NCBI GenBank assembly: GCA_965247095.1 | Contig: OZ251997.1 | Coordinates: 1,120,001-1,184,000 of the forward strand | Direction of reading: 5' to 3' | Source: Candidatus Multivorans sp. | GTDB lineage: Bacteria > Acidobacteriota > Thermoanaerobaculia > Multivoradales > Multivoraceae | Length of the DNA: 64,000 nt | Shown here: piece after piece, positions 1 through 64,000 of the stretch | How positions within the stretch are numbered: position 1 is the first letter of the stretch | How the letters are laid out: the number at the start of each line of letters is the position of its first letter | Position numbers and translations under genes: made by a program | Notes under the pieces: generated by a model | Databases searched by the model: none | The model's input: the letters and a program-made list of their open reading frames with translations, nothing else | Told to the model about the DNA's origin: nothing

Positions 1-1918
1 AAACCACCAGCCACTCTTCGGGCGGAACGTCGACCTCCTGCTCCCCGGCGTCCGTTGGCGCGAGCCCCGACGCCGCGCGCCAGGTCGTGCGTACGTCGCC
101 GCTCGCCAAGAGTCGCTTGCGGTCCCCGCTGACCCGTAGCTGCGCGGCCGCGAGATGGTACTCACCGACCAGCGCCTCGACTCCCCCCCGGAACAGGCTA
201 CCGTCCTCGTCGCAGAGCACGGCCTCCTCCGATCTGATCGTCGACGGGCCATCGGCTGGATCCGCGCCGGCAAGGGGCAGGGGGCCTCTTCCGTCTTCGT
301 CCGCGCCTCTAAAGGTGATCGCTACGCCCCCACTCGCTTCGGAGCAGGCCGCTGCCTGGTCGAACATGCTGCGGGGTGCTTCGAGTTCCCCTTCGGCAAG
401 GATGAGCTTCCCCGGTTGCCCGAAGAACTCGACCCGCCCGGTCGAGGGATCGATCACGGCGCGGTCCGCGAGCGCACGGACCGGGTCGCGGCGCCGATCC
501 GTCAGTTCGACGGCGCCTTCCAGGACCAACTCCGTCAGCGCGCCGTCGCTGTCGAAGCGGCCATTGGCGACTCTGCTCGAAGCGACTCGAAGGGGCTGTC
601 GCCGCTCTGGAACCTGCAGGTCGAGCACGACCCTCCCCCGCGACTCGAACTCGGACGGCACCCCGTCGACGAAGGTGAAGGCAAGAACCTGTGCCCGAAC
701 CCGTCGCCGAGCCCCACTCGCATAGTCGATTCGCAGCACGCCGGGGCCGCCCCTGTTCGGACCGCTCAACAGCAGCCGGCTCGGGAGTTGATTGAGGTCG
801 AAACCGACGTCCAGCGCATCGCCGATCAGGACCAGCGTCGAACTGTCCGCTTCCGTCTCGCCATCCTGTGCCGGGAACCCGCCACTTCCGAGAGGCGCCT
901 GCAGCAGAATCTCCCCGCGGGCCTCGAGCGCGGTCAGCGCATCGCCGGTTTCCCGGGCCAGGGCGAGCCTCAGTGAACGGGCGGCGAGGTTCAGGTCGCC
1001 GAACCGAGTCGTGGTTCCGCCCCGTGCGGTCAGGGTTCCTTCGGTCCAGCGGTACTCCAGGGTCTCGCCGGCCAGGGAGAGCGGCTCGAGCGACTCGCCG
1101 AACTCCATCGCGGCGCCGCCAGTCGCCTTCATTCGTCCCTCACGCCATCGATACTCCAGCGTCTCGGCGGTCAGAGACAGCGGCTGCGGTGGATCGCCTG
1201 TCTCGCTCGTTGCCGCGGCGCCGGTCGCCCGAACTCCGCCCCTGAGGTTCGCCACTTCCTGACGGAAGTCGACCCGCAGGCCGTCGCCGACCGCGGTGAT
1301 GCCCTCGAACGTGAACCGGCTGTCGTCCGCCGCCGTCAGAACCATGCCGCCCTCGGCCAAGTCCATCCAGTCCGTGTCGATAACGAGGCCGTTCGTCCCC
1401 TCCAGCGACACCGCGCCCTCCAGATGGGTCGCGTTCGTGACTTCGTTGTAGGTCGCGCCATCGGCGTGCAGGCGGTAGTGGTCATCGCCGCGCGGATACT
1501 CGACCTCGACCTCCTTCAGCAGCACGTTGCCCTGGTCGTCGGAACTCGTCCGGGCGCCCCGAATGCGGAACACCTCCACGCCTTCACGCTCGAGCGTCGA
1601 TTCGAACTGCTCAGCGCTGATTTGGACCGTCTCTTCGCCCAGGACCGCGGCCTCGTCCGCACCGGTGGCCTCCTCGCCACCCTCCTCGGCGACAACCTCG
1701 GGCCGCTCCTGCCGTCCACTCAGAAAGACCGAGGCCAACCCGCCGACGCCGGCAATCAGCACCACGAGCAGGAACGCCCTCAGAAGCCGGGTGCGGAGTT
1801 GGCGCCGCCGTCCGAAGCGCACGTCCCTTCGCCCGCCGGGCCGGTAGACGGAATCCCGGCCGTCCGTTGCCGGCGAGGGGGATGCCTCGTCGGACCCGGG
1901 GGGCGTCTCGGTGCTCAT
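1..1918 (-). CDS. LptC/LptA (OstA-like beta-jellyroll) LPS export periplasmic protein, truncated by window edge
   Basis: Absent from the ORF track because it runs off the left edge. Manual translation from ATG 1918: MSTETPPGSD...RLLRAFLLVVLIAGVGGLASVFLSGRQ (single TM), then beta-rich segments such as YRLHADGATYNEVTNATHLEGAVSL typical of LptC/LptA. Lies directly downstream of recJ. Confidence 0.7.
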   Translation of the reverse strand, partial: MSTETPPGSDEASPSPATDGRDSVYRPGGRRDVRFGRRRQLRTRLLRAFLLVVLIAGVGGLASVFLSGRQERPEVVAEEGGEEATGADEAAVLGEETVQISAEQFESTLEREGVEVFRIRGARTSSDDQGNVLLKEVEVEYPRGDDHYRLHADGATYNEVTNATHLEGAVSLEGTNGLVIDTDWMDLAEGGMVLTAADDSRFTFEGITAVGDGLRVDFRQEVANLRGGVRATGAAATSETGDPPQPLSLTAETLEYRWREGRMKATGGAAMEFGESLEPLSLAGETLEYRWTEGTLTARGGTTTRFGDLNLAARSLRLALARETGDALTALEARGEILLQAPLGSGGFPAQDGETEADSSTLVLIGDALDVGFDLNQLPSRLLLSGPNRGGPGVLRIDYASGARRRVRAQVLAFTFVDGVPSEFESRGRVVLDLQVPERRQPLRVASSRVANGRFDSDGALTELVLEGAVELTDRRRDPVRALADRAVIDPSTGRVEFFGQPGKLILAEGELEAPRSMFDQAAACSEASGGVAITFRGADEDGRGPLPLAGADPADGPSTIRSEEAVLCDEDGSLFRGGVEALVGEYHLAAAQLRVSGDRKRLLASGDVRTTWRAASGLAPTDAGEQEVDVPPEEWLVV

Positions 1919-1927
1919 GAGCTAAGT

Positions 1928-3679
1928 CTACTTGGCACTGTCGGTTCCGGTCCCCTCGTCGCGCGCAATTCGTCTGGCGTCCTCGACCCTGACCACGGGA
2001 CCACCGGCGTACGTGTCCCATTCCAGCGCCCCGAGCACTTCGAAGAATCCGTCGAGGTCGGACAGTCGTTCCCGCCAGCCCCACCCGAGCAACTGCACGG
2101 GTCGGCCGGACTCGGAATCCCGACTTCCCGCACGCTTGACACGCAGCTTGACGTGGTCCTTGCCGAACTCGCGAACCGGACCGCTCCGCTCCAGCGGTCC
2201 GAGCCGGATCAGCGGTCGGCGATTCCCTTCACCATGCGGCTCCAACCGCGCGAGTTCGCGGAACAGGCCTCGGTCGACCTGTTCCGGAGAGAGCTCCAGC
2301 TCATACTCCCGACGCCGCACCAGCACCTCCGGCGCCCAATCGGCGGCCTCTTCCATCTCGGCCCTCAGAGCCGGCAGTTCCGACACGCCCACAGACAGGC
2401 CAATAGCCTGGGGATGCCCGCCGAATCGCTCCATCCGCGCCTCGAAACCGGTCATGAAGGAGTGGAGATCGACACCGGGGATGCTGCGACCTGAGCCGGT
2501 GCCCGTCTCGCCGTCGACACCAAGCAGGATCACCGGACGATGGAACTCGCGGGCAAGGCGTCCGGCGGCAATGCCGACCACGCCCCGATGCCAGTCCTGA
2601 CTCCAGGCCATGAGGATCCCGGGCCTCTGTCCGTCGGCCGAGAACGCCTCCGTCGCCTCCGCTACCACCCGCCGTTCTTCGCCCTGCCGCTGGCGGTTCA
2701 GAGAGTCGAGCTCCCTCGCGAGGCGATCGGCCTCGGCCGTGTCGCGGGTCAGCAGCAGACGGAGAGCCAGATCGGCGCTGGCCAGTCGGCCGGCAGCATT
2801 GAGCCTCGGTCCCAGCCGAAAGGCGACTTCCGTAGACGACACCGCGCCCTTGATGCGAGCGACCCGCATCAGGGCCCGGAGCCCCGGAGACCGTGACTGC
2901 GCCAGCGCCTGCAGGCCGAGCGCGGCGATGACACGGTTCTCGCCCACCAGGGGCACCACATCCGCGATCGTGCCGAGGCATGCGACGCGCAACAGCGCAG
3001 CCAGCGGCTCTTCGCGACCGCTCCGACGCAGCACTGCCTGCGCCAGCTTGAACGCAAGTCCGGCGCCGCAAAGGTGGCGAAAGGGGTAGGTACAGCCATC
3101 CTGTTGAGGATTGACCTGGATCGCCTGGGACGGCAAGCCGCTTCCGGCAACGTGATGATCGGTCACGACCACGTCCATTCCTTGCCTGATCGCCTCCTCC
3201 ACCGCCTCGTTCGAGGTCGTACCGCAGTCAACCGTGACGATCAGCGAGGCGCCCGCGCGCTTCGCCTTCTCGACCTGAACGACCTGAAAGCCGTATCCCT
3301 CGGTCAACCGGTTCGGAAGGATCGGAACGGCATCGGCAGCCAGGGCCCGCAGTACAACGGTGAGCAGCGCGCAGGCGCTCACTCCGTCGACGTCGTAGTC
3401 CCCCACAACGGCGATGGTGCCGCGGTCGCGGCAGACGGCAAGCACCCGCTCGGCCGCCTCCTCCATCCCTCTGAGCAGGAAGGGGTCGTGCAAGCCACTG
3501 CGGTTCGGTCTGAGGAAGGTCTCCGCCTCCGCCTCCGTCTCCACTCCCCTGCGGGCAAGGGGAGCGGCAAGCAGCCCGTATCCCGCTGCCAGGAGTCGTG
3601 CGGTGGGCTCGGGAGCGGGCTTCTCCGCCCACTCCACCGTGTCATTGCGGTGGCCGCCGCCTTGCTCCGGCATCGTCAC
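1928..3679 (-). CDS. recJ: Single-stranded-DNA-specific exonuclease RecJ
   Basis: Motifs GDYDVDG, TVDCG, TDHH, GTIADVVPL, PRLNAAGR, GGH. Confidence 0.97.
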   Translation of the reverse strand: MTMPEQGGGHRNDTVEWAEKPAPEPTARLLAAGYGLLAAPLARRGVETEAEAETFLRPNRSGLHDPFLLRGMEEAAERVLAVCRDRGTIAVVGDYDVDGVSACALLTVVLRALAADAVPILPNRLTEGYGFQVVQVEKAKRAGASLIVTVDCGTTSNEAVEEAIRQGMDVVVTDHHVAGSGLPSQAIQVNPQQDGCTYPFRHLCGAGLAFKLAQAVLRRSGREEPLAALLRVACLGTIADVVPLVGENRVIAALGLQALAQSRSPGLRALMRVARIKGAVSSTEVAFRLGPRLNAAGRLASADLALRLLLTRDTAEADRLARELDSLNRQRQGEERRVVAEATEAFSADGQRPGILMAWSQDWHRGVVGIAAGRLAREFHRPVILLGVDGETGTGSGRSIPGVDLHSFMTGFEARMERFGGHPQAIGLSVGVSELPALRAEMEEAADWAPEVLVRRREYELELSPEQVDRGLFRELARLEPHGEGNRRPLIRLGPLERSGPVREFGKDHVKLRVKRAGSRDSESGRPVQLLGWGWRERLSDLDGFFEVLGALEWDTYAGGPVVRVEDARRIARDEGTGTDSAK

Positions 3680-6144
3680 ATCAGATCCTGCGGGTCAACG
3701 TCGACGGTAAGGTCAGTGGCCGGCGTCGGCACGACGGCACGGGCCAGCCGCCGCACGTCGGCGCCGCTGGCGGAGCGCATCAGGAGCTGAAACCGCCACT
3801 GTCCCTTGAGGCGCTCGAGCGGCGCCGGCGCCGGACCGGAAAAGCGCACACCGGCGGCCAGCGCGTGGGCCCGCGCGTCCCCCGCAAGCTCCCTGATCCG
3901 CCCCCAACCACGTTCACGATCACGATCGCGGACCACGATCTGGACCATGCGAGTGAACGGAGGGTAGTGGAACACCCGGCGAAACCGCATCTCCTGGCTG
4001 GCGAAGGCCTCGTCATCTCCGTTCAGCACCGCCTGGATCGCATAGTGGTCCGGATGGTACGTCTGGATCACAAACCGGCCCAAACGTTCGCCACGACCGG
4101 CCCGCCCGGCGAGCTGCGTGAGCAGCGCATAGCTACGCTCCGCGGCCCGAAAATCCGGGAACCCGAGGTAGGAGTCCGCGGTGAGTACCGCCGCGAGCGC
4201 AACGTCAGGGAAGTGGTGTCCCTTGGACACCATCTGGGTGCCGATCAGGATCTGTGTGCGTCCGCTTCGAAACCTCTCCAGGACCGCCGCTGGGCCGCCG
4301 ACGCGCCGGGTCGCGTCCCGGTCCAGCACGTCCACGACAGCGCCCGGAAATCGGGCCAGGACCTCCTCCTCCACCCTCTCCGTGCCGGCGCCGATCGGCT
4401 GGAGTGCGTCCTCTCCGCAGCCCGGGCAGAGCCGCGGCACTTCCTCACGGGCGCCGCAGTAGTGGCAGACAAGTCGTCGCTCCCGGCGGTGAAAGCTCTT
4501 GGGCAGACCACAGTCCTCGCATGGCATGTTCTCGCCGCAGGCGCGACACAGCAGTTGCGGCGAGTAGCCCCGCCGGTTCCGCAGCAGGATCACCTGCTCT
4601 CCCCGCTCCAGGCTGTGTGTGATCTGGTCGATCAGGGACCCGGAGAACATCACGTCCCCCGGCCGGCGCGGGCCCCCGGCCTCCTTGCGGAGATCGACCA
4701 GGATCGGTTCGGGAAGCGAACCCGATCCGACCCTGGCGGTGAGCCGGAGGTGGCGATACCGACCGCGCTCGACGTTCAAGCGGGTTTCCAGACTCGGTGT
4801 CGCGGAGACCAGCACGGCGGCCGCGGAACACGAGCGGGCCCGCACCAGGGCCAGGTCCCGGCCGCTGTATCGGGGACGCGTGTCCTGCTTGTAGGCCGTG
4901 TCCTGTTCCTCGTCGACGACGATCAGGCCCAGGTTCAAAACGGGAGCGAAGACGGCCGACCGGGGACCGATGACGATGCGGCCCTCGCCGCTGCGGATGC
5001 GCTCCCACTCCTGATGGCGCTCGGCCCTGCCGAGGTTCGAGTGCAACAGGGCGACCAGGTCGCCGAAGCGCTGCTTCAGCGTCCGCGCCAGCGCCGGCAC
5101 CAGGGCGATCTCCGGCACCAGAACGATGACGGACCGGCCCTCCTCAACCGCCGCCCGAGCCGCTTGAAGGTAGACCTCGGTCTTTCCGGACCCGGTCATG
5201 CCACCCAGGAAGCAGGGCCGGAACTGCCGGCTCCGAACCGCCGCGACCAGTTCGTCGGCGGCGACGGCTTGGTCCGGGCGCAGTTCGATCGGCGCCACCT
5301 CGTCATCACCGGCCAAGCGATGGCGCGCCAGATCCATCGTCTCGATCTGGGTAAAGGAGCGGAGAACGCCAAGTCGAACCAGGCGTCGAACAACCGCCGC
5401 CGAAGCGCCGGTCTGGGTACGTAACTCCTCCAGCGTTGCCGGCCGGTTCAGTTCCGCGAGGAACTCGACCACCAGGCGGGCCGCCGGAGACCGCCCGCAC
5501 GCCTGAAGCTGGGCCTCGCGATCCCCCGCCGGCAGCTCGACGGCCGCACGGTAGCGGGAACTCCGGCTACCGGGTTCGTACAGCCGTATACGGCCGCTCT
5601 CCCGCCAGCTCTCGATGCGATCGAAGAGCGTCGCCTCCCCCACTTCGTTCCAGATCGTCGCCAGTGTCAGGCGACCCCGATCCAGAAGCAGTCGTTGCAG
5701 GGCCTGACTCAGCGGGTCGCGGCAATCGTAGAGCGCGCCGCGGTTGGTGAGTTCCGCGCGCCGGTCGCCCCAGCCGGTGAGTTTTCCGGGAACCATGATC
5801 TTCAGCACTTCGCCGATCGGCGCGGTGTAGTAGGAGGAGGCGAAGCGGGCGATCTCCATCAGGTCGTCCGGCAGGACGGGTTCCAGGTCGACGACCGATT
5901 CAATCGGGCGTAGTTGGGTTTCGACGCCGGCGGGGGGGCGGGCCGGAAGGCCCACGATCCAGCCGGTCAGACGCCGCTTGCCCACGGGTACCCGCACGCG
6001 GACGCCGACTCGGACCAGGCCGCTCCAGCGCCTGGGTACGCTGTAGGTCAGGGGACCCGGCAGCGGCAGCGGCACCGCGACTTCGGCGTACTCGCCTCCA
6101 GCGACGCCGGTCCCGGCATCCCACGGCTGCGTCGCCGAACTCAC
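3676..6144 (-). CDS. priA: Primosomal protein N' PriA
   Basis: GMTGSGKTEVY, LVPEIAL, DEEQD, SATPS, two CxxC pairs, GTQMVSKG, QLAGRAGR. Confidence 0.97.
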   Translation of the reverse strand: MSSATQPWDAGTGVAGGEYAEVAVPLPLPGPLTYSVPRRWSGLVRVGVRVRVPVGKRRLTGWIVGLPARPPAGVETQLRPIESVVDLEPVLPDDLMEIARFASSYYTAPIGEVLKIMVPGKLTGWGDRRAELTNRGALYDCRDPLSQALQRLLLDRGRLTLATIWNEVGEATLFDRIESWRESGRIRLYEPGSRSSRYRAAVELPAGDREAQLQACGRSPAARLVVEFLAELNRPATLEELRTQTGASAAVVRRLVRLGVLRSFTQIETMDLARHRLAGDDEVAPIELRPDQAVAADELVAAVRSRQFRPCFLGGMTGSGKTEVYLQAARAAVEEGRSVIVLVPEIALVPALARTLKQRFGDLVALLHSNLGRAERHQEWERIRSGEGRIVIGPRSAVFAPVLNLGLIVVDEEQDTAYKQDTRPRYSGRDLALVRARSCSAAAVLVSATPSLETRLNVERGRYRHLRLTARVGSGSLPEPILVDLRKEAGGPRRPGDVMFSGSLIDQITHSLERGEQVILLRNRRGYSPQLLCRACGENMPCEDCGLPKSFHRRERRLVCHYCGAREEVPRLCPGCGEDALQPIGAGTERVEEEVLARFPGAVVDVLDRDATRRVGGPAAVLERFRSGRTQILIGTQMVSKGHHFPDVALAAVLTADSYLGFPDFRAAERSYALLTQLAGRAGRGERLGRFVIQTYHPDHYAIQAVLNGDDEAFASQEMRFRRVFHYPPFTRMVQIVVRDRDRERGWGRIRELAGDARAHALAAGVRFSGPAPAPLERLKGQWRFQLLMRSASGADVRRLARAVVPTPATDLTVDVDPQDLM

Positions 6145-6536
6145 TTCGTTCCGTTCTGTGGCGCAGCCTCAGGGCCGGCCCGGTCCTCCTCGACACAGTT
6201 GCCGCATATGCCTGCGGTCAACTGAGCTTCAGGCACGTGAACGCCGCAACGCCGGCACCGAAGCAGCGCGCTTGGCCGTCCGGGGCCACGAGTCGCCCCG
6301 GAGTCGCGCTCGGAGGTCCCGGACGGGGAACCGCCGGCCGTACCGCGTGCACTCCACTTGCCTCCGGTCCGGCCCGTACCGCGAGTGCCGGCGGCGGATC
6401 GTTGCAATACCTTGAGCAGGCGCAGGAAGGAGCGCGCCTCCGCGGCTCGTGGCGACCGCAGCAGCCCGCGAACGATCCGCGAGATCCACATCCATGCCAC
6501 CAACAGGGCAATCAGAATGACGAGGAACCGTGTCAC
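6141..6536 (-). CDS. Small membrane-anchored protein with C-terminal Cys motif (PP0621-like)
   Basis: N-terminal TM (MTRFLVILIALLVAWMW) and C-terminal RCRRCGVHVPE...CGNC; stop overlaps the priA start. Confidence 0.65.
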   Translation of the reverse strand: MTRFLVILIALLVAWMWISRIVRGLLRSPRAAEARSFLRLLKVLQRSAAGTRGTGRTGGKWSARGTAGGSPSGTSERDSGATRGPGRPSALLRCRRCGVHVPEAQLTAGICGNCVEEDRAGPEAAPQNGTK

Positions 6537-6636
6537 GATCTAGATCAGCCTTGGCGGCTGGAATTCCCCTGCTGAACCGACCGCCCGTCGAATCCAGGCT
6601 GTCCTGGCCCTCAGGAGGCGCCGCGGCCCAAGAGCC

Positions 6637-7152
6637 TCAACTGGCCTTGGCCTTGGAGATCTTTTCGAGGCTGCCCGTGAGCGCCTTCTCGACCAGGACC
6701 TCCGCGTCGTCTTCGCCGATCTCTCTGACGTGCAGAACCTCGCTGACGATGAAGTACCTCGCCTTCTCGTACATCTTCTTCTCGCGGAACGACAGGCTCT
6801 TCTTCTGACTCACCAGGCGGAGGTTCTTGAGCACCTGGGCGGCGTCGGTCAGGGAACCGGTCCGCATCTTGTCGAGGTTCTGCTTGTAGCGGCCCTTCCA
6901 GTCCTTGTAGACATCGATGTTGCCGTCCTCGATCAACCGCAGCAGGTCGTTGATCTCCCGCGACTTGGCCAGACGCCGCAGGCCCACCCGGTCCAGATTC
7001 TCCTCGGGCACCATCACCTTCGAGTGGTTGCCCAGCACCCGCAGGTGGTAGTAGGTTTGCTTCTCCCCGCCGTCCGGGGCGCTTAACGCGATGAGTTCCA
7101 CCACGCTCACGCCGTGGTTGGGGTATACGACCTTCTCACCGACTCGGAACAC
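6637..7152 (-). CDS. carD: CarD family transcriptional regulator
   Basis: FRVGEKVVYPNHGV, VMVP, GLRRL, DWKGRY...DKMRTG. Confidence 0.93.
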   Translation of the reverse strand: MFRVGEKVVYPNHGVSVVELIALSAPDGGEKQTYYHLRVLGNHSKVMVPEENLDRVGLRRLAKSREINDLLRLIEDGNIDVYKDWKGRYKQNLDKMRTGSLTDAAQVLKNLRLVSQKKSLSFREKKMYEKARYFIVSEVLHVREIGEDDAEVLVEKALTGSLEKISKAKAS

Positions 7153-7317
7153 TCTGAACCCCCTTCACAGAACCCCCTTCAGACATGTGACAGTTGCCTG
7201 TCTCGGCAAACATAGCCGAAACCTTGAACGCAGTTCCGAGATCGGCCGCCAGTTGCCCGCCAGTTGCTGTTCTGGATATCTCTAAGTTCTGGATAGCCAC
7301 ACACTTAACGGGCACGA

Positions 7318-7346
7318 ATTGTAGCCGAGAGGGCTCAGAACGTCAA
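7318..7346 (-). promoter_or_regulatory. Sigma70-type promoter for carD
   Basis: Minus strand TTGACG-17 nt-TACAAT about 165 nt upstream of carD. Confidence 0.75.
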
Positions 7347-7497
7347 GCCGTTCCCGCCCCATTTGCGCCTACTTCGAGCCGCCGGCTCTAAGTCGTTGAA
7401 GGCGCAGACTTTGCAGCTCCAGCACTGGAAGTTGCGCCGTGGCGGTGCTACTCTGCGCCACCGTCGCCGCGGCACCCGCAGGGGTGCGGATTTCCAT

Positions 7498-7584
7498 GCC
7501 GGAGTGGCGGAATGGCAGACGCAGGGGACTCAAAATCCCCCGCCCCAAAAGGGCGTGTGGGTTCGACTCCCACCTCCGGCACCA
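7498..7584 (+). tRNA. tRNA-Leu(CAA)
   Basis: GCCGGAG/CTCCGGC acceptor stem, anticodon arm GGGGA-CT-CAA-AA-TCCCC, long variable arm, GTTCGAC T-loop, encoded CCA. Confidence 0.97.
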
Positions 7585-7852
7585 CCGCAGCCCTTGAAGG
7601 GTCCCCTGCGGGGACTCCAATGACCCTGCGCCCCAAAAGGGCGTGTGGGTTCGACTCCCACCTCCGGCACCAGCACGGCCTCTCACGGGTCCCCTGCGGG
7701 GACTCCAGTAACCCCTGCGCCCTGAAACGGGCGTGTGGGTTCGACTCCCACCTCCGGCACCAGCGCGGCCTCTCACGGGTCCCCTGCGGGGACTCCAGTA
7801 ACCCCTGCGCCCTGAAATGGGCGTGTGGGTTCGACTCCCACCTCCGGCACCA
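7585..7852 (+). repeat. Three tandem 88-90 bp units, each ending in the tRNA-Leu 3' half plus CCA
   Basis: GGGCGTGTGGGTTCGACTCCCACCTCCGGCACCA ends at 7584 (tRNA), 7672, 7762 and 7852. Each unit also has the hairpin GTCCCC-TGC-GGGGAC (7601-7615, 7689-7703, 7779-7793). Confidence 0.95.
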
Positions 7853-7853
7853 G

Positions 7854-7868
7854 CACCGCTCTGCGGTG
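7854..7868. terminator. Short GC hairpin between the tRNA array and the convergent TolC gene
   Basis: CACCGC-TCT-GCGGTG; no U-tract, so terminator function is uncertain. Confidence 0.35.
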
Positions 7869-7872
7869 TGCG

Positions 7873-9591
7873 TCAGATGTCAGCTTCAGCGTCGTCGACG
7901 AGTTCGATGCCCTTCTGGTCCAGGAGCATGCCGATCGCCTTGAAGTAGGCCAGCAAGGCCCGCCGGTAGCCCGTGACCGCCTCGACTTCACGGCTTCGCG
8001 CCGCGGTCAGATCCTCCTGGATTTCGAGCACCTGGAAGCTCGTCCAGAGTCCGTTCTGGTAGCGCTTCTGGGCTGCATCGAGGTTCTTCTCGGCCAGTTG
8101 TCGCGACACCCGGGCGGAGTCGATCTGCTTGCCCGCGGTCTCCACCGCGCGGGAGGCGGTACGGACCTCGGTCTGGATCGAGAGCATCACGTCCCGGAGT
8201 TCGAGGCGTCCCTGATCCAACGCCAGTTCGGCGATCCGGCTCTGGGCCCTGGCCGACCGGTTCTGAAGCGGCTTCGACAGGTTCAGGCCGACGTTCCAAC
8301 CCTCGAAGACCTGGCCCAGGATCCCGTTGTAGAACTGGTCGAGAGTCGAGAGGTAGTCGAGCGAGTCGGTCCGAAGGTACTCCTCGGGGCACGGCGAGAA
8401 CAAGTCGGCGATGCTCGGCGTACCGGGCCGCTCGCACGTCATGCGCTTGCCGCCGAGCGCGTTGCGCCCGTAGCTCACGCTCAGGTTGAGGTCGGGCCGC
8501 CCCTGGTTCTTCAAGAACTCCGAGTCGATCCCCAGGGACGCGATCCGAAGCTCCTGCCGGTCGACCTCGGCCCGCCGATCAAACGCCCAGTTCAGCGAGG
8601 CCTCCAGGTCGATGACGACGCGGGCAATCTCCGGTGAGGTTGTCGGCGTGATCTCCAGATCCCAGAATGACGCCTCGTTCAGATTGAGCAACCGCCTGAG
8701 CTCGTCCGCCGCGTCCTGGATCTGCGCCTGCACCCGGATGATCTCCTCCTCCCGGGTGGCGATACCGGCCTCGCTCTGCACGAGTTCGAGCGGCGCCAGC
8801 GTACCCACCTCGATCTGGATCCGGTTCATCTCGTGGAGTTCCTCGGCCAGGGCGAGACTCTCCTCGGCAACCTTGAATTGCTCCAGGGCTTCCACCAGAG
8901 CCCAGTAGCCGTTTGCGACCGTCTGCACCGTGTCGACGACCTGGACCTCCAGGTCCTCCAGGCTGATGTCGCTGTTGAGCCGCGCCACCGCGAGATTGCG
9001 CTCCGTGGTCTTCTTGCCGCGGTTCCTGAGCAAGGGCTGGTTGAAGGCGACCGTCAGGCTGGACCGCAAGCTCGGGTTGATGTCGGAGAAGCGGGAGTTC
9101 GACTCGGAACGGTTGTTCTGGAAATTGATCGTGAACTCGCCGCCCGACGAGATCGGCTGCCGCAGCTCGACGTTCGTGGTGATCGTCTCGTTCTGCGTCA
9201 CCAGGGCGCCGTCGAGTTGAGAGGCCGACGGCCGGCTGTCGCTGTTCACACTGCTGTCCACGCCAAGCACAAGATCGTAGATGCCGTACTCCTGGTTGAT
9301 CCGGAACAGCGACTGCGACCGCTGGTAGCGCTGCACCAGCAGAGCGAGATTGTTCTGCAGGGCAATCGCGATCGCTTCGTCGAGGTCCAGGCGAAGCTGT
9401 CCGTCCGCGATGTCCAACTCGGGCACGACCGGTGCGGTGATCCAGGTCGAGCCCACCTGCACCTGCGCTCCCGCCGGCGCTGTCGACGCCACAGGCAGAA
9501 TGAGAACGGCACAGAGCGCGGTGATCATCACCGCGGGCGGCAGCAGCCCACCACGGGCTGCTAGGACTCGCTGTACTGGAAACAGGTTCAT
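7873..9591 (-). CDS. TolC family outer membrane efflux protein
   Basis: Signal peptide, LDLDEAIAIALQNN, two OEP-like halves, C-terminal RYQNG...VLEIQEDL...YFKAIG; start may lie slightly downstream. Confidence 0.9.
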   Translation of the reverse strand: MNLFPVQRVLAARGGLLPPAVMITALCAVLILPVASTAPAGAQVQVGSTWITAPVVPELDIADGQLRLDLDEAIAIALQNNLALLVQRYQRSQSLFRINQEYGIYDLVLGVDSSVNSDSRPSASQLDGALVTQNETITTNVELRQPISSGGEFTINFQNNRSESNSRFSDINPSLRSSLTVAFNQPLLRNRGKKTTERNLAVARLNSDISLEDLEVQVVDTVQTVANGYWALVEALEQFKVAEESLALAEELHEMNRIQIEVGTLAPLELVQSEAGIATREEEIIRVQAQIQDAADELRRLLNLNEASFWDLEITPTTSPEIARVVIDLEASLNWAFDRRAEVDRQELRIASLGIDSEFLKNQGRPDLNLSVSYGRNALGGKRMTCERPGTPSIADLFSPCPEEYLRTDSLDYLSTLDQFYNGILGQVFEGWNVGLNLSKPLQNRSARAQSRIAELALDQGRLELRDVMLSIQTEVRTASRAVETAGKQIDSARVSRQLAEKNLDAAQKRYQNGLWTSFQVLEIQEDLTAARSREVEAVTGYRRALLAYFKAIGMLLDQKGIELVDDAEADI

Positions 9592-9870
9592 CGGGCTGCG
9601 TTCCTTCCTTCGACCGCGTCCCGGCCGGAACGGCCACCGCGCATCGTGTCTCCCTCTTTGACGCGAGAGGCGCGAGGTTGTTTCACCAACCCTATGCCCC
9701 GAACTCCCCAGGCGTCGCCTGTCCGAGCCGCACGACCCCCAACCCGCGGGTCGGGACCGGCCACACCCTATCCCGTGACGCGCCGCTCATTCAGCAGATC
9801 GTAGGCCCCTCCAGGACCAGGAATCAGGGTCCGAACGGGTGGCGAACCGCCATGGTACATTCCCGCCGCC

Positions 9871-10746
9871 ATGAACCTTCTCGAGGGTCTTCCGGCACCC
9901 CGCCGCGGCAAGGTCCGCGACATTTACGACCTGGACGATCGGCTGCTCCTGGTGGCCAGCGACCGCGTGTCCGCCTACGACTTCGTGCTCTCGCCGGAGA
10001 TTCCGGACAAGGGCAAGATCCTGAACCAGTTGACCAACTTCTGGTTCGATCGGCTGGGAGACACGATTCAAGGTCACCTGCTCGAGACCGACGTGCGGCG
10101 CTACCCGGCCGACCTGGAGCGGCACGCCGATTACCTGGAAGGGCGTTCCGTGCTTGTGCGCAAGGCGGAGGTGGTCCCCTACGAGTGCGTGGCGCGCGGC
10201 TACCTGGCCGGCAGCGCCTTCAAGGAGTACCAGGAGACCGGCCGGGCCTGCGGTCACGACCTGCCGGCGGGCATGCGGCGGGCGGAGAAACTGGACCAGC
10301 CTGTCTTCACGCCGGCCACGAAGGCCGAAGAGGGCCACGACGAGAACATCGACTACGACACTCTCGTCCAGGGTGTGGGACCTGAGATGGCGGCGACGCT
10401 GCGCCGGATCACGCTCGAACTCTTCACGCGGGGCCGCGAACATGCGGCGCAGCGGGGCCTGATCCTGGCGGACACGAAGTTCGAGTTCGGGCTGGTCGAC
10501 GGCCAACTGCTGCTGATCGACGAGGTTCTCACCCCGGACTCGTCGCGCTACTGGGACGCCGCGGCGTGGAGTCCGGGCACCGAGCCGGTGTCGTTCGACA
10601 AACAGCCGGTCCGCGACTGGGTGGCCGGCACCGGCTGGGACAAGGCCTCTCCGCCGCCGGAACTGACGCCAGAGGTCGTGAACGAGACCCGGGAGCGCTA
10701 CCTCGACGCGTTCCGGCGCGTCACCGGGCGCGATCCGGTCCTATAG
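9871..10746 (+). CDS. purC: SAICAR synthase
   Basis: RGKVRDIY, SDRVSAYD, ECVARGY, FTPATKA, ADTKFEFG, DEVLTPDSSRYW, SFDKQ. Confidence 0.97.
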   Translation: MNLLEGLPAPRRGKVRDIYDLDDRLLLVASDRVSAYDFVLSPEIPDKGKILNQLTNFWFDRLGDTIQGHLLETDVRRYPADLERHADYLEGRSVLVRKAEVVPYECVARGYLAGSAFKEYQETGRACGHDLPAGMRRAEKLDQPVFTPATKAEEGHDENIDYDTLVQGVGPEMAATLRRITLELFTRGREHAAQRGLILADTKFEFGLVDGQLLLIDEVLTPDSSRYWDAAAWSPGTEPVSFDKQPVRDWVAGTGWDKASPPPELTPEVVNETRERYLDAFRRVTGRDPVL

Positions 10747-11878
10747 GCCCGACGACCAGCCGTGGCAGCCGGCTTCTGAAGCCGCACCAGACTTCGTAGG
10801 CCGCGACGCCGGCGCGAGCGGCAAGCTCGGCGACACCGATTCGCTCGTCCTCCTGCGCGCCGAGCAGAACGCACTCGTCCCCTACCGCCACGCCGGGAAC
10901 TCCGGTGACATCGACGGTCAGCGAGTCCATGCTGATCCGGCCGGCTATCGGGCAGCGGGCGCCTCGCACCAGAACGTCGCCGGGGCCGAAGCCGGTGCTG
11001 AACCCGTCCCCGTACCCGACCGGCACCAGCGCGATCGTCGCCTCACGCGCCGCCTTCCAGGTGCGCCGGTAGCCCACGCCGGTTCCGGCCGGCACTTCCC
11101 GGAGATCGAGAATGGGCGCCTTCACGCTCATCACCGGGCGCAACCCGGACGCCGGTGAGGGATCGGCCAGCGCCGCCAGATCGAGCCCGTAGAGCGCCCC
11201 GCCCACGCGCACCGCATTCCAGCGGGCGGAGACCCGTCTGAGCGCGCCCGACGAGTTCGAGAGATGAACGGAGACCCTCCGGCGCTCCCCCGGGTCGAGC
11301 GCCGCCACAGCGGCGGCAAACCGTTGTTCCTGTTCGCCCGTGAAGCGGCTTCCCGGCAGTTCGGATTCCGCCAGGTGGGACATCAGGCCCGTGAGCTTCA
11401 GTTCGGACCTGGCCCGAAGGTCGTGGAGTATCGACGGCCACTGGTCGAGCGGCACACCGTAACGGCTCATGCCGGTGTCCAACTCGACCACGACACCGAG
11501 GGGGATTCCGCCATCGGACGACCGCCGTCGCCAGACCGACCAGTCGGCGACCTGCTCTCGCCTGGTGAGCACCGGCGTCGCGTCCCAATGGACGGCGCAC
11601 CCGAGTTCCTCGATCGAGGCCGGCCCGCCCAACAGCAGCAGCGTGCTCCGGACGCCGGCCCGCCGCAGTTCCTCCACCTCGCCAACGCGCGCCACCGCCA
11701 TCCCGTCGACGCCCAGCCGCTCCAGTTCGAGGGCCACCGCCACGGCGCCGTGGCCGTAGGCGTCCGCCTTGACGACTCCGAATACTCCTGCCTCACCGAC
11801 GGCCTGTCGAACCACACCCAGGTTGGCAGCCAGCGCGCCGAGGTCGATCTCGACCTGGGCGCTGGCACCGCGGGTCAG
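10721..11878 (-). CDS. alr: Alanine racemase (probable CTG start at 11878)
   Basis: VVKADAYGHG PLP-lysine motif, GLMSHLA, HLSNS, VGYGDG, GRISMD. The conserved N-terminal VEIDLGALAANL lies upstream of the ORF-track start at 11815. Confidence 0.93.
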   Translation of the reverse strand: MTRGASAQVEIDLGALAANLGVVRQAVGEAGVFGVVKADAYGHGAVAVALELERLGVDGMAVARVGEVEELRRAGVRSTLLLLGGPASIEELGCAVHWDATPVLTRREQVADWSVWRRRSSDGGIPLGVVVELDTGMSRYGVPLDQWPSILHDLRARSELKLTGLMSHLAESELPGSRFTGEQEQRFAAAVAALDPGERRRVSVHLSNSSGALRRVSARWNAVRVGGALYGLDLAALADPSPASGLRPVMSVKAPILDLREVPAGTGVGYRRTWKAAREATIALVPVGYGDGFSTGFGPGDVLVRGARCPIAGRISMDSLTVDVTGVPGVAVGDECVLLGAQEDERIGVAELAARAGVAAYEVWCGFRSRLPRLVVGPIGPDRAR

Positions 11879-13236
11879 CTCGGTCCCTCAGGCGGCGTGT
11901 GGCGGCCGTCGTGGTTTCGGAACGTGGTCGTGTCGCCGATGAAGACGAGATTCACGCTCCCCGTTTCACCGTTGCGGTGCTTGGCGATGATCAACTGGGC
12001 CATGCCTTCCACATCCGGGTCGTCGGGTTCATACACCTCCTCCCGGTAGACGAACATGACGACATCGGCGTCCTGTTCGATGTTGCCCGACTCCCGGAGA
12101 TCCGCGAGTTGGGGACGGTGGTCCTTGCCCCGGCGCTCCGGCAGCCGCGAGAGCTGGGACAGGGCCACGACCGGCACGTCGAGCTCCTTGGCCAGTTGCT
12201 TCAGGCCGCGCGTGATCGCTCCGATCTCCAGGTTGCGGTTCTCGTACCTGCCCCCCGCGTTCATCAACTGGAGGTAGTCCACGACCAGGAGCGCGAGGCC
12301 GTGCTGCGCCTTCAGCCGGCGCGCCTTCGAGGCGACCTCGAGTAGCGATGGATTGGCGGAGTCGTCGATGAAGAGACTCGAGTCTCGACCGCTTGCCACC
12401 GCCTGGTGCACGCGGCTCCAGTCACGCGTCGAGAGCCGACCGCCGCGCAGCCGGTGGAAGGGGATGTCGGTCGTCGAGCACAACACCCGCATGGCGATTT
12501 CCCGCTCGCTCATCTCAAGCGAGAAGAAGCCCGCCGTCTTCTTTTCTTCATGCGTGACGTGGGTCGCAATGTTCAGGGCCAGGCTCGTCTTGCCCATCCC
12601 CGGCCGGCCGGCAACGATGACCAGGTTGCCCGGCTGGAGACCGTGCGTCATGCGATCGAAGTCGACAAAGCCGGTGCGCAGGCCGGGGAAGTCGTTCGCC
12701 GTTTGCTGTTCGAGCTGCTTGATTGTCTCGCGGTAAACCTGGTCGAGAGGCACGAAGGTTCGCGCCACCGCCTCCTCACTCAGCTCCATCACGGCCTGCT
12801 CCGCGCGGTCCAGGGCGTCTCTCGCCTCGAGACCGCCGTCGAGCGCCGTCCTGTAGATCGTCGTGCAGGCGTCGATCAGGCGCCTGCGCAGGGCCCGTTC
12901 CTTGATGATCTCGACGTAGGAGTCGACCCGGCCGAGGTCGGGCAGATCCACCTCCAGCGTGGCCAGATACGCCACCCCGCCGGCGGCGTCGAGCTGGCCT
13001 CGTTGCTCCAGCCGCGCCTGTACCGTCCGGAGGTCGATCGGACTGTCCGCCTCCTGGAGCGCGAGCATCGCCTCGTACAGCAGCCGATGCCTCTCGAAGT
13101 AGTAGTCCTCCGGCTTCAGGCGGGTCGAGGTAGCCGCCAGGTGCCGGTCGGCGTCGAGCAGAATCGCGGCCAGCACCGCGCGCTCAGACTCCTCGCTGTG
13201 CGGCAGACTGTGTGTTTCCTCGACCGGGGCGCGCAC
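11875..13236 (-). CDS. dnaB: Replicative DNA helicase DnaB
   Basis: PHSEESERAVL, AGRPGMGKT, FSLEM, VDYLQL, LSQLSR, DLRESGNIEQDAD, KHRNG. Confidence 0.98.
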   Translation of the reverse strand: MRAPVEETHSLPHSEESERAVLAAILLDADRHLAATSTRLKPEDYYFERHRLLYEAMLALQEADSPIDLRTVQARLEQRGQLDAAGGVAYLATLEVDLPDLGRVDSYVEIIKERALRRRLIDACTTIYRTALDGGLEARDALDRAEQAVMELSEEAVARTFVPLDQVYRETIKQLEQQTANDFPGLRTGFVDFDRMTHGLQPGNLVIVAGRPGMGKTSLALNIATHVTHEEKKTAGFFSLEMSEREIAMRVLCSTTDIPFHRLRGGRLSTRDWSRVHQAVASGRDSSLFIDDSANPSLLEVASKARRLKAQHGLALLVVDYLQLMNAGGRYENRNLEIGAITRGLKQLAKELDVPVVALSQLSRLPERRGKDHRPQLADLRESGNIEQDADVVMFVYREEVYEPDDPDVEGMAQLIIAKHRNGETGSVNLVFIGDTTTFRNHDGRHTPPEGPS

Positions 13237-13366
13237 GATGCCTCTAGCCTAGCGTCGTCAGGCGCCGCCGCGCGCCCGGTCGCGCCTGCGAATTTTCGGC
13301 AAGCCGTGCGAAGATGGGCAGGCGCCGGCGGTTGGGTCGAGAGCCGGTGGCACTGCCCCTGAACCC

Positions 13367-14512
13367 ATGTTGGCAAGACACTCGCAGCACCCGTTGCGCG
13401 GTTGGTTGGCGTCAGGGGTGGTCTGCGCGGTCTTCTTTGCCTGGGTTCTCGCCATCACTCCCGTCTCAGGCCAGGAAGTGGACCGCGAACCCGACCCCCG
13501 GCAGGCGCCCCGCTCAACGGACGAATCCGGGACCGACGGCGACGGCGACGAGGTCGCGGGCGAGGAGGTCGACCCGTGCGCGTCCGAGTACCTGGAGGGT
13601 CGATCCTGGCTCGACTGGCTCAACCTGCGCCTCCACCGGACGGCCTGCGAGACGGCCCTGTGGTTCGACCACCTGTTCGGCGACTACCGGCTGGACGAGG
13701 AACTCGAAGCGACGCACGGCCGGGCCCAGGTGGGCGTGATCTGGGACGAGCAGTACGGCTTCGAGGACGACCTGCGGTTCCGCGCCCGCTTGCACTTCCC
13801 GAGAATGGAGCGGCGTCTCAACGCCTTCGTCGGCCGCGATGACCGGGAGGACGTACTGGAGGACGCCCAGCGCCGCGGCGCCACGTCCCTGCCGGGCATG
13901 TTCGATCCCGCCGACGACGAGTGGCTGGTGGGACTGGGCTACCGGCCGATCTCGGGCCCCGGCGGGGACCTCGACTTCGATGTCGGCATGAACTTCAAGT
14001 TTCCGATCGAGCCCTTTGCCCGCGCCCGCTACAAGCACCGGACCTTCCTCTCGGACACGGACCTCGTGCGATTCCGCCACGCCCTGTTCTGGGAGCGGGA
14101 GGACGACTGGGGCCTGTCGACCCGGATCGACTACGAGCACGCCTTCGCCGGCGGTTCGATGATGCGCTGGCGCGGCGCCGGGAAGATCTCCGGCATCACG
14201 CAGGGTGCCGACTGGTTCACCGAGTTGAGTTACTACCGCCGTCTGGGCCGTCGCCGCGCCCTGGCCCACCAGATCGGCGCCAACGGCGAGACCGACGCAC
14301 CGATTCTGGTCGAGAACTACTTCGTGCGCGTGATCTATCGCCAGCAGATCCTCCGCGAGTGGCTCTTCCTCGAGATCGGTCCCGGCATGGCCTGGCGGCG
14401 AGACGTGCGGGGCGAACCGAGGGATTCAGTTCCGATCCTGCGCTTCGGCGTCGAGATGCTGTTCGGCGACTACCGCGGCCAGGGTACTGCCGCACCGGTG
14501 CCGGGCAGATAA
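13367..14512 (+). CDS. Hypothetical secreted protein, probable outer-membrane beta-barrel
   Basis: Signal peptide, alternating aromatic/hydrophilic strands, terminal strand LRFGVEMLFG, strong GC3 codon bias. Confidence 0.6.
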   Translation: MLARHSQHPLRGWLASGVVCAVFFAWVLAITPVSGQEVDREPDPRQAPRSTDESGTDGDGDEVAGEEVDPCASEYLEGRSWLDWLNLRLHRTACETALWFDHLFGDYRLDEELEATHGRAQVGVIWDEQYGFEDDLRFRARLHFPRMERRLNAFVGRDDREDVLEDAQRRGATSLPGMFDPADDEWLVGLGYRPISGPGGDLDFDVGMNFKFPIEPFARARYKHRTFLSDTDLVRFRHALFWEREDDWGLSTRIDYEHAFAGGSMMRWRGAGKISGITQGADWFTELSYYRRLGRRRALAHQIGANGETDAPILVENYFVRVIYRQQILREWLFLEIGPGMAWRRDVRGEPRDSVPILRFGVEMLFGDYRGQGTAAPVPGR

Positions 14513-14553
14513 GGTCACGGGCTCGGAAACACGACCAGAAAGCGAGGAAACAG

Positions 14554-15336
14554 ATGAGCGGTAGCGCCGCCGGGAACGGCGAAGTGACGGTTGTGGTCGG
14601 CGACGATCTGGTCGCGGAGGTCCAAGTCCACCGGCCGCCGAACAACTTTTTCGACCAGGACCTGATTGCCGCACTTGCGGCAGCGATCGAGGAACTCGAC
14701 GAACGGAGCGACTGCCGTGCCGTGGTGCTCTGTTCCGAGGGCAAGCACTTCTGTGCGGGCGCAAACTTGAACTCTTCGCGTCCGGCAACCGGAACCCCGC
14801 AGCGCCACCTGTACGACGAAGCCTTGCGCCTGTTCGAGACCCGGACCCCGGTCGTCGCCGCCATCCAGGGCGCGGCCATCGGCGGCGGTCTCGGGCTGGC
14901 CCTGATGCCGGACTTCCGCGTCGCCTGCGCCGAAGCCCGGTTCGCCGCGAACTTCGCCCGCCTGGGCTTCATCCAGGGCTTCGGGCTGACCGTGACCCTC
15001 CCGCGTCTGGTCGGCCGCCAGCGGGCGATGGAAATGCTCTACACCGGTCGCCGGGTCAGGGGCGAAGAGGCGTTTCGGATCGGCCTCTGCGACGAACTCG
15101 TTCCCCGCGACGAAGTGCGGGCACGGGCGCGGGCACTCGCAGCAGAGATCGCCGCCTCGGCGCCTCTCGCCGTGCGCTCGATCCGCGAGACCCTCCGCGG
15201 CCGGCTCCCCGCCGAGATCCGAGCGGCCACCGACCACGAGAAGGTCGAGCAGGACCGGCTGCGGCAGACCGCGGACTTCGCCGAGGGTGTGCGGGCGATG
15301 ACGGAGCGCCGCCTGCCGCGGTTCACCGGCTCCTGA
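14554..15336 (+). CDS. Enoyl-CoA hydratase/isomerase family protein
   Basis: FCAGANL, PVVAAIQGAAIGGGLGLAL, DFAEGVRAM; ATG 14554 follows a GAGG RBS. Confidence 0.9.
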   Translation: MSGSAAGNGEVTVVVGDDLVAEVQVHRPPNNFFDQDLIAALAAAIEELDERSDCRAVVLCSEGKHFCAGANLNSSRPATGTPQRHLYDEALRLFETRTPVVAAIQGAAIGGGLGLALMPDFRVACAEARFAANFARLGFIQGFGLTVTLPRLVGRQRAMEMLYTGRRVRGEEAFRIGLCDELVPRDEVRARARALAAEIAASAPLAVRSIRETLRGRLPAEIRAATDHEKVEQDRLRQTADFAEGVRAMTERRLPRFTGS

Positions 15337-15406
15337 TCCCCCCAGGATCGCCGGCCCCGCTCCGCCATTCCGCCGGCGGGCGCCGGAAGTTCATCGACGC
15401 CGTTGC

Positions 15407-17335
15407 TCAGGCGCCGGCCGCCGTGGCAACCAGGAACGTGGCCCAGGCCCCCAGCCAGCCCAGGCCGGTCATGTAGACGAAGGTGAAGGCCGGCCACCGC
15501 CACTTCCCCGTCTCGCGACGGATCACAGCCAGGGTCGACATGCACTGCATGGCGAACGCGAAGTAGACGAGCAGCGCAAGAGCCGACGCACGGGACAGCA
15601 CCGGCGCTCCCCCGCGCTCGCCGCCGCCGGCCAGGACGCCGCCGAGCCCCTCGCCGTCCTCGCCTTCGTGGGCGTAGATCTGCGCCAACGTGGCGACCAT
15701 GACCTCGCGGGCGGCCTGAGACGCGACCAGACCGACGTTGATGCGCCAGTCGAAGTCCATGGGGGCGAACACCGGCTCCAGGAATCTGCCCACGGAGGCC
15801 GCGTAGCTGCCCTCGAGGATCGCCTGCTGGTTGGCCACGGCGCTGAGCTGGGAGTCGACGTCGCGCCGCGGCAGGTTGAGCAGGAACCAGAGCACGATAC
15901 TGACGCTGAGGATGATCGTGCCCGCGCGGCGCAGGAACATGCGCGCGCGGTCCCAGACGCCCAGCGCGATGTCGTTCAGCCGCGGCAGGCGGAACGGCGG
16001 CAACTCCAGGTAGAACGGCACCGACGCGCCCCGTCTCAAACCGCGCTCGAGCACCGCGGCCGAAAGGAGCGCCGCTGCCGTTCCCAGGAGGTAGAGGCCG
16101 CCCAGGGTCAGGCCCTGCCAGGTGAACGGTCCGAACACCGGATCGGCGGGAATGAAAGCCGCGATCAGCAGCGTGTACACCGGTAGCCGAGCCGAGCAGG
16201 TGGCGAACGGCGCCACCAGGATCGTGGTCAGCCGATCCCGTTCCGAGGGGATCGTCCGGGTCGCCATGATGCCGGGAACGGCACAGGCGTACGAGGAAAG
16301 CAGGGCCAGGAAACAGCGCCCCTCGAGACCCACCCAACCCATCAACCGGTCCACGACGAAGGCTGCCCGCGCCATGTATCCGCAACCTTCAAGAAACAGG
16401 ATGACGGTGAACAGCAGGACGATCTGGGGCAGGAAGACGATCACCGCCCCGACACCCCGAATCACGCCGTCCGCGAGCAGTCGCGTCAACAACGTGTCCG
16501 GCAGAGCGGTGAGCAACCGGGCGGCGAGGCCGTCCATCAGCCCCGACACCAGGTCCATCGCGGGCGTGGCCCAGGTGAAGATCGCCTGGAAGAAGAGGGC
16601 GACGAAGGTGAGAAAAACCGCCGGCCCGAGCACCGGATGGAGCAGAAACCGGTCCAGTCTCCGGGTCCAGCGATCCGGTCGCGGAGTCTCTCGGCGGCAT
16701 CGCTCCAGCACCCCGTACGTCCAATCGAACCTCTCCTCCGGCGTGTCCGTCGCTGCGGCCTCCCGCAGTGCCGGCGACGGGGTCCAGTCCCCGGAGGAGG
16801 CCAGCAGGGCGCCGAGGTCGTCGATGCCGAGGCCGCGGTTGCCGACCACCCCGAGCACCGGAACGCCGAGTTCGGCCTCGAGGGCGGTGAGGTCGATCTC
16901 GCCATGCCGCGCCTTCAGTTCGTCGATCATGGTCAGAGCGACACAGAGCGGCAGGCCCAGGCTCGCGGCCTCCGCCACGAGGGGCAGGGCGCGTTCAATC
17001 GTCGTCGCATCCAGGACGACCAGCATGCCGTCGGGCGGCGGCTCGCCGAACTCGCCGCGCAGCACCCGCACCGCTACCGCTTCGTCCTCCGATTGCGGTT
17101 CCAGGCTGTACACGCCCGGAAGGTCGATCAGGCGAATGGACTCTTCCGTGAACCGGCCCTGCAGCCCGCCTTCGCGCCGGTCGACCGTAACCCCCGGGTA
17201 GTTCCCCGCCTTCGCCCGGTGCCCGGTGAGGGCGTTGAATAGCGTCGTCTTGCCCGAGTTCGGTGCTCCGAGGATGGCGATACGAGCGAGCCGCTGGGGG
17301 GCGTGCGCCGGCCCCAGCCGGACCAGCGCCGTCAT
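15407..17335 (-). CDS. feoB: Ferrous iron transporter B
   Basis: GAPNSGKTTLFNALTG, GNYPGVTVD, DLPGVYSL, GYMARAAF, CSARLPVY, FYLELP. Confidence 0.96.
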   Translation of the reverse strand: MTALVRLGPAHAPQRLARIAILGAPNSGKTTLFNALTGHRAKAGNYPGVTVDRREGGLQGRFTEESIRLIDLPGVYSLEPQSEDEAVAVRVLRGEFGEPPPDGMLVVLDATTIERALPLVAEAASLGLPLCVALTMIDELKARHGEIDLTALEAELGVPVLGVVGNRGLGIDDLGALLASSGDWTPSPALREAAATDTPEERFDWTYGVLERCRRETPRPDRWTRRLDRFLLHPVLGPAVFLTFVALFFQAIFTWATPAMDLVSGLMDGLAARLLTALPDTLLTRLLADGVIRGVGAVIVFLPQIVLLFTVILFLEGCGYMARAAFVVDRLMGWVGLEGRCFLALLSSYACAVPGIMATRTIPSERDRLTTILVAPFATCSARLPVYTLLIAAFIPADPVFGPFTWQGLTLGGLYLLGTAAALLSAAVLERGLRRGASVPFYLELPPFRLPRLNDIALGVWDRARMFLRRAGTIILSVSIVLWFLLNLPRRDVDSQLSAVANQQAILEGSYAASVGRFLEPVFAPMDFDWRINVGLVASQAAREVMVATLAQIYAHEGEDGEGLGGVLAGGGERGGAPVLSRASALALLVYFAFAMQCMSTLAVIRRETGKWRWPAFTFVYMTGLGWLGAWATFLVATAAGA

Positions 17336-17577
17336 GAGCTGCCCGGCCGGACGCGAATCCGACTCGCCTCGCTGCGGCGCAGGCTGAGGATGGCGCCGTG
17401 GAGTTCATACATCGCCGGATCGCCCAGCGGCGCACGGCGAACGAACCGCACCGCACTGCCCCGGCAGAAACCGATCTCCCGCAGGCGCCAACTGACCGGG
17501 CCGTCCCCCGTCACCCCCGCGATCTCGACCAGCCGGTCGTCGCCAGAATCCGCCAACTCGGCCAGTGTCCGGTCCAT
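17332..17577 (-). CDS. feoA: Ferrous iron transport protein A
   Basis: RLREIGF...VRRAPLGDP...LSLRRSEA; ATGA overlap with feoB. Confidence 0.9.
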   Translation of the reverse strand: MDRTLAELADSGDDRLVEIAGVTGDGPVSWRLREIGFCRGSAVRFVRRAPLGDPAMYELHGAILSLRRSEASRIRVRPGSS

Positions 17578-17645
17578 TTCGGACCGGGATAGTACCAGTT
17601 TCCTCCACTCCCCACAGAGGAGCTCTTTCCGCCGTGGCGGCGGCG

Positions 17646-17730
17646 TGCCGGAGGTGGGATTCGAACCCACAAGCCCTATAGAGGGCGGGGGATTTTAAGT
17701 CCCCTGCGTCTGCCGTTCCGCCACTCCGGC
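17646..17730 (-). tRNA. tRNA-Leu(TAA)
   Basis: Reverse complement folds as a cloverleaf with anticodon TAA and long variable arm; CCA not encoded. Confidence 0.95.
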
Positions 17731-17743
17731 GTATCAGGAAGTC

Positions 17744-17818
17744 TGGAGGCGACGGCCGGATTCGAACCGGCGAATAAGGGTTTTGCAGACCCTCGCCTTA
17801 CCACTTGGCCACGTCGCC
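17744..17818 (-). tRNA. tRNA-Cys(GCA)
   Basis: GGCGACG acceptor, AGGGT-CT-GCA-AA-ACCCT anticodon arm, encoded CCA. Confidence 0.95.
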
Positions 17819-17859
17819 TTGGGGGACTTCGGCGCCGGTCTCGAGCCGCGCGGCTCGCA

Positions 17860-17934
17860 TGGAGCGGGAAACGGGATTCGAACCCGCGACCCCAACCTTG
17901 GCAAGGTTGTGCTCTACCACTGAGCTATTCCCGC
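17860..17934 (-). tRNA. tRNA-Gly(GCC)
   Basis: GCGGGAA acceptor, anticodon GCC, encoded CCA; first gene of the conserved Gly-Cys-Leu cluster. Confidence 0.96.
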
Positions 17935-17978
17935 GCCGGAGCGAATCCGCCGGACAACCGGCAGGCACTGAATCGCGG

Positions 17979-18008
17979 AGGATACGGCCCCCTCTCCGGC
18001 ACTGTCAA
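17979..18008 (-). promoter_or_regulatory. Sigma70-type promoter of the tRNA Gly-Cys-Leu operon
   Basis: Minus strand TTGACA-18 nt-TATCCT followed by a GC-rich discriminator. Confidence 0.7.
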
Positions 18009-18041
18009 CTCGCGGGCGCTCCGCGGGCGTTCCACGGGCTG

Positions 18042-18461
18042 CTAGAGCCAGCTTCGCCTGCCCGTGTCGTCGACGGTGAAGGCGTCGGCATAGTGAGTGA
18101 ACCGCCACTGGCCCTGCTCGGGCTGCCAGGTCGCCGCCACGACGTCGAAGCGGCAGGGACCGAGCCGCAGCGGCGTCCGCTCCGGGGCGCTCAGGTAGGC
18201 CTCCGCCGCCCGGACCAGGCGTCGCCGCTTGCGACGGTCCACCGCCGCGGCCGCGCCCCCGAAACGCGGGTCGAAGCGGGCCTTGACCTCGACGAAGCAG
18301 AGCGTGTCTCCGTCCATCGTGACCAGGTCCAGTTCGCCGGCAACGGTGTCGACGTTCCGCCCCACGATCCGATGCCCCCTTTTCCGCAGCAGGTCAGCCG
18401 CGGCCTGCTCGGCCTCCGCACCGCTCAGACGCGGTTCATCTTCCACTGGCGCTCGGCTCAT
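18042..18461 (-). CDS. YraN family (UPF0102) protein
   Basis: GAEAEQAA..L...G.RIVGRN, GELDLV, FVEVKAR, CRFDVV. Confidence 0.92.
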   Translation of the reverse strand: MSRAPVEDEPRLSGAEAEQAAADLLRKRGHRIVGRNVDTVAGELDLVTMDGDTLCFVEVKARFDPRFGGAAAAVDRRKRRRLVRAAEAYLSAPERTPLRLGPCRFDVVAATWQPEQGQWRFTHYADAFTVDDTGRRSWL

Positions 18462-18470
18462 GCGGATCGG

Positions 18471-19916
18471 TCAGGACCGCTTCCAGCGACTGCCGCCCGG
18501 AGTGTCCTCCACCACCACACCGGCGGCCGCGAGTTCGTCGCGGATGCGGTCCGCGGCAGCGAAGTCCCGCGCCGCTCTCGCCTCGCTCCTGGCCTCCACC
18601 AACCTGTCGATCTCCGCGTCGCTTGGGCCGCCGTCCGCCTCTCCCGACCCCGAGCCGGAGTCCCCTGCCCAGGCGCCGGCGTCCAACACCGCAAGCACCT
18701 GATCGGCTCGTTCCAGCGCGCCCTCCACACGATCCGTGGCGCCGGCGGGCAGGCCCCGGTCGATGATCCCGTTCACGTCGTGCACGAATCGGAACACGGC
18801 GCCGAGGGCGGCGGAAGTGTTCAGATCGTCGGCCAGAGCGGCGGCAAAACCGCCCTCGAACCCCGCCACAGCCGCCTCGAGCGGCGCCGTGCCGCCGGCC
18901 GTGCCGCCCGCCTGCTCCGCCTCATGGGCGAGCCGGAACCGCATGTCGTCGATCCGCTTCAGCGCCCGTTCCGCCTCCGCGACCTTGGCGAACGTGAAAT
19001 CGAGTTGCTGCCGGTAGTGGACCGAGATCAGCAGGTAGCGAATCGAACGGGCCGGTAGACCCCTGCCCTGAAGATCGCCAAGCGTGTGGCAGTTGCCGAG
19101 CGACTTGGACATCTTCTCGCCGTCGACTGTCAGGTGTTCGGAGTGCAGCCAGCAACGGGCGAGCGGGCTGCCGTTCGCCGATTCACTCTGGGCGATCTCG
19201 TTCTCGTGATGCGGAAACAGGTTGTCGACCCCTCCACAGTGGATGTCGAAGGTTGTGCCCAGGTACTTCTGGCTCATCGCCGAGCACTCGATGTGCCAAC
19301 CCGGGCGACCGGGGCCCCAGGGCGATGCCCACTCCGGTTCGCCCTCCTTGGCGCCCTTCCAGAGAACGAAGTCGCGCGCATCCTCCTTGCCGTACTCGTC
19401 GCTCTGCACGCGCGCGCCACGCCGCACCTGGTCGAGGTCGATTCCCGACAGCTTGCCGTAGTCGGCGTCGGCGGCGATGCGGAAGAACACCGAGTCGTCG
19501 GCCCGGTACGCGTAGCCCTCCTCCAGCAACTGCTCGACCATCGCGATCATCTCGTCGATGTGGGCCGTGGCCCGGGGGTAGTGCTCAACACGCTCGATCT
19601 GAAGAGCGGACAGGTCCTCGAAGAAGGATCTGACGTGGGGCGCGGTGAAGTCGCCGATGTCGACGCCGGCCGCAATCGCCGCGGCGATGATCTTGTCCTC
19701 GACATCGGTCAGGTTCATTGCCTGCGTCACCCGGTACCCGAAGAACCTGAGCGCCCTCCGCAGCACGTCCTCGAACACGAACGTGCGCAGGTTGCCGATG
19801 TGGGCCCGGTCGTAGACGGTCGGGCCGCAGGTGTAGAGCCGGACGTGACCGGGTTCGATCGGCTCGAGTACCTCCAGCCGTCGCCCGAGAGAGTTGTAGA
19901 GCTTCACCGGTTCCAT
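18471..19916 (-). CDS. cysS: Cysteine--tRNA ligase
   Basis: YTCGPTVY, HIGN, GRPGWHIECSAM, FPHHENE, KMSKS. Confidence 0.98.
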   Translation of the reverse strand: MEPVKLYNSLGRRLEVLEPIEPGHVRLYTCGPTVYDRAHIGNLRTFVFEDVLRRALRFFGYRVTQAMNLTDVEDKIIAAAIAAGVDIGDFTAPHVRSFFEDLSALQIERVEHYPRATAHIDEMIAMVEQLLEEGYAYRADDSVFFRIAADADYGKLSGIDLDQVRRGARVQSDEYGKEDARDFVLWKGAKEGEPEWASPWGPGRPGWHIECSAMSQKYLGTTFDIHCGGVDNLFPHHENEIAQSESANGSPLARCWLHSEHLTVDGEKMSKSLGNCHTLGDLQGRGLPARSIRYLLISVHYRQQLDFTFAKVAEAERALKRIDDMRFRLAHEAEQAGGTAGGTAPLEAAVAGFEGGFAAALADDLNTSAALGAVFRFVHDVNGIIDRGLPAGATDRVEGALERADQVLAVLDAGAWAGDSGSGSGEADGGPSDAEIDRLVEARSEARAARDFAAADRIRDELAAAGVVVEDTPGGSRWKRS

Positions 19917-19937
19917 CGAGCGACTCCAAGCCACTTT

Positions 19938-19973
19938 GAACCCGGGTGGCGCGATTCGCGCCACACGCGACCC
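19938..19973. repeat. REP-like palindromic element, copy 1
   Basis: GAACCCGGGTGGCGCGATTCGCGCCACACGCGACCC; 17 nt identical to the element at 63475. Confidence 0.55.
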
Positions 19974-20075
19974 ATTCCGCGCGCCCGTCATCGGGCGCGC
20001 GGATGGCACCGGCGACAGTAGCAACGGCAACAGGGGTGGTCCAGCCGCCGCGACGCCGGGAACGAGCGGACAGGC

Positions 20076-20591
20076 TCAGAGATCGACCTGAATCGTGGCC
20101 CCCGCCCAGTTCAGGGTGATCCGATCCCCGAACCTGTCGAAGGCCTCCTGGGCGGCGAAGTCGAAGCTCCCGCTGCCGTTGGCGACTGCCGTGAAGCGGA
20201 CGACGGCGACCGTACCGCTGCCGTTCAGACCGGCGACCGCGCCGAGATGGGTGGCGCCCACGAGAAGCTGGCCCGGCGCGGTCTCACGGGTCTCCAGGCT
20301 GGGGAACACGCCGCCGCCCGACTCCTCGTAGCGCAGCAGGTTGGCGGGAAACAGGAGCTCGAAGCCCAGACCGTACAGACCTTCGACGCCGGCGGCGTAG
20401 ATCTCGACCTCGAGCGTCGCCCCCAACACCGCGCCGCGCAGCCCGATCGATGTGTCCGCGATCTGCGCCGCCGAAAAGGTGACGCCCCGCGGCGGCGGAG
20501 CAGTTGGCGCGGTCGGGCTTCCTCCTCCACCGTCGCAGGCCACGAGGCACAGCGCCACCAGAAGGGCCGCCCGCTGTACCGGAAAACGCAA
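20076..20591 (-). CDS. Lipoprotein with cohesin-like domain
   Basis: Probable TTG start, lipobox LVAC, Gly/Pro linker, then LEVEIYAAGVEGLYGLGFELLF...NGSGTVAVVRFTA. Confidence 0.7.
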   Translation of the reverse strand: MRFPVQRAALLVALCLVACDGGGGSPTAPTAPPPRGVTFSAAQIADTSIGLRGAVLGATLEVEIYAAGVEGLYGLGFELLFPANLLRYEESGGGVFPSLETRETAPGQLLVGATHLGAVAGLNGSGTVAVVRFTAVANGSGSFDFAAQEAFDRFGDRITLNWAGATIQVDL

Positions 20592-20614
20592 TGGCGCCCT
20601 TTCTGCCGGAGCGC

Positions 20615-21145
20615 TCAGCGTTGCCCGCCGGTGGCTACCGGTTCGCTCGCGCGCAGCCGGCGGAGAAAGCTCCTGGCCCGCTGTCTTCGTAGCCCACGCA
20701 GCCGATCGACGAAGAGCACGCCGTCCAGGTGATCCAGCTCGTGCTGGATCGCCCGCGCCTCGAGCTCCTCCACGTCCATCTCGAAGGGAAGACCCTCCAG
20801 GTCGGTGGCCGCGATACAAACCGTGGCCGGCCGCGTGACCTTCTCCGTGAAGTCGGGAATGGAGAGACAGCCTTCCGTGTCGGTCTGGACGCCGGCAGAG
20901 TCGACGACCCGCGGGTTCACCAGGACCCGCACCGCGTCGGGGTCCATTCCGGCCGTCGCATCGATGACCGCTACGCGCAACTCGACACCGACCTGGGGCG
21001 CGGCAAGGCCGACTCCGGGCGCCTCATGCATCGTCTCGATCATGTCCGCTACCAGGCGTGTCAGATCGGGGCCGAATTCCTCCACCGGTGCGCACTGCAC
21101 CCGCAGCACGGGGTCCGGGTAGAGACGGATCGGAAGAACGGACAT
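20615..21145 (-). CDS. def: Peptide deformylase
   Basis: YPDPVLR, GVGLAAPQVG, EGCLSIP, QHELDHLDG. Confidence 0.97.
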   Translation of the reverse strand: MSVLPIRLYPDPVLRVQCAPVEEFGPDLTRLVADMIETMHEAPGVGLAAPQVGVELRVAVIDATAGMDPDAVRVLVNPRVVDSAGVQTDTEGCLSIPDFTEKVTRPATVCIAATDLEGLPFEMDVEELEARAIQHELDHLDGVLFVDRLRGLRRQRARSFLRRLRASEPVATGGQR

Positions 21146-21504
21146 GCTATCCCTGCGCGGCGCAGGGGGACGGCGCCGATCATACGGGAAGGCCGGCCGC
21201 GGCCTACGCACTGTCCCCACGAATGGACACCGGTGTGACGTTCCCGCTACGGTTCAGCCCGGCCAGTCGCCCCGGCTTTCGCTCCAGCCCTCGCGGTCGT
21301 GCGCCCGGGCAGGGCGTCTGGGGGCACAGCTTCGAGGTCGGCTCTCCCTCGGTCCAGCCAGGCACACCGTATCCACTCTGCTGGCACGCGTATTGCTCGA
21401 CAGTCCTGCAGAAGAGCACGCGCCCAGGACGCCGGGGTTGAACCGACCCCGGCATCAGATTCGCCGGTGGTAGCGTGCAGACTCCGACCCGTTGGAGGAA
21501 AGAG

Positions 21505-23934
21505 ATGAGATTCACCCTCCCGCAAGCCCTCCTGATCGTCCTCGCGGCAGGCGCTGCCGGCGCCGCGCAAGCGCAGCCGGTACAACATGAACGAGGACAA
21601 CTCGACGGCGTCTACAGCCTGGTCGGCGCGCTGGACGGAGACGCGACCCTGTTCGCGGCGCGTTCGGGCGCTCAGAGCGAGTTGGAGATCCACCTGCCGG
21701 TCCTGCGCGGAGACCGAATCTGGACGAGACCGTACGGCCGTCTGGCGGTGTTGATGTCCGACCGCTCGATTCTGGCCCTGGACCACGACAGCGAGGTCAC
21801 GTTCGCCCAGATCGCCGGCTCACCGGACGCCGACGACGCGGACTCCCTCTACGTCCTGCACCGGGGCCGGCTGAGCCTGGAGGTTGCGAACCACTTGCTG
21901 GACTCGGAGCTGCCGACGGTCGACACCACCAACGCCAGGGTCTACGCCAAGCAGGAAGGCCGCTACCAGGTCGAGAGCGACGGCGACAGTTGGACCGAAG
22001 TCGCGGTGCTGGCCGGGTTCGCCGAAGTCGTCACCCAGCGAGGTTCGGTGATCGTCCGCGGTGGCGAAGCGCTCCTGGTTCGGGGCCTCGACGACCCCTG
22101 GATCGAGCTCCAGAGCGGCGCCGGAGCGGCTGCCGCAGCATTGGATCAATGGGCGGAGGGTCACCGTGCCCAACTCGCGGCCTACGCGGCCGTCGATGTC
22201 GACAGCTATGGCTCCGCCTTGACCGGTCATGGCCGGTGGGTCGAAGTCGAGGATCGCCGGGCCTGGAAGCCCGAGGTCGAAGACGACTGGCAGCCCTACA
22301 GCCGGGGCCGCTGGACTCATACGCCCGCCGGACTGTACTGGGTCGCCCGGGACCCCTGGGGTCCGCTCACCTACCACTACGGCAGTTGGAACCGGCACCC
22401 AGGCTACGGTTGGCTCTGGTTTCCGAGCGCCATCTACTCACCCAGCCATGTGTACTGGTACTGGGGGCCGTCCTATGTCGGCTGGATCCCCCGCGGCTAC
22501 TACCAGCGCCACTACCTGGGTCTGGGATTCGGCCTTCGCTACGGCCTCTATGGATGGGCCGGAGGCCTCTGGGATCCCTTCAACACCTGGATCTTCTGTC
22601 CGTCAGGGTACCTGGGCTACGGCCGCGGCTACACATACGGTCGCTCCCTGCGCCGCCGGCATCCGAAGCTTGGCCGCGGCATCATCACGACGGACACGAA
22701 CGGAATCGACTACCGAAACTGGCGGGATCCTGAGGCCGCGCAGCAGGTCCTCCTCGGAAAGCGCCGCGGCATCTCCGAGAGCGAACTCCCTGACGTCACG
22801 GATTTTGTCGCCCGCAGAGCCGACCTGCACGAGTCGCTTCAGACGAGGCTCAGGCGGGTCGACGCCGAACCGGAAACAGTCACGGTGTCCGTCGCCCCAT
22901 CCGATCCCAACCGATCAGGTCTGGTCGGCGTCACCGCCGGAGGTCTCCGGGCGGGTTCCACATCCCAGGTAACGGGCGCCGGACAGAACTCCGCCAAGAG
23001 CGTCACGCTCCGGCGGGCAGTCCCCGGCGAGGTCCGGCGCGCCGGCAGCGGCACCGTCAAAACCACGATCCAACCGCGGAGGGCCGGCTCTGTTCCCACC
23101 GATGCGGCGGCGCCATCCGATGCCACTACCAGGATCCGGCGAGCGGAAACGCCGAAACCCGCACGCGTCAGTAGCGGAGGTCTGACCGCTGCGCCCGCCC
23201 CGAAGCCGACGGTCGCGGTCGAAGCGCCCGGGGGCGCCGGCGAGAAGGCGCCGGTCCGCGTGGCAGCGCCACGGTCCAGTGGAGGAACGATCGATCGCAG
23301 CCGAAGGCCGACGCCGGCGCGCCGCGTGCTCGACGCGATCCGCGGACGGGACGCGGCGCCGAGCGCCCCCCGGACGGCGACTCCCCGATCCAGGCGCCCG
23401 GATCGGGCCGGCACGCCGCGGCCGTCAACCCCGACCCGCACCCGGTCCGCCACCCCGCGGACATCCAGGCCCAAGTCCACCCCGACCCGCACCCGGCCCG
23501 CAACGCCGCGAACCTCGAGCCCGCGCTCCACGCCGCCTCCGCGGACCCGGTCGACGCCGCGCACGTCCACGCCCAAGTCCACACCGACCCGCACCCGGTC
23601 GGCGCCAGCGAGAACCTCGAGCCCGCGCTCCACGCCGCCCCCGCGGACCCGGTCGACGCCGCGCACGTCCACGCCCAAGTCCACACCGACCCGCACCCGG
23701 TCCGCAACGCCGCGAACCTCGAGCCCGCGCTCCACGCCGCCTCCGCGGACCCGGTCAACGCCGCGGACATCCACACCCAAGTCCACACCGACCCGCACCC
23801 GGTCCACGCCAGCGAGAACCTCGAGCCCGCGCTCCACGCCGCCCCCGCGGACGCGGTCGACGCCCCGGAGTTCGTCGCCGCGCTCGTCGTCGCCGTCCAG
23901 CGATAGCGGACGCACGCCGCCCCGCTTGCGCTGA
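21505..23934 (+). CDS. Secreted FecR-like / DUF6600-type protein with Pro/Arg/Thr/Ser repeat tail
   Basis: Signal peptide, FecR-like N-terminus (GDRIWT...), WQPYSRGRW...PWGPLTYHYGSW motif, long low-complexity C-terminus. Confidence 0.8.
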   Translation: MRFTLPQALLIVLAAGAAGAAQAQPVQHERGQLDGVYSLVGALDGDATLFAARSGAQSELEIHLPVLRGDRIWTRPYGRLAVLMSDRSILALDHDSEVTFAQIAGSPDADDADSLYVLHRGRLSLEVANHLLDSELPTVDTTNARVYAKQEGRYQVESDGDSWTEVAVLAGFAEVVTQRGSVIVRGGEALLVRGLDDPWIELQSGAGAAAAALDQWAEGHRAQLAAYAAVDVDSYGSALTGHGRWVEVEDRRAWKPEVEDDWQPYSRGRWTHTPAGLYWVARDPWGPLTYHYGSWNRHPGYGWLWFPSAIYSPSHVYWYWGPSYVGWIPRGYYQRHYLGLGFGLRYGLYGWAGGLWDPFNTWIFCPSGYLGYGRGYTYGRSLRRRHPKLGRGIITTDTNGIDYRNWRDPEAAQQVLLGKRRGISESELPDVTDFVARRADLHESLQTRLRRVDAEPETVTVSVAPSDPNRSGLVGVTAGGLRAGSTSQVTGAGQNSAKSVTLRRAVPGEVRRAGSGTVKTTIQPRRAGSVPTDAAAPSDATTRIRRAETPKPARVSSGGLTAAPAPKPTVAVEAPGGAGEKAPVRVAAPRSSGGTIDRSRRPTPARRVLDAIRGRDAAPSAPRTATPRSRRPDRAGTPRPSTPTRTRSATPRTSRPKSTPTRTRPATPRTSSPRSTPPPRTRSTPRTSTPKSTPTRTRSAPARTSSPRSTPPPRTRSTPRTSTPKSTPTRTRSATPRTSSPRSTPPPRTRSTPRTSTPKSTPTRTRSTPARTSSPRSTPPPRTRSTPRSSSPRSSSPSSDSGRTPPRLR
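23431..23875 (+). repeat. In-frame 102-bp (34-aa) tandem repeat, about 4 copies
   Basis: CCAAGTCCAC recurs at 23471, 23573, 23675 and 23777; unit approximately PTRTRSATPRTSSPRSTPPPRTRSTPRTSTPKST. Confidence 0.92.
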
Positions 23935-24024
23935 GGCGATGCGGCAGCCGGCCGGCGCCGGCGCCACCCAGTCGAGAGGCCCTGAGACCTAGAATGGGTC
24001 TCACATGAGGTCTCCTTCCTGACC

Positions 24025-24327
24025 ATGCGCTGGAGTGCCGCCTGGTCCAGCCTGCTGCGCATTCTCTTCGTGATCTACTGCGTCGAGGCGGGGCTGTTTC
24101 TGGTCATCGCGCCGTGGCGGGAGTTCTGGAACCTGCTGGTCACCAGGTCCGCACTCTCGCAGGCGCATCTGGGGGCGTTTCTCATGCTGCCGTGGGTCCG
24201 CGGCGCGGTCACCGGATTCGGGCTCGTTCATCTCATCTGGGGCATCCACGACCTCGAACGCATTCTCCTCAGCAGGCGTCCGAGCGACCCGGAAGCGCCC
24301 ATCCCGGAACCCGATCGAGCGGAATGA
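24025..24327 (+). CDS. Small hypothetical membrane protein
   Basis: Two TM segments (LFVIYCVEAGLFLVIAPW; VRGAVTGFGLVHLIWG); ATGA overlap with the next gene. Confidence 0.75.
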   Translation: MRWSAAWSSLLRILFVIYCVEAGLFLVIAPWREFWNLLVTRSALSQAHLGAFLMLPWVRGAVTGFGLVHLIWGIHDLERILLSRRPSDPEAPIPEPDRAE

Positions 24328-24953
24328 AGCAGCGGGCCGAAGTTCCGGCGCTAATGGCCATCAGCGACCGGCGCCTGTGCGACGGGGGATCCGGACTGAG
24401 ACGCTGGGCTCTCTCGCTGCCCGCCGGCGCCGCGATCCAGCTCCGCGAGAAGGACCTCGACTCCGAGGCATTGACCGCGATCGGTCGCACTCTGCGGAGC
24501 GCCGCTGCCGGTCTCCTGATCGTCAACGGCAGTCTGGAAGTGGCGGTCTCCTGTGGCGCCGACGGCGTCCACATGCGGTCGGACCAACCATGGGCCGAGT
24601 TGGCCCCGGCGGTCCGCGAGCGGGGCCTGCTGCTCGGTGTGTCGACGCATAGCCAGCGGGAAGTCGAGGCCGCCGTCGATGCCGGTGTCGACTACGCCCT
24701 CTTCGGCCCCGTCTTCGCCTCGCCCCAGAAGCTCCGGTTCGGTGCGCCCCAGGGTCTCGAACGACTGCAGCGGGCTGCGCACGGCGCCCTCCCGATCCTC
24801 GCCGTGGGCGGTGTCGATTCCCGCAACGCGGCTCTTCTGGCCCGCGCGGGCGCACACGGCGTGGCCGCCATCCGGGCCTTTGCCGAAGCCGCCACGGCAG
24901 CGGCTCTCGCAACAGCGTGGGCACGCGCGACTGGTACGATCCCACGCCCGTGA
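24324..24953 (+). CDS. Thiamine phosphate synthase / TenI family protein
   Basis: IQLREKD, GADGVH, GVSTHS, DYALFGPVF, AVGGV, GVAAIR. Confidence 0.88.
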   Translation: MKQRAEVPALMAISDRRLCDGGSGLRRWALSLPAGAAIQLREKDLDSEALTAIGRTLRSAAAGLLIVNGSLEVAVSCGADGVHMRSDQPWAELAPAVRERGLLLGVSTHSQREVEAAVDAGVDYALFGPVFASPQKLRFGAPQGLERLQRAAHGALPILAVGGVDSRNAALLARAGAHGVAAIRAFAEAATAAALATAWARATGTIPRP

Positions 24954-25498
24954 AATCGACCAGCCTCCGAAAGACCAACTGCCTCGTCCTCTCCGCCGGC
25001 GTGCTGGCGCTCGATCAGTGGAGCAAGTTGTGGATCGAAGCCACCCTCGAACTCCACGGACGCCTGCCGGTCCTGCCGGGTTTCTTCGACCTGGTTCACG
25101 TCCAGAACACGGGCATCGCCTTCGGGCTGTTCCCGGCCGGCCGCGAGCTGGCGGGCACGCTTCTGCTCACGGCCCTCGGCTTCGCCGCGCTCACCGTCGT
25201 CTCGCTTTACTTCCGGAGCACCTCGGAGCGCGAGCCGCTGCTCCTGTTTTCCCTCGCCCTGGTGCTGGGAGGGGCCGTCGGCAACCTGGTCGACCGTGTT
25301 CTGTTGCGCGCCGTGACGGACTTCCTGGACGTGTACGTCGGCGCCCACCACTGGCCGGCTTTCAACGTCGCTGACAGCGGAGTGACGGTCGGCATCGTAC
25401 TGATGCTGGCGCACAGTTTCGGACCACTGGTTTGGCGGCGGCCGGGCGCGACGGGAGCGAGCCGCCGGGGGTTGATCCAGGCCCGCACCTCGAAGTGA
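24950..25498 (+). CDS. lspA: Lipoprotein signal peptidase
   Basis: LDQWSK, NTGIAFG, GGAVGNLVDR, VTDFL, FNVADS. Confidence 0.96.
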   Translation: MKSTSLRKTNCLVLSAGVLALDQWSKLWIEATLELHGRLPVLPGFFDLVHVQNTGIAFGLFPAGRELAGTLLLTALGFAALTVVSLYFRSTSEREPLLLFSLALVLGGAVGNLVDRVLLRAVTDFLDVYVGAHHWPAFNVADSGVTVGIVLMLAHSFGPLVWRRPGATGASRRGLIQARTSK

Positions 25499-26544
25499 GT
25501 TCGATAGACCAGACCACGCCGCCGTCCAACACGCTTCCCGAACTCGCCTACCCGTGGCGCCATCTTCGGGCGCCGGCCGCCGCGGCCGGTGAACGGATCG
25601 ACCGCTACCTGGCGCGAGTTCTGGACCTGCCCCGCAACCAGGTTCAGAACCTGCTCCACGACGGCCGCGTGACAGTGAACGGAACGCCGCTCAAGCCCTC
25701 CTACCTGCTGCGCGGCGACGAGCGGATCGACTACCGCATTCCGCCACCCCGGGCCACCGGTCTGGCGCCCGAGACCGGTCCGATCCGGCTGCTCCACCAG
25801 GACGAGCACGTGCTGGTGGTCGACAAGCCGGCCGGACTGATCGTGCATCCCGGCGCCGGCGTTCGGAGCGGCACCCTTGTGAACCGGCTTCTACACCACT
25901 ATCCGGAGATCGCAGGCGTCGGCTCCCCGGAGCGGCCCGGAATCGTCCACCGCCTGGATATGGGCACCAGCGGTGCTCTGGCCATCGCCCGCACCGACCC
26001 GGCCTACCGCAGGTTGAGCCGGGCCTTTGCCGAACGAGAAGTCGGCAAGCTGTACCTGGCGGTCGTCTACGGTCGGCCGGCGCCCGCAACCGGAACGATC
26101 GAACTCCCGATCGGCCGCCACCCCACCGTCCGCACCCGTATGGCCATCGTCCCGGAGTCGCGGGGAGGCCGTCCCGCGACCACCCGCTACCGCGTGCTCG
26201 CATCCGGAACGGGCGTCTCGCTGCTGGAAGTCGAAATCCTTACCGGCAGAACGCACCAGATCCGGGTCCACTGCAAAGCAATCGACCACCCCCTGGTCGG
26301 CGATCCAGGGTACGGCGAAAATCGCTGGCGTGGGCTGCCGCCAGCCTTGCGGCGTTCCCTTCGAGAGTTTCCACGCCCCGCGCTGCACGCCCGGAAACTG
26401 ACGCTCCCTGCCCTTTCCGGCGCGCCTCCCACCAGCTACACGGCCCCCGTGCCGCGGGACCTGCAGGAGCTGTGCGCCGCCTGTGATCTGGCGTCCGGGC
26501 TGCCGACCGACTCGGCGACTTCGCCCGCGAACCCCCTAAGCTGA
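25495..26544 (+). CDS. RluA/RluD family pseudouridine synthase
   Basis: S4 domain, VVDKPAGLIVHP, RPGIVHRLD, TGRTHQIRVH, ALHA. Confidence 0.95.
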   Translation: MSSIDQTTPPSNTLPELAYPWRHLRAPAAAAGERIDRYLARVLDLPRNQVQNLLHDGRVTVNGTPLKPSYLLRGDERIDYRIPPPRATGLAPETGPIRLLHQDEHVLVVDKPAGLIVHPGAGVRSGTLVNRLLHHYPEIAGVGSPERPGIVHRLDMGTSGALAIARTDPAYRRLSRAFAEREVGKLYLAVVYGRPAPATGTIELPIGRHPTVRTRMAIVPESRGGRPATTRYRVLASGTGVSLLEVEILTGRTHQIRVHCKAIDHPLVGDPGYGENRWRGLPPALRRSLREFPRPALHARKLTLPALSGAPPTSYTAPVPRDLQELCAACDLASGLPTDSATSPANPLS

Positions 26545-26964
26545 CTGCGATCCGATCGCCAGCGTGCCGCTCATCTCGATCCTGCCGTTGCAGACCCCGC
26601 CCTCGGCGATCGATACCAGCGGTGCGGCCAGATCCCCCTCGATCGATCCGGAAGGAGCTACCTCGATCTTCTCCGTTGCCCGGACATTGCCCTTCACCTT
26701 GCCGGAGACCTGAACCGAGTGGGCAGTGACATCGCCCTGGATCCGGCCGCGGCGACCGAGAACGAACCGCCCCTTGAGTTCGACGCACCCATCCAGAGCA
26801 CCGTCGACCAGAACCTCCGTTTCGCCGGAGATGCTGCCCTCGATGCGGGAGCCGGCCGCGACGTAGGTACGGGCCGGGCCGGCCGAAGTCGACCTCACCT
26901 CACCGGGGGGCGTCAGTGCGGCCTCCGCCGTCGACTCGTCTGGATCCTTCTTGAAGAACGCCAT
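26536..26964 (-). CDS. Bactofilin (polymer-forming cytoskeletal protein)
   Basis: Beta-helix repeats IEGSI...VDG.LDG...IQGDV...VKGNV...IEGDL...IAEGG. Confidence 0.92.
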   Translation of the reverse strand: MAFFKKDPDESTAEAALTPPGEVRSTSAGPARTYVAAGSRIEGSISGETEVLVDGALDGCVELKGRFVLGRRGRIQGDVTAHSVQVSGKVKGNVRATEKIEVAPSGSIEGDLAAPLVSIAEGGVCNGRIEMSGTLAIGSQSA

Positions 26965-27020
26965 CTACCTTTTCTCCCGATACCGAACTCGGCAGGACTG
27001 AGACCATCTGGACGGGCGGC

Positions 27021-27096
27021 TGGAGCGGGCAACGGGACTCGAACCCGCGACATCCAGCTTGGGAAGCTGGCACTCTACCAACTGAGTTATGCCCGC
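27021..27096 (-). tRNA. tRNA-Gly(CCC)
   Basis: GCGGGCA acceptor, CCAGC-TT-CCC-AA-GCTGG anticodon arm, encoded CCA. Confidence 0.96.
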
Positions 27097-27235
27097 AAGA
27101 GCCGCGCGGACCGCCAAGGTAACCCAGCCACTCGCAGACGGTCAAGCTGCTTTGGCAAGAGCCACCTCCTGCACGCGAGCAGCCTTTAGCTATGATGCTT
27201 CGCCGCACCCTTCCGCGCCTCCGTCCGGTCACTTG

Positions 27236-27508
27236 ATGCCTACAAGCTCCCCGCACCGAGACCAGCCCCTCTACTTCTTCCCGGAGCGGCGCGTGACAGG
27301 CGAGGAGCTGGACGTGATGCTCCATGGCGGAAGCAGAGAGGAACGGTGCTACGCCGTCTCCTGCATGCTCCGCTACGCCCAGTGGGAGGACATCTGGGAC
27401 TATGTTTCGCGAGACGAAGTGCGTGATCTGTTCGAGGATCTGGACCTCCCCGAAAGCCTGCGCGCCGCCTGGGCCCGGATGCTGAAGATCGAAACCGTCG
27501 CTACCTGA
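27236..27508 (+). CDS. Small hypothetical protein
   Basis: 90-aa ORF with coding-like codon usage; PLYFFPERRVT...MLRYAQWEDIWDYV...LRAAWARML. Confidence 0.65.
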   Translation: MPTSSPHRDQPLYFFPERRVTGEELDVMLHGGSREERCYAVSCMLRYAQWEDIWDYVSRDEVRDLFEDLDLPESLRAAWARMLKIETVAT

Positions 27509-27531
27509 GTTCTACCTGAGTTCTACTCGCG

Positions 27532-28536
27532 CTATCGGCGGTCGCCCATCACCAGGCCTCCCAGGCCGCCGAGCACCGAGCCCTCGCCCTTGCTCTTGCC
27601 GCCGCCCTGGGCCGCAGCCGCGAACACCCGGCTCGCGAGGCGACTGAACGGGAGAGACTGGATCCACACCTTGCCCGGTCCGGTCAGATTGGCGAAGAAG
27701 AGCCCCTCGCCCCCGAACAGCGCCGTCTTGATTCCGCTGACCATCTGGATGTCGTAGTCGACCTGGTGCTCGAACGCCACCAGGCAGCCGGTGTCGAGCC
27801 GCAACGTCTCGCCGGCGGCCAGATCCCGTTCGACGACCGTACCGCCGGCATGAACGAAGGCCAGGCCGTCTCCCTCCAGCTTCTGCAGGATGAATCCCTC
27901 GCCGCCGAACAACCCGGCGCCCAGCTTGCGCTGGAACGCGATGCCGACCGACACGCCCTTGGCGGCGCACAGGAACGCGTCCTTCTGGCACAGGATCCTG
28001 TTGTTGTGGGAGGGCAGATCGAGGGGGATGATGCGACCCGGGTAGGGCGATGCGAAGGCGACGTCCCGGCGGGCCCCGCCGCTGTTTCCGAACACCGTCA
28101 TGAACAGGGACTCGCCAGTCAGCACCCGCTTGCCGGCAGACAGCAACTTGTCCATGAAGCCGCCGCCGCCACGCTCGGAACCGTCGCCGAAGATCGTGTT
28201 CATCTCGATGCCGGGGTCCATGTACATGAACGACCCTGCCTCCGCGACACAGGCCTCGCCGGGATCGAGGGTGATCTCGACGAACTGCATCTCCTCGCCC
28301 ACGATGACGTAGTCGATCTCGTCCGCGACGCTCCCGGGCGCACGCGGGATCGAACTCCCAAAGGCCGACGCGAACTGGGGTTCGCTGACCACGGGCGCCC
28401 AGTTGCCCAGGCCCTCCCGGTACACGTGTGCGCTTCGGGAAACGGCGCCGCCACGGATCTTCTCCACGATCTCTTCGGCGAGAAAGGGTCCTTCCTGCTT
28501 GCCGGACGTGGCCAGATACCAGATGCGGTCACTCAT
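27532..28536 (-). CDS. AIM24/TIGR00266 family protein with N-terminal GYF_2 domain
   Basis: N-terminal WYL...QEGPF...VYREGLGNW; then [47 protein letters not shown]. Confidence 0.9.
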
Positions 28537-28583
28537 CGTCACAACTCCTAAGGCCGGACGGCGCCCCTGTCGGGGCCGGTCAC

Positions 28584-29417
28584 CTATCGTGGGGCGTCGG
28601 GATCGTAGCCTACGATCCGCACCTCGAACACCCACGGCCAGTACTTGCCCGTCAGCAGGAAAGTCCCCGTATCGGGCCGGTAGGCGATTCCGTTCAGCAC
28701 ATCGGCCGCGGCCGCCTCCTCCCTGGTCAACAGACCCGACGCGTCGATGACGGCGACCACCGAGCCGGAAGCGGATTCGATCACGGCAATCTCGTCGCTC
28801 CCGTAGAGGTTCGCGAAGAGGAGATCGTCAACCAGTTCGAGCTCGTTCAGGTCGGGAAGCGGCATGCCCTGCGTTGTCACCCGCAGCCGCCGGCGCACCT
28901 CTAGAGTACGGGGATCGCGGAGGGTCAGAACCGGTGTGCCGTCGCTCATGATCAGGTCGGAACCGTCGTAGGCCAGTCCCCAGCCCTCACCGTCGTATCG
29001 GATTCGACTCTGCTCCCGCAGTGGGTCGAGCGACCAGATGAGCGCCTCGCCCCGCCGCCAGGTGAGCTGAACGAGCCGCTCGCCGGCATCCGGCACGAGG
29101 GTGATGCCCTCTCCGAACAGTCTCTGGTCCAGGTCCACCCGCGCCAGTTCCTCGCCGTCGCTCCAGCGCCACGCGCGCAGGCTGGAGGCGCCGTACGAGC
29201 CGGTGCTCTCATACACCACGCCTTCGCGCCACAGCAGTCCCTGCGTGTAGGCCTTGAGGTCGTGCGGACGCCGGTCCAGTACTTCGATCCGCCAGAGCTC
29301 GGGCGGCCGCGCCGCCTGCGTACCGGTCCCCCCCGTCACGAAACCGCTCGACTCCGCCGGCGTGCACCCGGCCGCCGGGCAAAGGGAGAGGGCTAGAGCC
29401 AGGCAGCAGCCGCGCAT
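28584..29417 (-). CDS. Glutaminyl-peptide cyclotransferase (plant/bacterial beta-propeller type), probable lipoprotein
   Basis: PHD..AYTQGL, YESTG.YG.S, FGEGIT, QLTW, EGWGL, MSDG, LNELE, VLNGIA, TGKYWP; N-terminal AAGC lipobox-like motif. Confidence 0.93.
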
Positions 29418-29505
29418 CCGGGACACGCTACCAGCCCATTTTCCGAAGTCCCGCGGGGCCCGCCCCTTGACCGTTGTCCACGAGGTTGGAAGAGTGGCGC
29501 ACGCC

Positions 29506-31095
29506 ATGAACGCCTCCTTCGTCCGCAGAATCTCCCTGGTCGCCGCCGGCGCGCTGCTCGCGGCTGCCTGGTTCGCGTTCGCGCAGCCGGCCGCCGACGC
29601 GCCGCTAACCAGTCCGCGCGAGACGATGCGCGTCTTCCTCGAGGCGTTCGCGACCGAAGACGGCCGCCCGGACCTGGATGCCGCGGCAGCCTGCCTGGAC
29701 CTCGGCGACCTTCCCTTCCCCGTCCGCGCCCGGCAGGGCCGGAACCTGGCGAACGAGCTGAAACACGTGATCGACCGGCTCGAGCTCGTGGAGTTCGACG
29801 CCATCCCGGAAGACGGCGAGCTCGAAGGGTGGGTGTTCAGCGACGAACTGTCGGCGCCGATCGTCCTGGCGCCGGACAGTGAAGGCCGCTGGCTGTTCAA
29901 CCGGGCAACGGTCGCCGCAATCGGGGCCCTGTACCAGGAAGTGCGTGAGCGCACCGTGGTCGAGGGCGTCGAGGAAGCTCCGGTCACCGCCACGATGTGG
30001 CTTCGGGACCGCATTCCGGAGTCCCTTGGCACCGGCGGCTTCATCCTCTACCCGTGGCAGTGGCTGGCCCTGCCGCTCCTGCTCCTGCTCGGCCTCCTGA
30101 TCGACCGGATCGTCGTCTGGACCGCCTACGGCCTGCTCGCGAAGCCCCTGAGCGGCCGCTACGAGAACCTCGACCTGGCCGGAGCGCGCCGCATTCTGCG
30201 GCCCACCGGCCTGCTGGGTCTGGCCGCGGCGTGGTGGCTGGGAATCCAATGGTTGGGCTTGGCCCCACAGGTCGACGCCTGGCTCGATACGACCCTCCTC
30301 GTGCTCCTGCTGCTGGCTCTGGGCCGAGCCGCCTTCGCCCAGATCGACCTTCTGGGAACGGCCCTGCGGGCTCGCGCCGCCAGGAGCGAGAACCGGTTCC
30401 AGGACCAGTTGGTTCCATTTGTCACGAAGACCCTGAAGCTGGCAGCCGGAATCTTCGGCGCCGTCTTTCTGATCGCCCGGCTGGGCGGAGACGTCACCGC
30501 GCTGCTCGCCGGCCTGGGCCTGAGCGGATTGGCCGTGGCGCTCGCGGCACAAGACCTGCTCAAGAACATCTTCGGCTCGATCACGGTGCTCCTCGACCGC
30601 CCGTTCCGGGTCGGCGACTGGATCAAGATCGGCGATGTCGAGGGGGTGGTCGAAGAGGTGGGCTTCCGGAGCACCCGCGTCCGCACCTTCTACGCCTCCC
30701 TGATCACCCTGCCCAACGCCCGCCTGATCGACGCCTCAGTCGACAACTACGGCGCCAGACGCTTCCGGCGCTGGAGCACCCACATCCAGATCACCTACGA
30801 CACGCCGCCAGCCAGCGTCGACGCGTTCTGCGAGGGCATCCGGCAGCTCGTGCGCGACAACGAATCGATGCGGCAGGACGCGTTCGAGATCCACCTGAAC
30901 GAGTTCGGCCCCCACGCGCTCGAGATCATGCTCTACGTCTTCTTCCTGGCGCCGGACTGGAGTACCGAGTTGCGGCGCCGCCACGATCTGGCCCTGGACA
31001 TCCTGCGTCTCGCGGACCGCCTGGGCGTCCGGATCGCCTTCCCCACCCAGACGATTCAGTTGGCGCCGTCGCCTCGGGAAGACTCGGAAGTCTGA
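29506..31095 (+). CDS. MscS family mechanosensitive channel with periplasmic N-terminal domain
   Basis: SPRETMRVFL, LLAGLGLSGLAVALAAQD, RPFRVGDWI, VEEVGFRSTRVR, IAFPTQ. Confidence 0.93.
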   Translation: MNASFVRRISLVAAGALLAAAWFAFAQPAADAPLTSPRETMRVFLEAFATEDGRPDLDAAAACLDLGDLPFPVRARQGRNLANELKHVIDRLELVEFDAIPEDGELEGWVFSDELSAPIVLAPDSEGRWLFNRATVAAIGALYQEVRERTVVEGVEEAPVTATMWLRDRIPESLGTGGFILYPWQWLALPLLLLLGLLIDRIVVWTAYGLLAKPLSGRYENLDLAGARRILRPTGLLGLAAAWWLGIQWLGLAPQVDAWLDTTLLVLLLLALGRAAFAQIDLLGTALRARAARSENRFQDQLVPFVTKTLKLAAGIFGAVFLIARLGGDVTALLAGLGLSGLAVALAAQDLLKNIFGSITVLLDRPFRVGDWIKIGDVEGVVEEVGFRSTRVRTFYASLITLPNARLIDASVDNYGARRFRRWSTHIQITYDTPPASVDAFCEGIRQLVRDNESMRQDAFEIHLNEFGPHALEIMLYVFFLAPDWSTELRRRHDLALDILRLADRLGVRIAFPTQTIQLAPSPREDSEV

Positions 31096-34000
31096 ACGGC
31101 GGGCAGGACGATTCGCACCGAGAGTCCTCCCTCGGCCCTCCTTGTGGCCGTAATCGTGCCGCCGTGTTCCTCCACGATGCGCCGGGCGATAGGAAGACCC
31201 AGGCCCGTACCGCCACTCGAGGTCGAGAAGTAGGGCTCGAAGATGCGTTCCAGGTCGGTGTCCGAGACACCCCGGCCTCTGTCATCCACGGTGACGCCGA
31301 GCGCGCCGTCCCCGTCGGCCGGCGCCACGGTGACCCGGACCTCGCCTCCGCCCGCACTCGCGCTGAGGGCGTTCTCGAGCAGGTTGCGGACCGCACGCTG
31401 CACCAGCCGCCGATCGAAGGGAAGCTGCGCCGCCTCCGCGTCCACCTCCGACTCGAAGATCACGTTCACACCGTCCGGCGGGGGGTGGCGATAGCCGTCC
31501 ACAACCTCACGAACCGCAGCAGCCAGGTCCCCGGGCGCCAGCCGGGCCAGGGGAATTCTGCTGTAGGTCGAAAACTCGCCGGCCGTGTGCGCCAGTTCGT
31601 CAACCTGAACCAGGATGTTGTCGGTGCAGCGCTCGAAGATCTCGTCCAGCCGCTCCGGGGCATCACGCCACACCTGCCGCAGATGCTCGGTCGAGAGGCG
31701 GATCGGGGTCAGCGGGTTCTTCACTTCGTGGGCGATCAGCCGCGCCATCTCGGCCCAGGCCTCCAGACGCTGTGCCGCCTCCTCCCGGGCGCGGGTCGAG
31801 GCGATCCGGGCCGCCATGCCGTCGATGGCAGCGGCAAGCGTCTTCAGCTCCGTCTCCTGCGGCTCGAAGCCGAGTGAGGCCGCGCCGCCGGCGATCCGGC
31901 CGGCGCCGTCGATCATTCGCATCAGCGGACGGGTGAACCCGCGCGCGAGGCGAGCACCGACGGTGACCAGCAACAGCACCAGTGCCGTCGTGATGACCAG
32001 GGTCTGCCGCCTCAGGGCCCCGAGTTCGCGGGTGGCCGCCTCCTGTTGCGCCAGTAGCGGCACCGATACGAACAGACCTGATTCCCCCGGACGCTCCTCC
32101 CCCAGGGACACCGGGGTGTACAGCTCCAGGTAGGAGGCACCCCGGCCCGCCGTCTGGACGCGGGCGGCAGTCGGGTGGCCGAGCAGCGCCAGCCTGCTGT
32201 ACACGTTCCCGGGAATGCGCTTCGGCATCAGGCCGGCGGTGAAGAGGTCCGGCTTGCTCGATGCGTAGACGCTGCCTCGCCAGTACAGGTTCACTTCGTG
32301 CCCCACGACTTCCGCGAGCCAGGCCAGGAGCTCGTCGTCCAACTGGGCGTCCATCGAGAATCCCGCCTCCAGACCGAGGAGAAAGTCCGTCAGAACGTAC
32401 TCGAGAGACACGAGGGCAGTACGGCCGGCTACTTCCTGCTCGGCCTGCATCCGGGCGCCGAGATTGCGGAAGAGCAACCCGTTGAGCAGCGTCAGCGGCA
32501 CGATCGCGATCAGAGCGAGCACGGCCGTGAGCCGGACCGAGTAGCGTCGGATATCGGGCAGGAGGCTCCCACGCAGTTTCGCTGTCGGCAGGCCGATCAG
32601 GAGGACGGCGATCGCCACGGCAGACACAGCCAGCACCAGCCGCGCGGCGACCGTAGCGATCCTCCAGAGGCGCTCCGCCACCGCCTGCTCGGGCAGCAGC
32701 GCGACAACCCAGAGGCCTTCGAGGCTGGTGGGACTGAACCAGGCCAAGGCCGGTCCAGCCGGTGTCTCGACGCGCATGGTCCGGCGCGGATCCACAGCCT
32801 CCGAAGGCGCCGGCAACAGCCAGTCCTCCTGCCACGGTGAGACAAGCGGCCGTCCCGCGCCGTCGACATAGGCGAGGAGCGCCCTTCCCGGCGGATTCGA
32901 GCCGCTCCGGCTTTGGCCCGGGCCACCCCGGAGCAGGCGCAGCTCGAGTGCGGCGCCAGCTCCCGAGGTCACGCTGCTCCAGACATCGACCTCCGGAAAA
33001 GCCGCCGTCCAGTAGCGGACCGCACCCCAGTCCTGTCCCGCGGAAACCACCGTGACCTCGCCCGACGCGCTGCGCTGCTGCTGCCAGACCGGCAGGCCGC
33101 CGCGCGGCCAGCGCGCGCTGCCGACCGCGAGGTCGCCGGTCGCCGCGTCGACCGGCAAGCCGTAGGAGAAAGTCGAAACCTCGTCCTCCCGGATCACGGC
33201 GAGAGCCGAGAACGTCTCGGAAGCGGCCAGGGGCGACCGGCGCCAAAGCTCCAGAGCCAGATCCTGGTGATCGTCGAGCTCGTTCGGATCGCCCAGGGCC
33301 AGTTCCCTCAAGTCGCTCGCGGTCACGAAGGCACTCGCTCTTCGCGCCAGCGCCGCGACTTCCTCGGGATCCGGAGCATCGAGACCGTCTCGAACACCCT
33401 CGGATAGCAGCGCACGCAGAGCGGGCGTGTGCGTGGCTTCGGCAAGCAGGCCGACACCGATAGCCGCCGCGGTCGCGGTCAGCAGAACGTGCATCCAGTC
33501 ACGGCCGTCCGGCCAACCGGCGGCCCAGAGCGCGGTCCCGGCGAGCAGAACCCAAGCCGTCAGCAGGACCACCCAGTGCCCGATCGGGCCCCCGAATGAA
33601 CCTCCCAGATCCGCCGGCGCCCCCGCCGCGTCGGTCCCCCAGATCTGCCACCGATAGAGCCCGTAGCCCACTGCCGAGCAGGCCCCGGTCAGGCCAAGCG
33701 CCGCCGCCGCGGGCCGCGGCCTCATAGGCGCCCCACTGCTCCAGCGGCGGAAGGCCCAGACAAGCGACAAGCCGACGCCGAGAGTGAGCACCGCCAGGGC
33801 GAGCGAGCCGGCGGCTCCTGATCTTCTCTCGGAGGCCGGCTCGAATCGCAACCGCAACCAGGGTCCCGGAACGCCGTCCGGCGGCGCGAGTTCTCGAATA
33901 CCGTTTGCCTCCAGGGCCGGCGTCAGAGGTTCCGCGGAGTGATCCCGCACGGACCACCTGACGCCGTAGCGCCGCAGTCCGAACGGTGTTTGGACCGGCA

Positions 34001-34517
34001 ATGTGTCGGTCGGAAAACTGTTGCCGACGACCAACCGCCAGCCGCCCTCACCCGTGCTCATGTCGACAGCCGCGTACAACGAAACTGCCGTGAAGCCGGC
34101 GGTCTGGTTGATGCCTCCGGGCAGGAGGCGATCGAGGGGAAGATCGTGCCTCAGCCCTGAGCCGCCCCAGGCCTGGGCCAGGCCGTCGGAATCGACCAGG
34201 ACCAGGGTGCGGCCGCCCGCGCGACCGGCCCGATCCAACTCCTCGAACACACTCTGTCTGGCCTGCGCCGAGCCGAGCGGGACCGTCCCGGTCCGGCGGA
34301 CACCCTCCGCCGCGCGTTCGGCGTCCGCCAACAGCTCCAGCAGCAGTTCCTGGTAGGCCGTTTCCATCGCGGCGATCTGCCCCCGAGTCGGAAGCGGCGG
34401 CTCGTCGCTCCGCGACCATCGCTCGACCGCCAACAGGATCGCGGCCAGCGCGAACAGGCCGACGACGATGCGAAGCTCAGCAGTCCCCCCGCCGCGCTCG
34501 TCCGCGGAGGCCGCCAT
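31056..34517 (-). CDS. Large multi-TM sensor histidine kinase (HAMP-HisKA-HATPase, NtrY-like C-terminus)
   Basis: AWAEMARLIAHEVKNPLTPI, NLLENA, DRGRG, FEPYFST, GTGLGL. Confidence 0.9.
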   Translation of the reverse strand: MAASADERGGGTAELRIVVGLFALAAILLAVERWSRSDEPPLPTRGQIAAMETAYQELLLELLADAERAAEGVRRTGTVPLGSAQARQSVFEELDRAGRAGGRTLVLVDSDGLAQAWGGSGLRHDLPLDRLLPGGINQTAGFTAVSLYAAVDMSTGEGGWRLVVGNSFPTDTLPVQTPFGLRRYGVRWSVRDHSAEPLTPALEANGIRELAPPDGVPGPWLRLRFEPASERRSGAAGSLALAVLTLGVGLSLVWAFRRWSSGAPMRPRPAAAALGLTGACSAVGYGLYRWQIWGTDAAGAPADLGGSFGGPIGHWVVLLTAWVLLAGTALWAAGWPDGRDWMHVLLTATAAAIGVGLLAEATHTPALRALLSEGVRDGLDAPDPEEVAALARRASAFVTASDLRELALGDPNELDDHQDLALELWRRSPLAASETFSALAVIREDEVSTFSYGLPVDAATGDLAVGSARWPRGGLPVWQQQRSASGEVTVVSAGQDWGAVRYWTAAFPEVDVWSSVTSGAGAALELRLLRGGPGQSRSGSNPPGRALLAYVDGAGRPLVSPWQEDWLLPAPSEAVDPRRTMRVETPAGPALAWFSPTSLEGLWVVALLPEQAVAERLWRIATVAARLVLAVSAVAIAVLLIGLPTAKLRGSLLPDIRRYSVRLTAVLALIAIVPLTLLNGLLFRNLGARMQAEQEVAGRTALVSLEYVLTDFLLGLEAGFSMDAQLDDELLAWLAEVVGHEVNLYWRGSVYASSKPDLFTAGLMPKRIPGNVYSRLALLGHPTAARVQTAGRGASYLELYTPVSLGEERPGESGLFVSVPLLAQQEAATRELGALRRQTLVITTALVLLLVTVGARLARGFTRPLMRMIDGAGRIAGGAASLGFEPQETELKTLAAAIDGMAARIASTRAREEAAQRLEAWAEMARLIAHEVKNPLTPIRLSTEHLRQVWRDAPERLDEIFERCTDNILVQVDELAHTAGEFSTYSRIPLARLAPGDLAAAVREVVDGYRHPPPDGVNVIFESEVDAEAAQLPFDRRLVQRAVRNLLENALSASAGGGEVRVTVAPADGDGALGVTVDDRGRGVSDTDLERIFEPYFSTSSGGTGLGLPIARRIVEEHGGTITATRRAEGGLSVRIVLPAVQTSESSRGDGAN

Positions 34518-34585
34518 CGGTCAGTCGCTGCCAAACGCGCTGTGAACCCGACGCATGCTGTATGCCCCACGCATCAAAGAGGATT

Positions 34586-35248
34586 CTACGCCTCTGTCGC
34601 CCGCACCGACCGGAGAATCCGGGCCACGATCCGATCGGCCTCACCGGTCGAAGTATCGATCATCTCGTAGCTTGCATCGCGCCGCAGCGGCGAGGCGCTG
34701 CGGCGGCTGTCGCGCTCGTCCCGGGCCTCGATCTCCCGCCTGAGCCGCTCGCGGTCGCCGGCATCCTGGCCGCCAAGTTGGCGCAGACGTCTCTCCGTCC
34801 GGACTTCGAGCGGCGCGTCGAGAAAGAACTTGTGCCTCGTCTGGGGGAACACGACCGTGCCGATGTCGCGGCCCTCGACCACCGCGCCCTCCCTGGCAGC
34901 GAACTCCCGCTGCTTTGCGACCAGCCAGGAACGCACCTGGGAATGAACCGCGACCCGCGAGGTCGCCGCGTCGACCCGGGGAGTTCGAAGCCGGGGTCCC
35001 GGAGCGAAGCCGTCGATGACCACCTCCGCTTCGGCTGCCCGGATACGCAGCTCGAACCCGATCCTCCCGATCAACTCCACCATCGCCGACTCCTCGGCCG
35101 GGTCAAGACCGTCCTTCAGCGCCTTCCACGCGACCGCACGGTACATGGCGCCCGTGTCGAGATAGGGAACGCTGAGTTCCGCCGCGACCCTCCGGGCCAC
35201 GGTGCTCTTGCCGACGCCGGCCGGGCCGTCGATGGCGACAATCGTCAC
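34586..35248 (-). CDS. cmk: Cytidylate kinase
   Basis: IDGPAGVGKST, LDTGAMYR, EGRDIGTVVFP, RDERD. Confidence 0.96.
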   Translation of the reverse strand: MTIVAIDGPAGVGKSTVARRVAAELSVPYLDTGAMYRAVAWKALKDGLDPAEESAMVELIGRIGFELRIRAAEAEVVIDGFAPGPRLRTPRVDAATSRVAVHSQVRSWLVAKQREFAAREGAVVEGRDIGTVVFPQTRHKFFLDAPLEVRTERRLRQLGGQDAGDRERLRREIEARDERDSRRSASPLRRDASYEMIDTSTGEADRIVARILRSVRATEA

Positions 35249-36060
35249 CGACGCCGTGGTCCCCGTCGGTGGCCGCCGCTGGAACGCTTTCCCGAGCTCG
35301 GCCCCGAACCGGCTCGCAGGGTCGCTACTTCTCCGGGCGAGAGCTCGCGCCAGCTCCCGGGTCGGAGTTCGGCATCCTCGAGACGGCCGATCGCCACCCG
35401 GCGCAGTCGTTGCACCGGGTGGCCGACGCGGAAGAACATCTCTCGTAACTGCCGGGTCCTCCCTTCACGCAGTTCCATCTCCCACCAACTCGACGACCGG
35501 GCGATCCTGCCTCCCCGTCGTGTTCGCACCTGGCGCGGCGTCACCGGCGCCGTTCGCCGGCCCGCGATGAACATGCCTCGTCCGAGTCGCTCGACCGCTG
35601 CCTTGCCGGGGAAACCCCGGACCTTGACCAGATACCGCTTGGAGCATCCGAAGCGGGGATGGGTCAGGCGGTTGGCGAGATCGCCGTCGTCGGTGAACAG
35701 GAGCAGACCTTCGGTTCCGTAGTCGAGCCGTCCGACGGGCTTGAGCCGTCCGCGCCACCTCTCGGGGAGGAGGTCCATGACCGTGGGGCGCCCTTCCGGG
35801 TCGCTGCGGGTCGTTACGTGGCCTGCCGGCTTGTTCAGCAAGACGTAGAGCGCCGCGGCAGTCTGCGAGATGGGTTCGCCGTCGACCCGCACCGTCTCCG
35901 TTCCCCTTCCCCGCTGCCCTACACGGTCGCCGAGCACCGCGACCCGATCGCCGATCGTGACCCGACCGGCTCGAATCAGATCCTCCGCGGCTCGGCGTGA
36001 GGCGACGCCGGCGCGGGACAGGATCTTCTGTAGCCGCTCTCCTCTCGGTTCCTCAGCCAT
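35245..36060 (-). CDS. rluB: RsuA/RluB family pseudouridine synthase
   Basis: RLQKILSRAGVASRR, NKPAG, VGRLD, EGRTRQLR; scpA-scpB-rluB-cmk synteny. Confidence 0.88.
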   Translation of the reverse strand: MAEEPRGERLQKILSRAGVASRRAAEDLIRAGRVTIGDRVAVLGDRVGQRGRGTETVRVDGEPISQTAAALYVLLNKPAGHVTTRSDPEGRPTVMDLLPERWRGRLKPVGRLDYGTEGLLLFTDDGDLANRLTHPRFGCSKRYLVKVRGFPGKAAVERLGRGMFIAGRRTAPVTPRQVRTRRGGRIARSSSWWEMELREGRTRQLREMFFRVGHPVQRLRRVAIGRLEDAELRPGSWRELSPGEVATLRAGSGPSSGKRSSGGHRRGPRRR

Positions 36061-36670
36061 CGATCGGTTCCGCCGGCGCAAAGGCAATCGCGGTCTGGGG
36101 CGGATCTTCCTCGGCTGCGGCCAGGAAGGTCTCTTCGAACTCCTCCAGCGGCGGTAGTTCAGAGAGCGAGCGCAGACCGAAGTGCAGCAGAAAGTCGCGC
36201 GTCGTGGCGTAGAGGAAGGGACTCCCGACGACTTCCTTGCGACCGGAGATCCGGATCAACCGGCGCTCGAGGAGAGTCTTCAACACGCCCGAGGAGTTCC
36301 TGCTCCGCAGCTCCTGGATCTCCGGGCTCGTGACCGGCTGGCGGTAGGCGACGATCGCCAGCGTCTCCACTGCCGCCATGGACAGCCTGCTGCGGCCGGC
36401 AACCTCGAAGAACTTGCGGAGGTAAGGGTGAAGGTCGGACCGGGTCACCAGACGGTACCCCCCGCCGGCACGGTCCAGGACGACGCCGCGGTTCGGCGGC
36501 GCGCCCGTACCGTCGACCCGGTAGCGGCCGAGAACCGCCTCCAGCGCCTCAGCCGCGCGTTCCCGATCCTGTTCGGGGAACACCTCGAGGAGCTTCGCCT
36601 CGGGTTGAGGATCGGGGCTGGCGAAGAGCAGCGCCTCGAACACCGCCTCCATCTCGGCCGTGTGGGTCAT
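36053..36670 (-). CDS. scpB: SMC-Scp complex subunit ScpB
   Basis: EALLFAS, GGYRL, LSMAAVETLAIVAYRQP, FLLHFGL..L.ELP. Confidence 0.95.
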   Translation of the reverse strand: MTHTAEMEAVFEALLFASPDPQPEAKLLEVFPEQDRERAAEALEAVLGRYRVDGTGAPPNRGVVLDRAGGGYRLVTRSDLHPYLRKFFEVAGRSRLSMAAVETLAIVAYRQPVTSPEIQELRSRNSSGVLKTLLERRLIRISGRKEVVGSPFLYATTRDFLLHFGLRSLSELPPLEEFEETFLAAAEEDPPQTAIAFAPAEPIDG

Positions 36671-37470
36671 CCGGTGAGATCCTCCAGCAGAACCGGATCC
36701 AGCGCCCGCGTGGTGCGGAACAGGAAGACGGCGCCGGTGTCGGATGCGTGGAGCCGGACCAGGTTGAGCCGGGCCATCTCCAGCACCGCCAGGAAACAGG
36801 CGATCGCTTCCGCCCGGCTCGACAGCGCGAACAGGTCATCCTTCAGATCGAGCGACCGTCCACCCTCGAAGCGGCTGAGGAGCCGCTCGATCTGGCCCCG
36901 GACGGTAAAGGTCTCGCCCTCGTAGATCAGCGGACTGGGGTGCTCTTCGTCGTGGCGCTTCAGCACCCCGCGCAGCACCTGGAGCAGGTCGTACAGCGAC
37001 AGATCACCCATGTCGAACTCGTCGTCCTCACCGGGCCCCACGTTTTCCCTGGCGCCGCGGGTCCAGAGCCCATGGCGCAGGTCGTCGACTTCGGCCAGGG
37101 TCTGTGCAGCCTCCTTGAGCCGCTGGTACTCCAGCAACCGTTCGATCAGTTCCCGGCGCGGATCTTCCGGCGCCGCACCCGGCACGGGTTCGGGTTGCGG
37201 CAGCAACACTCTGGCCTTGAGCTGAATCAGGACCGCCGCTTCGTAGATGTACTCGGCGGCGATGTCGAGATCGAGTTCGTCCAGCAGGCCAAGGTACTCA
37301 TGGAACTGATCGCAGATCAGGGCAACCGGAATGTCCGTGATCTCGATCTCGCTGACTCGCACCAGGTGAAGCAACAGATCGAGGGGACCCTCGAACTCCG
37401 GTAGTTCGACCCGCCAGGAGGCCGGCAGCAAACTGGTTGCCGCCCGAGCGCTGGCGGGTCCTGAGATCAT
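36667..37470 (-). CDS. scpA: Segregation/condensation protein A
   Basis: FEGPLDLLLHL, LKARVLLP, RLLEYQRLK, FLAVLE. Confidence 0.95.
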   Translation of the reverse strand: MISGPASARAATSLLPASWRVELPEFEGPLDLLLHLVRVSEIEITDIPVALICDQFHEYLGLLDELDLDIAAEYIYEAAVLIQLKARVLLPQPEPVPGAAPEDPRRELIERLLEYQRLKEAAQTLAEVDDLRHGLWTRGARENVGPGEDDEFDMGDLSLYDLLQVLRGVLKRHDEEHPSPLIYEGETFTVRGQIERLLSRFEGGRSLDLKDDLFALSSRAEAIACFLAVLEMARLNLVRLHASDTGAVFLFRTTRALDPVLLEDLTG

Positions 37471-38666
37471 CTATCCCGATTCTTCCACACCGGCGGCGAC
37501 GATCCACCCACTCGCTCCACTGCCTCCAACCACTGCTGCGCGGCGTGCCGCGGCCGGTAGCCCTGGTCCAGGCGACGGCGTCCCGCCTCGCCACGCCGCC
37601 GCGATTCAGCGGGGTCGGACGTTGCCGCGATCAACGCGTCGGCGAGAGCGCTCGAGCGTTCCGGCGGCGCCAGCCAGCCGGTTTCCCCATCGACGACGAC
37701 CTCCGGAATGCCGCTGACGGCAGAGGCGATGACGGGGATTCCGTCGCCCATCGCCTCGAGGACCACCAGCGGCATGCCTTCGTAGGTGGAGGGAACGACG
37801 AGAGCCGTCGCGCGCTGCCGCAATTTGGCGACCTCCGACCGCGAGCAGCGGCCCGCGAAGCGTACGCTCGTTCCCAGCCGAAGGCTGCACGCCAGCGCGG
37901 ACAGGGACCCACGGCGCTCCCCGTCGCCCGCGATGACCAGCCGCGGCCGATGCCCCCGTTCACGTGCCGCCGCCAGGGCATGAAGCAGGATCTCGAACCC
38001 CTTGCGAATCCGCATCCGGCCGACCGCGAGCACGAACTGCTCCTGACCGGCAACCTCGTCACCCCGGCTTTTCCCGGTGTCGCGGTCGTCCGGGTGGTCC
38101 AGGGGCGCTCCCGTCACGTTCGGGACCACCTGAACGCCGGTGACCCCGTAGTCGAGCTCGATCTCCCTCGCAGTGACCCGGCTCGGAGCGAGACGCAGGT
38201 CGGCGCACCTGGCCGTGATCCGGCCCAGCGCGATGTGCAGAGGCGTGCGCAGCGAGCGGAAGACACGCTCGCTCATCGCGGGACGGGCAACCACCGCGGA
38301 GCGACGGTCGTAGTCGACCAGTGAACGGACCGCCAGGCGCTCGCGGACATAGCTCACCTGCTGGAGCGCGGCGAGCAGGGGCCGGTGGGCGCCGCCCCGT
38401 CGGGCAAGGTCCCGGATCACCAGACCGCCGTCGCTCTCGTGGACCTGGACCACGTCCGGCCGCCATTCGCTGACCCGGCGCGCGACGGCGCGCCGGGCGT
38501 ACCAGGGAAACGAGGTCTTCGAGACTTTCGGACCGCACCGGTCGCGACCCAGAACGTCCACGTCACAGCCGGCCTGCCGCAGGCCCCAGGCGAGCTGCAG
38601 CACCTGTTCGCCGGCGCCGGAGAGATCCCGCGGCGGCAGCACATTGGCGACCAGGAGGACCTTCAC
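37467..38666 (-). CDS. Glycosyltransferase family 4 protein
   Basis: GTG start overlapping the recG stop; VGRMRIRKG, PSTYEGMPLVVLEAM, SGIPEVV. Confidence 0.92.
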   Translation of the reverse strand: MKVLLVANVLPPRDLSGAGEQVLQLAWGLRQAGCDVDVLGRDRCGPKVSKTSFPWYARRAVARRVSEWRPDVVQVHESDGGLVIRDLARRGGAHRPLLAALQQVSYVRERLAVRSLVDYDRRSAVVARPAMSERVFRSLRTPLHIALGRITARCADLRLAPSRVTAREIELDYGVTGVQVVPNVTGAPLDHPDDRDTGKSRGDEVAGQEQFVLAVGRMRIRKGFEILLHALAAARERGHRPRLVIAGDGERRGSLSALACSLRLGTSVRFAGRCSRSEVAKLRQRATALVVPSTYEGMPLVVLEAMGDGIPVIASAVSGIPEVVVDGETGWLAPPERSSALADALIAATSDPAESRRRGEAGRRRLDQGYRPRHAAQQWLEAVERVGGSSPPVWKNRDR

Positions 38667-40801
38667 GGCTCGGCGGTCCCTTGCCTCGGCGCCCCGAGGG
38701 TGGGAATCCGGCGCTCCAATTGCCGCCGCAACGGCTCGTTCCCGGGCTCCGCGAGCCGGTCGAGGAGTCTGGCGGCGTCGGCACGCGCCGCCACCAGCCA
38801 CTTCCAGTCACGGGCCAGATCGCCGAAGCGGAACTGCGGCAGACCGGCCTGCCGCGTTCCGAGCACCTCACCGGGCCCGCGCTGACGGAGATCCTCCTCC
38901 GCGATCCGGAAACCGTCGTTCGATTCCTCGAACACAGCCAACCGCCGCTGTGCCTCGGTCGACGACCCACCGCAGACCGCGATGCAGATCGACTCCCCGA
39001 GCGTCTGGTCCGTACCGCGGCCGATGCGGCCTCGAAGCTGGTGCAGTTGGGCCAGTCCGAACCGCTCCGCACCGAGGATCACCATCGCGGTCGCCTCCGG
39101 TACATCAACGCCCACCTCGATCACGGTCGTCGCCAGCAGCACCCGGATCGAGCCCTCGGAGAACCGACTCATCGTCGCGTCGCGCTCTTCGCGCCCCAGA
39201 CGACCGTGGACGACCCCGTGAGGCCTTCCGAGCGCCTCGGCCCACCAGGAACCCGACTCCTCGAGAGAAGGCAACGTGGCAAAGCCCCCCTCGCCGGCGT
39301 CGATCAGGGGAAAGACGACGTATGCCCGGCCGCCGCGCCGAAGCCGCTCGCGGACCAGCGCCACCGCCTGATCCCGCTGGTCCCCGGTCATCACCCGGGT
39401 CTCGATCGGACTGCGGCCCGGCGGCATTTCATCGAGTATCGACACGTCGAGGTCACCGTACACGGTCAGCGCCAACGATCTCGGAATCGGCGTCGCGGTC
39501 ATGACCAGGAGATCGGGGCGCAACCCCTTCTCCGCCAGGGACTGGCGCTGTGCGACGCCGAAACGATGCTGCTCGTCGATCACCGCGAGGCCCAGCCGCG
39601 CGAAGCGCGTCCGCTCCTGGATCAACGCGTGGGTGCCGACGGTGAGGGCGACCCGGCCGTCGGCGATCCTGTCCTCCACTGCTCCGAAGCCGTTGCTGGC
39701 GATGCGCTGGCTGGAAGTCAGGAGGGCCAGCGTCAGGTGGGATCCCAGCAACCGCTCCAGGGAAGCGAAGTGCTGCTCGGCGAGCAGCTCCGTGGGCGCC
39801 ATCAGGGCCGACTGGAGGCCGCTCCGCGCCGCGACCAGGCAGGCCAGGGCGGCGATGACCGTCTTGCCGCTGCCGACATCGCCCTGTACCAGGCGGAGCA
39901 TCGGCATCCGCCCCGAGAGATCGGCCACGATCTCCTGCAGCACCCGTTCCTGGGCCCCGGTCAACTGGAATGGCAGCAGCTCCCGCGCCGGGCCCCAAAC
40001 AAGGTCACAGGTACGGTACCGGTGCGGCTTCCCTTGCCGGCTGCGCTGCCTGCGAACGGCGGCGAGCTGCAACTGCTGGAGCAGGAACTCGCCGTAGGCG
40101 AGGCGGGCATGGGCCGGACTGCGCCTCTCGTTCAGTTCTTCGACCGAAGCCTCCGGCGAGGGCCGATGAACCTCGGCCAGGGCTTCCGCCAGGCTGGGCA
40201 GCCCGTGCCGCGCCAGCTCCTCGCCGGGCAACCACTCGTCGATCCAGTTGGGGCCCCGGGTTTCCGTCAGGCCGTCCACGACCCCGGCCACCAGGCGTTC
40301 CACCCGCGAGGGCGGCACGTCGCCGATGCGGCCGTACACCGGCCGTACGCCACCGCCGAAGGCGGGCGCCTGCCCCACCCGTTCGACGGTCGGATTCGCC
40401 AGTTCCCAGACGCCGTCCCCACCCCTGCGTCTGGGCACGCCGTGGAGGAGGTACGACGCTCCCTCTTCCAACTGATTCAGCAGATACGGCCGGTTGAACC
40501 AGACCACGCCGGCCCGGTTCTCGCCGTCGTCCGCCATCGCCTCCACGCGCGAGAACCGACGGCGGGCGAACACCCGCCGGATCTTCTCCAGGCGCACCAC
40601 AACGGTCAGCGCCCCCGGCGGGCTGTCGGGCGAACCGTCCTCGCCCGGCCCGGGCAGGCGCCCAAGCGTGCGCCGGTCCTCGTAGCGGATGGGAAGATGC
40701 GCCAGCATGTCCGCTATCCGCCGGCAACCGGCCGCAGCCAGCTTGCGGCCCAACACGGGGCCCACACCGCGCGCACTGGTGATCGGGTCGCGCGCTTCCA
40801 T
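38663..40801 (-). CDS. recG: ATP-dependent DNA helicase RecG
   Basis: QGDVGSGKT, APTELLAEQH, GTHAL, DEQHRFG, MTATPIPR, QLHQLRGRIGR, DGFRIAEEDL. Confidence 0.97.
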   Translation of the reverse strand: MEARDPITSARGVGPVLGRKLAAAGCRRIADMLAHLPIRYEDRRTLGRLPGPGEDGSPDSPPGALTVVVRLEKIRRVFARRRFSRVEAMADDGENRAGVVWFNRPYLLNQLEEGASYLLHGVPRRRGGDGVWELANPTVERVGQAPAFGGGVRPVYGRIGDVPPSRVERLVAGVVDGLTETRGPNWIDEWLPGEELARHGLPSLAEALAEVHRPSPEASVEELNERRSPAHARLAYGEFLLQQLQLAAVRRQRSRQGKPHRYRTCDLVWGPARELLPFQLTGAQERVLQEIVADLSGRMPMLRLVQGDVGSGKTVIAALACLVAARSGLQSALMAPTELLAEQHFASLERLLGSHLTLALLTSSQRIASNGFGAVEDRIADGRVALTVGTHALIQERTRFARLGLAVIDEQHRFGVAQRQSLAEKGLRPDLLVMTATPIPRSLALTVYGDLDVSILDEMPPGRSPIETRVMTGDQRDQAVALVRERLRRGGRAYVVFPLIDAGEGGFATLPSLEESGSWWAEALGRPHGVVHGRLGREERDATMSRFSEGSIRVLLATTVIEVGVDVPEATAMVILGAERFGLAQLHQLRGRIGRGTDQTLGESICIAVCGGSSTEAQRRLAVFEESNDGFRIAEEDLRQRGPGEVLGTRQAGLPQFRFGDLARDWKWLVAARADAARLLDRLAEPGNEPLRRQLERRIPTLGAPRQGTAEP

Positions 40802-40816
40802 CGTTGCGCGGCGGCT

Positions 40817-41797
40817 CTAGCCCAGCACCTCGAGCGTGGCGGCATCCGGATCGACCCGGACCCGCGCTCCCAACGGCAGCGTGTGATTGGGCGCCTCGTG
40901 GCCTGCCGGCAAACCGGCCAGGAGCGGCGCCCCGAGTGCGTCCGCAAAGTCGATCAGGCTGTCGCGCGCATCGCAGTTCGTGAAGTGACCGGCGACCACC
41001 GCCCGCACACCGGCCATGCGGCGGGACGTCCGGAGCTGGGTCAACAGGCGGTCGATGCGGTACTCGGGTTCGTCGATGTCCTCGAGCACGAGGATGGAAT
41101 CGCGGAAGTCGGGCAGGAAACCCGTCCCGACGGTCGCCGCCAGCATGGTCAGGCAGCCTCCGAGCAACCGCCCACAGATCGCCTCGGGTCGGCCGGCCGA
41201 CACGCCGGCAACAACCGGCGCCAACTGCCACGTTGTACCCCGCTTCCCGGCCAGCGCGTCGAGAAAGGACGTTCGTTCGTCCGGCCGGAGCCCACGCGCG
41301 AAGTCCACCACCATCGGGCCGTGGTACGCGACAGTCCGGGCGCGGGAGACGAGGGCCAAGAGTATGGGCGTCAGATCGGAGTAGCCCACGTAGGGCCGTG
41401 GCCGGGAGGCGAGCAGCGGCCAGTCGATCCTTTCCAGCAGCCTGAGCACGCCGTGCCCCCCACGGGCGAAGACGATTCCCGCTACCCTGTCGTCCGCCGC
41501 CAGTTCGTGGAACGCCGCCAGCCGCTGACCGTCGGCGCCCGCAAACAGCGCCCGCCCTTCGGGCGCCGCCCCGGCCCGAAGGTTGGACCCCAGCACCACC
41601 TCGAAACCGAGGTCTTCGAGCGCCGCTACGCCCGTCGACAGACGTTCATCGTCGATCGGGCCCGAGAGCGCGGCGATCCCGATCCGGTCGCCGGGCCGAA
41701 CCGCCGGCGGACGTCTCCCGCTGTCACGAAACCAAGGCGCGGCGCGACCTGGGATGGGCGCCGCGGTACGACCTCGAGAGCGGTTGGCGAAGGTCAA
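40817..41797 (-). CDS. LD-carboxypeptidase (peptidase S66)
   Basis: PGDRIGIAALSG, ARGGHG, GYSDLT, LEDIDE, AGH. Confidence 0.92.
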   Translation of the reverse strand: MTFANRSRGRTAAPIPGRAAPWFRDSGRRPPAVRPGDRIGIAALSGPIDDERLSTGVAALEDLGFEVVLGSNLRAGAAPEGRALFAGADGQRLAAFHELAADDRVAGIVFARGGHGVLRLLERIDWPLLASRPRPYVGYSDLTPILLALVSRARTVAYHGPMVVDFARGLRPDERTSFLDALAGKRGTTWQLAPVVAGVSAGRPEAICGRLLGGCLTMLAATVGTGFLPDFRDSILVLEDIDEPEYRIDRLLTQLRTSRRMAGVRAVVAGHFTNCDARDSLIDFADALGAPLLAGLPAGHEAPNHTLPLGARVRVDPDAATLEVLG

Positions 41798-42218
41798 GTG
41801 CCGGAGGACCTCGTAAGCCGGATTCTGTTCGTCCCATCACCGTCAAGCGAGGGGAGGCGGCCATTCATCTCTGCGACCTACCCGGAGGGCGTCCCGGGCT
41901 GCGAACAGCCCGGGATCGGGACGGACAGCCCGATCCGCACTCCCTATTTGGTCTTGCTCCACATGGGGTTTACCATCGCCTCGCACCGTTGCCGGCCGAG
42001 CGGTGCGCTCTTACCGCACCGTTTCACCCTTGCCGGCCCTCCAGCACCCGAAGCCCGGATCGGACTCCGGAACCGTTGGACCGGCGGTCTGCTCTCTGTT
42101 GCACTTTCCGTCGCGTCGCCACGCCTTGCCGTTAGCAAGCATGCCGTCCGTTGGAGTCCGGACTTTCCTCCCCCGGCGGATACACCGCCGGGAGCGACCG
42201 CATCCGGTCCTCCGGCAC
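41798..42218 (-). ncRNA. rnpB: RNase P RNA (type A)
   Basis: GAGGAAAGTCCGGACT, GGAAAGTGCAACAGA, GGTGAAACGGTGCGGTAAGAGCGCACC, ACAGAATCCGGCTTA; perfect 13-bp P1 (41798-41810 with 42206-42218). Confidence 0.97.
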
Positions 42219-42252
42219 AGCGGAGGCTAGCAGCCCCCAAGCGACGACGCAC

Positions 42253-44046
42253 CTACTCGCGGTGGACCGAGGCGTAGACCGAACGGGCGAGCTTGGCGCC
42301 CAGGACCTCCTGGAGCTGCTCCTCCGACGCCTGCGTCACCCCGGCGTAGCTGCCGAAGCGCCGCACCAGCAGCTTGCGCCGCTGCGGGCCGATGCCTCGC
42401 AGGTCGTCGAAACGGCTATGCAGAGTCCGCTTGGAGCGGCGGCGACGGTGGCGCGACACCGCGAACCGGTGCGCCTCGTCCCGCACCTGCTGGAGGACGC
42501 GCAGGCCGGAGTGATTCCGCTTCAACCGCAGTGGCGCCGGCCGCGCCGGGACGTAGATCTCCTCCTCCCGCTTTGCCAGACCAACCACCGGCGTCTCGTC
42601 GACGCCGAGTTCCGCCAGCGCCTCGAGCGCCGCGTTCAACTGGCCGCGTCCCCCGTCGATCAGGATCAGGTCCGGCATCTCGCCGACCTCCTCCAGCCGG
42701 CGCCGGTAGCGTCGTTCCACTGCCTGGCGGATCGATGCGAAGTCGTCGGCCTGTTCCAGGCCGCGGATGTTGAAGCTGCGGTACTGGTCCTTGGCCATTC
42801 GGCCGTCGCTCCAGACCACCAGGGAGGCGACGGTCTGGCTGCCGCCGAAGGTCGAGATGTCGAAGCCCTCGATCCGCCGCGGAGGATCTTCGAGGTCGAG
42901 TGCGCGCCGCAGCGCCTCGCCGGCCTCGCCGGCGGCGCCGGCGCCCCGGAACCGGCGGCGGAAGGCCATCGAGGCGTTCCGGCTGGCAAGCGCCACGCGC
43001 TGCGCCTTCTGTCCGCGCGAAGGCATGCGGAGGTAGACCTTCGACTCGCGACGCGCGCTCAACCACTCGACCAGCGCCTCCTCGCCCTCGATCGGCGCCG
43101 GCAGGTGGATCTCCTTGGGGATCAGGGTGGTCCGGTCGTAGAGCTGCGGCAGCAGCTCCGACAGCAACCGTTCGGCGGTGATCTTCGAAACGCCCTCCCA
43201 GAACAGCTCGCGGCGATCGAGCACCTGGCCCCCGCGCATGACCAGGACGACGACGGCCGCGTTGTCGCCGCTGATGTGGACGCCGAAGATGTCGACGTCC
43301 TCGCCCCGGTCCGAACTCAGCTTCCGGCGCTGGCTGATCGACGCAATCTCCTGCATCGTGTCGCGAAGACGGGCCGCGGTCTCGAACTCCAGATTGGCCG
43401 CGTGAGTCCGCATCCGGCCGCGCAGGTCTCGCAGCAGCTCGTCGTTCCTGCCGGCGAGAAAGAGACGCGCCTTCTCCACCGCCTCGGCATAGGCCTCGTC
43501 GCTGGTCAGGCCGTCGACGCAGGGCCCCAGGCAGCGTTTCATGTCGTAGTAGAGGCAGGGCCGCGGCAGGCTGCCGTCGATCTCGATCCGGCACACCCGG
43601 ATGCCGAACAGCTTCTGCGTCAGCTTGATCGCCTTGCGCGCCAGTCCGGCGGGCAGGTACGGACCGTAGTACTCCGCGCCGTCGCGGCGGACGCGCCGGG
43701 TGAAGGCGAGGCGCGGGTGGCCGTCGGCGAGGGTGAGCTTGAGGTACGGGTACGTCTTGTCGTCGCGCAGACGGATGTTGAACCGCGGCTGCCGGCGCTT
43801 GATCCAGTTGTTCTCGAACAGCAGGGCCTCGGCCTCCGAGTCCGTGACGACGAACTCGAGATCGGCCGCGTCCTCGAGCATCAGGGCGATGCGCGGATCT
43901 TCCGCCGGCCGGCGGTAGGTCGCACCCCGCTTGCGCAACGAGTTCGCCTTGCCGACGTAGAGCGCCTCGCCGGCCTCCGACTTGAAGATGTAGATCCCCG
44001 GCTGATCCGGAAGTTCCGCCAGCTTGCGGTCGAGGACCGGGTGCAT
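42253..44046 (-). CDS. uvrC: Excinuclease ABC subunit C
   Basis: LPDQPGIY, YVGKA.SLRKR, DDKTYPY, IEGFDIS, LILIDGGRGQ, RDEAHRFA. Confidence 0.97.
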   Translation of the reverse strand: MHPVLDRKLAELPDQPGIYIFKSEAGEALYVGKANSLRKRGATYRRPAEDPRIALMLEDAADLEFVVTDSEAEALLFENNWIKRRQPRFNIRLRDDKTYPYLKLTLADGHPRLAFTRRVRRDGAEYYGPYLPAGLARKAIKLTQKLFGIRVCRIEIDGSLPRPCLYYDMKRCLGPCVDGLTSDEAYAEAVEKARLFLAGRNDELLRDLRGRMRTHAANLEFETAARLRDTMQEIASISQRRKLSSDRGEDVDIFGVHISGDNAAVVVLVMRGGQVLDRRELFWEGVSKITAERLLSELLPQLYDRTTLIPKEIHLPAPIEGEEALVEWLSARRESKVYLRMPSRGQKAQRVALASRNASMAFRRRFRGAGAAGEAGEALRRALDLEDPPRRIEGFDISTFGGSQTVASLVVWSDGRMAKDQYRSFNIRGLEQADDFASIRQAVERRYRRRLEEVGEMPDLILIDGGRGQLNAALEALAELGVDETPVVGLAKREEEIYVPARPAPLRLKRNHSGLRVLQQVRDEAHRFAVSRHRRRRSKRTLHSRFDDLRGIGPQRRKLLVRRFGSYAGVTQASEEQLQEVLGAKLARSVYASVHRE

Positions 44047-46142
44047 CAGCCCATCACCTTCAGCTCGCGCAGCTCCTTCAGACGATCCCGCAGCACCGCG
44101 GCCTGCTCGAACTCCAACCGCCGGGAGGCCTGCTTCATCGCCTTCTCCAGGCGCGCGATGCGGCGTTCCAGGGGCATCTCGGGTACGTCCTCACGAAGCA
44201 GATCCTCCACGGCCGCCTCGGCTTCCGCCCCCGCCTTGTGCAGGTAGTCGAGGTTGCTCATCCGCACCAGCGGGCTGTCGACCTCCTTCAGGATGGACGC
44301 CGGCTCGATCCCGTGCTCCCGGTTGTAGCTGCCCTGGACCTCGCGCCGCCGCGACGTCTCCGCCAACGACCGTTCGATCGAGCCGGTGCGCCGGTCGGCA
44401 TAGAAGATGACCTTGCCGTTCAGGTTGCGGGCCGCCCGGCCCGCGGTCTGGATGAGGGACACCTCGCTGCGCAGGAAGCCCTCCTTGTCCGCGTCCAGAA
44501 TCGCGACCAGGGACACCTCGGGCAGATCCAGGCCCTCCCGCAGCAGGTTGATGCCGACCAGGATGTCGAAATCCCCGCGGCGCAGGCCAGCGGTGATCTC
44601 GATTCGCTCCAGGGTGACGATGTCGCTGTGCAGGTACTGGACCCTAAGCCCGAGCTCTGAGAGGTACTGGGTGAGCTCCTCCGCCATTCTCTTGGTCAGA
44701 GTGGTCACCAGGACACGCTCGCCGCGATCGATCACGGTGCGGGCCTCGGCGACCAGGTCGTCGATCTGGTTGGCGGCCGGACGGACATCGATCGGGGGAT
44801 CGAGCAGGCCCGTCGGACGAATGACCTGCTCCACCACGACGCCGCCGGTCCGCTCCAGTTCGAAGGGGCCGGGAGTGGCGGAGACGTAGATGCGCTGACC
44901 GCAGCGTTCCTCGAACTCGTCGAAGCGCAGCGGCCGGTTGTCCAGCGCGCTCGGCAGCCGGAAGCCGAACTCCACGAGGGTCTCCTTGCGCGCGCGGTCG
45001 CCACGGTACATCCCGCCCACCTGGGGAATCGTCTGATGGCTCTCGTCCACCACCAGCAGGAAGTCCTCGGGCAGGTAGTCCAGAAACGTCGGCGGGGCCT
45101 CGCCCGGCGCCCGCCCGGAGAGGTGGCGCGAGTAGTTCTCGATCCCGGCGCAGGAGCCGAGTTCCCCTAGCATCTCCAGGTCGTAGCGGGTGCGCTGCTC
45201 CAAACGCTGCATCTCGAGCAACCGGTTCTCCCCCTCGAGCACCGCCAGGTGTTTGCCCAGTTCCTCCTGGATGGAGGCGACCGCCCGCCGCATCCGCTCT
45301 TCCGGCGTCACGTACTGATTGCGAGGAAAGACCGGCATCCGGTCGACCTCCTCGAGTACCCGGCCGCTGATCACGTCGAAGCGGCAGATGCGGTCGACTT
45401 CGTCGCCGAAGTACTCCACCCGGATGCCGCGATCGTCGTAGGCGGGGAGGATCTCCAGCACGTCGCCGCGCACCCGGAAGCTGCCGTGAAAGAGGTCGAG
45501 CCGGGTGCGTTCGTACTGCATCTCGACCAGCTTCCGCAGTGCGCGTTCCATCGGCAGTTCCTTCCCCTGCTCGAAGAACTGAAGCATGGAGAAGAACACC
45601 TCCGGCGCTCCCAGGCCGTAGATGCAGGAGACCGAAGCCACGATCAGCACGTCGCGGCGCTCGAACGGCGAGATCGTGGCGCGCAGGCGCAAGCGGTCGA
45701 TCTCGTCGTTGATGCTGGTTTCCTTCTCGATATAGGTATCGGACTGCGGGACGTAGGCCTCCGGCTGGTAGTAGTCGTAGTAGGAGACGAAGTACTCGAC
45801 CGCATTGTTGGGAAAGAACCGCTTGAACTCCTGGTAGAGCTGCGCGGCCAGGGTCTTGTTGTGCGACAACACGAGGGTCGGCCGGTTCACCGCCTCGACG
45901 ACCTTCGCCACGGTGTAGGTCTTGCCGGAGCCGGTCACCCCGAGCAGCACCTGCTCGCCAACACCTGCTTGGAGGCCTGCCACCAACTCCGCAATCGCCT
46001 CGGGCTGATCGCCCGTCGGCTCGAACGGCGAGATGAGTTCGAAACGTCCTCCGCGTGACCCGCGCCAGCGATCCGACGGGCCGGCTTCCGCGCCGGGCGC
46101 CGTAGCTTTGGGCCCGTTCGCCGGCTCGAGGCCCCGATGCAA
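44046..46142 (-). CDS. uvrB: Excinuclease ABC subunit B
   Basis: [48 protein letters not shown]; start uncertain (TTG 46142 or 46175). Confidence 0.97.
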
Positions 46143-46143
46143 G

Positions 46144-46617
46144 TCAGACCTCCGGGCTAGCGCTGGAAGCCGCAATCCGCTCGAGACGCTCGGTCAGGCG
46201 GCGCAGATCGTCGCGGTCGAGGAGCCCCCGCTCTGCCCGCCGCAGCGCGTCGGTGAGCGCCATCTGCAACCGCCGGTTGTCGGCCGGCGTCGCCGGACGG
46301 GTCTTGTAGCGCTCGAGCACGGAATCAAACGCCCGGTCCAGACGGTTGCGCTCTTCCGACGTGATGTCCTCAGGCAGTTCCTCCATGATCCGCTCGCGAC
46401 CGAAGTCCAATACGAACTCGAGCAGTTCGTCGGCCTGGGTCAGGGCAACCACCAGCCCGACCACCAGGAGAACCACGAGCAGTCCGCATCCGGCCAGGCC
46501 CGCGATCAGACAGCCGCGCCGCGTCCGGCCAGGATCCCGCGGCCGCGCAGGCGACGGCTCGGGGAAGGGTTCCGGCAGTGGCGGCAGGCCGCGCGGCTCG
46601 TTGGCTTCGGAAGTCAT
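46144..46617 (-). CDS. Hypothetical single-TM protein
   Basis: Pro-rich N-terminus, [22 protein letters not shown], helical C-terminus. Confidence 0.7.
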
Positions 46618-46640
46618 GAGTCGGGCCGTATGATACGCGC

Positions 46641-49124
46641 GTGATGAAGGCGCCGCGGAACGCCCTGGAACCCGTGCTTGCGTGGAGCTTGCGGCATTGG
46701 CGGTGGCTTGCGCCGATCGTCGCGACCCCGGTCGCGGGGGTCCTGCTGGGAATCGGCGTCGCGGCGGCGATCGATCTGCCGCAGGTGGAGACCATCTCCG
46801 AGTTGATTCCCAGCCAGATCACCCGGCTCCGGGACCGCCGGAACGAGGTCTTCCGGAGCTACTCCGTCGAGAAGCGAATCATGCTCGCCGAAGGCGAGGT
46901 GCCGGAGATCTTCGAGCGCGTGCTCCTGACCGCGGAGGACCGGAACTTCTACTCCCACGCCGGCTTCGACATCACCGGCGTGGCGCGCGCCACGGTGCAG
47001 AACTGGCGGCGGGGCGAGAGGTTCTCGGGCGCGTCGACGATCACCATGCAGGTGGCGCGAACGCTCTATCTCAACCGCGCCAAGGTCTGGAGCCGGAAGA
47101 TCCGGGAGACCCTGTTCGCCGTCGAGCTCGAGAAACGCCTGAGCAAGCAGCAGATCCTGACCCACTACTGCAACCTGACCTACTTCGGCCACGGCAACTA
47201 CGGCCTCGAATCCGCTGCCCGCTACTACTTCGGCAAACCGGCGGCCGCACTGGACCACGTCGAATCCGCCACCCTGGTGGCGATCCTGCCGGGCCCGAGC
47301 GTGTGGACGCCGTATCTGCGCCCCGAGGTTGTGCGCAGCCGCCGCAACGCGATCCTCCGGGTCGTGGCCGACCGAGGCGTGATCACGAGGCAGCAGGCCG
47401 AGGAGGCGGCGACGCTGCCGTTGAACGTGGTCAAGCAGCGCGAGGCGAAGCCGGTGGCCCCGTACTTCGCTGAACGGGTTCGCGTCGACCTCTACCGCAC
47501 CTACGGCCAGAAGGCCCTCTACGAGCGGGGCCTGCAGGTGAGGACGACCCTGGACCCCCGGATGCAGGACGCCGCGGAGCAGGCGCTGCGCGGGGGTCTG
47601 GTTCGGATCGACCGGCTGGGCGGCTACCGTGGGCCGGCGTCACGAGTCGACCAGGACGATCTCGAGGCGGAGGACCTCGCCGAGACGGTTGGGGGTCTTC
47701 TCGCCGACTGGGTCGGATTCGAACCGGAGGTCGGCGCGTGGGCGCCCGGCCTCGTCCTCCGGCGCGGCCGGCGCGAGGCGGAGATCCGGATCGGCGAGCA
47801 CCGCTTCGTGCTCCATCCCGAGGGATACGCGTGGACCCGGCGCGACGCGCCGCCCCTGGAGCGGGGCGACATCGCCTGGTTCGAACTCCGTGCCCCCGGA
47901 GAGGCCGAGGCGGAGGGCGGAACCGATGCCGGGCAGGCCTTTGCGCTCGAGCTCGTCCAGGCGCCGATCGTCGAGGGCGCCGCGCTGCTGCTCGAGTCGG
48001 CGACCGGCGCGGTGCGGGCGATGGTTGGCGGCTGGGACTACAAGAGGAGCGAGTTCAACCGCGCCGTCCAGGCCCGGCGCCAGGTCGGTTCGCTCTTCAA
48101 GCCCCTCGTCTTCGGCGCCGCGTTCGAGCACGGCTTCACTCCCGCCGACACCCTCTTCGATGCGCCGGCGGTGTTCGTGGGCGTCGACAACCTCCCGAAC
48201 TACAGCCCCCGCAACTACTACCGCAAGTACCTCGGCATCCTGACGCTGCGCAAGGCGCTCGAGAAGTCGATCAACGTCACGTCGGTCAAGCTCCAGGACG
48301 TCGTCGGCGCCGACCGGGTGGTCGACTTCGCCTACCGGACCGGCATCCGTTCACCGCTGCCGCCGTATCCGAGCCTGGCCCTGGGCGCCGCCGACCTGAG
48401 CCTGCTCGAGGTGGCCACCGCGTACGCCACGATGGCCAACCTGGGGATCCACGTCGAGCCGTACATGATCGAGAGCGTCGCGACCCGGGACGGCCGCGAG
48501 CTCGAGGCCCACGTGCCCCAGGCGTCGACCGTGCTGACCCCGGAAGTCGCTTACCTGCTGACCCACGTGCTCTCCGGCGTGGTCCAGCGCGGAACCGCCC
48601 AGTCGGCGAAGAGCCTCGGTCTTGCCGCGGTTGCCGGCAAGACCGGCACCACGGACGGCTTCACCGACGCCTGGTTCGCCGGCTACACGCCCCGGTACAC
48701 GCTCGTGGTCTGGGTCGGCTACGACCAGCAGCAGCGCATCGGCCGCAACATGACCGGCGCCGCCGCGGCCCTGCCGATCTGGAACGAGATCATGCGCCAG
48801 GGGGTCGAGGACGGCTGGATCGATCCGCGCGAGACCTTCACCCGACCCAACCAGGTAAACCTGGCGCGGATCGAGTACAACTCCGGCCTGCGCCCGGCGC
48901 GTCGCCCCGTGGAACAGCACCTGATCGATGAAGCGTTCATCGCCGGCACCGAGCCGGTGCTTTCCTTCGACCCCGACACGCGACCCATCTACGACCTGCC
49001 GTGGTACCAGCAGCGGGCCCTGTACGGCGAGCCGAAGGTCGGCGAGAACATGCCCGAGGACGTCACCGACTGGTCTCTGGTCCGGGACTCCTGGAAGGAA
49101 GACGAGGAAGAAGAAGGGTCCTGA
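46641..49124 (+). CDS. Class A penicillin-binding protein (PBP1A family)
   Basis: EDRNFYSHAG, GASTITMQ, RKIRE, GSLFKP, SIN, KTGT. Confidence 0.95.
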   Translation: MMKAPRNALEPVLAWSLRHWRWLAPIVATPVAGVLLGIGVAAAIDLPQVETISELIPSQITRLRDRRNEVFRSYSVEKRIMLAEGEVPEIFERVLLTAEDRNFYSHAGFDITGVARATVQNWRRGERFSGASTITMQVARTLYLNRAKVWSRKIRETLFAVELEKRLSKQQILTHYCNLTYFGHGNYGLESAARYYFGKPAAALDHVESATLVAILPGPSVWTPYLRPEVVRSRRNAILRVVADRGVITRQQAEEAATLPLNVVKQREAKPVAPYFAERVRVDLYRTYGQKALYERGLQVRTTLDPRMQDAAEQALRGGLVRIDRLGGYRGPASRVDQDDLEAEDLAETVGGLLADWVGFEPEVGAWAPGLVLRRGRREAEIRIGEHRFVLHPEGYAWTRRDAPPLERGDIAWFELRAPGEAEAEGGTDAGQAFALELVQAPIVEGAALLLESATGAVRAMVGGWDYKRSEFNRAVQARRQVGSLFKPLVFGAAFEHGFTPADTLFDAPAVFVGVDNLPNYSPRNYYRKYLGILTLRKALEKSINVTSVKLQDVVGADRVVDFAYRTGIRSPLPPYPSLALGAADLSLLEVATAYATMANLGIHVEPYMIESVATRDGRELEAHVPQASTVLTPEVAYLLTHVLSGVVQRGTAQSAKSLGLAAVAGKTGTTDGFTDAWFAGYTPRYTLVVWVGYDQQQRIGRNMTGAAAALPIWNEIMRQGVEDGWIDPRETFTRPNQVNLARIEYNSGLRPARRPVEQHLIDEAFIAGTEPVLSFDPDTRPIYDLPWYQQRALYGEPKVGENMPEDVTDWSLVRDSWKEDEEEEGS

Positions 49125-49125
49125 C

Positions 49126-52101
49126 TTGCAGCAGAACCGAGAGGCGCTTTCTGAGTCGGGCAGCTCAAAGTCACGGAACCTCCGACGGCGCACCGGCCTC
49201 GGCCGTGGTGTCCTCGCGATCGCCGGCCTGAGCAGCCTCGCGCTGGCCCAGCCCACTTACGACCTGCTTCGCCGAACGCCCGAGTTCTTTGTCCTTCGGA
49301 ACCTCTCGATGGGCGACCTCCTGGTCCTGGCCGCCCTGCTCGGGATCGTGCCGGCGCTCCTCCTCTCGGCGCCGGCCGCTGCGGCCCAGTTTCTCCGGCC
49401 GGCTTGGGTGCGACCGGCGGTAGCGGCGCCCGCCGGCCTGCTCACCGGAGTGATTGCGCTGCAGGCGGCCCGTGGTCTCCCGGCGGTCCCCGCCACGACC
49501 CTGGCCGTGCTCGCCTGCGCCGGTGTCGTTTGGGCCTACGTTCGCTCTCCGGCAGTCCGTTTCTTCGGCCTTCTGCTGTCGGGCGCCACGATCCTCGTGC
49601 CGACGATCCTGCTGGTGGACGGCGATGTCCGCCGCGTCGTCGACAACTCACGCCAGCCGGTCGCGGTCGACGGCGCCGGCGCAAGGGCGCCGATCGTTCT
49701 GGTGGTTTTCGACGAGTGGTCGGTGATCTCGATTCTCGACTCCGATGGCAGGATCGACCGGGACCGCTTTCCCAACCTGGCCCGGTTCGCCGACCGCGCC
49801 ACCTGGTACCCGAACGCAACCGCCGCCTCGAACATGACGACACACGCGGTGCCGGCGATGCTGACCGGCTTGATGCCCGAGCGGGGGCGGCTACCGATCG
49901 CGGCAGATCACCCGGTCAACCTGTTCACCCTGCTCGGCGCGAGCCATGACATCTTCGCCATCGAGACGTCCACCGCCCTCTGCCCACCAGACCTGAACCT
50001 GCTGCAGAGGCAACGTCCTTCCTTCTCCCAACGTTTCGGTCTGTTGATCGCCGATCTCAGCGTCGTGTGGCTCCGACTGACGCTGCCGAAGGCATGGGCG
50101 GAGCGGCTCCCTCCGGTCACCGAAGCATGGAGCGGATTCAACTGGGGCGGATCGGGAGCGATGGCGCCGGCAGCGAGCGATCAACTGGAGCGAGCGAGGT
50201 CCCATGCCCGAGGCGCCGAACGGGTAACCGACTATCGTCGCTTCCTCGACTCGATTGGAGCACCGGCGCGACGTCCACCCCTGTACTTCGTGCACACGTT
50301 GCTCCCTCATGCTCCCTGGCAGCATCTACCGTCCGGCCGGCCGTACCCGCTTACGAGGTTCCGCGGTCTCGACGAAGGGAACTGGACGACGGATCGCTGG
50401 GCGGTTCGCCATCATTGGAAGCGCTACCTGCTGCAGGTCGAGTTCATGGACCGACTGATCGGTGAGCTGATGACCAGACTGGAGTCCAACGATCTGTTCG
50501 ATCAGAGCCTCATCGCAATCACCGCGGACCACGGCCTTTCCTTTCAGCCCGGCAGGTCGCGACGGCTCCCGGACCCAACCGACGCTTCCGGCAGTCAGGT
50601 CCTCGACCTGGTCGCGGTACCCCTGATCATCAAGGCTCCGTTCCAGGACCGGGCACAGATCGACGACAGCCCGGTCTCGCTGGTGGACCTGACACCGCGC
50701 ATACTCGAACTCGCGGGGGCGAACATTTGGACCGCGCCGCGCCGGACTACGAGCAACGCCGAACCTCTGCTGTTCGGCCGCCACGCGGACAGAATTGAGA
50801 TTCCGGCCGACCGCGCTCCCTGGCGTCGCGCCCGACTCGCGGAGCAGCGCGAGTTGCTGGGTGAGTCGAACGACGCGATGGCGATCGGGACAGTACCCGA
50901 GTTGTACGGCCGGCCGCTCTCCGAACTGCCGCTACGCGGCGGCAACGTGCGCGTTCTACTCGATTCCGCCGACCAGTGGAACGATGTCGACGTAGAGGCG
51001 ACGATGTTGCCAGCGCTGGTCGAAGCCGCCTTCTTGGATCACGATCCCCCTGCCGACCGCTCCGTCGTCGTGGCGCTCAACGGCATCGTGGCGGATTCGG
51101 TTCGCCCTCAACGTCGCCCGTCCGGCAGGAGCGGTTTCACGGCAGTGCTTCCCGAAACCCTGTTCCGACCTGGCCGCAACCAGATCGAGCTCTTCCTGGT
51201 CTCGGATCGGGAAGACAGACTGGAACTCGAACGCCTCCAACCTCCGCAGGCCTTCGACTACAGGGCGGATCCCGAGTACCTCTATGAGGTGCACCGGGAC
51301 AGTGCGGGCAGGATCAAGGAACTGCGTCGTCGTCCCGCCAGCGAACCGGCCCTGGCCTCCGAGACGTTTCCCGTGCGTCCGAATTCTCGTCAACTGCGCG
51401 GACACCTGGAGGCGACCGTGCCCCAGCGGTCCGCTGCGATGGGAAGGCGTCGGCACTTTCAACTCAGTGGCTGGGGGTTCGACCGGGCCAACCCCGGGCA
51501 GCCCAACACGGTGGTCACCATCGTCGGAGGCGCCGACGTGAGAGCCTTCACCGGACCCGCGCTCAAGTACGACTCCTTCTCGCTTCGACTCGAGGTGGAT
51601 CGGCACCTCGTCGAGCGGGAGGGCATCGTGGCCTTCGCCGTCGGTCACCGGGGCGTAGCCACTCGACTCCGCTTCTCCTACCAGGCCCTGGAGCGTGAGA
51701 GCGGCAGCAGCGAAATCCTGCCCATTTCAGACGGTCGCCGGCTAGTGGTGCAGCCCACCGGAAACGGTTTCGACGGCGCGGTCGACTTGGTCGTCGCGGT
51801 CGGAACGGGTACCCGGGTCCACGGCTGGGCTGCTGATCTGGAGCGAGCCGAACCGCCGCGTCAGATCGCCGTCTATCGCGACGGCAAGTTCCTGACCACC
51901 CTTGGGCGCAGCAACCGCGAGCGCCCGGACGTGGCCAAGCACTTCGACGACCCCCGCCTCCTGCGGACCGGCTTCCGGGGCGAAGTCCTGGACCGGCCCC
52001 GTCCGTCGGTCTTCGCCCAGCGTCACAGGGTGTTCGCGGTGATGCAGCGGGGCGTGGCCGTGGAACTGCGGGTCCTCTCGCCTCCCGGTACCGGTCGTTG
52101 A
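49126..52101 (+). CDS. Membrane-bound sulfatase-like / alkaline phosphatase superfamily (LtaS-like) protein
   Basis: Several N-terminal TMs, VVFDE, T at the nucleophile position (SNMTTHAVPAMLTG), PHAPW, TADHG, C-terminal GW...RPDVA...GF modules; TTG start right after the PBP stop. Confidence 0.8.
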   Translation: MQQNREALSESGSSKSRNLRRRTGLGRGVLAIAGLSSLALAQPTYDLLRRTPEFFVLRNLSMGDLLVLAALLGIVPALLLSAPAAAAQFLRPAWVRPAVAAPAGLLTGVIALQAARGLPAVPATTLAVLACAGVVWAYVRSPAVRFFGLLLSGATILVPTILLVDGDVRRVVDNSRQPVAVDGAGARAPIVLVVFDEWSVISILDSDGRIDRDRFPNLARFADRATWYPNATAASNMTTHAVPAMLTGLMPERGRLPIAADHPVNLFTLLGASHDIFAIETSTALCPPDLNLLQRQRPSFSQRFGLLIADLSVVWLRLTLPKAWAERLPPVTEAWSGFNWGGSGAMAPAASDQLERARSHARGAERVTDYRRFLDSIGAPARRPPLYFVHTLLPHAPWQHLPSGRPYPLTRFRGLDEGNWTTDRWAVRHHWKRYLLQVEFMDRLIGELMTRLESNDLFDQSLIAITADHGLSFQPGRSRRLPDPTDASGSQVLDLVAVPLIIKAPFQDRAQIDDSPVSLVDLTPRILELAGANIWTAPRRTTSNAEPLLFGRHADRIEIPADRAPWRRARLAEQRELLGESNDAMAIGTVPELYGRPLSELPLRGGNVRVLLDSADQWNDVDVEATMLPALVEAAFLDHDPPADRSVVVALNGIVADSVRPQRRPSGRSGFTAVLPETLFRPGRNQIELFLVSDREDRLELERLQPPQAFDYRADPEYLYEVHRDSAGRIKELRRRPASEPALASETFPVRPNSRQLRGHLEATVPQRSAAMGRRRHFQLSGWGFDRANPGQPNTVVTIVGGADVRAFTGPALKYDSFSLRLEVDRHLVEREGIVAFAVGHRGVATRLRFSYQALERESGSSEILPISDGRRLVVQPTGNGFDGAVDLVVAVGTGTRVHGWAADLERAEPPRQIAVYRDGKFLTTLGRSNRERPDVAKHFDDPRLLRTGFRGEVLDRPRPSVFAQRHRVFAVMQRGVAVELRVLSPPGTGR

Positions 52102-53396
52102 TCTTCGCGACCCTGGACGGGGCGCACGCCGATCAACGCGTAGTCGCGATGGCCGTACAGAAGGTCGTCGAGTTCGTCGCGGAGACGGTTGAGGCGGTCC
52201 GCCAGTTCCCGGGTCTGGCCGTCCAACCCATCGAGCGAGATTTCCGGCAGGCGCTCCTCTTCGGGGTAGGGCCGCAGGTCGAGCCGTTCGATGCCGGCAA
52301 ACCCGGCGCTCTCGTAGCTGGCGCGCAGCGTCTCCGGGTGAACCGGACGCACGTGGGTCGGGTCGAGCCAGAAGCTGCGCGCGGTCACGGAAACCGAAAG
52401 CGGATTCGGCGTCTCGAGCAGAAGAAGTCCCCCGGGGCGCAGAGCCGCGAAGGCGAGCCCCACCAAGCGGTCGACCGCGTCCGGAGGCAAGTGCTCGATC
52501 ACGTGGAAGGACACGATTCCGCCCAACGATCCGGGCTCGACGCCGGCCAGGGTCTCCAGCAGATCGCCCTGCTCGACCCGAAGGCCCCGCTGGGAACAGC
52601 GGCGCACCATGGCAGCGGAGGAATCGATGCCGCGACAACAGACTCCCTCCTCCTGCAGGAGTGCCAGCGCCTCGCCGCGGCCGCAGCCAAGGTCCAGAAC
52701 CGGCGCCGCCTCGCGGAGCCGCGGCAGGTAGGCCTGAATGCGCTGCCGGATCTCTTCCTCGCCGCCGCGAAACCGGTGCTCGAACGCCAAGTAGGAGGCG
52801 TCGGCCACGCTCGACCGAAGCGTCTGAGCCGTCTCGCCGCTACTGGCCAGAGCCGACCTCAGGAGCCCTGCGAGCTCATCCGCTTCTCGCCGGTATCGGT
52901 CCAGTTTCCGGTCGACGCGACCGAAAAGGGCATCGTCGTGACGCATCACCTCGGCCAGCCCCTTGCGCAAGAAGTTCTCCAGGTGACTGGCCCGCCGATC
53001 CAGTTCCCCGAGCCGCTGCTCGAAGATCCGGTCGACCTCCTCCTGGTGCTGCCGCCACTCCCGAAGCCGCTGGACGTGGCCCAGCAGGATGAGGTTGAAG
53101 ACCCGCTGGCGCTCCCAGAGATCCCTTTGGGGCAGGTGGACGAAGGGACGCAGCAGCCGCTTGAGAACCACCAGAAACCGCCCGGCAAGGCCGCGGTGAC
53201 TGCGAATGGGGAACGGAATGTCCCGATCCCAGAGGTGGCGCCAATCCTCGAGACGATGGGTCGGCCGATCCCCAAGGAAGTCTTCGACTTCCGGGGTGCG
53301 GAGGAAGTCTTCGACTTCCGGGGGTCCGTTGTCGCCGCCCACCGTTTCACCGTCCCTGCTGACGGTCTGCTCGGACTCTCCGTCGGGCACGCCCAC
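52023..53396 (-). CDS. Class I SAM-dependent methyltransferase with N-terminal coiled coil (polysaccharide-associated type)
   Basis: YLAFEHRFRG, VLDLGCGRGE, SFHVIEHL, ETPNP, FWLDPTHVRP, DYALIG. Confidence 0.88.
   Translation of the reverse strand: MGVPDGESEQTVSRDGETVGGDNGPPEVEDFLRTPEVEDFLGDRPTHRLEDWRHLWDRDIPFPIRSHRGLAGRFLVVLKRLLRPFVHLPQRDLWERQRVFNLILLGHVQRLREWRQHQEEVDRIFEQRLGELDRRASHLENFLRKGLAEVMRHDDALFGRVDRKLDRYRREADELAGLLRSALASSGETAQTLRSSVADASYLAFEHRFRGGEEEIRQRIQAYLPRLREAAPVLDLGCGRGEALALLQEEGVCCRGIDSSAAMVRRCSQRGLRVEQGDLLETLAGVEPGSLGGIVSFHVIEHLPPDAVDRLVGLAFAALRPGGLLLLETPNPLSVSVTARSFWLDPTHVRPVHPETLRASYESAGFAGIERLDLRPYPEEERLPEISLDGLDGQTRELADRLNRLRDELDDLLYGHRDYALIGVRPVQGREDQRPVPGGERTRSSTATPRCITANTL
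53275..53323. repeat. 22-bp direct repeat with 27-bp period (PEVEDFL x2)
   Basis: AGGAAGTCTTCGACTTCCGGGG at 53275-53296 and 53302-53323. Confidence 0.85.
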
Positions 53397-53410
53397 TTCG
53401 CTGGAGACCC

Positions 53411-53857
53411 TTAGGTCTCAGGCACGACCTCGACTGCGACTTCGGCAATCACTTCCGTGTGGAGGTCGACCCGCACGACATGATCACCCAACTCTTTGAT
53501 GCCGCCTGACAGGTCGACCATGCGGCGATGGACCTGGACGCCCTTGGCTGCGAGCGCCTCGACCACTTCCGTCGGCGTCACGGAGCCGTAGAGAGTTCCC
53601 GACTCGCTGGCCCGCTTGGCGATCTTGAGCTTCAGGGCCGCAAGTTCGGCCGCGAGCCCGGCGGCAGCCGAGCGCTCCTCCGCGTGCCGGGCGTCGAACT
53701 TCGTCCGTTGCGACTCGAACCAGTGCCGGTTCGCCACCGTGGACGGCGCCGCAAACTCCTTTGGATACAGGTAGTTCCGTGCGTAGCCGGGCTTGACGTC
53801 GACGACCTCGCCGCGCCCACCGAGCGCCCTCATGTCCTGAAGCAGGATGACTTCCAT
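53411..53857 (-). CDS. rplI: 50S ribosomal protein L9
   Basis: MEVILLQD..LG..GEVVDVKPGYARNYL, LYGSVT. Confidence 0.97.
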   Translation of the reverse strand: MEVILLQDMRALGGRGEVVDVKPGYARNYLYPKEFAAPSTVANRHWFESQRTKFDARHAEERSAAAGLAAELAALKLKIAKRASESGTLYGSVTPTEVVEALAAKGVQVHRRMVDLSGGIKELGDHVVRVDLHTEVIAEVAVEVVPET

Positions 53858-53873
53858 CTTTCGTTTCTGCCGT

Positions 53874-54104
53874 TCAGTCAGTGGTGTACGGAATCAGGGC
53901 CAGGAAGCGCGCCCGCCGGATGGCGCGGGCGAGCATTCTCTGGTGGCGGGCCGAGTTGCCCGAGATCCTGCGAGGGAGGACCTTCGCCCTCTCCGGCACG
54001 AAGGGCCGCAGGGTCGCGACATCCTTGTAGTCGATGTACTCGATCCCGTCAGCGGTGAACTTGCACACCTTGCGGCGGCGCAAGAAGGTCTTGCGTTTCG
54101 GCAT
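53874..54104 (-). CDS. rpsR: 30S ribosomal protein S18
   Basis: IDYKD..L..FV.ER.KVLPRR.SG...HQR.L..AI.RAR. Confidence 0.97.
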
Positions 54105-54180
54105 TTCTCTCGATTCCCCTTGTATGAAACAAGCCCTGTTTCCTGTGCGTCAGCGCGGCGCGGACGCCGCGACTCGACTC

Positions 54181-54549
54181 CTAGCTGGCAGTCTCGGCGA
54201 GGACCGTCGACTGGACCGGCACCTTACCCTTGCTTGCCGCGCGCTTCAGATCAAGGTCCGTCCGCACCACCAGGTGGCGCAGGATTCGCTCGTTCTGGAG
54301 CATCCGCTGCCCGACCTCGGCAAGGCCGTGGTCGCCTCCGTCCGACTCCAGGTAGTAGATGTGGTACCGCCCCTCGGTGAACTTCCGGATCGGATAGGCG
54401 AGCCGGCGCTTACCCCAGGATTCTTCCTGGGTGATTCGGGTTTTGCCGTCCGCCACAAGCATCTCGGCGAAACCGTCGGTCAACTGCACCGCCTCCTCAT
54501 CCGAGAGGCGCGGGTCCGCAATAAAGACCAGTTCGTATGTCCGTGTCAA
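54181..54549 (-). CDS. rpsF: 30S ribosomal protein S6
   Basis: TTG start then [26 protein letters not shown]. Confidence 0.95.
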
Positions 54550-54600
54550 TCGTTCATCCTCGGTGCGGCGGTCGCGGTGGATCGAAGACGGAGGGCGAGG
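54550..54600 (-). promoter_or_regulatory. Candidate RBS-sequestering leader hairpin of rpsF (S6:S18-type)
   Basis: On the mRNA, CCC precedes CGTCTTCG, which can pair with CGAGGATG containing the SD. Confidence 0.4.
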
Positions 54601-54679
54601 TTTGTCCGCGAGCGCATGGTGATGTTCGTCGGCTCCCAAGCCGTAACGAATCGGCGGCGGAATCTATCACGGCAGTCCG

Positions 54680-56751
<2,072 letters not shown>

Positions 56752-56752
<1 letters not shown>

Positions 56753-56851
56753 TATCCGTTTCCCCTCAATCCCTAGTGAAAGTTCATCCCTAGTGCAAGT
56801 TCATCACTTGTACTCGTTATCACTTGCACTCGCTATCCGTTGTACTCGTTC
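56752..56851. repeat. 72-bp palindromic/tandem-repeat insert flanked by 9-bp direct repeat CTATCCGTT
   Basis: CTATCCGTT at 56752-56760 and 56833-56841; internal ATCCCTAGTG(A/C)AAGTTC x2 and ATCACTTG(T/C)ACTCG x2. Confidence 0.75.
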
Positions 56852-57432
56852 ATGGTGATGTCGACGCCGCGGTCGACCCAGCTCAGGACGCAGTCGGCGG
56901 CGCGGCACACCATGCGCTTTGCCGTTTCGGCTTCCCCGCCGGCGAAAGGAGCGAGCACGAAGTCCGTGAGTTCCGCTTCCATCCCGGTCGACCTCCCCTC
57001 CTCTTGTTCCGCCTCGTCCTCCCCGATGCCCAACCTCAGCCGCGGCACCGCCGTGGTGCGCAGGTTCTCGATGATCGATTCCATTCCACGGTGGCCGCCC
57101 GGACTGCCCCTGCCGCGAAGGCGCAGCCTTCCCAGGGGCAGATGGACTTCGTCGTAGACGACCAGGATGTTTTCCGGAGCATAGCCATTCCGTTCACTGA
57201 GGCAGCGCGCGCTGTAACCGCTTCGGTTCATGTAGATCTGCGGAGTCGCCAGGTCGACCGGGCCGGCGGCGGTCCAGAGCGCGCCGCAGACCTCCAGGCC
57301 TAGACGGACGTCCAGTCGCCGTGCCAGTTCCTCGACAACGCGAAAGCCGAGGTTGTGTCGGGTGTCGGCGTAGCGCTCTCCCGGATTACCGAGGCCGAGG
57401 ACGAGTCGCGTGCTCTCGCTATTCGTCCCCAT
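56833..57432 (-). CDS. pth: Peptidyl-tRNA hydrolase
   Basis: LGLGNPG..YADTRHNLGF, YMNRSG, GGHRG, RLRLGIG, DFVL. Confidence 0.96.
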   Translation of the reverse strand: MGTNSESTRLVLGLGNPGERYADTRHNLGFRVVEELARRLDVRLGLEVCGALWTAAGPVDLATPQIYMNRSGYSARCLSERNGYAPENILVVYDEVHLPLGRLRLRGRGSPGGHRGMESIIENLRTTAVPRLRLGIGEDEAEQEEGRSTGMEAELTDFVLAPFAGGEAETAKRMVCRAADCVLSWVDRGVDITMNEYNG

Positions 57433-58087
57433 CCTCCGATTCGGCCTTCCCACCCACCATCTCGGGCTCGTCGGTGAAGGCTTCGAGCAGTTCGTCCTCG
57501 TCGGATACCTCTTCGTCCTCCTCCGCGATTCTCGGGGCGGCAACCGACACGATGACGCGTTTGTCGTCCTCGTCGAGCCGCACTGCGTCGGGGAGCACGA
57601 GCTCGCCGGCCTCCACATGCTGGCCAATGTGCAGCGCCGAAATATCGAGTTCGATCGAAGACGGAATGTCGCCGGCCAGGCAGGTGACCGCGATCTCGCG
57701 GGTGATGAACTCCACCAGGCCGCCCTCGGTCTTGACCCCTTCGGGGCTTCCGGTCAGCGCGACCGGCACCGCGACCTGGACTTCCTGGTCCATCTTCACG
57801 CGCTGAAAGTCGATGTGGACCAGCGCACCGGTCAAGGGGTTCCACTGCAGGTCGCGGATCATCGAGTGGCGCGTGCGTTCGGTACCCTCCAGTTGGAGCA
57901 GGAAGACGGCATTCTCTCCGCCTTCCCGGATCAGACGCAGCACGCTCTTGCCGTCGACCCGGATGGCGGCCGAATCGGCTTCGCCGCCGTAGACCACGGC
58001 CGGGATCTCACCCGACGCCCGCAGACGGCGGTTTGCGTTCTTTCCGGTCTGCTCACGCGGCCGGACCGTGACTGTGGGTTCGCTCAC
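57419..58087 (-). CDS. rplY: 50S ribosomal protein L25 (Ctc form)
   Basis: GKNANRRLR..G.IPAVVYG, HIDFQRV, GVK.EGG. Confidence 0.96.
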   Translation of the reverse strand: MSEPTVTVRPREQTGKNANRRLRASGEIPAVVYGGEADSAAIRVDGKSVLRLIREGGENAVFLLQLEGTERTRHSMIRDLQWNPLTGALVHIDFQRVKMDQEVQVAVPVALTGSPEGVKTEGGLVEFITREIAVTCLAGDIPSSIELDISALHIGQHVEAGELVLPDAVRLDEDDKRVIVSVAAPRIAEEDEEVSDEDELLEAFTDEPEMVGGKAESEDGDE

Positions 58088-58114
58088 TTCGAGCTCCTTG
58101 TCGTGACGAACAGC

Positions 58115-59056
58115 TCAGACGAAGAGGGACGTCACGGAACTGTTGTCGTGGATTCTGCGGATCGCCTCGCCGAGCAGGGCCGCGACGCTGTGGGGACGCA
58201 GCCGTGTGCTCCGGGCGAGCTTGTCCTCGAGCGGCGTGGTGTTGGTCACCAGGACGCCCTCGAGTTTCGAGTTTTCGATTCGTTCGATCGCGGAGGCCGA
58301 GAGAACACCGTGTATCCCGGCGGCGAAGATCCTCCGCGCTCCCTGGGCAGCCAGCGACTCGACCGAATTCAGCAGCGTGCCGCCGGTGTCGATGATGTCG
58401 TCGAGGATCAGAAGGTCCCGTCCCTTCACGTCGCCGATCACGTTCATCACCTGGGCCTTGTTCGCGGCCACCCGGCGCTTGTCGATGATGGCAAGCTCCG
58501 TATGCAGGCGCTTGGCGATCGCTCGCGCCCTCGCCACGCCTCCGGCGTCCGGGGCCACGATCATCAGATCGTCGATGCCGAGCGCCCTGATCGCGTCCAG
58601 AAGAACCGGCGCTGCGAACAGGTGGTCGACGGGGATGTCGAAGAAACCCGAGATCTGGGGCGCATGAACATCCATCGTCAGCAGCCGGTCGGCGCCGGCA
58701 GCCGTGATGACGTCCGCCACCAGCTTGGCGGTGATCGGTACCCGCGGTTTGTCCTTCTTGTCCTGGCGGGCGTACCCGTAGTACGGAATGACGGCTGTTA
58801 CACGCGCCGCCGAGGCCCTCTTGACCGCGTCCAGCATGATGAGCAACTCGACGAGGTTGTCGTTGACCGGAGGGCAGGTCGGCTGCACGATGAACACGTC
58901 GGTACCGCGAACGTTCTCCTGGATCTGGCAGAAGAGCTCGCCGTCGGCGAAGTTGTAGGCCGTGACCTGGCCCGGCACCATGCCCAGATAGCTGCAGATC
59001 TCGTTCGTCAGCGCCGGGTGCGCCCGGCCCCCGAAGATCTTCAGCTCCGTGTACAT
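58115..59056 (-). CDS. prs: Ribose-phosphate pyrophosphokinase
   Basis: FADGE, PYYGYARQD, DVHAPQISGFF, APDAGG, DDIIDTGGT; alternative ATG at 59089. Confidence 0.97.
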   Translation of the reverse strand: MYTELKIFGGRAHPALTNEICSYLGMVPGQVTAYNFADGELFCQIQENVRGTDVFIVQPTCPPVNDNLVELLIMLDAVKRASAARVTAVIPYYGYARQDKKDKPRVPITAKLVADVITAAGADRLLTMDVHAPQISGFFDIPVDHLFAAPVLLDAIRALGIDDLMIVAPDAGGVARARAIAKRLHTELAIIDKRRVAANKAQVMNVIGDVKGRDLLILDDIIDTGGTLLNSVESLAAQGARRIFAAGIHGVLSASAIERIENSKLEGVLVTNTTPLEDKLARSTRLRPHSVAALLGEAIRRIHDNSSVTSLFV

Positions 59057-59117
59057 GGCCCGCTCGACGTTGTTGGCGTGGACGGTCATGAGGGAGAGTA
59101 AGGCCGGTGCATCCCCG

Positions 59118-59192
59118 TGGTTGGGGCGGGAGGATTCGAACCCCCGATAGCGAGATCCAAAGTCTCGTGCCTTACCACTTGGCGACGCCCCA
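59118..59192 (-). tRNA. tRNA-Gln(TTG)
   Basis: TGGGGCG acceptor, CGAGA-CT-TTG-GA-TCTCG anticodon arm, encoded CCA; ispE-tRNA-Gln-prs synteny. Confidence 0.96.
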
Positions 59193-59260
59193 GACGGGCC
59201 GGCGGATTGTACATGAAGCGACGGCAAAGGGACGCTCGAAGGCAAACCGCGGCAATGTCG

Positions 59261-60154
59261 TCAGGGATTCGATGCCGCACCGCGGTTCCCAGGCAGGGTC
59301 GAGGTTCGGAACAGGCGCACGTCAAGGCCCGCCACCGCGCGCTCGGCGCCCTTCCAGCTCCCTATCCCGAACACCGCGCCGCCACTGCCGGAAACCTGGG
59401 GACCCCGGTCCGACTCGTCGAGCGAAGCGTCGCGGAGGGCGAGGAGCAACCGGTCCACCTCCGGATGGCGCCGCCGGACAACCGCTTCCAGGTCGTTGCC
59501 CCGGAGCCACAGGGCGGCCTCGCTTCGCGCCGTCGGCGGCGGCAGCAGTTCCTCTTCCCGGAGCCCTGTCGCTGACGCCGGGGTCCGGCGCCAGCGCCGG
59601 TACACCTCAGCGGTGGACACCTCCACCGCCGGCGCAGCGACGACCACCGGCGCCGCCTCAACATCCTGCAGAGCCTGCAGCTTCTCACCCCGGCCGGTCG
59701 CCAGCACCGTCCCGCCGACCAGGAAGAAGGGCACGTCCGAACCGACCGCGGCGGCCGCGGCGCGGAGACCCTGAGGGCTGAGCGGTTCGCCCCAAAGTTC
59801 CTGCAGGGCGGCCAGGGTCCCCGCCGCGTCGCTGCTGCCGCCACCCAGGCCGCTGCCGGCCGGAATGCTCTTCCTCAGTTCGAACCGGACACCCCGCGCT
59901 GGCTCGCCGACGGCCTCGAAGAACGCTCGTGCCGCCGCCAGCACGAGGTTCGAGTCATCGGTCGGCGCCCCGCCCCCGGGCACTTCGAGGCTCACGGGCT
60001 CAGTCGGGTCGATCCGGCGCACCGTCAGCCGGTCGCAGAGATCGACCGTCTGCAGCACGGTCGAAATCGCGTGGTAGCCGTCGCGGCGCCGGCGATGAAC
60101 CCGCAGACTCAGGTTGACCTTGGCGGGACACGCCAGGCTGACCTCCGTTTTCAT
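59261..60154 (-). CDS. ispE: 4-(cytidine 5'-diphospho)-2-C-methyl-D-erythritol kinase
   Basis: PAKVNLSL, DGYH, KSIPAGSGLGGGSSDAA, GSDVPFF, GNDLE, SGSG. Confidence 0.95.
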   Translation of the reverse strand: MKTEVSLACPAKVNLSLRVHRRRRDGYHAISTVLQTVDLCDRLTVRRIDPTEPVSLEVPGGGAPTDDSNLVLAAARAFFEAVGEPARGVRFELRKSIPAGSGLGGGSSDAAGTLAALQELWGEPLSPQGLRAAAAAVGSDVPFFLVGGTVLATGRGEKLQALQDVEAAPVVVAAPAVEVSTAEVYRRWRRTPASATGLREEELLPPPTARSEAALWLRGNDLEAVVRRRHPEVDRLLLALRDASLDESDRGPQVSGSGGAVFGIGSWKGAERAVAGLDVRLFRTSTLPGNRGAASNP

Positions 60155-60918
60155 CAGGCGCTGCCGGGCTCGCAGGCGCCCGGCAGGAAACCGTCCGGTA
60201 CTTCCGGCGCCGGCAGCGCACCTCTCAGATCCCTTGCCGGCCTGTTCTGGCGCCAATGCAGCTCAAGCCCCGTCTCGGGCTCGACCATCCGCGACATGCC
60301 GCCGGCGTCGAGCCTCCACGAGGCCCTCGTCTCAGCGCCCCGGTGCAGAGTCCAACGGCGCGGGCCCCCCTTGGTCGTCACCGCCGTCCAGCGCCGGTCC
60401 CAGCGGTCCTCGAAGTCGAGTTCAACGGCGCCGGCGCCGCTGGCCGCTGCCGCCTCCACGGTTCCTGGGTCGACCGGCGGCGCCGGCAGTCGCCGCAGCA
60501 GCAGCGCGGCGACCGCACCGGCCGGGACGGGGCCCAGGGACAGGGCGGGAATCTCCAGGTCGCCGCGATACCGGCAGAAGGTCCGCTCACGCACCCACAG
60601 GACCAGGGCGCTGCCCTCCTGAACGTTGAGGTCCCACCATCGGCGCCCCAACCGGTCCGAGGCCTGCACGTGAAAACGGTCCGGCGACTCGAAACGCAAT
60701 ACCAGGCGCAGCGTTCCGTTCCCCTCCGGGCCGTCGTACTGCATCTGGACGATGCGCTGGGTACGCCACTCCGCCTCGGGAATCTCCCACGGCAAGGCAG
60801 CCGTGGCGGCGCCGGGAACTCCGGCAGGCGGAAGATCGCGGGTCGAGCCGGCACTGGCGCAGCTCATGAGCCAGAGCAGACTCAGCAGCAGCACCGCGGA
60901 CTGGTTCGCAGGCGTCAG
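60154..60918 (-). CDS. LolB-like / DUF4292-like lipoprotein (start uncertain)
   Basis: Hydrophobic stretch LLLSLLWLMSC (lipobox-like), beta-rich body (LRLVLRFESPDRFHVQASDRLG), located between the TPR gene and ispE. Confidence 0.55.
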   Translation of the reverse strand: MTPANQSAVLLLSLLWLMSCASAGSTRDLPPAGVPGAATAALPWEIPEAEWRTQRIVQMQYDGPEGNGTLRLVLRFESPDRFHVQASDRLGRRWWDLNVQEGSALVLWVRERTFCRYRGDLEIPALSLGPVPAGAVAALLLRRLPAPPVDPGTVEAAAASGAGAVELDFEDRWDRRWTAVTTKGGPRRWTLHRGAETRASWRLDAGGMSRMVEPETGLELHWRQNRPARDLRGALPAPEVPDGFLPGACEPGSA

Positions 60919-60925
60919 TGGGCGG

Positions 60926-62998
60926 CTACCGCCGAAACAGTTCGCCCAGCTTGCGGCGCACGGCTTCGACGTTCTCTTCGTCGTTGATCGCCAGTGCATG
61001 TTCGTAGGCCTCGCGGGCTCGCCGCGTGTCGCCGAGCGCAACATAGACATCGCCGAGATGCTCCAGGACGGTGGAGTCCTCCGGCGCCAACTGATTCGCC
61101 CGCTCCAGGTGGCGGCGAGCCTCTTCAAACTCACCTAGCCGGAACAGCGCCCAGCCCAGCGAATCGACGTAGGCGCCGTTGTTCGGTTCGAGAGCCACGG
61201 CTCGGCGCACGAGCTCGAGTGCTTGCTCCAGGTTCTCGCCGTTGTCCGCCCACATGTAGCCCAGGTAGTTCATCGCGGTGCTGTTCTCGGGCTGGATCTC
61301 AAGCACCGCCTGGAACTGCTCGGCCGCCTCGTCGTAGCGACGCGTGCGCTCGTACGCCTCGCCAAGCTGAAAGAACAGACCCGCGCGAAGAGTCTCCGGG
61401 TCAAGTTCCAGGTCGGTCTCGGCGCCGCTATCGACCCGGACCAGCGCCCGCTCGATCAGGGGCGCGGATTCCGCGAACCGACCGCGCGAGCGCCAGAAGT
61501 CGGCGATCCCGATCAGTTGCGCGACGTTTCCAGCCGCCGCAAACCGATCGAGAACGCGGACGGCGAGGCGCTCCTCATCGAGGTCGACGTAGATCCCGGC
61601 CTTCCTGCGGATCGCCTGCACGTCCGGTCGGCCGTCGTCCCCGCCGCGGAGCAGACGGTCGGTGGCAACCGTGTCACGCCGAAGGATGGCCATCGCACGC
61701 CGCTTCCTGCCCGACTCCGCCAGCAACTCCGCCTGACTCAGCAGGAGTTCGACCGACTCGCCGCGCCGCTCTACTTCGGCCTCCAACTCGGCGAGGGCCT
61801 GGTCCGTCTCGCCCGACTGCCGTAGCGCCTCGACCAGGAGACCGAGACCGAAGTCGGCGGTATCCCGGCCCAGCTCCGTACCCCGGTCGGCCCGATCGAC
61901 CATGCTCCGGCCGATCTGGCGGATCCGCTCCCACTCGTCCGCCGCCATCAATTGCCGCACGAGTTCTCTCAGAACCTGCGGCTCGTCGGGCTGCTCCCTG
62001 CGCAGACCTTCGAGCAGGTCGATCGCCTCCCGCCCCTGGCCCGAGGCGCCCAGGATGCGAGCCTCCAGGAAGCGGGCGCCCGGATTCCGGCGGGCGGCGC
62101 GTGGCAGCTCGCGCAGACGCCGCAGGGCCTCGGCGAGATCTTCCGTTCGCTGATCGGGCGTCCGCCCGCGGGAGATGGCGCGCCGGTAGTACTCCTCTGC
62201 CAGCGCTCCTTGAACGGGAACGCTGTCGGAGAACTCCCGGGCCAGCCCCTCCAGCATCTCGATCGCCCCGGTGTGGTTTCCCTGCCGGCTTTCCGTCCCC
62301 GCCAGTTCCAGCCGCTCTTCGACCGAAAGATCATCGAACCGCAGCATGTCGGCCTGGACCTGTCGCGCCCGATCGTCCTCGCCGGCCTCCCTCAGGGCAT
62401 TGACCAGCATGTGTTGCAGTTGACGGTTGCCGTTGTGGTAACTGACCAACTCTTCCAGAACCGCTGCCGCCTCCTTGTGCTGCCCCAGCAACCCGTGAAT
62501 CTGGGCCAGGAACAGCATGCCGTCGATGTCGCTCGGCGCCAGCCCGCGCAGGGCCTTGAGCGCTTCCAGAGCGCGATCCACCGCTGCCCTGTCCCGACCA
62601 AGGTTGGAAAGCTCCATCTGAATCCGCCCGTATCTGCGCAACACGTCGACATCATCAGGCGCATTCCGGTAGGCAACGGCCAGGTGTTCCGCCGCCTCGT
62701 CGAAGCGCCGGAGCTGACTCAGGAAGTCGGCAAGCCCGATCCTCAGAAAGGGCGCCTCCGGATCCATGGCCACGGCGCGCTCGAAGAGCTCCAATGCCTC
62801 GTCGGTCCGGCCGGGCTCACCGGCCAGCATGCGGGCGGCCGCGAACAGGAACGGGCCGCCGTCGGCGACCGGTTCGGCGGCCTCCTGGCCGACCGCGCCG
62901 GATGTCCCGAGGCAGACCAGCACAAACGTCGCCACGGCGACTCGGCGACGCCACATCCGTGGTCTCGGCGACGCCGAGTTGAGTCCTGGGGAGTCCAT
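60926..62998 (-). CDS. Secreted tetratricopeptide repeat protein
   Basis: Signal peptide, many TPRs, C-terminal MNYLGYMWAD...AYVDSLGW...EHLGDVY. Confidence 0.92.
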   Translation of the reverse strand: MDSPGLNSASPRPRMWRRRVAVATFVLVCLGTSGAVGQEAAEPVADGGPFLFAAARMLAGEPGRTDEALELFERAVAMDPEAPFLRIGLADFLSQLRRFDEAAEHLAVAYRNAPDDVDVLRRYGRIQMELSNLGRDRAAVDRALEALKALRGLAPSDIDGMLFLAQIHGLLGQHKEAAAVLEELVSYHNGNRQLQHMLVNALREAGEDDRARQVQADMLRFDDLSVEERLELAGTESRQGNHTGAIEMLEGLAREFSDSVPVQGALAEEYYRRAISRGRTPDQRTEDLAEALRRLRELPRAARRNPGARFLEARILGASGQGREAIDLLEGLRREQPDEPQVLRELVRQLMAADEWERIRQIGRSMVDRADRGTELGRDTADFGLGLLVEALRQSGETDQALAELEAEVERRGESVELLLSQAELLAESGRKRRAMAILRRDTVATDRLLRGGDDGRPDVQAIRRKAGIYVDLDEERLAVRVLDRFAAAGNVAQLIGIADFWRSRGRFAESAPLIERALVRVDSGAETDLELDPETLRAGLFFQLGEAYERTRRYDEAAEQFQAVLEIQPENSTAMNYLGYMWADNGENLEQALELVRRAVALEPNNGAYVDSLGWALFRLGEFEEARRHLERANQLAPEDSTVLEHLGDVYVALGDTRRAREAYEHALAINDEENVEAVRRKLGELFRR

Positions 62999-63165
62999 GC
63001 GGCCGCCAAGGCTAGCAGCCGGGTACAAGGGCGTGTGAAGCCTTTACGGGAGGGGACCGTGCGCGCTAGAATGACGGATCCACGGCCAATCGCGCGGCGG
63101 TGCTCGGCGTTCTGCCCGCAACCCGCGCCCGCAACCCGGCCGCCGGCTCTGAGGAGGCGCTCCAT

Positions 63166-63432
63166 ATGATCAAGGCGGACATCGTGAACCGGGTCGCTGA
63201 GAACTCGGATCTTCCCCGCGTCAAGGCCGCGTCTGCGGTCGACACGATCCTCGGCGCCATGAAGGACGCCCTCGGCGACGGCAAGCGGATCGAACTCCGC
63301 GGCTTCGGCGTCTTCCAGGTCCGCAACCGCAAGCGCGGCGTGGGGCGCAATCCGAAGACCGGAGTCGAGGTGACGATCGCTCCCGGCAAGACGGTCCGCT
63401 TCAAGCCCGGCAAGGAACTCAAGAACCTCTAA
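63166..63432 (+). CDS. HU/IHF family DNA-binding protein
   Basis: MIKADIV, IELRGFGVF, GRNPKTG, VRFKPGK. Confidence 0.95.
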   Translation: MIKADIVNRVAENSDLPRVKAASAVDTILGAMKDALGDGKRIELRGFGVFQVRNRKRGVGRNPKTGVEVTIAPGKTVRFKPGKELKNL

Positions 63433-63474
63433 GGAGGCTGCGCCCCTCCCGCGAGCGCATCAGGTGGCGGGCGG

Positions 63475-63511
63475 GAACCCGGGTGGCGCGAACGCGCGTC
63501 ACCCGCGAACC
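63475..63511. repeat. REP-like palindromic element, copy 2
   Basis: GAACCCGGGTGGCGCGAACGCGCGTCACCCGCGAACC between convergent HU and dtd genes. Confidence 0.55.
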
Positions 63512-63525
63512 AGTCCGAGCGCTCG

Positions 63526-63981
63526 TCATCGAGCGCTCGGATGAAACTCCAGCACGAACGTCACCGGCCCGTCGTTCGTAAGGTCCACACGCATCCGGGC
63601 GCCGAAGCGGCCGCCCGCGACGACCAGCCCCGCCTCTTCCAGCCGCCTGCGCAAGCTGGCCAGCAACGGCTCGGCCACCTCCGGACGCGCTGCCCGGTCG
63701 AAGGAGGGACGTCTTCCCTTCCGTGTCGAGGCCGCGAGCGTGAACTGCGACACCAGCAGGATCGCGCCGCCGGCCTGGCGCAGGTCCAGGTTCATCCTTC
63801 CCCGCTCGTCATCGAAGAGACGGAGACGGCTCAACCTGGACGCCGCGGCCGCCACCTGATCCTCGCCGTCGCCGACTTCCACTCCCGCCAGCACGAGCAA
63901 ACCGCCGTCGATCCGACCGACGGTCCGGCCGTCGACCGTCACCGACGCCGAACTGACCCGCTGCACGACCAGGCGCACCAC
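63526..63981 (-). CDS. dtd: D-aminoacyl-tRNA deacylase
   Basis: VVQRVSSASV, VSQFTL, GRRPSF, FGA.M.V.L.NDGPVT. Confidence 0.96.
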   Translation of the reverse strand: MVRLVVQRVSSASVTVDGRTVGRIDGGLLVLAGVEVGDGEDQVAAAASRLSRLRLFDDERGRMNLDLRQAGGAILLVSQFTLAASTRKGRRPSFDRAARPEVAEPLLASLRRRLEEAGLVVAGGRFGARMRVDLTNDGPVTFVLEFHPSAR

Positions 63982-64000
63982 CCAACCATAACGGCGGAAA

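Follow-up and report, generated by a model that had tools for sequence, protein, structure and literature searches.

The repeats that follow the tRNA-Leu(CAA) gene of Candidatus Multivorans probably constitute a tandem array of the tyrT/rtT type, lying distal to a tRNA gene, that arose through a single segmental duplication, evolves in concert with the tRNA and carries a hairpin kept by selection. The window, by which we mean the whole 64-kb stretch of DNA analysed, comes from an uncultured soil or sediment bacterium, and the array is common to its genus, though 4 of the 17 members listed have no units.

Layout of the array and its surroundings

The features of the locus are given below in window positions.

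7472..7487, + strand: leader hairpin GCACCC-GCAG-GGGTGC, 10 nt upstream of the tRNA, containing CCCGCAGGGG at 7475-7484
7498..7584, + strand: tRNA-Leu(CAA), functional, CCA encoded, parent of the repeats (ARAGORN; Rfam tRNA, 56.7 bits)
7585..7672, + strand: unit 1, 88 bp, with the tRNA's own variable loop CAAAA; spacer, hairpin, decayed anticodon arm, variable arm, T-arm, acceptor 3' strand, ACCA
7601..7615, no strand assigned: junction hairpin of unit 1, GTCCCC-TGC-GGGGAC (sequence reading)
7673..7762, + strand: unit 2, 90 bp, variable loop TGAAAC (sequence reading, 25-mer match)
7689..7703, no strand assigned: junction hairpin of unit 2 (extended to 8 pairs by RNAfold)
7763..7852, + strand: unit 3, 90 bp, variable loop TGAAAT, differing from unit 2 at two positions
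7779..7793, no strand assigned: junction hairpin of unit 3, the same as in units 1 and 2 (RNAfold)
7853..7869, no strand assigned: hairpin of the native 3' flank, GCACCGC-TCT-GCGGTGT, separating unit 3 from the stop codon of the convergent gene (RNAfold)
7873..9591, - strand: gene for a TolC-like outer-membrane efflux protein, the convergent right-hand neighbour (Pfam OEP, 3e-38)

The repeats begin directly 3' of tRNA-Leu(CAA), in direct orientation and on the same strand, and each unit ends in the tRNA 3' terminus with its CCA. A window unit opens with a 16-nt spacer, which is followed by the hairpin, by 12-13 nt of decayed anticodon loop and 3' stem strand, and then by the variable arm, the T-arm, and the acceptor 3' strand with ACCA; over the arrays compared, non-tRNA DNA amounts to only 28-45 bp per unit. 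Tandem Repeats Finder reports a period of 90 with 3.5 copies and 92% matches (score 515) at 7547-7856. A 25-nt string covering the T-arm, acceptor, and ACCA has four mismatch-free copies in the 64-kb window, and because these end at 7584, 7672, 7762, and 7852, the periods are 88, 90, and 90 bp; the sole further match in the window, with three mismatches, is in tRNA-Leu(TAA) (17643-17667). Together with the ARAGORN call, these searches confirmed the three units and the periods given in a preliminary description of this DNA. Its statement that the tRNA-derived 3' part is free of substitutions while the variable loops drift was likewise borne out on reading the sequence, the final 34 nt, CCA included, being exactly the same in the tRNA and all three units. 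The post-hairpin segment of unit 1 is identical to that of the one unit in a related genome, L109.

The units were also said to lack the 5' acceptor strand and the D-arm, and this agrees with the gene calls: ARAGORN finds the parent gene alone and no tRNA in any unit, and Rfam returns for the units only tRNA-Sec matches of 22-25 bits, the gathering score being 47. No conserved pairing partner was found for the acceptor 3' strand CTCCGGC, and the first 7 nt of the units vary among genomes. We rejected the idea that the units are canonical tRNA genes or whole-gene pseudogenes, as there is no cloverleaf with a paired acceptor stem and D-arm, and also that they are whole tRNA genes in decay, as the 25 nt preceding GGGGAC match the tRNA 5' half at 7 of 25 positions by eye, which is about the random level. 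The CCA is uninformative as a mark of reverse-transcribed mature tRNA, as 5 of the window's 6 tRNA genes encode it. CRISPR-like, type III antitoxin-like, ribozyme, and other Rfam families gave nothing at threshold. The units have no conserved small ORF, and unit lengths of 88-94 bp shift the reading frame among genomes.

The array sits between the tRNA gene and the TolC-like gene, which converge, and the wider neighbourhood consists of housekeeping genes (recJ, priA, carD, purC, alr, and dnaB); the G+C content is 68%. An OEP (TolC-like) gene is also found downstream in 14 of the 32 related loci scanned, among the matches listed. The hairpin of the native 3' flank has a counterpart directly after the tRNA in L065 and L063, two relatives that have no array. 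The core of the unit hairpin had been reported to recur in inverted form just upstream of the tRNA, and it does so in the window; the resemblance goes no further, because the leader hairpin of relatives stands at the same place with a different sequence (30 nt upstream compared), and its likeness to the unit hairpin is thus not conserved.

Distribution, origin, and exchange with the tRNA gene

A collection of species-representative genomes was scanned with the last 30 nt of the tRNA, yielding at least 120 loci, of which 80 came with flanks of 3 kb and 40 with flanks of 300 nt. The 22-nt core is present more than once in 16 of the loci listed, and 12 of those 16 have units of the window type, with the same hairpin, periods of 88-94 bp, and a converging TolC-like gene. 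With the window included, and among the matches listed, the array is present in 13 of 17 members of one genus-level clade, Candidatus Multivorans (Acidobacteriota), distributed as follows.

1 unit: L012, L036, L045, L055, L066, L109
2 units: L008, L043
3 units: window, L111, L016 (N run inside the third unit of L016)
4 units: L030, L042
0 units, clade members: L063, L065, L068, L117

Copy number therefore differs among relatives, a point raised in the preliminary description, and ranges from 0 to 4 within the clade among the matches listed. Over their C-terminal 480 residues the TolC-like proteins are 83-99% identical within the clade; that of L006, the nearest syntenic outgroup among the matches listed, is 54-56% identical to them, and L006 has no unit. 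All four array-less members are at tips of the tree, beside array-bearing relatives. In L065, the closest listed relative of the window (95% identity), the tRNA is followed directly by what is the post-array flank in the window, and to judge from the sequences the array-less members look like clean deletions.

Short-read assemblies do stumble, as the N run in L016 illustrates, and the stems of the units show no covariation (below); both would be in keeping with an assembly artefact or with a purely neutral slippage product under no constraint. Against this, 13 independent assemblies have the array, among them 7 that consist of one 4-5-Mb chromosome each; it is thus not an assembly artefact, and its units differ from each other by substitutions. 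The preliminary description had allowed for an artefact, which the same array type in 12 other assemblies listed contradicts, and for neutral slippage. Against the latter, the hairpin is near-invariant, the flanks have diverged, and 0 of 21 spacer columns are invariant. We regard this pair of explanations as scarcely credible.

In the reading that we favour, a single tandem duplication in the common ancestor of Candidatus Multivorans would have copied a segment extending from the start of the anticodon stem to ~25 nt past tRNA-Leu(CAA), and its junction would have set CCCC from the flank beside GGGG from the tRNA, either by chance or because the product was favoured for that. Two flanks appear to fit a plain tandem duplication. 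In L012, the flank past the last unit repeats the unit start at 13 of 15 positions at the same offset, the left arm of the hairpin included, a score that is reached by 4 of 500 shuffles; in L016, this flank is the first 9 nt of the unit (9/9; 1 of 500 shuffles). The match between flank and spacer is significant in only 2 of 12 genomes, the short flanks of the other 10 having no significant match, and by eye the window spacer CACGGCCTC can be recognised again in the flanks that end the L066 and L055 arrays. Both the single origin and the recombination mechanism are what we infer from these patterns; the spacer, with a mean pairwise identity of 0.38, is more diverged than third codon positions (0.73), and a single origin is thus no more than probable.

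Once established, the array would change in size, from 0 to 4 units, by unequal homologous recombination or replication slippage between perfect direct repeats of 34-55 bp. Adjacent units are the most similar, as in L042, which has the pattern A A B B' (units 1 and 2 are the same, and units 3 and 4 nearly so), and the four units of L030 are nearly identical; the most decayed units are at the ends (unit 4 of L042, unit 1 of L030, and unit 2 of L008). Greatest similarity between neighbours combined with greatest decay at the termini is the pattern expected from unequal exchange. L111, which belongs to a second sub-clade, shares one post-hairpin segment, letter for letter, with units 2 and 3 of the window, and it joins one spacer type with two post-hairpin types; such sharing and mixing needs an ancient polymorphism, transfer from one species to another, or a recombination point within the hairpin. 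In weighing the preferred reading, the mixing in L111, the relatives that do without array and hairpin, the missing U-tract (below), and the flank matches in just 2 of 12 genomes were all counted against it.

The live tRNA gene exchanges sequence with the 3' block of the units. At least one unit has the variable loop of its own genome's tRNA in 7 of 13 genomes, despite loops differing widely among genomes. When the tRNA loops were shuffled, such sharing averaged 2.1 genomes, and 7 or more were reached in 23 of 100,000 shuffles (P ~0.0002, kinship ignored). This homogenisation would hold the 3' block of each unit identical to the tRNA, i.e., as concerted evolution, while the spacer, the former anticodon loop, and the variable loop would be free to drift; by itself, it explains the constancy of the tRNA-derived stems. 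Pair counting over 22 distinct units is compatible with that, as 14 of 19 pairs never vary and the data do no better than shuffled controls. Both sides were altered in 0 of the 19. The former anticodon stem is paired in 90% of cells, with a change on both sides in 0 of its 5 pairs. With no compensatory change, covariation provides no evidence either way for stems that are invariant. In both L008 units the T-arm is gone and the acceptor strand is partly missing, and homogenisation by the tRNA has lapsed in this genome. The proposal in the preliminary description that conserved stems reflect structural selection has to be divided: it is not supported for the tRNA-derived arms, given the 0 of 19 compensatory pairs, the loop sharing (7 of 13 genomes against a mean of 2.1), and the decay in L008, and it does hold for the non-tRNA hairpin, which hardly varies where its neighbours have diverged.

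The junction hairpin

A 20-mer spanning the hairpin has three copies (at 7600, 7688, and 7778) and no others in the 64 kb at up to 3 mismatches, where shuffles lead one to expect 0.01. The right arm plus TC corresponds to tRNA positions 27-34, and the left arm with its loop, GTCCCCTGC, is perfectly complementary to tRNA nucleotides 24-32. For the 5' arm, GUCCCCUGC, there are two alternative partners, the GGGGAC of the same unit and nucleotides 24-32 of tRNA-Leu(CAA), the latter perhaps in cis. The hairpin pattern was not found outside the arrays among the at least 120 loci listed (0 of the 108 loci without this array type). As to a possible fold-back origin of the hairpin, only the 3-nt loop extends the match to the tRNA reverse complement beyond the stem, and this would happen by chance about once in 64.

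All 22 distinct units, drawn from 13 genomes, share an unchanged 6-bp stem. Conservation by segment, using one unit per genome in 13 genomes (the window and the matches listed) and third codon positions from 16 genomes, is as follows.

Spacer: mean pairwise identity 0.38; 0 of 21 columns invariant
Left hairpin arm and loop: mean pairwise identity 0.97; 8 of 10 columns invariant
Right hairpin arm and TC: mean pairwise identity 0.98; 7 of 8 columns invariant
Post-hairpin segment: mean pairwise identity 0.63; 2 of 11 columns invariant
Variable loop: mean pairwise identity 0.36; 1 of 6 columns invariant
Third codon positions, last 71 codons of the TolC-like neighbour gene: mean pairwise identity 0.73; 17 of 71 invariant

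Overall, 15 of 18 hairpin columns are invariant. Nothing in the tRNA corresponds directly to the left arm and loop, whose constancy can therefore not come from exchange with it, and on these comparisons the junction hairpin looks to be the only part of the array that is conserved beyond the neutral expectation and appears selected. The invariance of the right arm could stem from the tRNA; the left arm and loop (8 of 10 columns) are alone free of that explanation. In L008, where the T-arm has decayed, the hairpin stem is retained with its loop changed to TGAA, and 8 of 8 positions of the left-arm complementarity to the tRNA are kept.

Two familiar identities for such a hairpin were considered and rejected. 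The stem is GC-rich, but no U-tract follows it (the sequence continues TCC...), and a scan for consensus terminators found no match on the + strand; hence, it is not a canonical intrinsic terminator. Nor does it appear to belong to dispersed palindromic repeats of the REP/BIME kind, as its three copies in 64 kb are all within the array and it is confined to arrays among the at least 120 loci listed.

The hairpin most likely works in RNA, within the 3' trailer of the tRNA transcript. Its position 16-21 nt past each ACCA, between convergent genes, suggests such a role, and its survival in L008 after the tRNA-like part had decayed points the same way. In the favoured reading it would be held by purifying selection as an RNA structure of the trailer, where it may stop transcription or define or protect the 3' ends between the two convergent genes. 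The units would be co-transcribed with the tRNA and possibly released as ~90-nt CCA-ended RNAs, as E. coli rtT RNA is; that precedent makes the release of CCA-ended units plausible.

It would be a further step to suppose that the units themselves are selected functional RNAs, i.e., CCA-ended small RNAs resembling tRNA halves that are cut from the tRNA transcript. Such RNAs could titrate tRNA-binding enzymes or act through the 9-nt complementarity of the hairpin arm to tRNA positions 24-32. The exactness of that complementarity and its 8 of 8 retention in L008 would suit this, as would the retention of the hairpin, the variable stem, and a C run after the former anticodon loop, the pairing of the pseudo-anticodon stem in 90% of cells, and the fact that at least one unit is kept in 13 of the 17 clade members listed, with losses at tips only; in E. 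coli, RttR also ends at a repeated CCA. We nonetheless think it unlikely, as there are no compensatory changes in 19 + 5 pairs, the acceptor 3' strand lacks a conserved partner (the first 7 nt of units varying by genome), the T-arm and acceptor have decayed in L008, copy number runs from 0 to 4 with no visible constraint, and sharing of the own tRNA's loop accounts for the constancy of the tRNA-derived parts without selection. A more elaborate version, in which the module is a working RNA device whose ~90-nt CCA-ended half-tRNA-like RNAs serve as a dosage-variable regulator or sponge of tRNA-Leu(CAA) or of tRNA-handling enzymes, we consider rather unlikely.

Mobile elements and tandem repeats at other tRNA genes

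Elements integrated at tRNA genes leave attL/attR copies of similar form, in which the gene stays whole at one end and its 3' part recurs as a direct repeat; according to PMC9897764, tRNA 3' duplication is a signature of integrative elements, and partial tRNA copies are usually ascribed to such integrated elements. The units might accordingly be relics or products of site-specific integration, whether as stacked attL/attR sites, a minimal non-autonomous element, or decoy att sites. The left boundaries are suggestive, as the copied part starts at the anticodon stem in the array and at the T-loop in L027 (an independent case, below) and in E. coli; the anticodon stem and the T-loop are, as Williams reportedly noted in 2002, the crossover places of tRNA-targeting integrases. 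Unit types common to different sub-clades (L111 and the window) can be read in the same way.

The genes that such elements would bring are absent. No integrase or transposase domain was found in any of the 45 window ORFs scanned, in line with the earlier statement that the window holds no integrase, and no recombinase was found among 39 ORFs downstream of the tRNA in the 32 related loci listed (39 of 60 downstream ORFs were submitted, the other 21 being second or third ORFs further from the tRNA) or among 12 ORFs near the analogous arrays of L005 and L027. A blastn search for an attP in 50,697 phage and 72,556 plasmid records gave only matches the size of a T-arm, with best coverages of 43% and 38%, respectively; the 62 phage records and 1 plasmid record that matched did so with a generic T-arm each. 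Duplication of an att site by a tRNA-targeting element is not supported, there being no recombinase in the ORFs scanned, no attP in the phage and plasmid records, and no kilobase-scale body between the repeats. The element would be merely the 28-45 bp of non-tRNA DNA, the overlap in the anticodon loop is not conserved between the tRNA and the units, and an island is found at the site in none of the 17 clade loci listed. Furthermore, the final flank of L012 repeats the spacer and the left hairpin arm, as plain tandem duplication predicts. Unlike attL/attR copies, which stand kilobases apart, the units of the window array are arranged head-to-tail at 90 bp with no integrase, element body, or attP. 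The earlier suggestions of a mini-element inserting repeatedly or of decoy att sites thus find no integrase or transposase, no attP, and no hairpin outside the arrays in the sequences searched to build on, and we hold an origin by integration to be very unlikely. Second tRNA-like pieces in L028 and L073 were also examined and set aside, being 1.2-1.6 kb away and not tandem repeats; in L028, the two pieces enclose an ORF with SET and epimerase domains, which is not an integrase.

A hairpin-guided single-stranded DNA element of the IS200/IS605 kind that has lost its transposase would insert 3' of ...ACCA, and its right end, consisting of the T-arm hairpin and 11 nt ending in ACCA, would recreate the target and so build arrays. 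Only the geometry speaks for this, with a subterminal hairpin 16-21 nt from the left end and another 11 nt from the right end; such ends may resemble those of IS608. However, neither a Y1 transposase nor a TnpB domain is encoded by the ORFs scanned in the window and the related loci, the hairpin stands at a variable distance (those 16-21 nt) from the left end, no further copy of it was seen in the 64 kb or in the 108 remaining loci listed, and the 3' part follows the resident tRNA; such an element is extremely improbable here. In the duplication reading that we prefer, a site-specific recombinase would play no part.

The closest known parallel is the tyrT-tyrV locus of E. coli, and the comparison with tyrT made in the preliminary description proved apt. 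Repeats containing the tRNA 3' end have been known behind E. coli tyrT since the late 1970s, and within the repeat the tyrT transcript is terminated by Rho. In E. coli K-12, 3.1 repeats of 178 bp stand behind tyrV, each ending in AATCCTTCCCCCACCACCA, which is the last 19 nt of tRNA-Tyr, and each also holding a decayed piece of T-arm. The annotation of RttR ends at 1287066, 178 nt after the tyrV 3' end at 1287244, i.e., at the first repeated CCA. In both organisms, direct tandem repeats follow immediately after a tRNA gene on the same strand, each unit closes with the tRNA's own 3' end and CCA, and decay has affected the inner edge of the tRNA-derived part, with a piece like the 5' side of the T-arm retained in the tyrT units; in neither is a recombinase needed as an explanation. 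With an annotated RNA ending at a repeated CCA, processing of the Multivorans transcript to CCA-ended RNAs would, by analogy, have a precedent in RttR. The mode of action of rtT RNA is still unknown, according to an excerpt of 10.1101/2024.07.17.603846.

The differences lie in the period (88-94 bp in Multivorans versus 178 bp), in the exact tRNA block (34-44 nt plus a decayed anticodon arm versus 19 nt), and in the invariant GC hairpin that Multivorans units have at the junction; these units are also without a conserved small ORF. The two systems belong to different phyla and have no sequence similarity, and the Multivorans copy number varies from 0 to 4 across a genus. The Multivorans array and the tyrT/rtT repeats are objects of one kind that differ in build, the former having a shorter period and a longer block of tRNA sequence, together with a junction hairpin that is conserved and no ORF that is.

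Tandem repeats of the tRNA-Leu(CAA) 3' part were also found independently in L005 (an Actinomycetes MAG) and L027 (an Acidobacteriota MAG). The L005 units are 202 and 204 bp long and start at the 3' strand of the D-stem, with a 13-bp hairpin immediately 5' of each partial tRNA copy; its final flank holds a decayed copy of the spacer that includes the hairpin region (22 of 500 shuffles reach the score). The L027 unit, of 102 bp, contains the last 21 nt of the tRNA, with its left boundary in the T-loop. Like the Multivorans array, both combine a tandemly repeated tRNA 3' part with flank, have the last copy the most decayed, and lack an integrase nearby, whereas their periods, left boundaries, and spacer and hairpin sequences are unrelated to it. 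A full-text literature search returned no description of such arrays in Acidobacteriota or of tandem half-tRNA repeats with a junction hairpin.

The Multivorans array provides a second case, unrelated to E. coli tyrT, and one with many natural variants in a single genus: 0-4 copies, several unit types, and one decaying lineage. These variants allow constancy that results from recombination with the tRNA gene to be separated from constancy that results from selection, and the junction hairpin alone falls in the selected group, which makes it a concrete target for transcript mapping. For annotation, the array is a caution that partial tRNA copies need not mark integrated elements. Should the units prove to be an RNA device, they would offer the first comparative handle on the function of repeats of the tyrT/rtT type. 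The two further independent cases among the at least 120 loci suggest that tandem repeats of tRNA 3' ends arise repeatedly in bacteria.

Tandem and single units behind tRNA-Leu(CAA) in other genomes

Further tRNA-derived sequence lies in the following loci of other genomes, which match the last 30 nt of the window's tRNA-Leu(CAA).

L005, 3031-3436: tandem units, Actinomycetes MAG, CAVRWE010000003.1
L027, 3031-3132: unit, Acidobacteriota MAG, CAVUHC010000003.1
L028, 160-233 and 1755-1785: tRNA-Leu-like 3' pieces, Acidobacteria MAG, JADGOB010000210.1

The L005 array is an independent analogue of the tRNA-Leu(CAA) array in the window. A 202-bp and a 204-bp unit stand in tandem behind its tRNA-Leu(CAA); the tRNA-derived part of each extends from the 3' strand of the D-stem through to the tRNA 3' terminus, includes an intact anticodon arm, and is preceded by a hairpin with a 13-bp stem (ACGTGGGGGAACC-ATG-GGTTCCCCCACGT). 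No integrase was found near the array. Behind the L027 tRNA-Leu(CAA) there is one unit of 102 bp, which ends in a copy of the tRNA's terminal 21 nt, starting at the T-loop, and the start of which recurs in the final flank; the E. coli tyrT repeats share this type of boundary.

The two L028 pieces are 1.55 kb apart, and the first resembles a tRNA-Leu(CAA) without the D-arm; ARAGORN called no tRNA in L028. The intervening ORF carries SET and epimerase domains and is not an integrase. In L073, another sequence resembling tRNA-Leu(CAA) lies ~1.2 kb downstream of the tRNA-Leu(CAA) itself; its acceptor and T-arm have diverged, and it was not called by ARAGORN.

Other features of the window and its relatives

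Window 7472-7487 (same place in L109, L036, L045, L016, and L042, same-clade relatives with similarly built arrays): leader hairpin
L016, about 3278-3320: 17-nt tandem duplication in the flank behind the last unit
Window 7318-7346 (-): promoter-like site, TTGACG, 17 nt, TACAAT, 10/12 matches
Window 17645-17934 (-): tRNA cluster Gly(GCC)-Cys(GCA)-Leu(TAA)

The hairpin ~10 nt upstream of tRNA-Leu(CAA) is present in all of the relatives and differs in sequence in each (stems include GCACCC/GGGTGC, GCACGCC/GGCGTGC, and CCGCGCGAGC/GCTCGCGG); it looks like a leader structure preserved by compensating changes. Within the short native flank of L016, ACCGCACCACCGCTA plus two variable bases occurs twice in tandem, and this duplication suggests an intergenic spot prone to slippage. 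The third L016 unit is broken by a run of N (short-read assembly).

The promoter-like site faces a divergent gene, carD-like, at 6637-7152. tRNA-Leu(TAA) matches tRNA-Leu(CAA) in the acceptor and over most of its T-arm; no repeats lie behind the window's tRNA-Leu(TAA), the only one of its six tRNA genes in which CCA is not encoded.

The E. coli tyrV-distal repeats

L121:905-1463: tyrV-distal repeats, E. coli K-12

Every 178-bp unit contains, beyond the known 19-nt tRNA 3' end, CTTCGACCAAGGTTCGACT, a decayed copy of the 5' side and loop of the tRNA-Tyr T-arm, separated from the 19-mer by ~85 bp. Judged by this arrangement, the E. coli units, too, appear to derive from a longer 3' portion of the tRNA, later disrupted.
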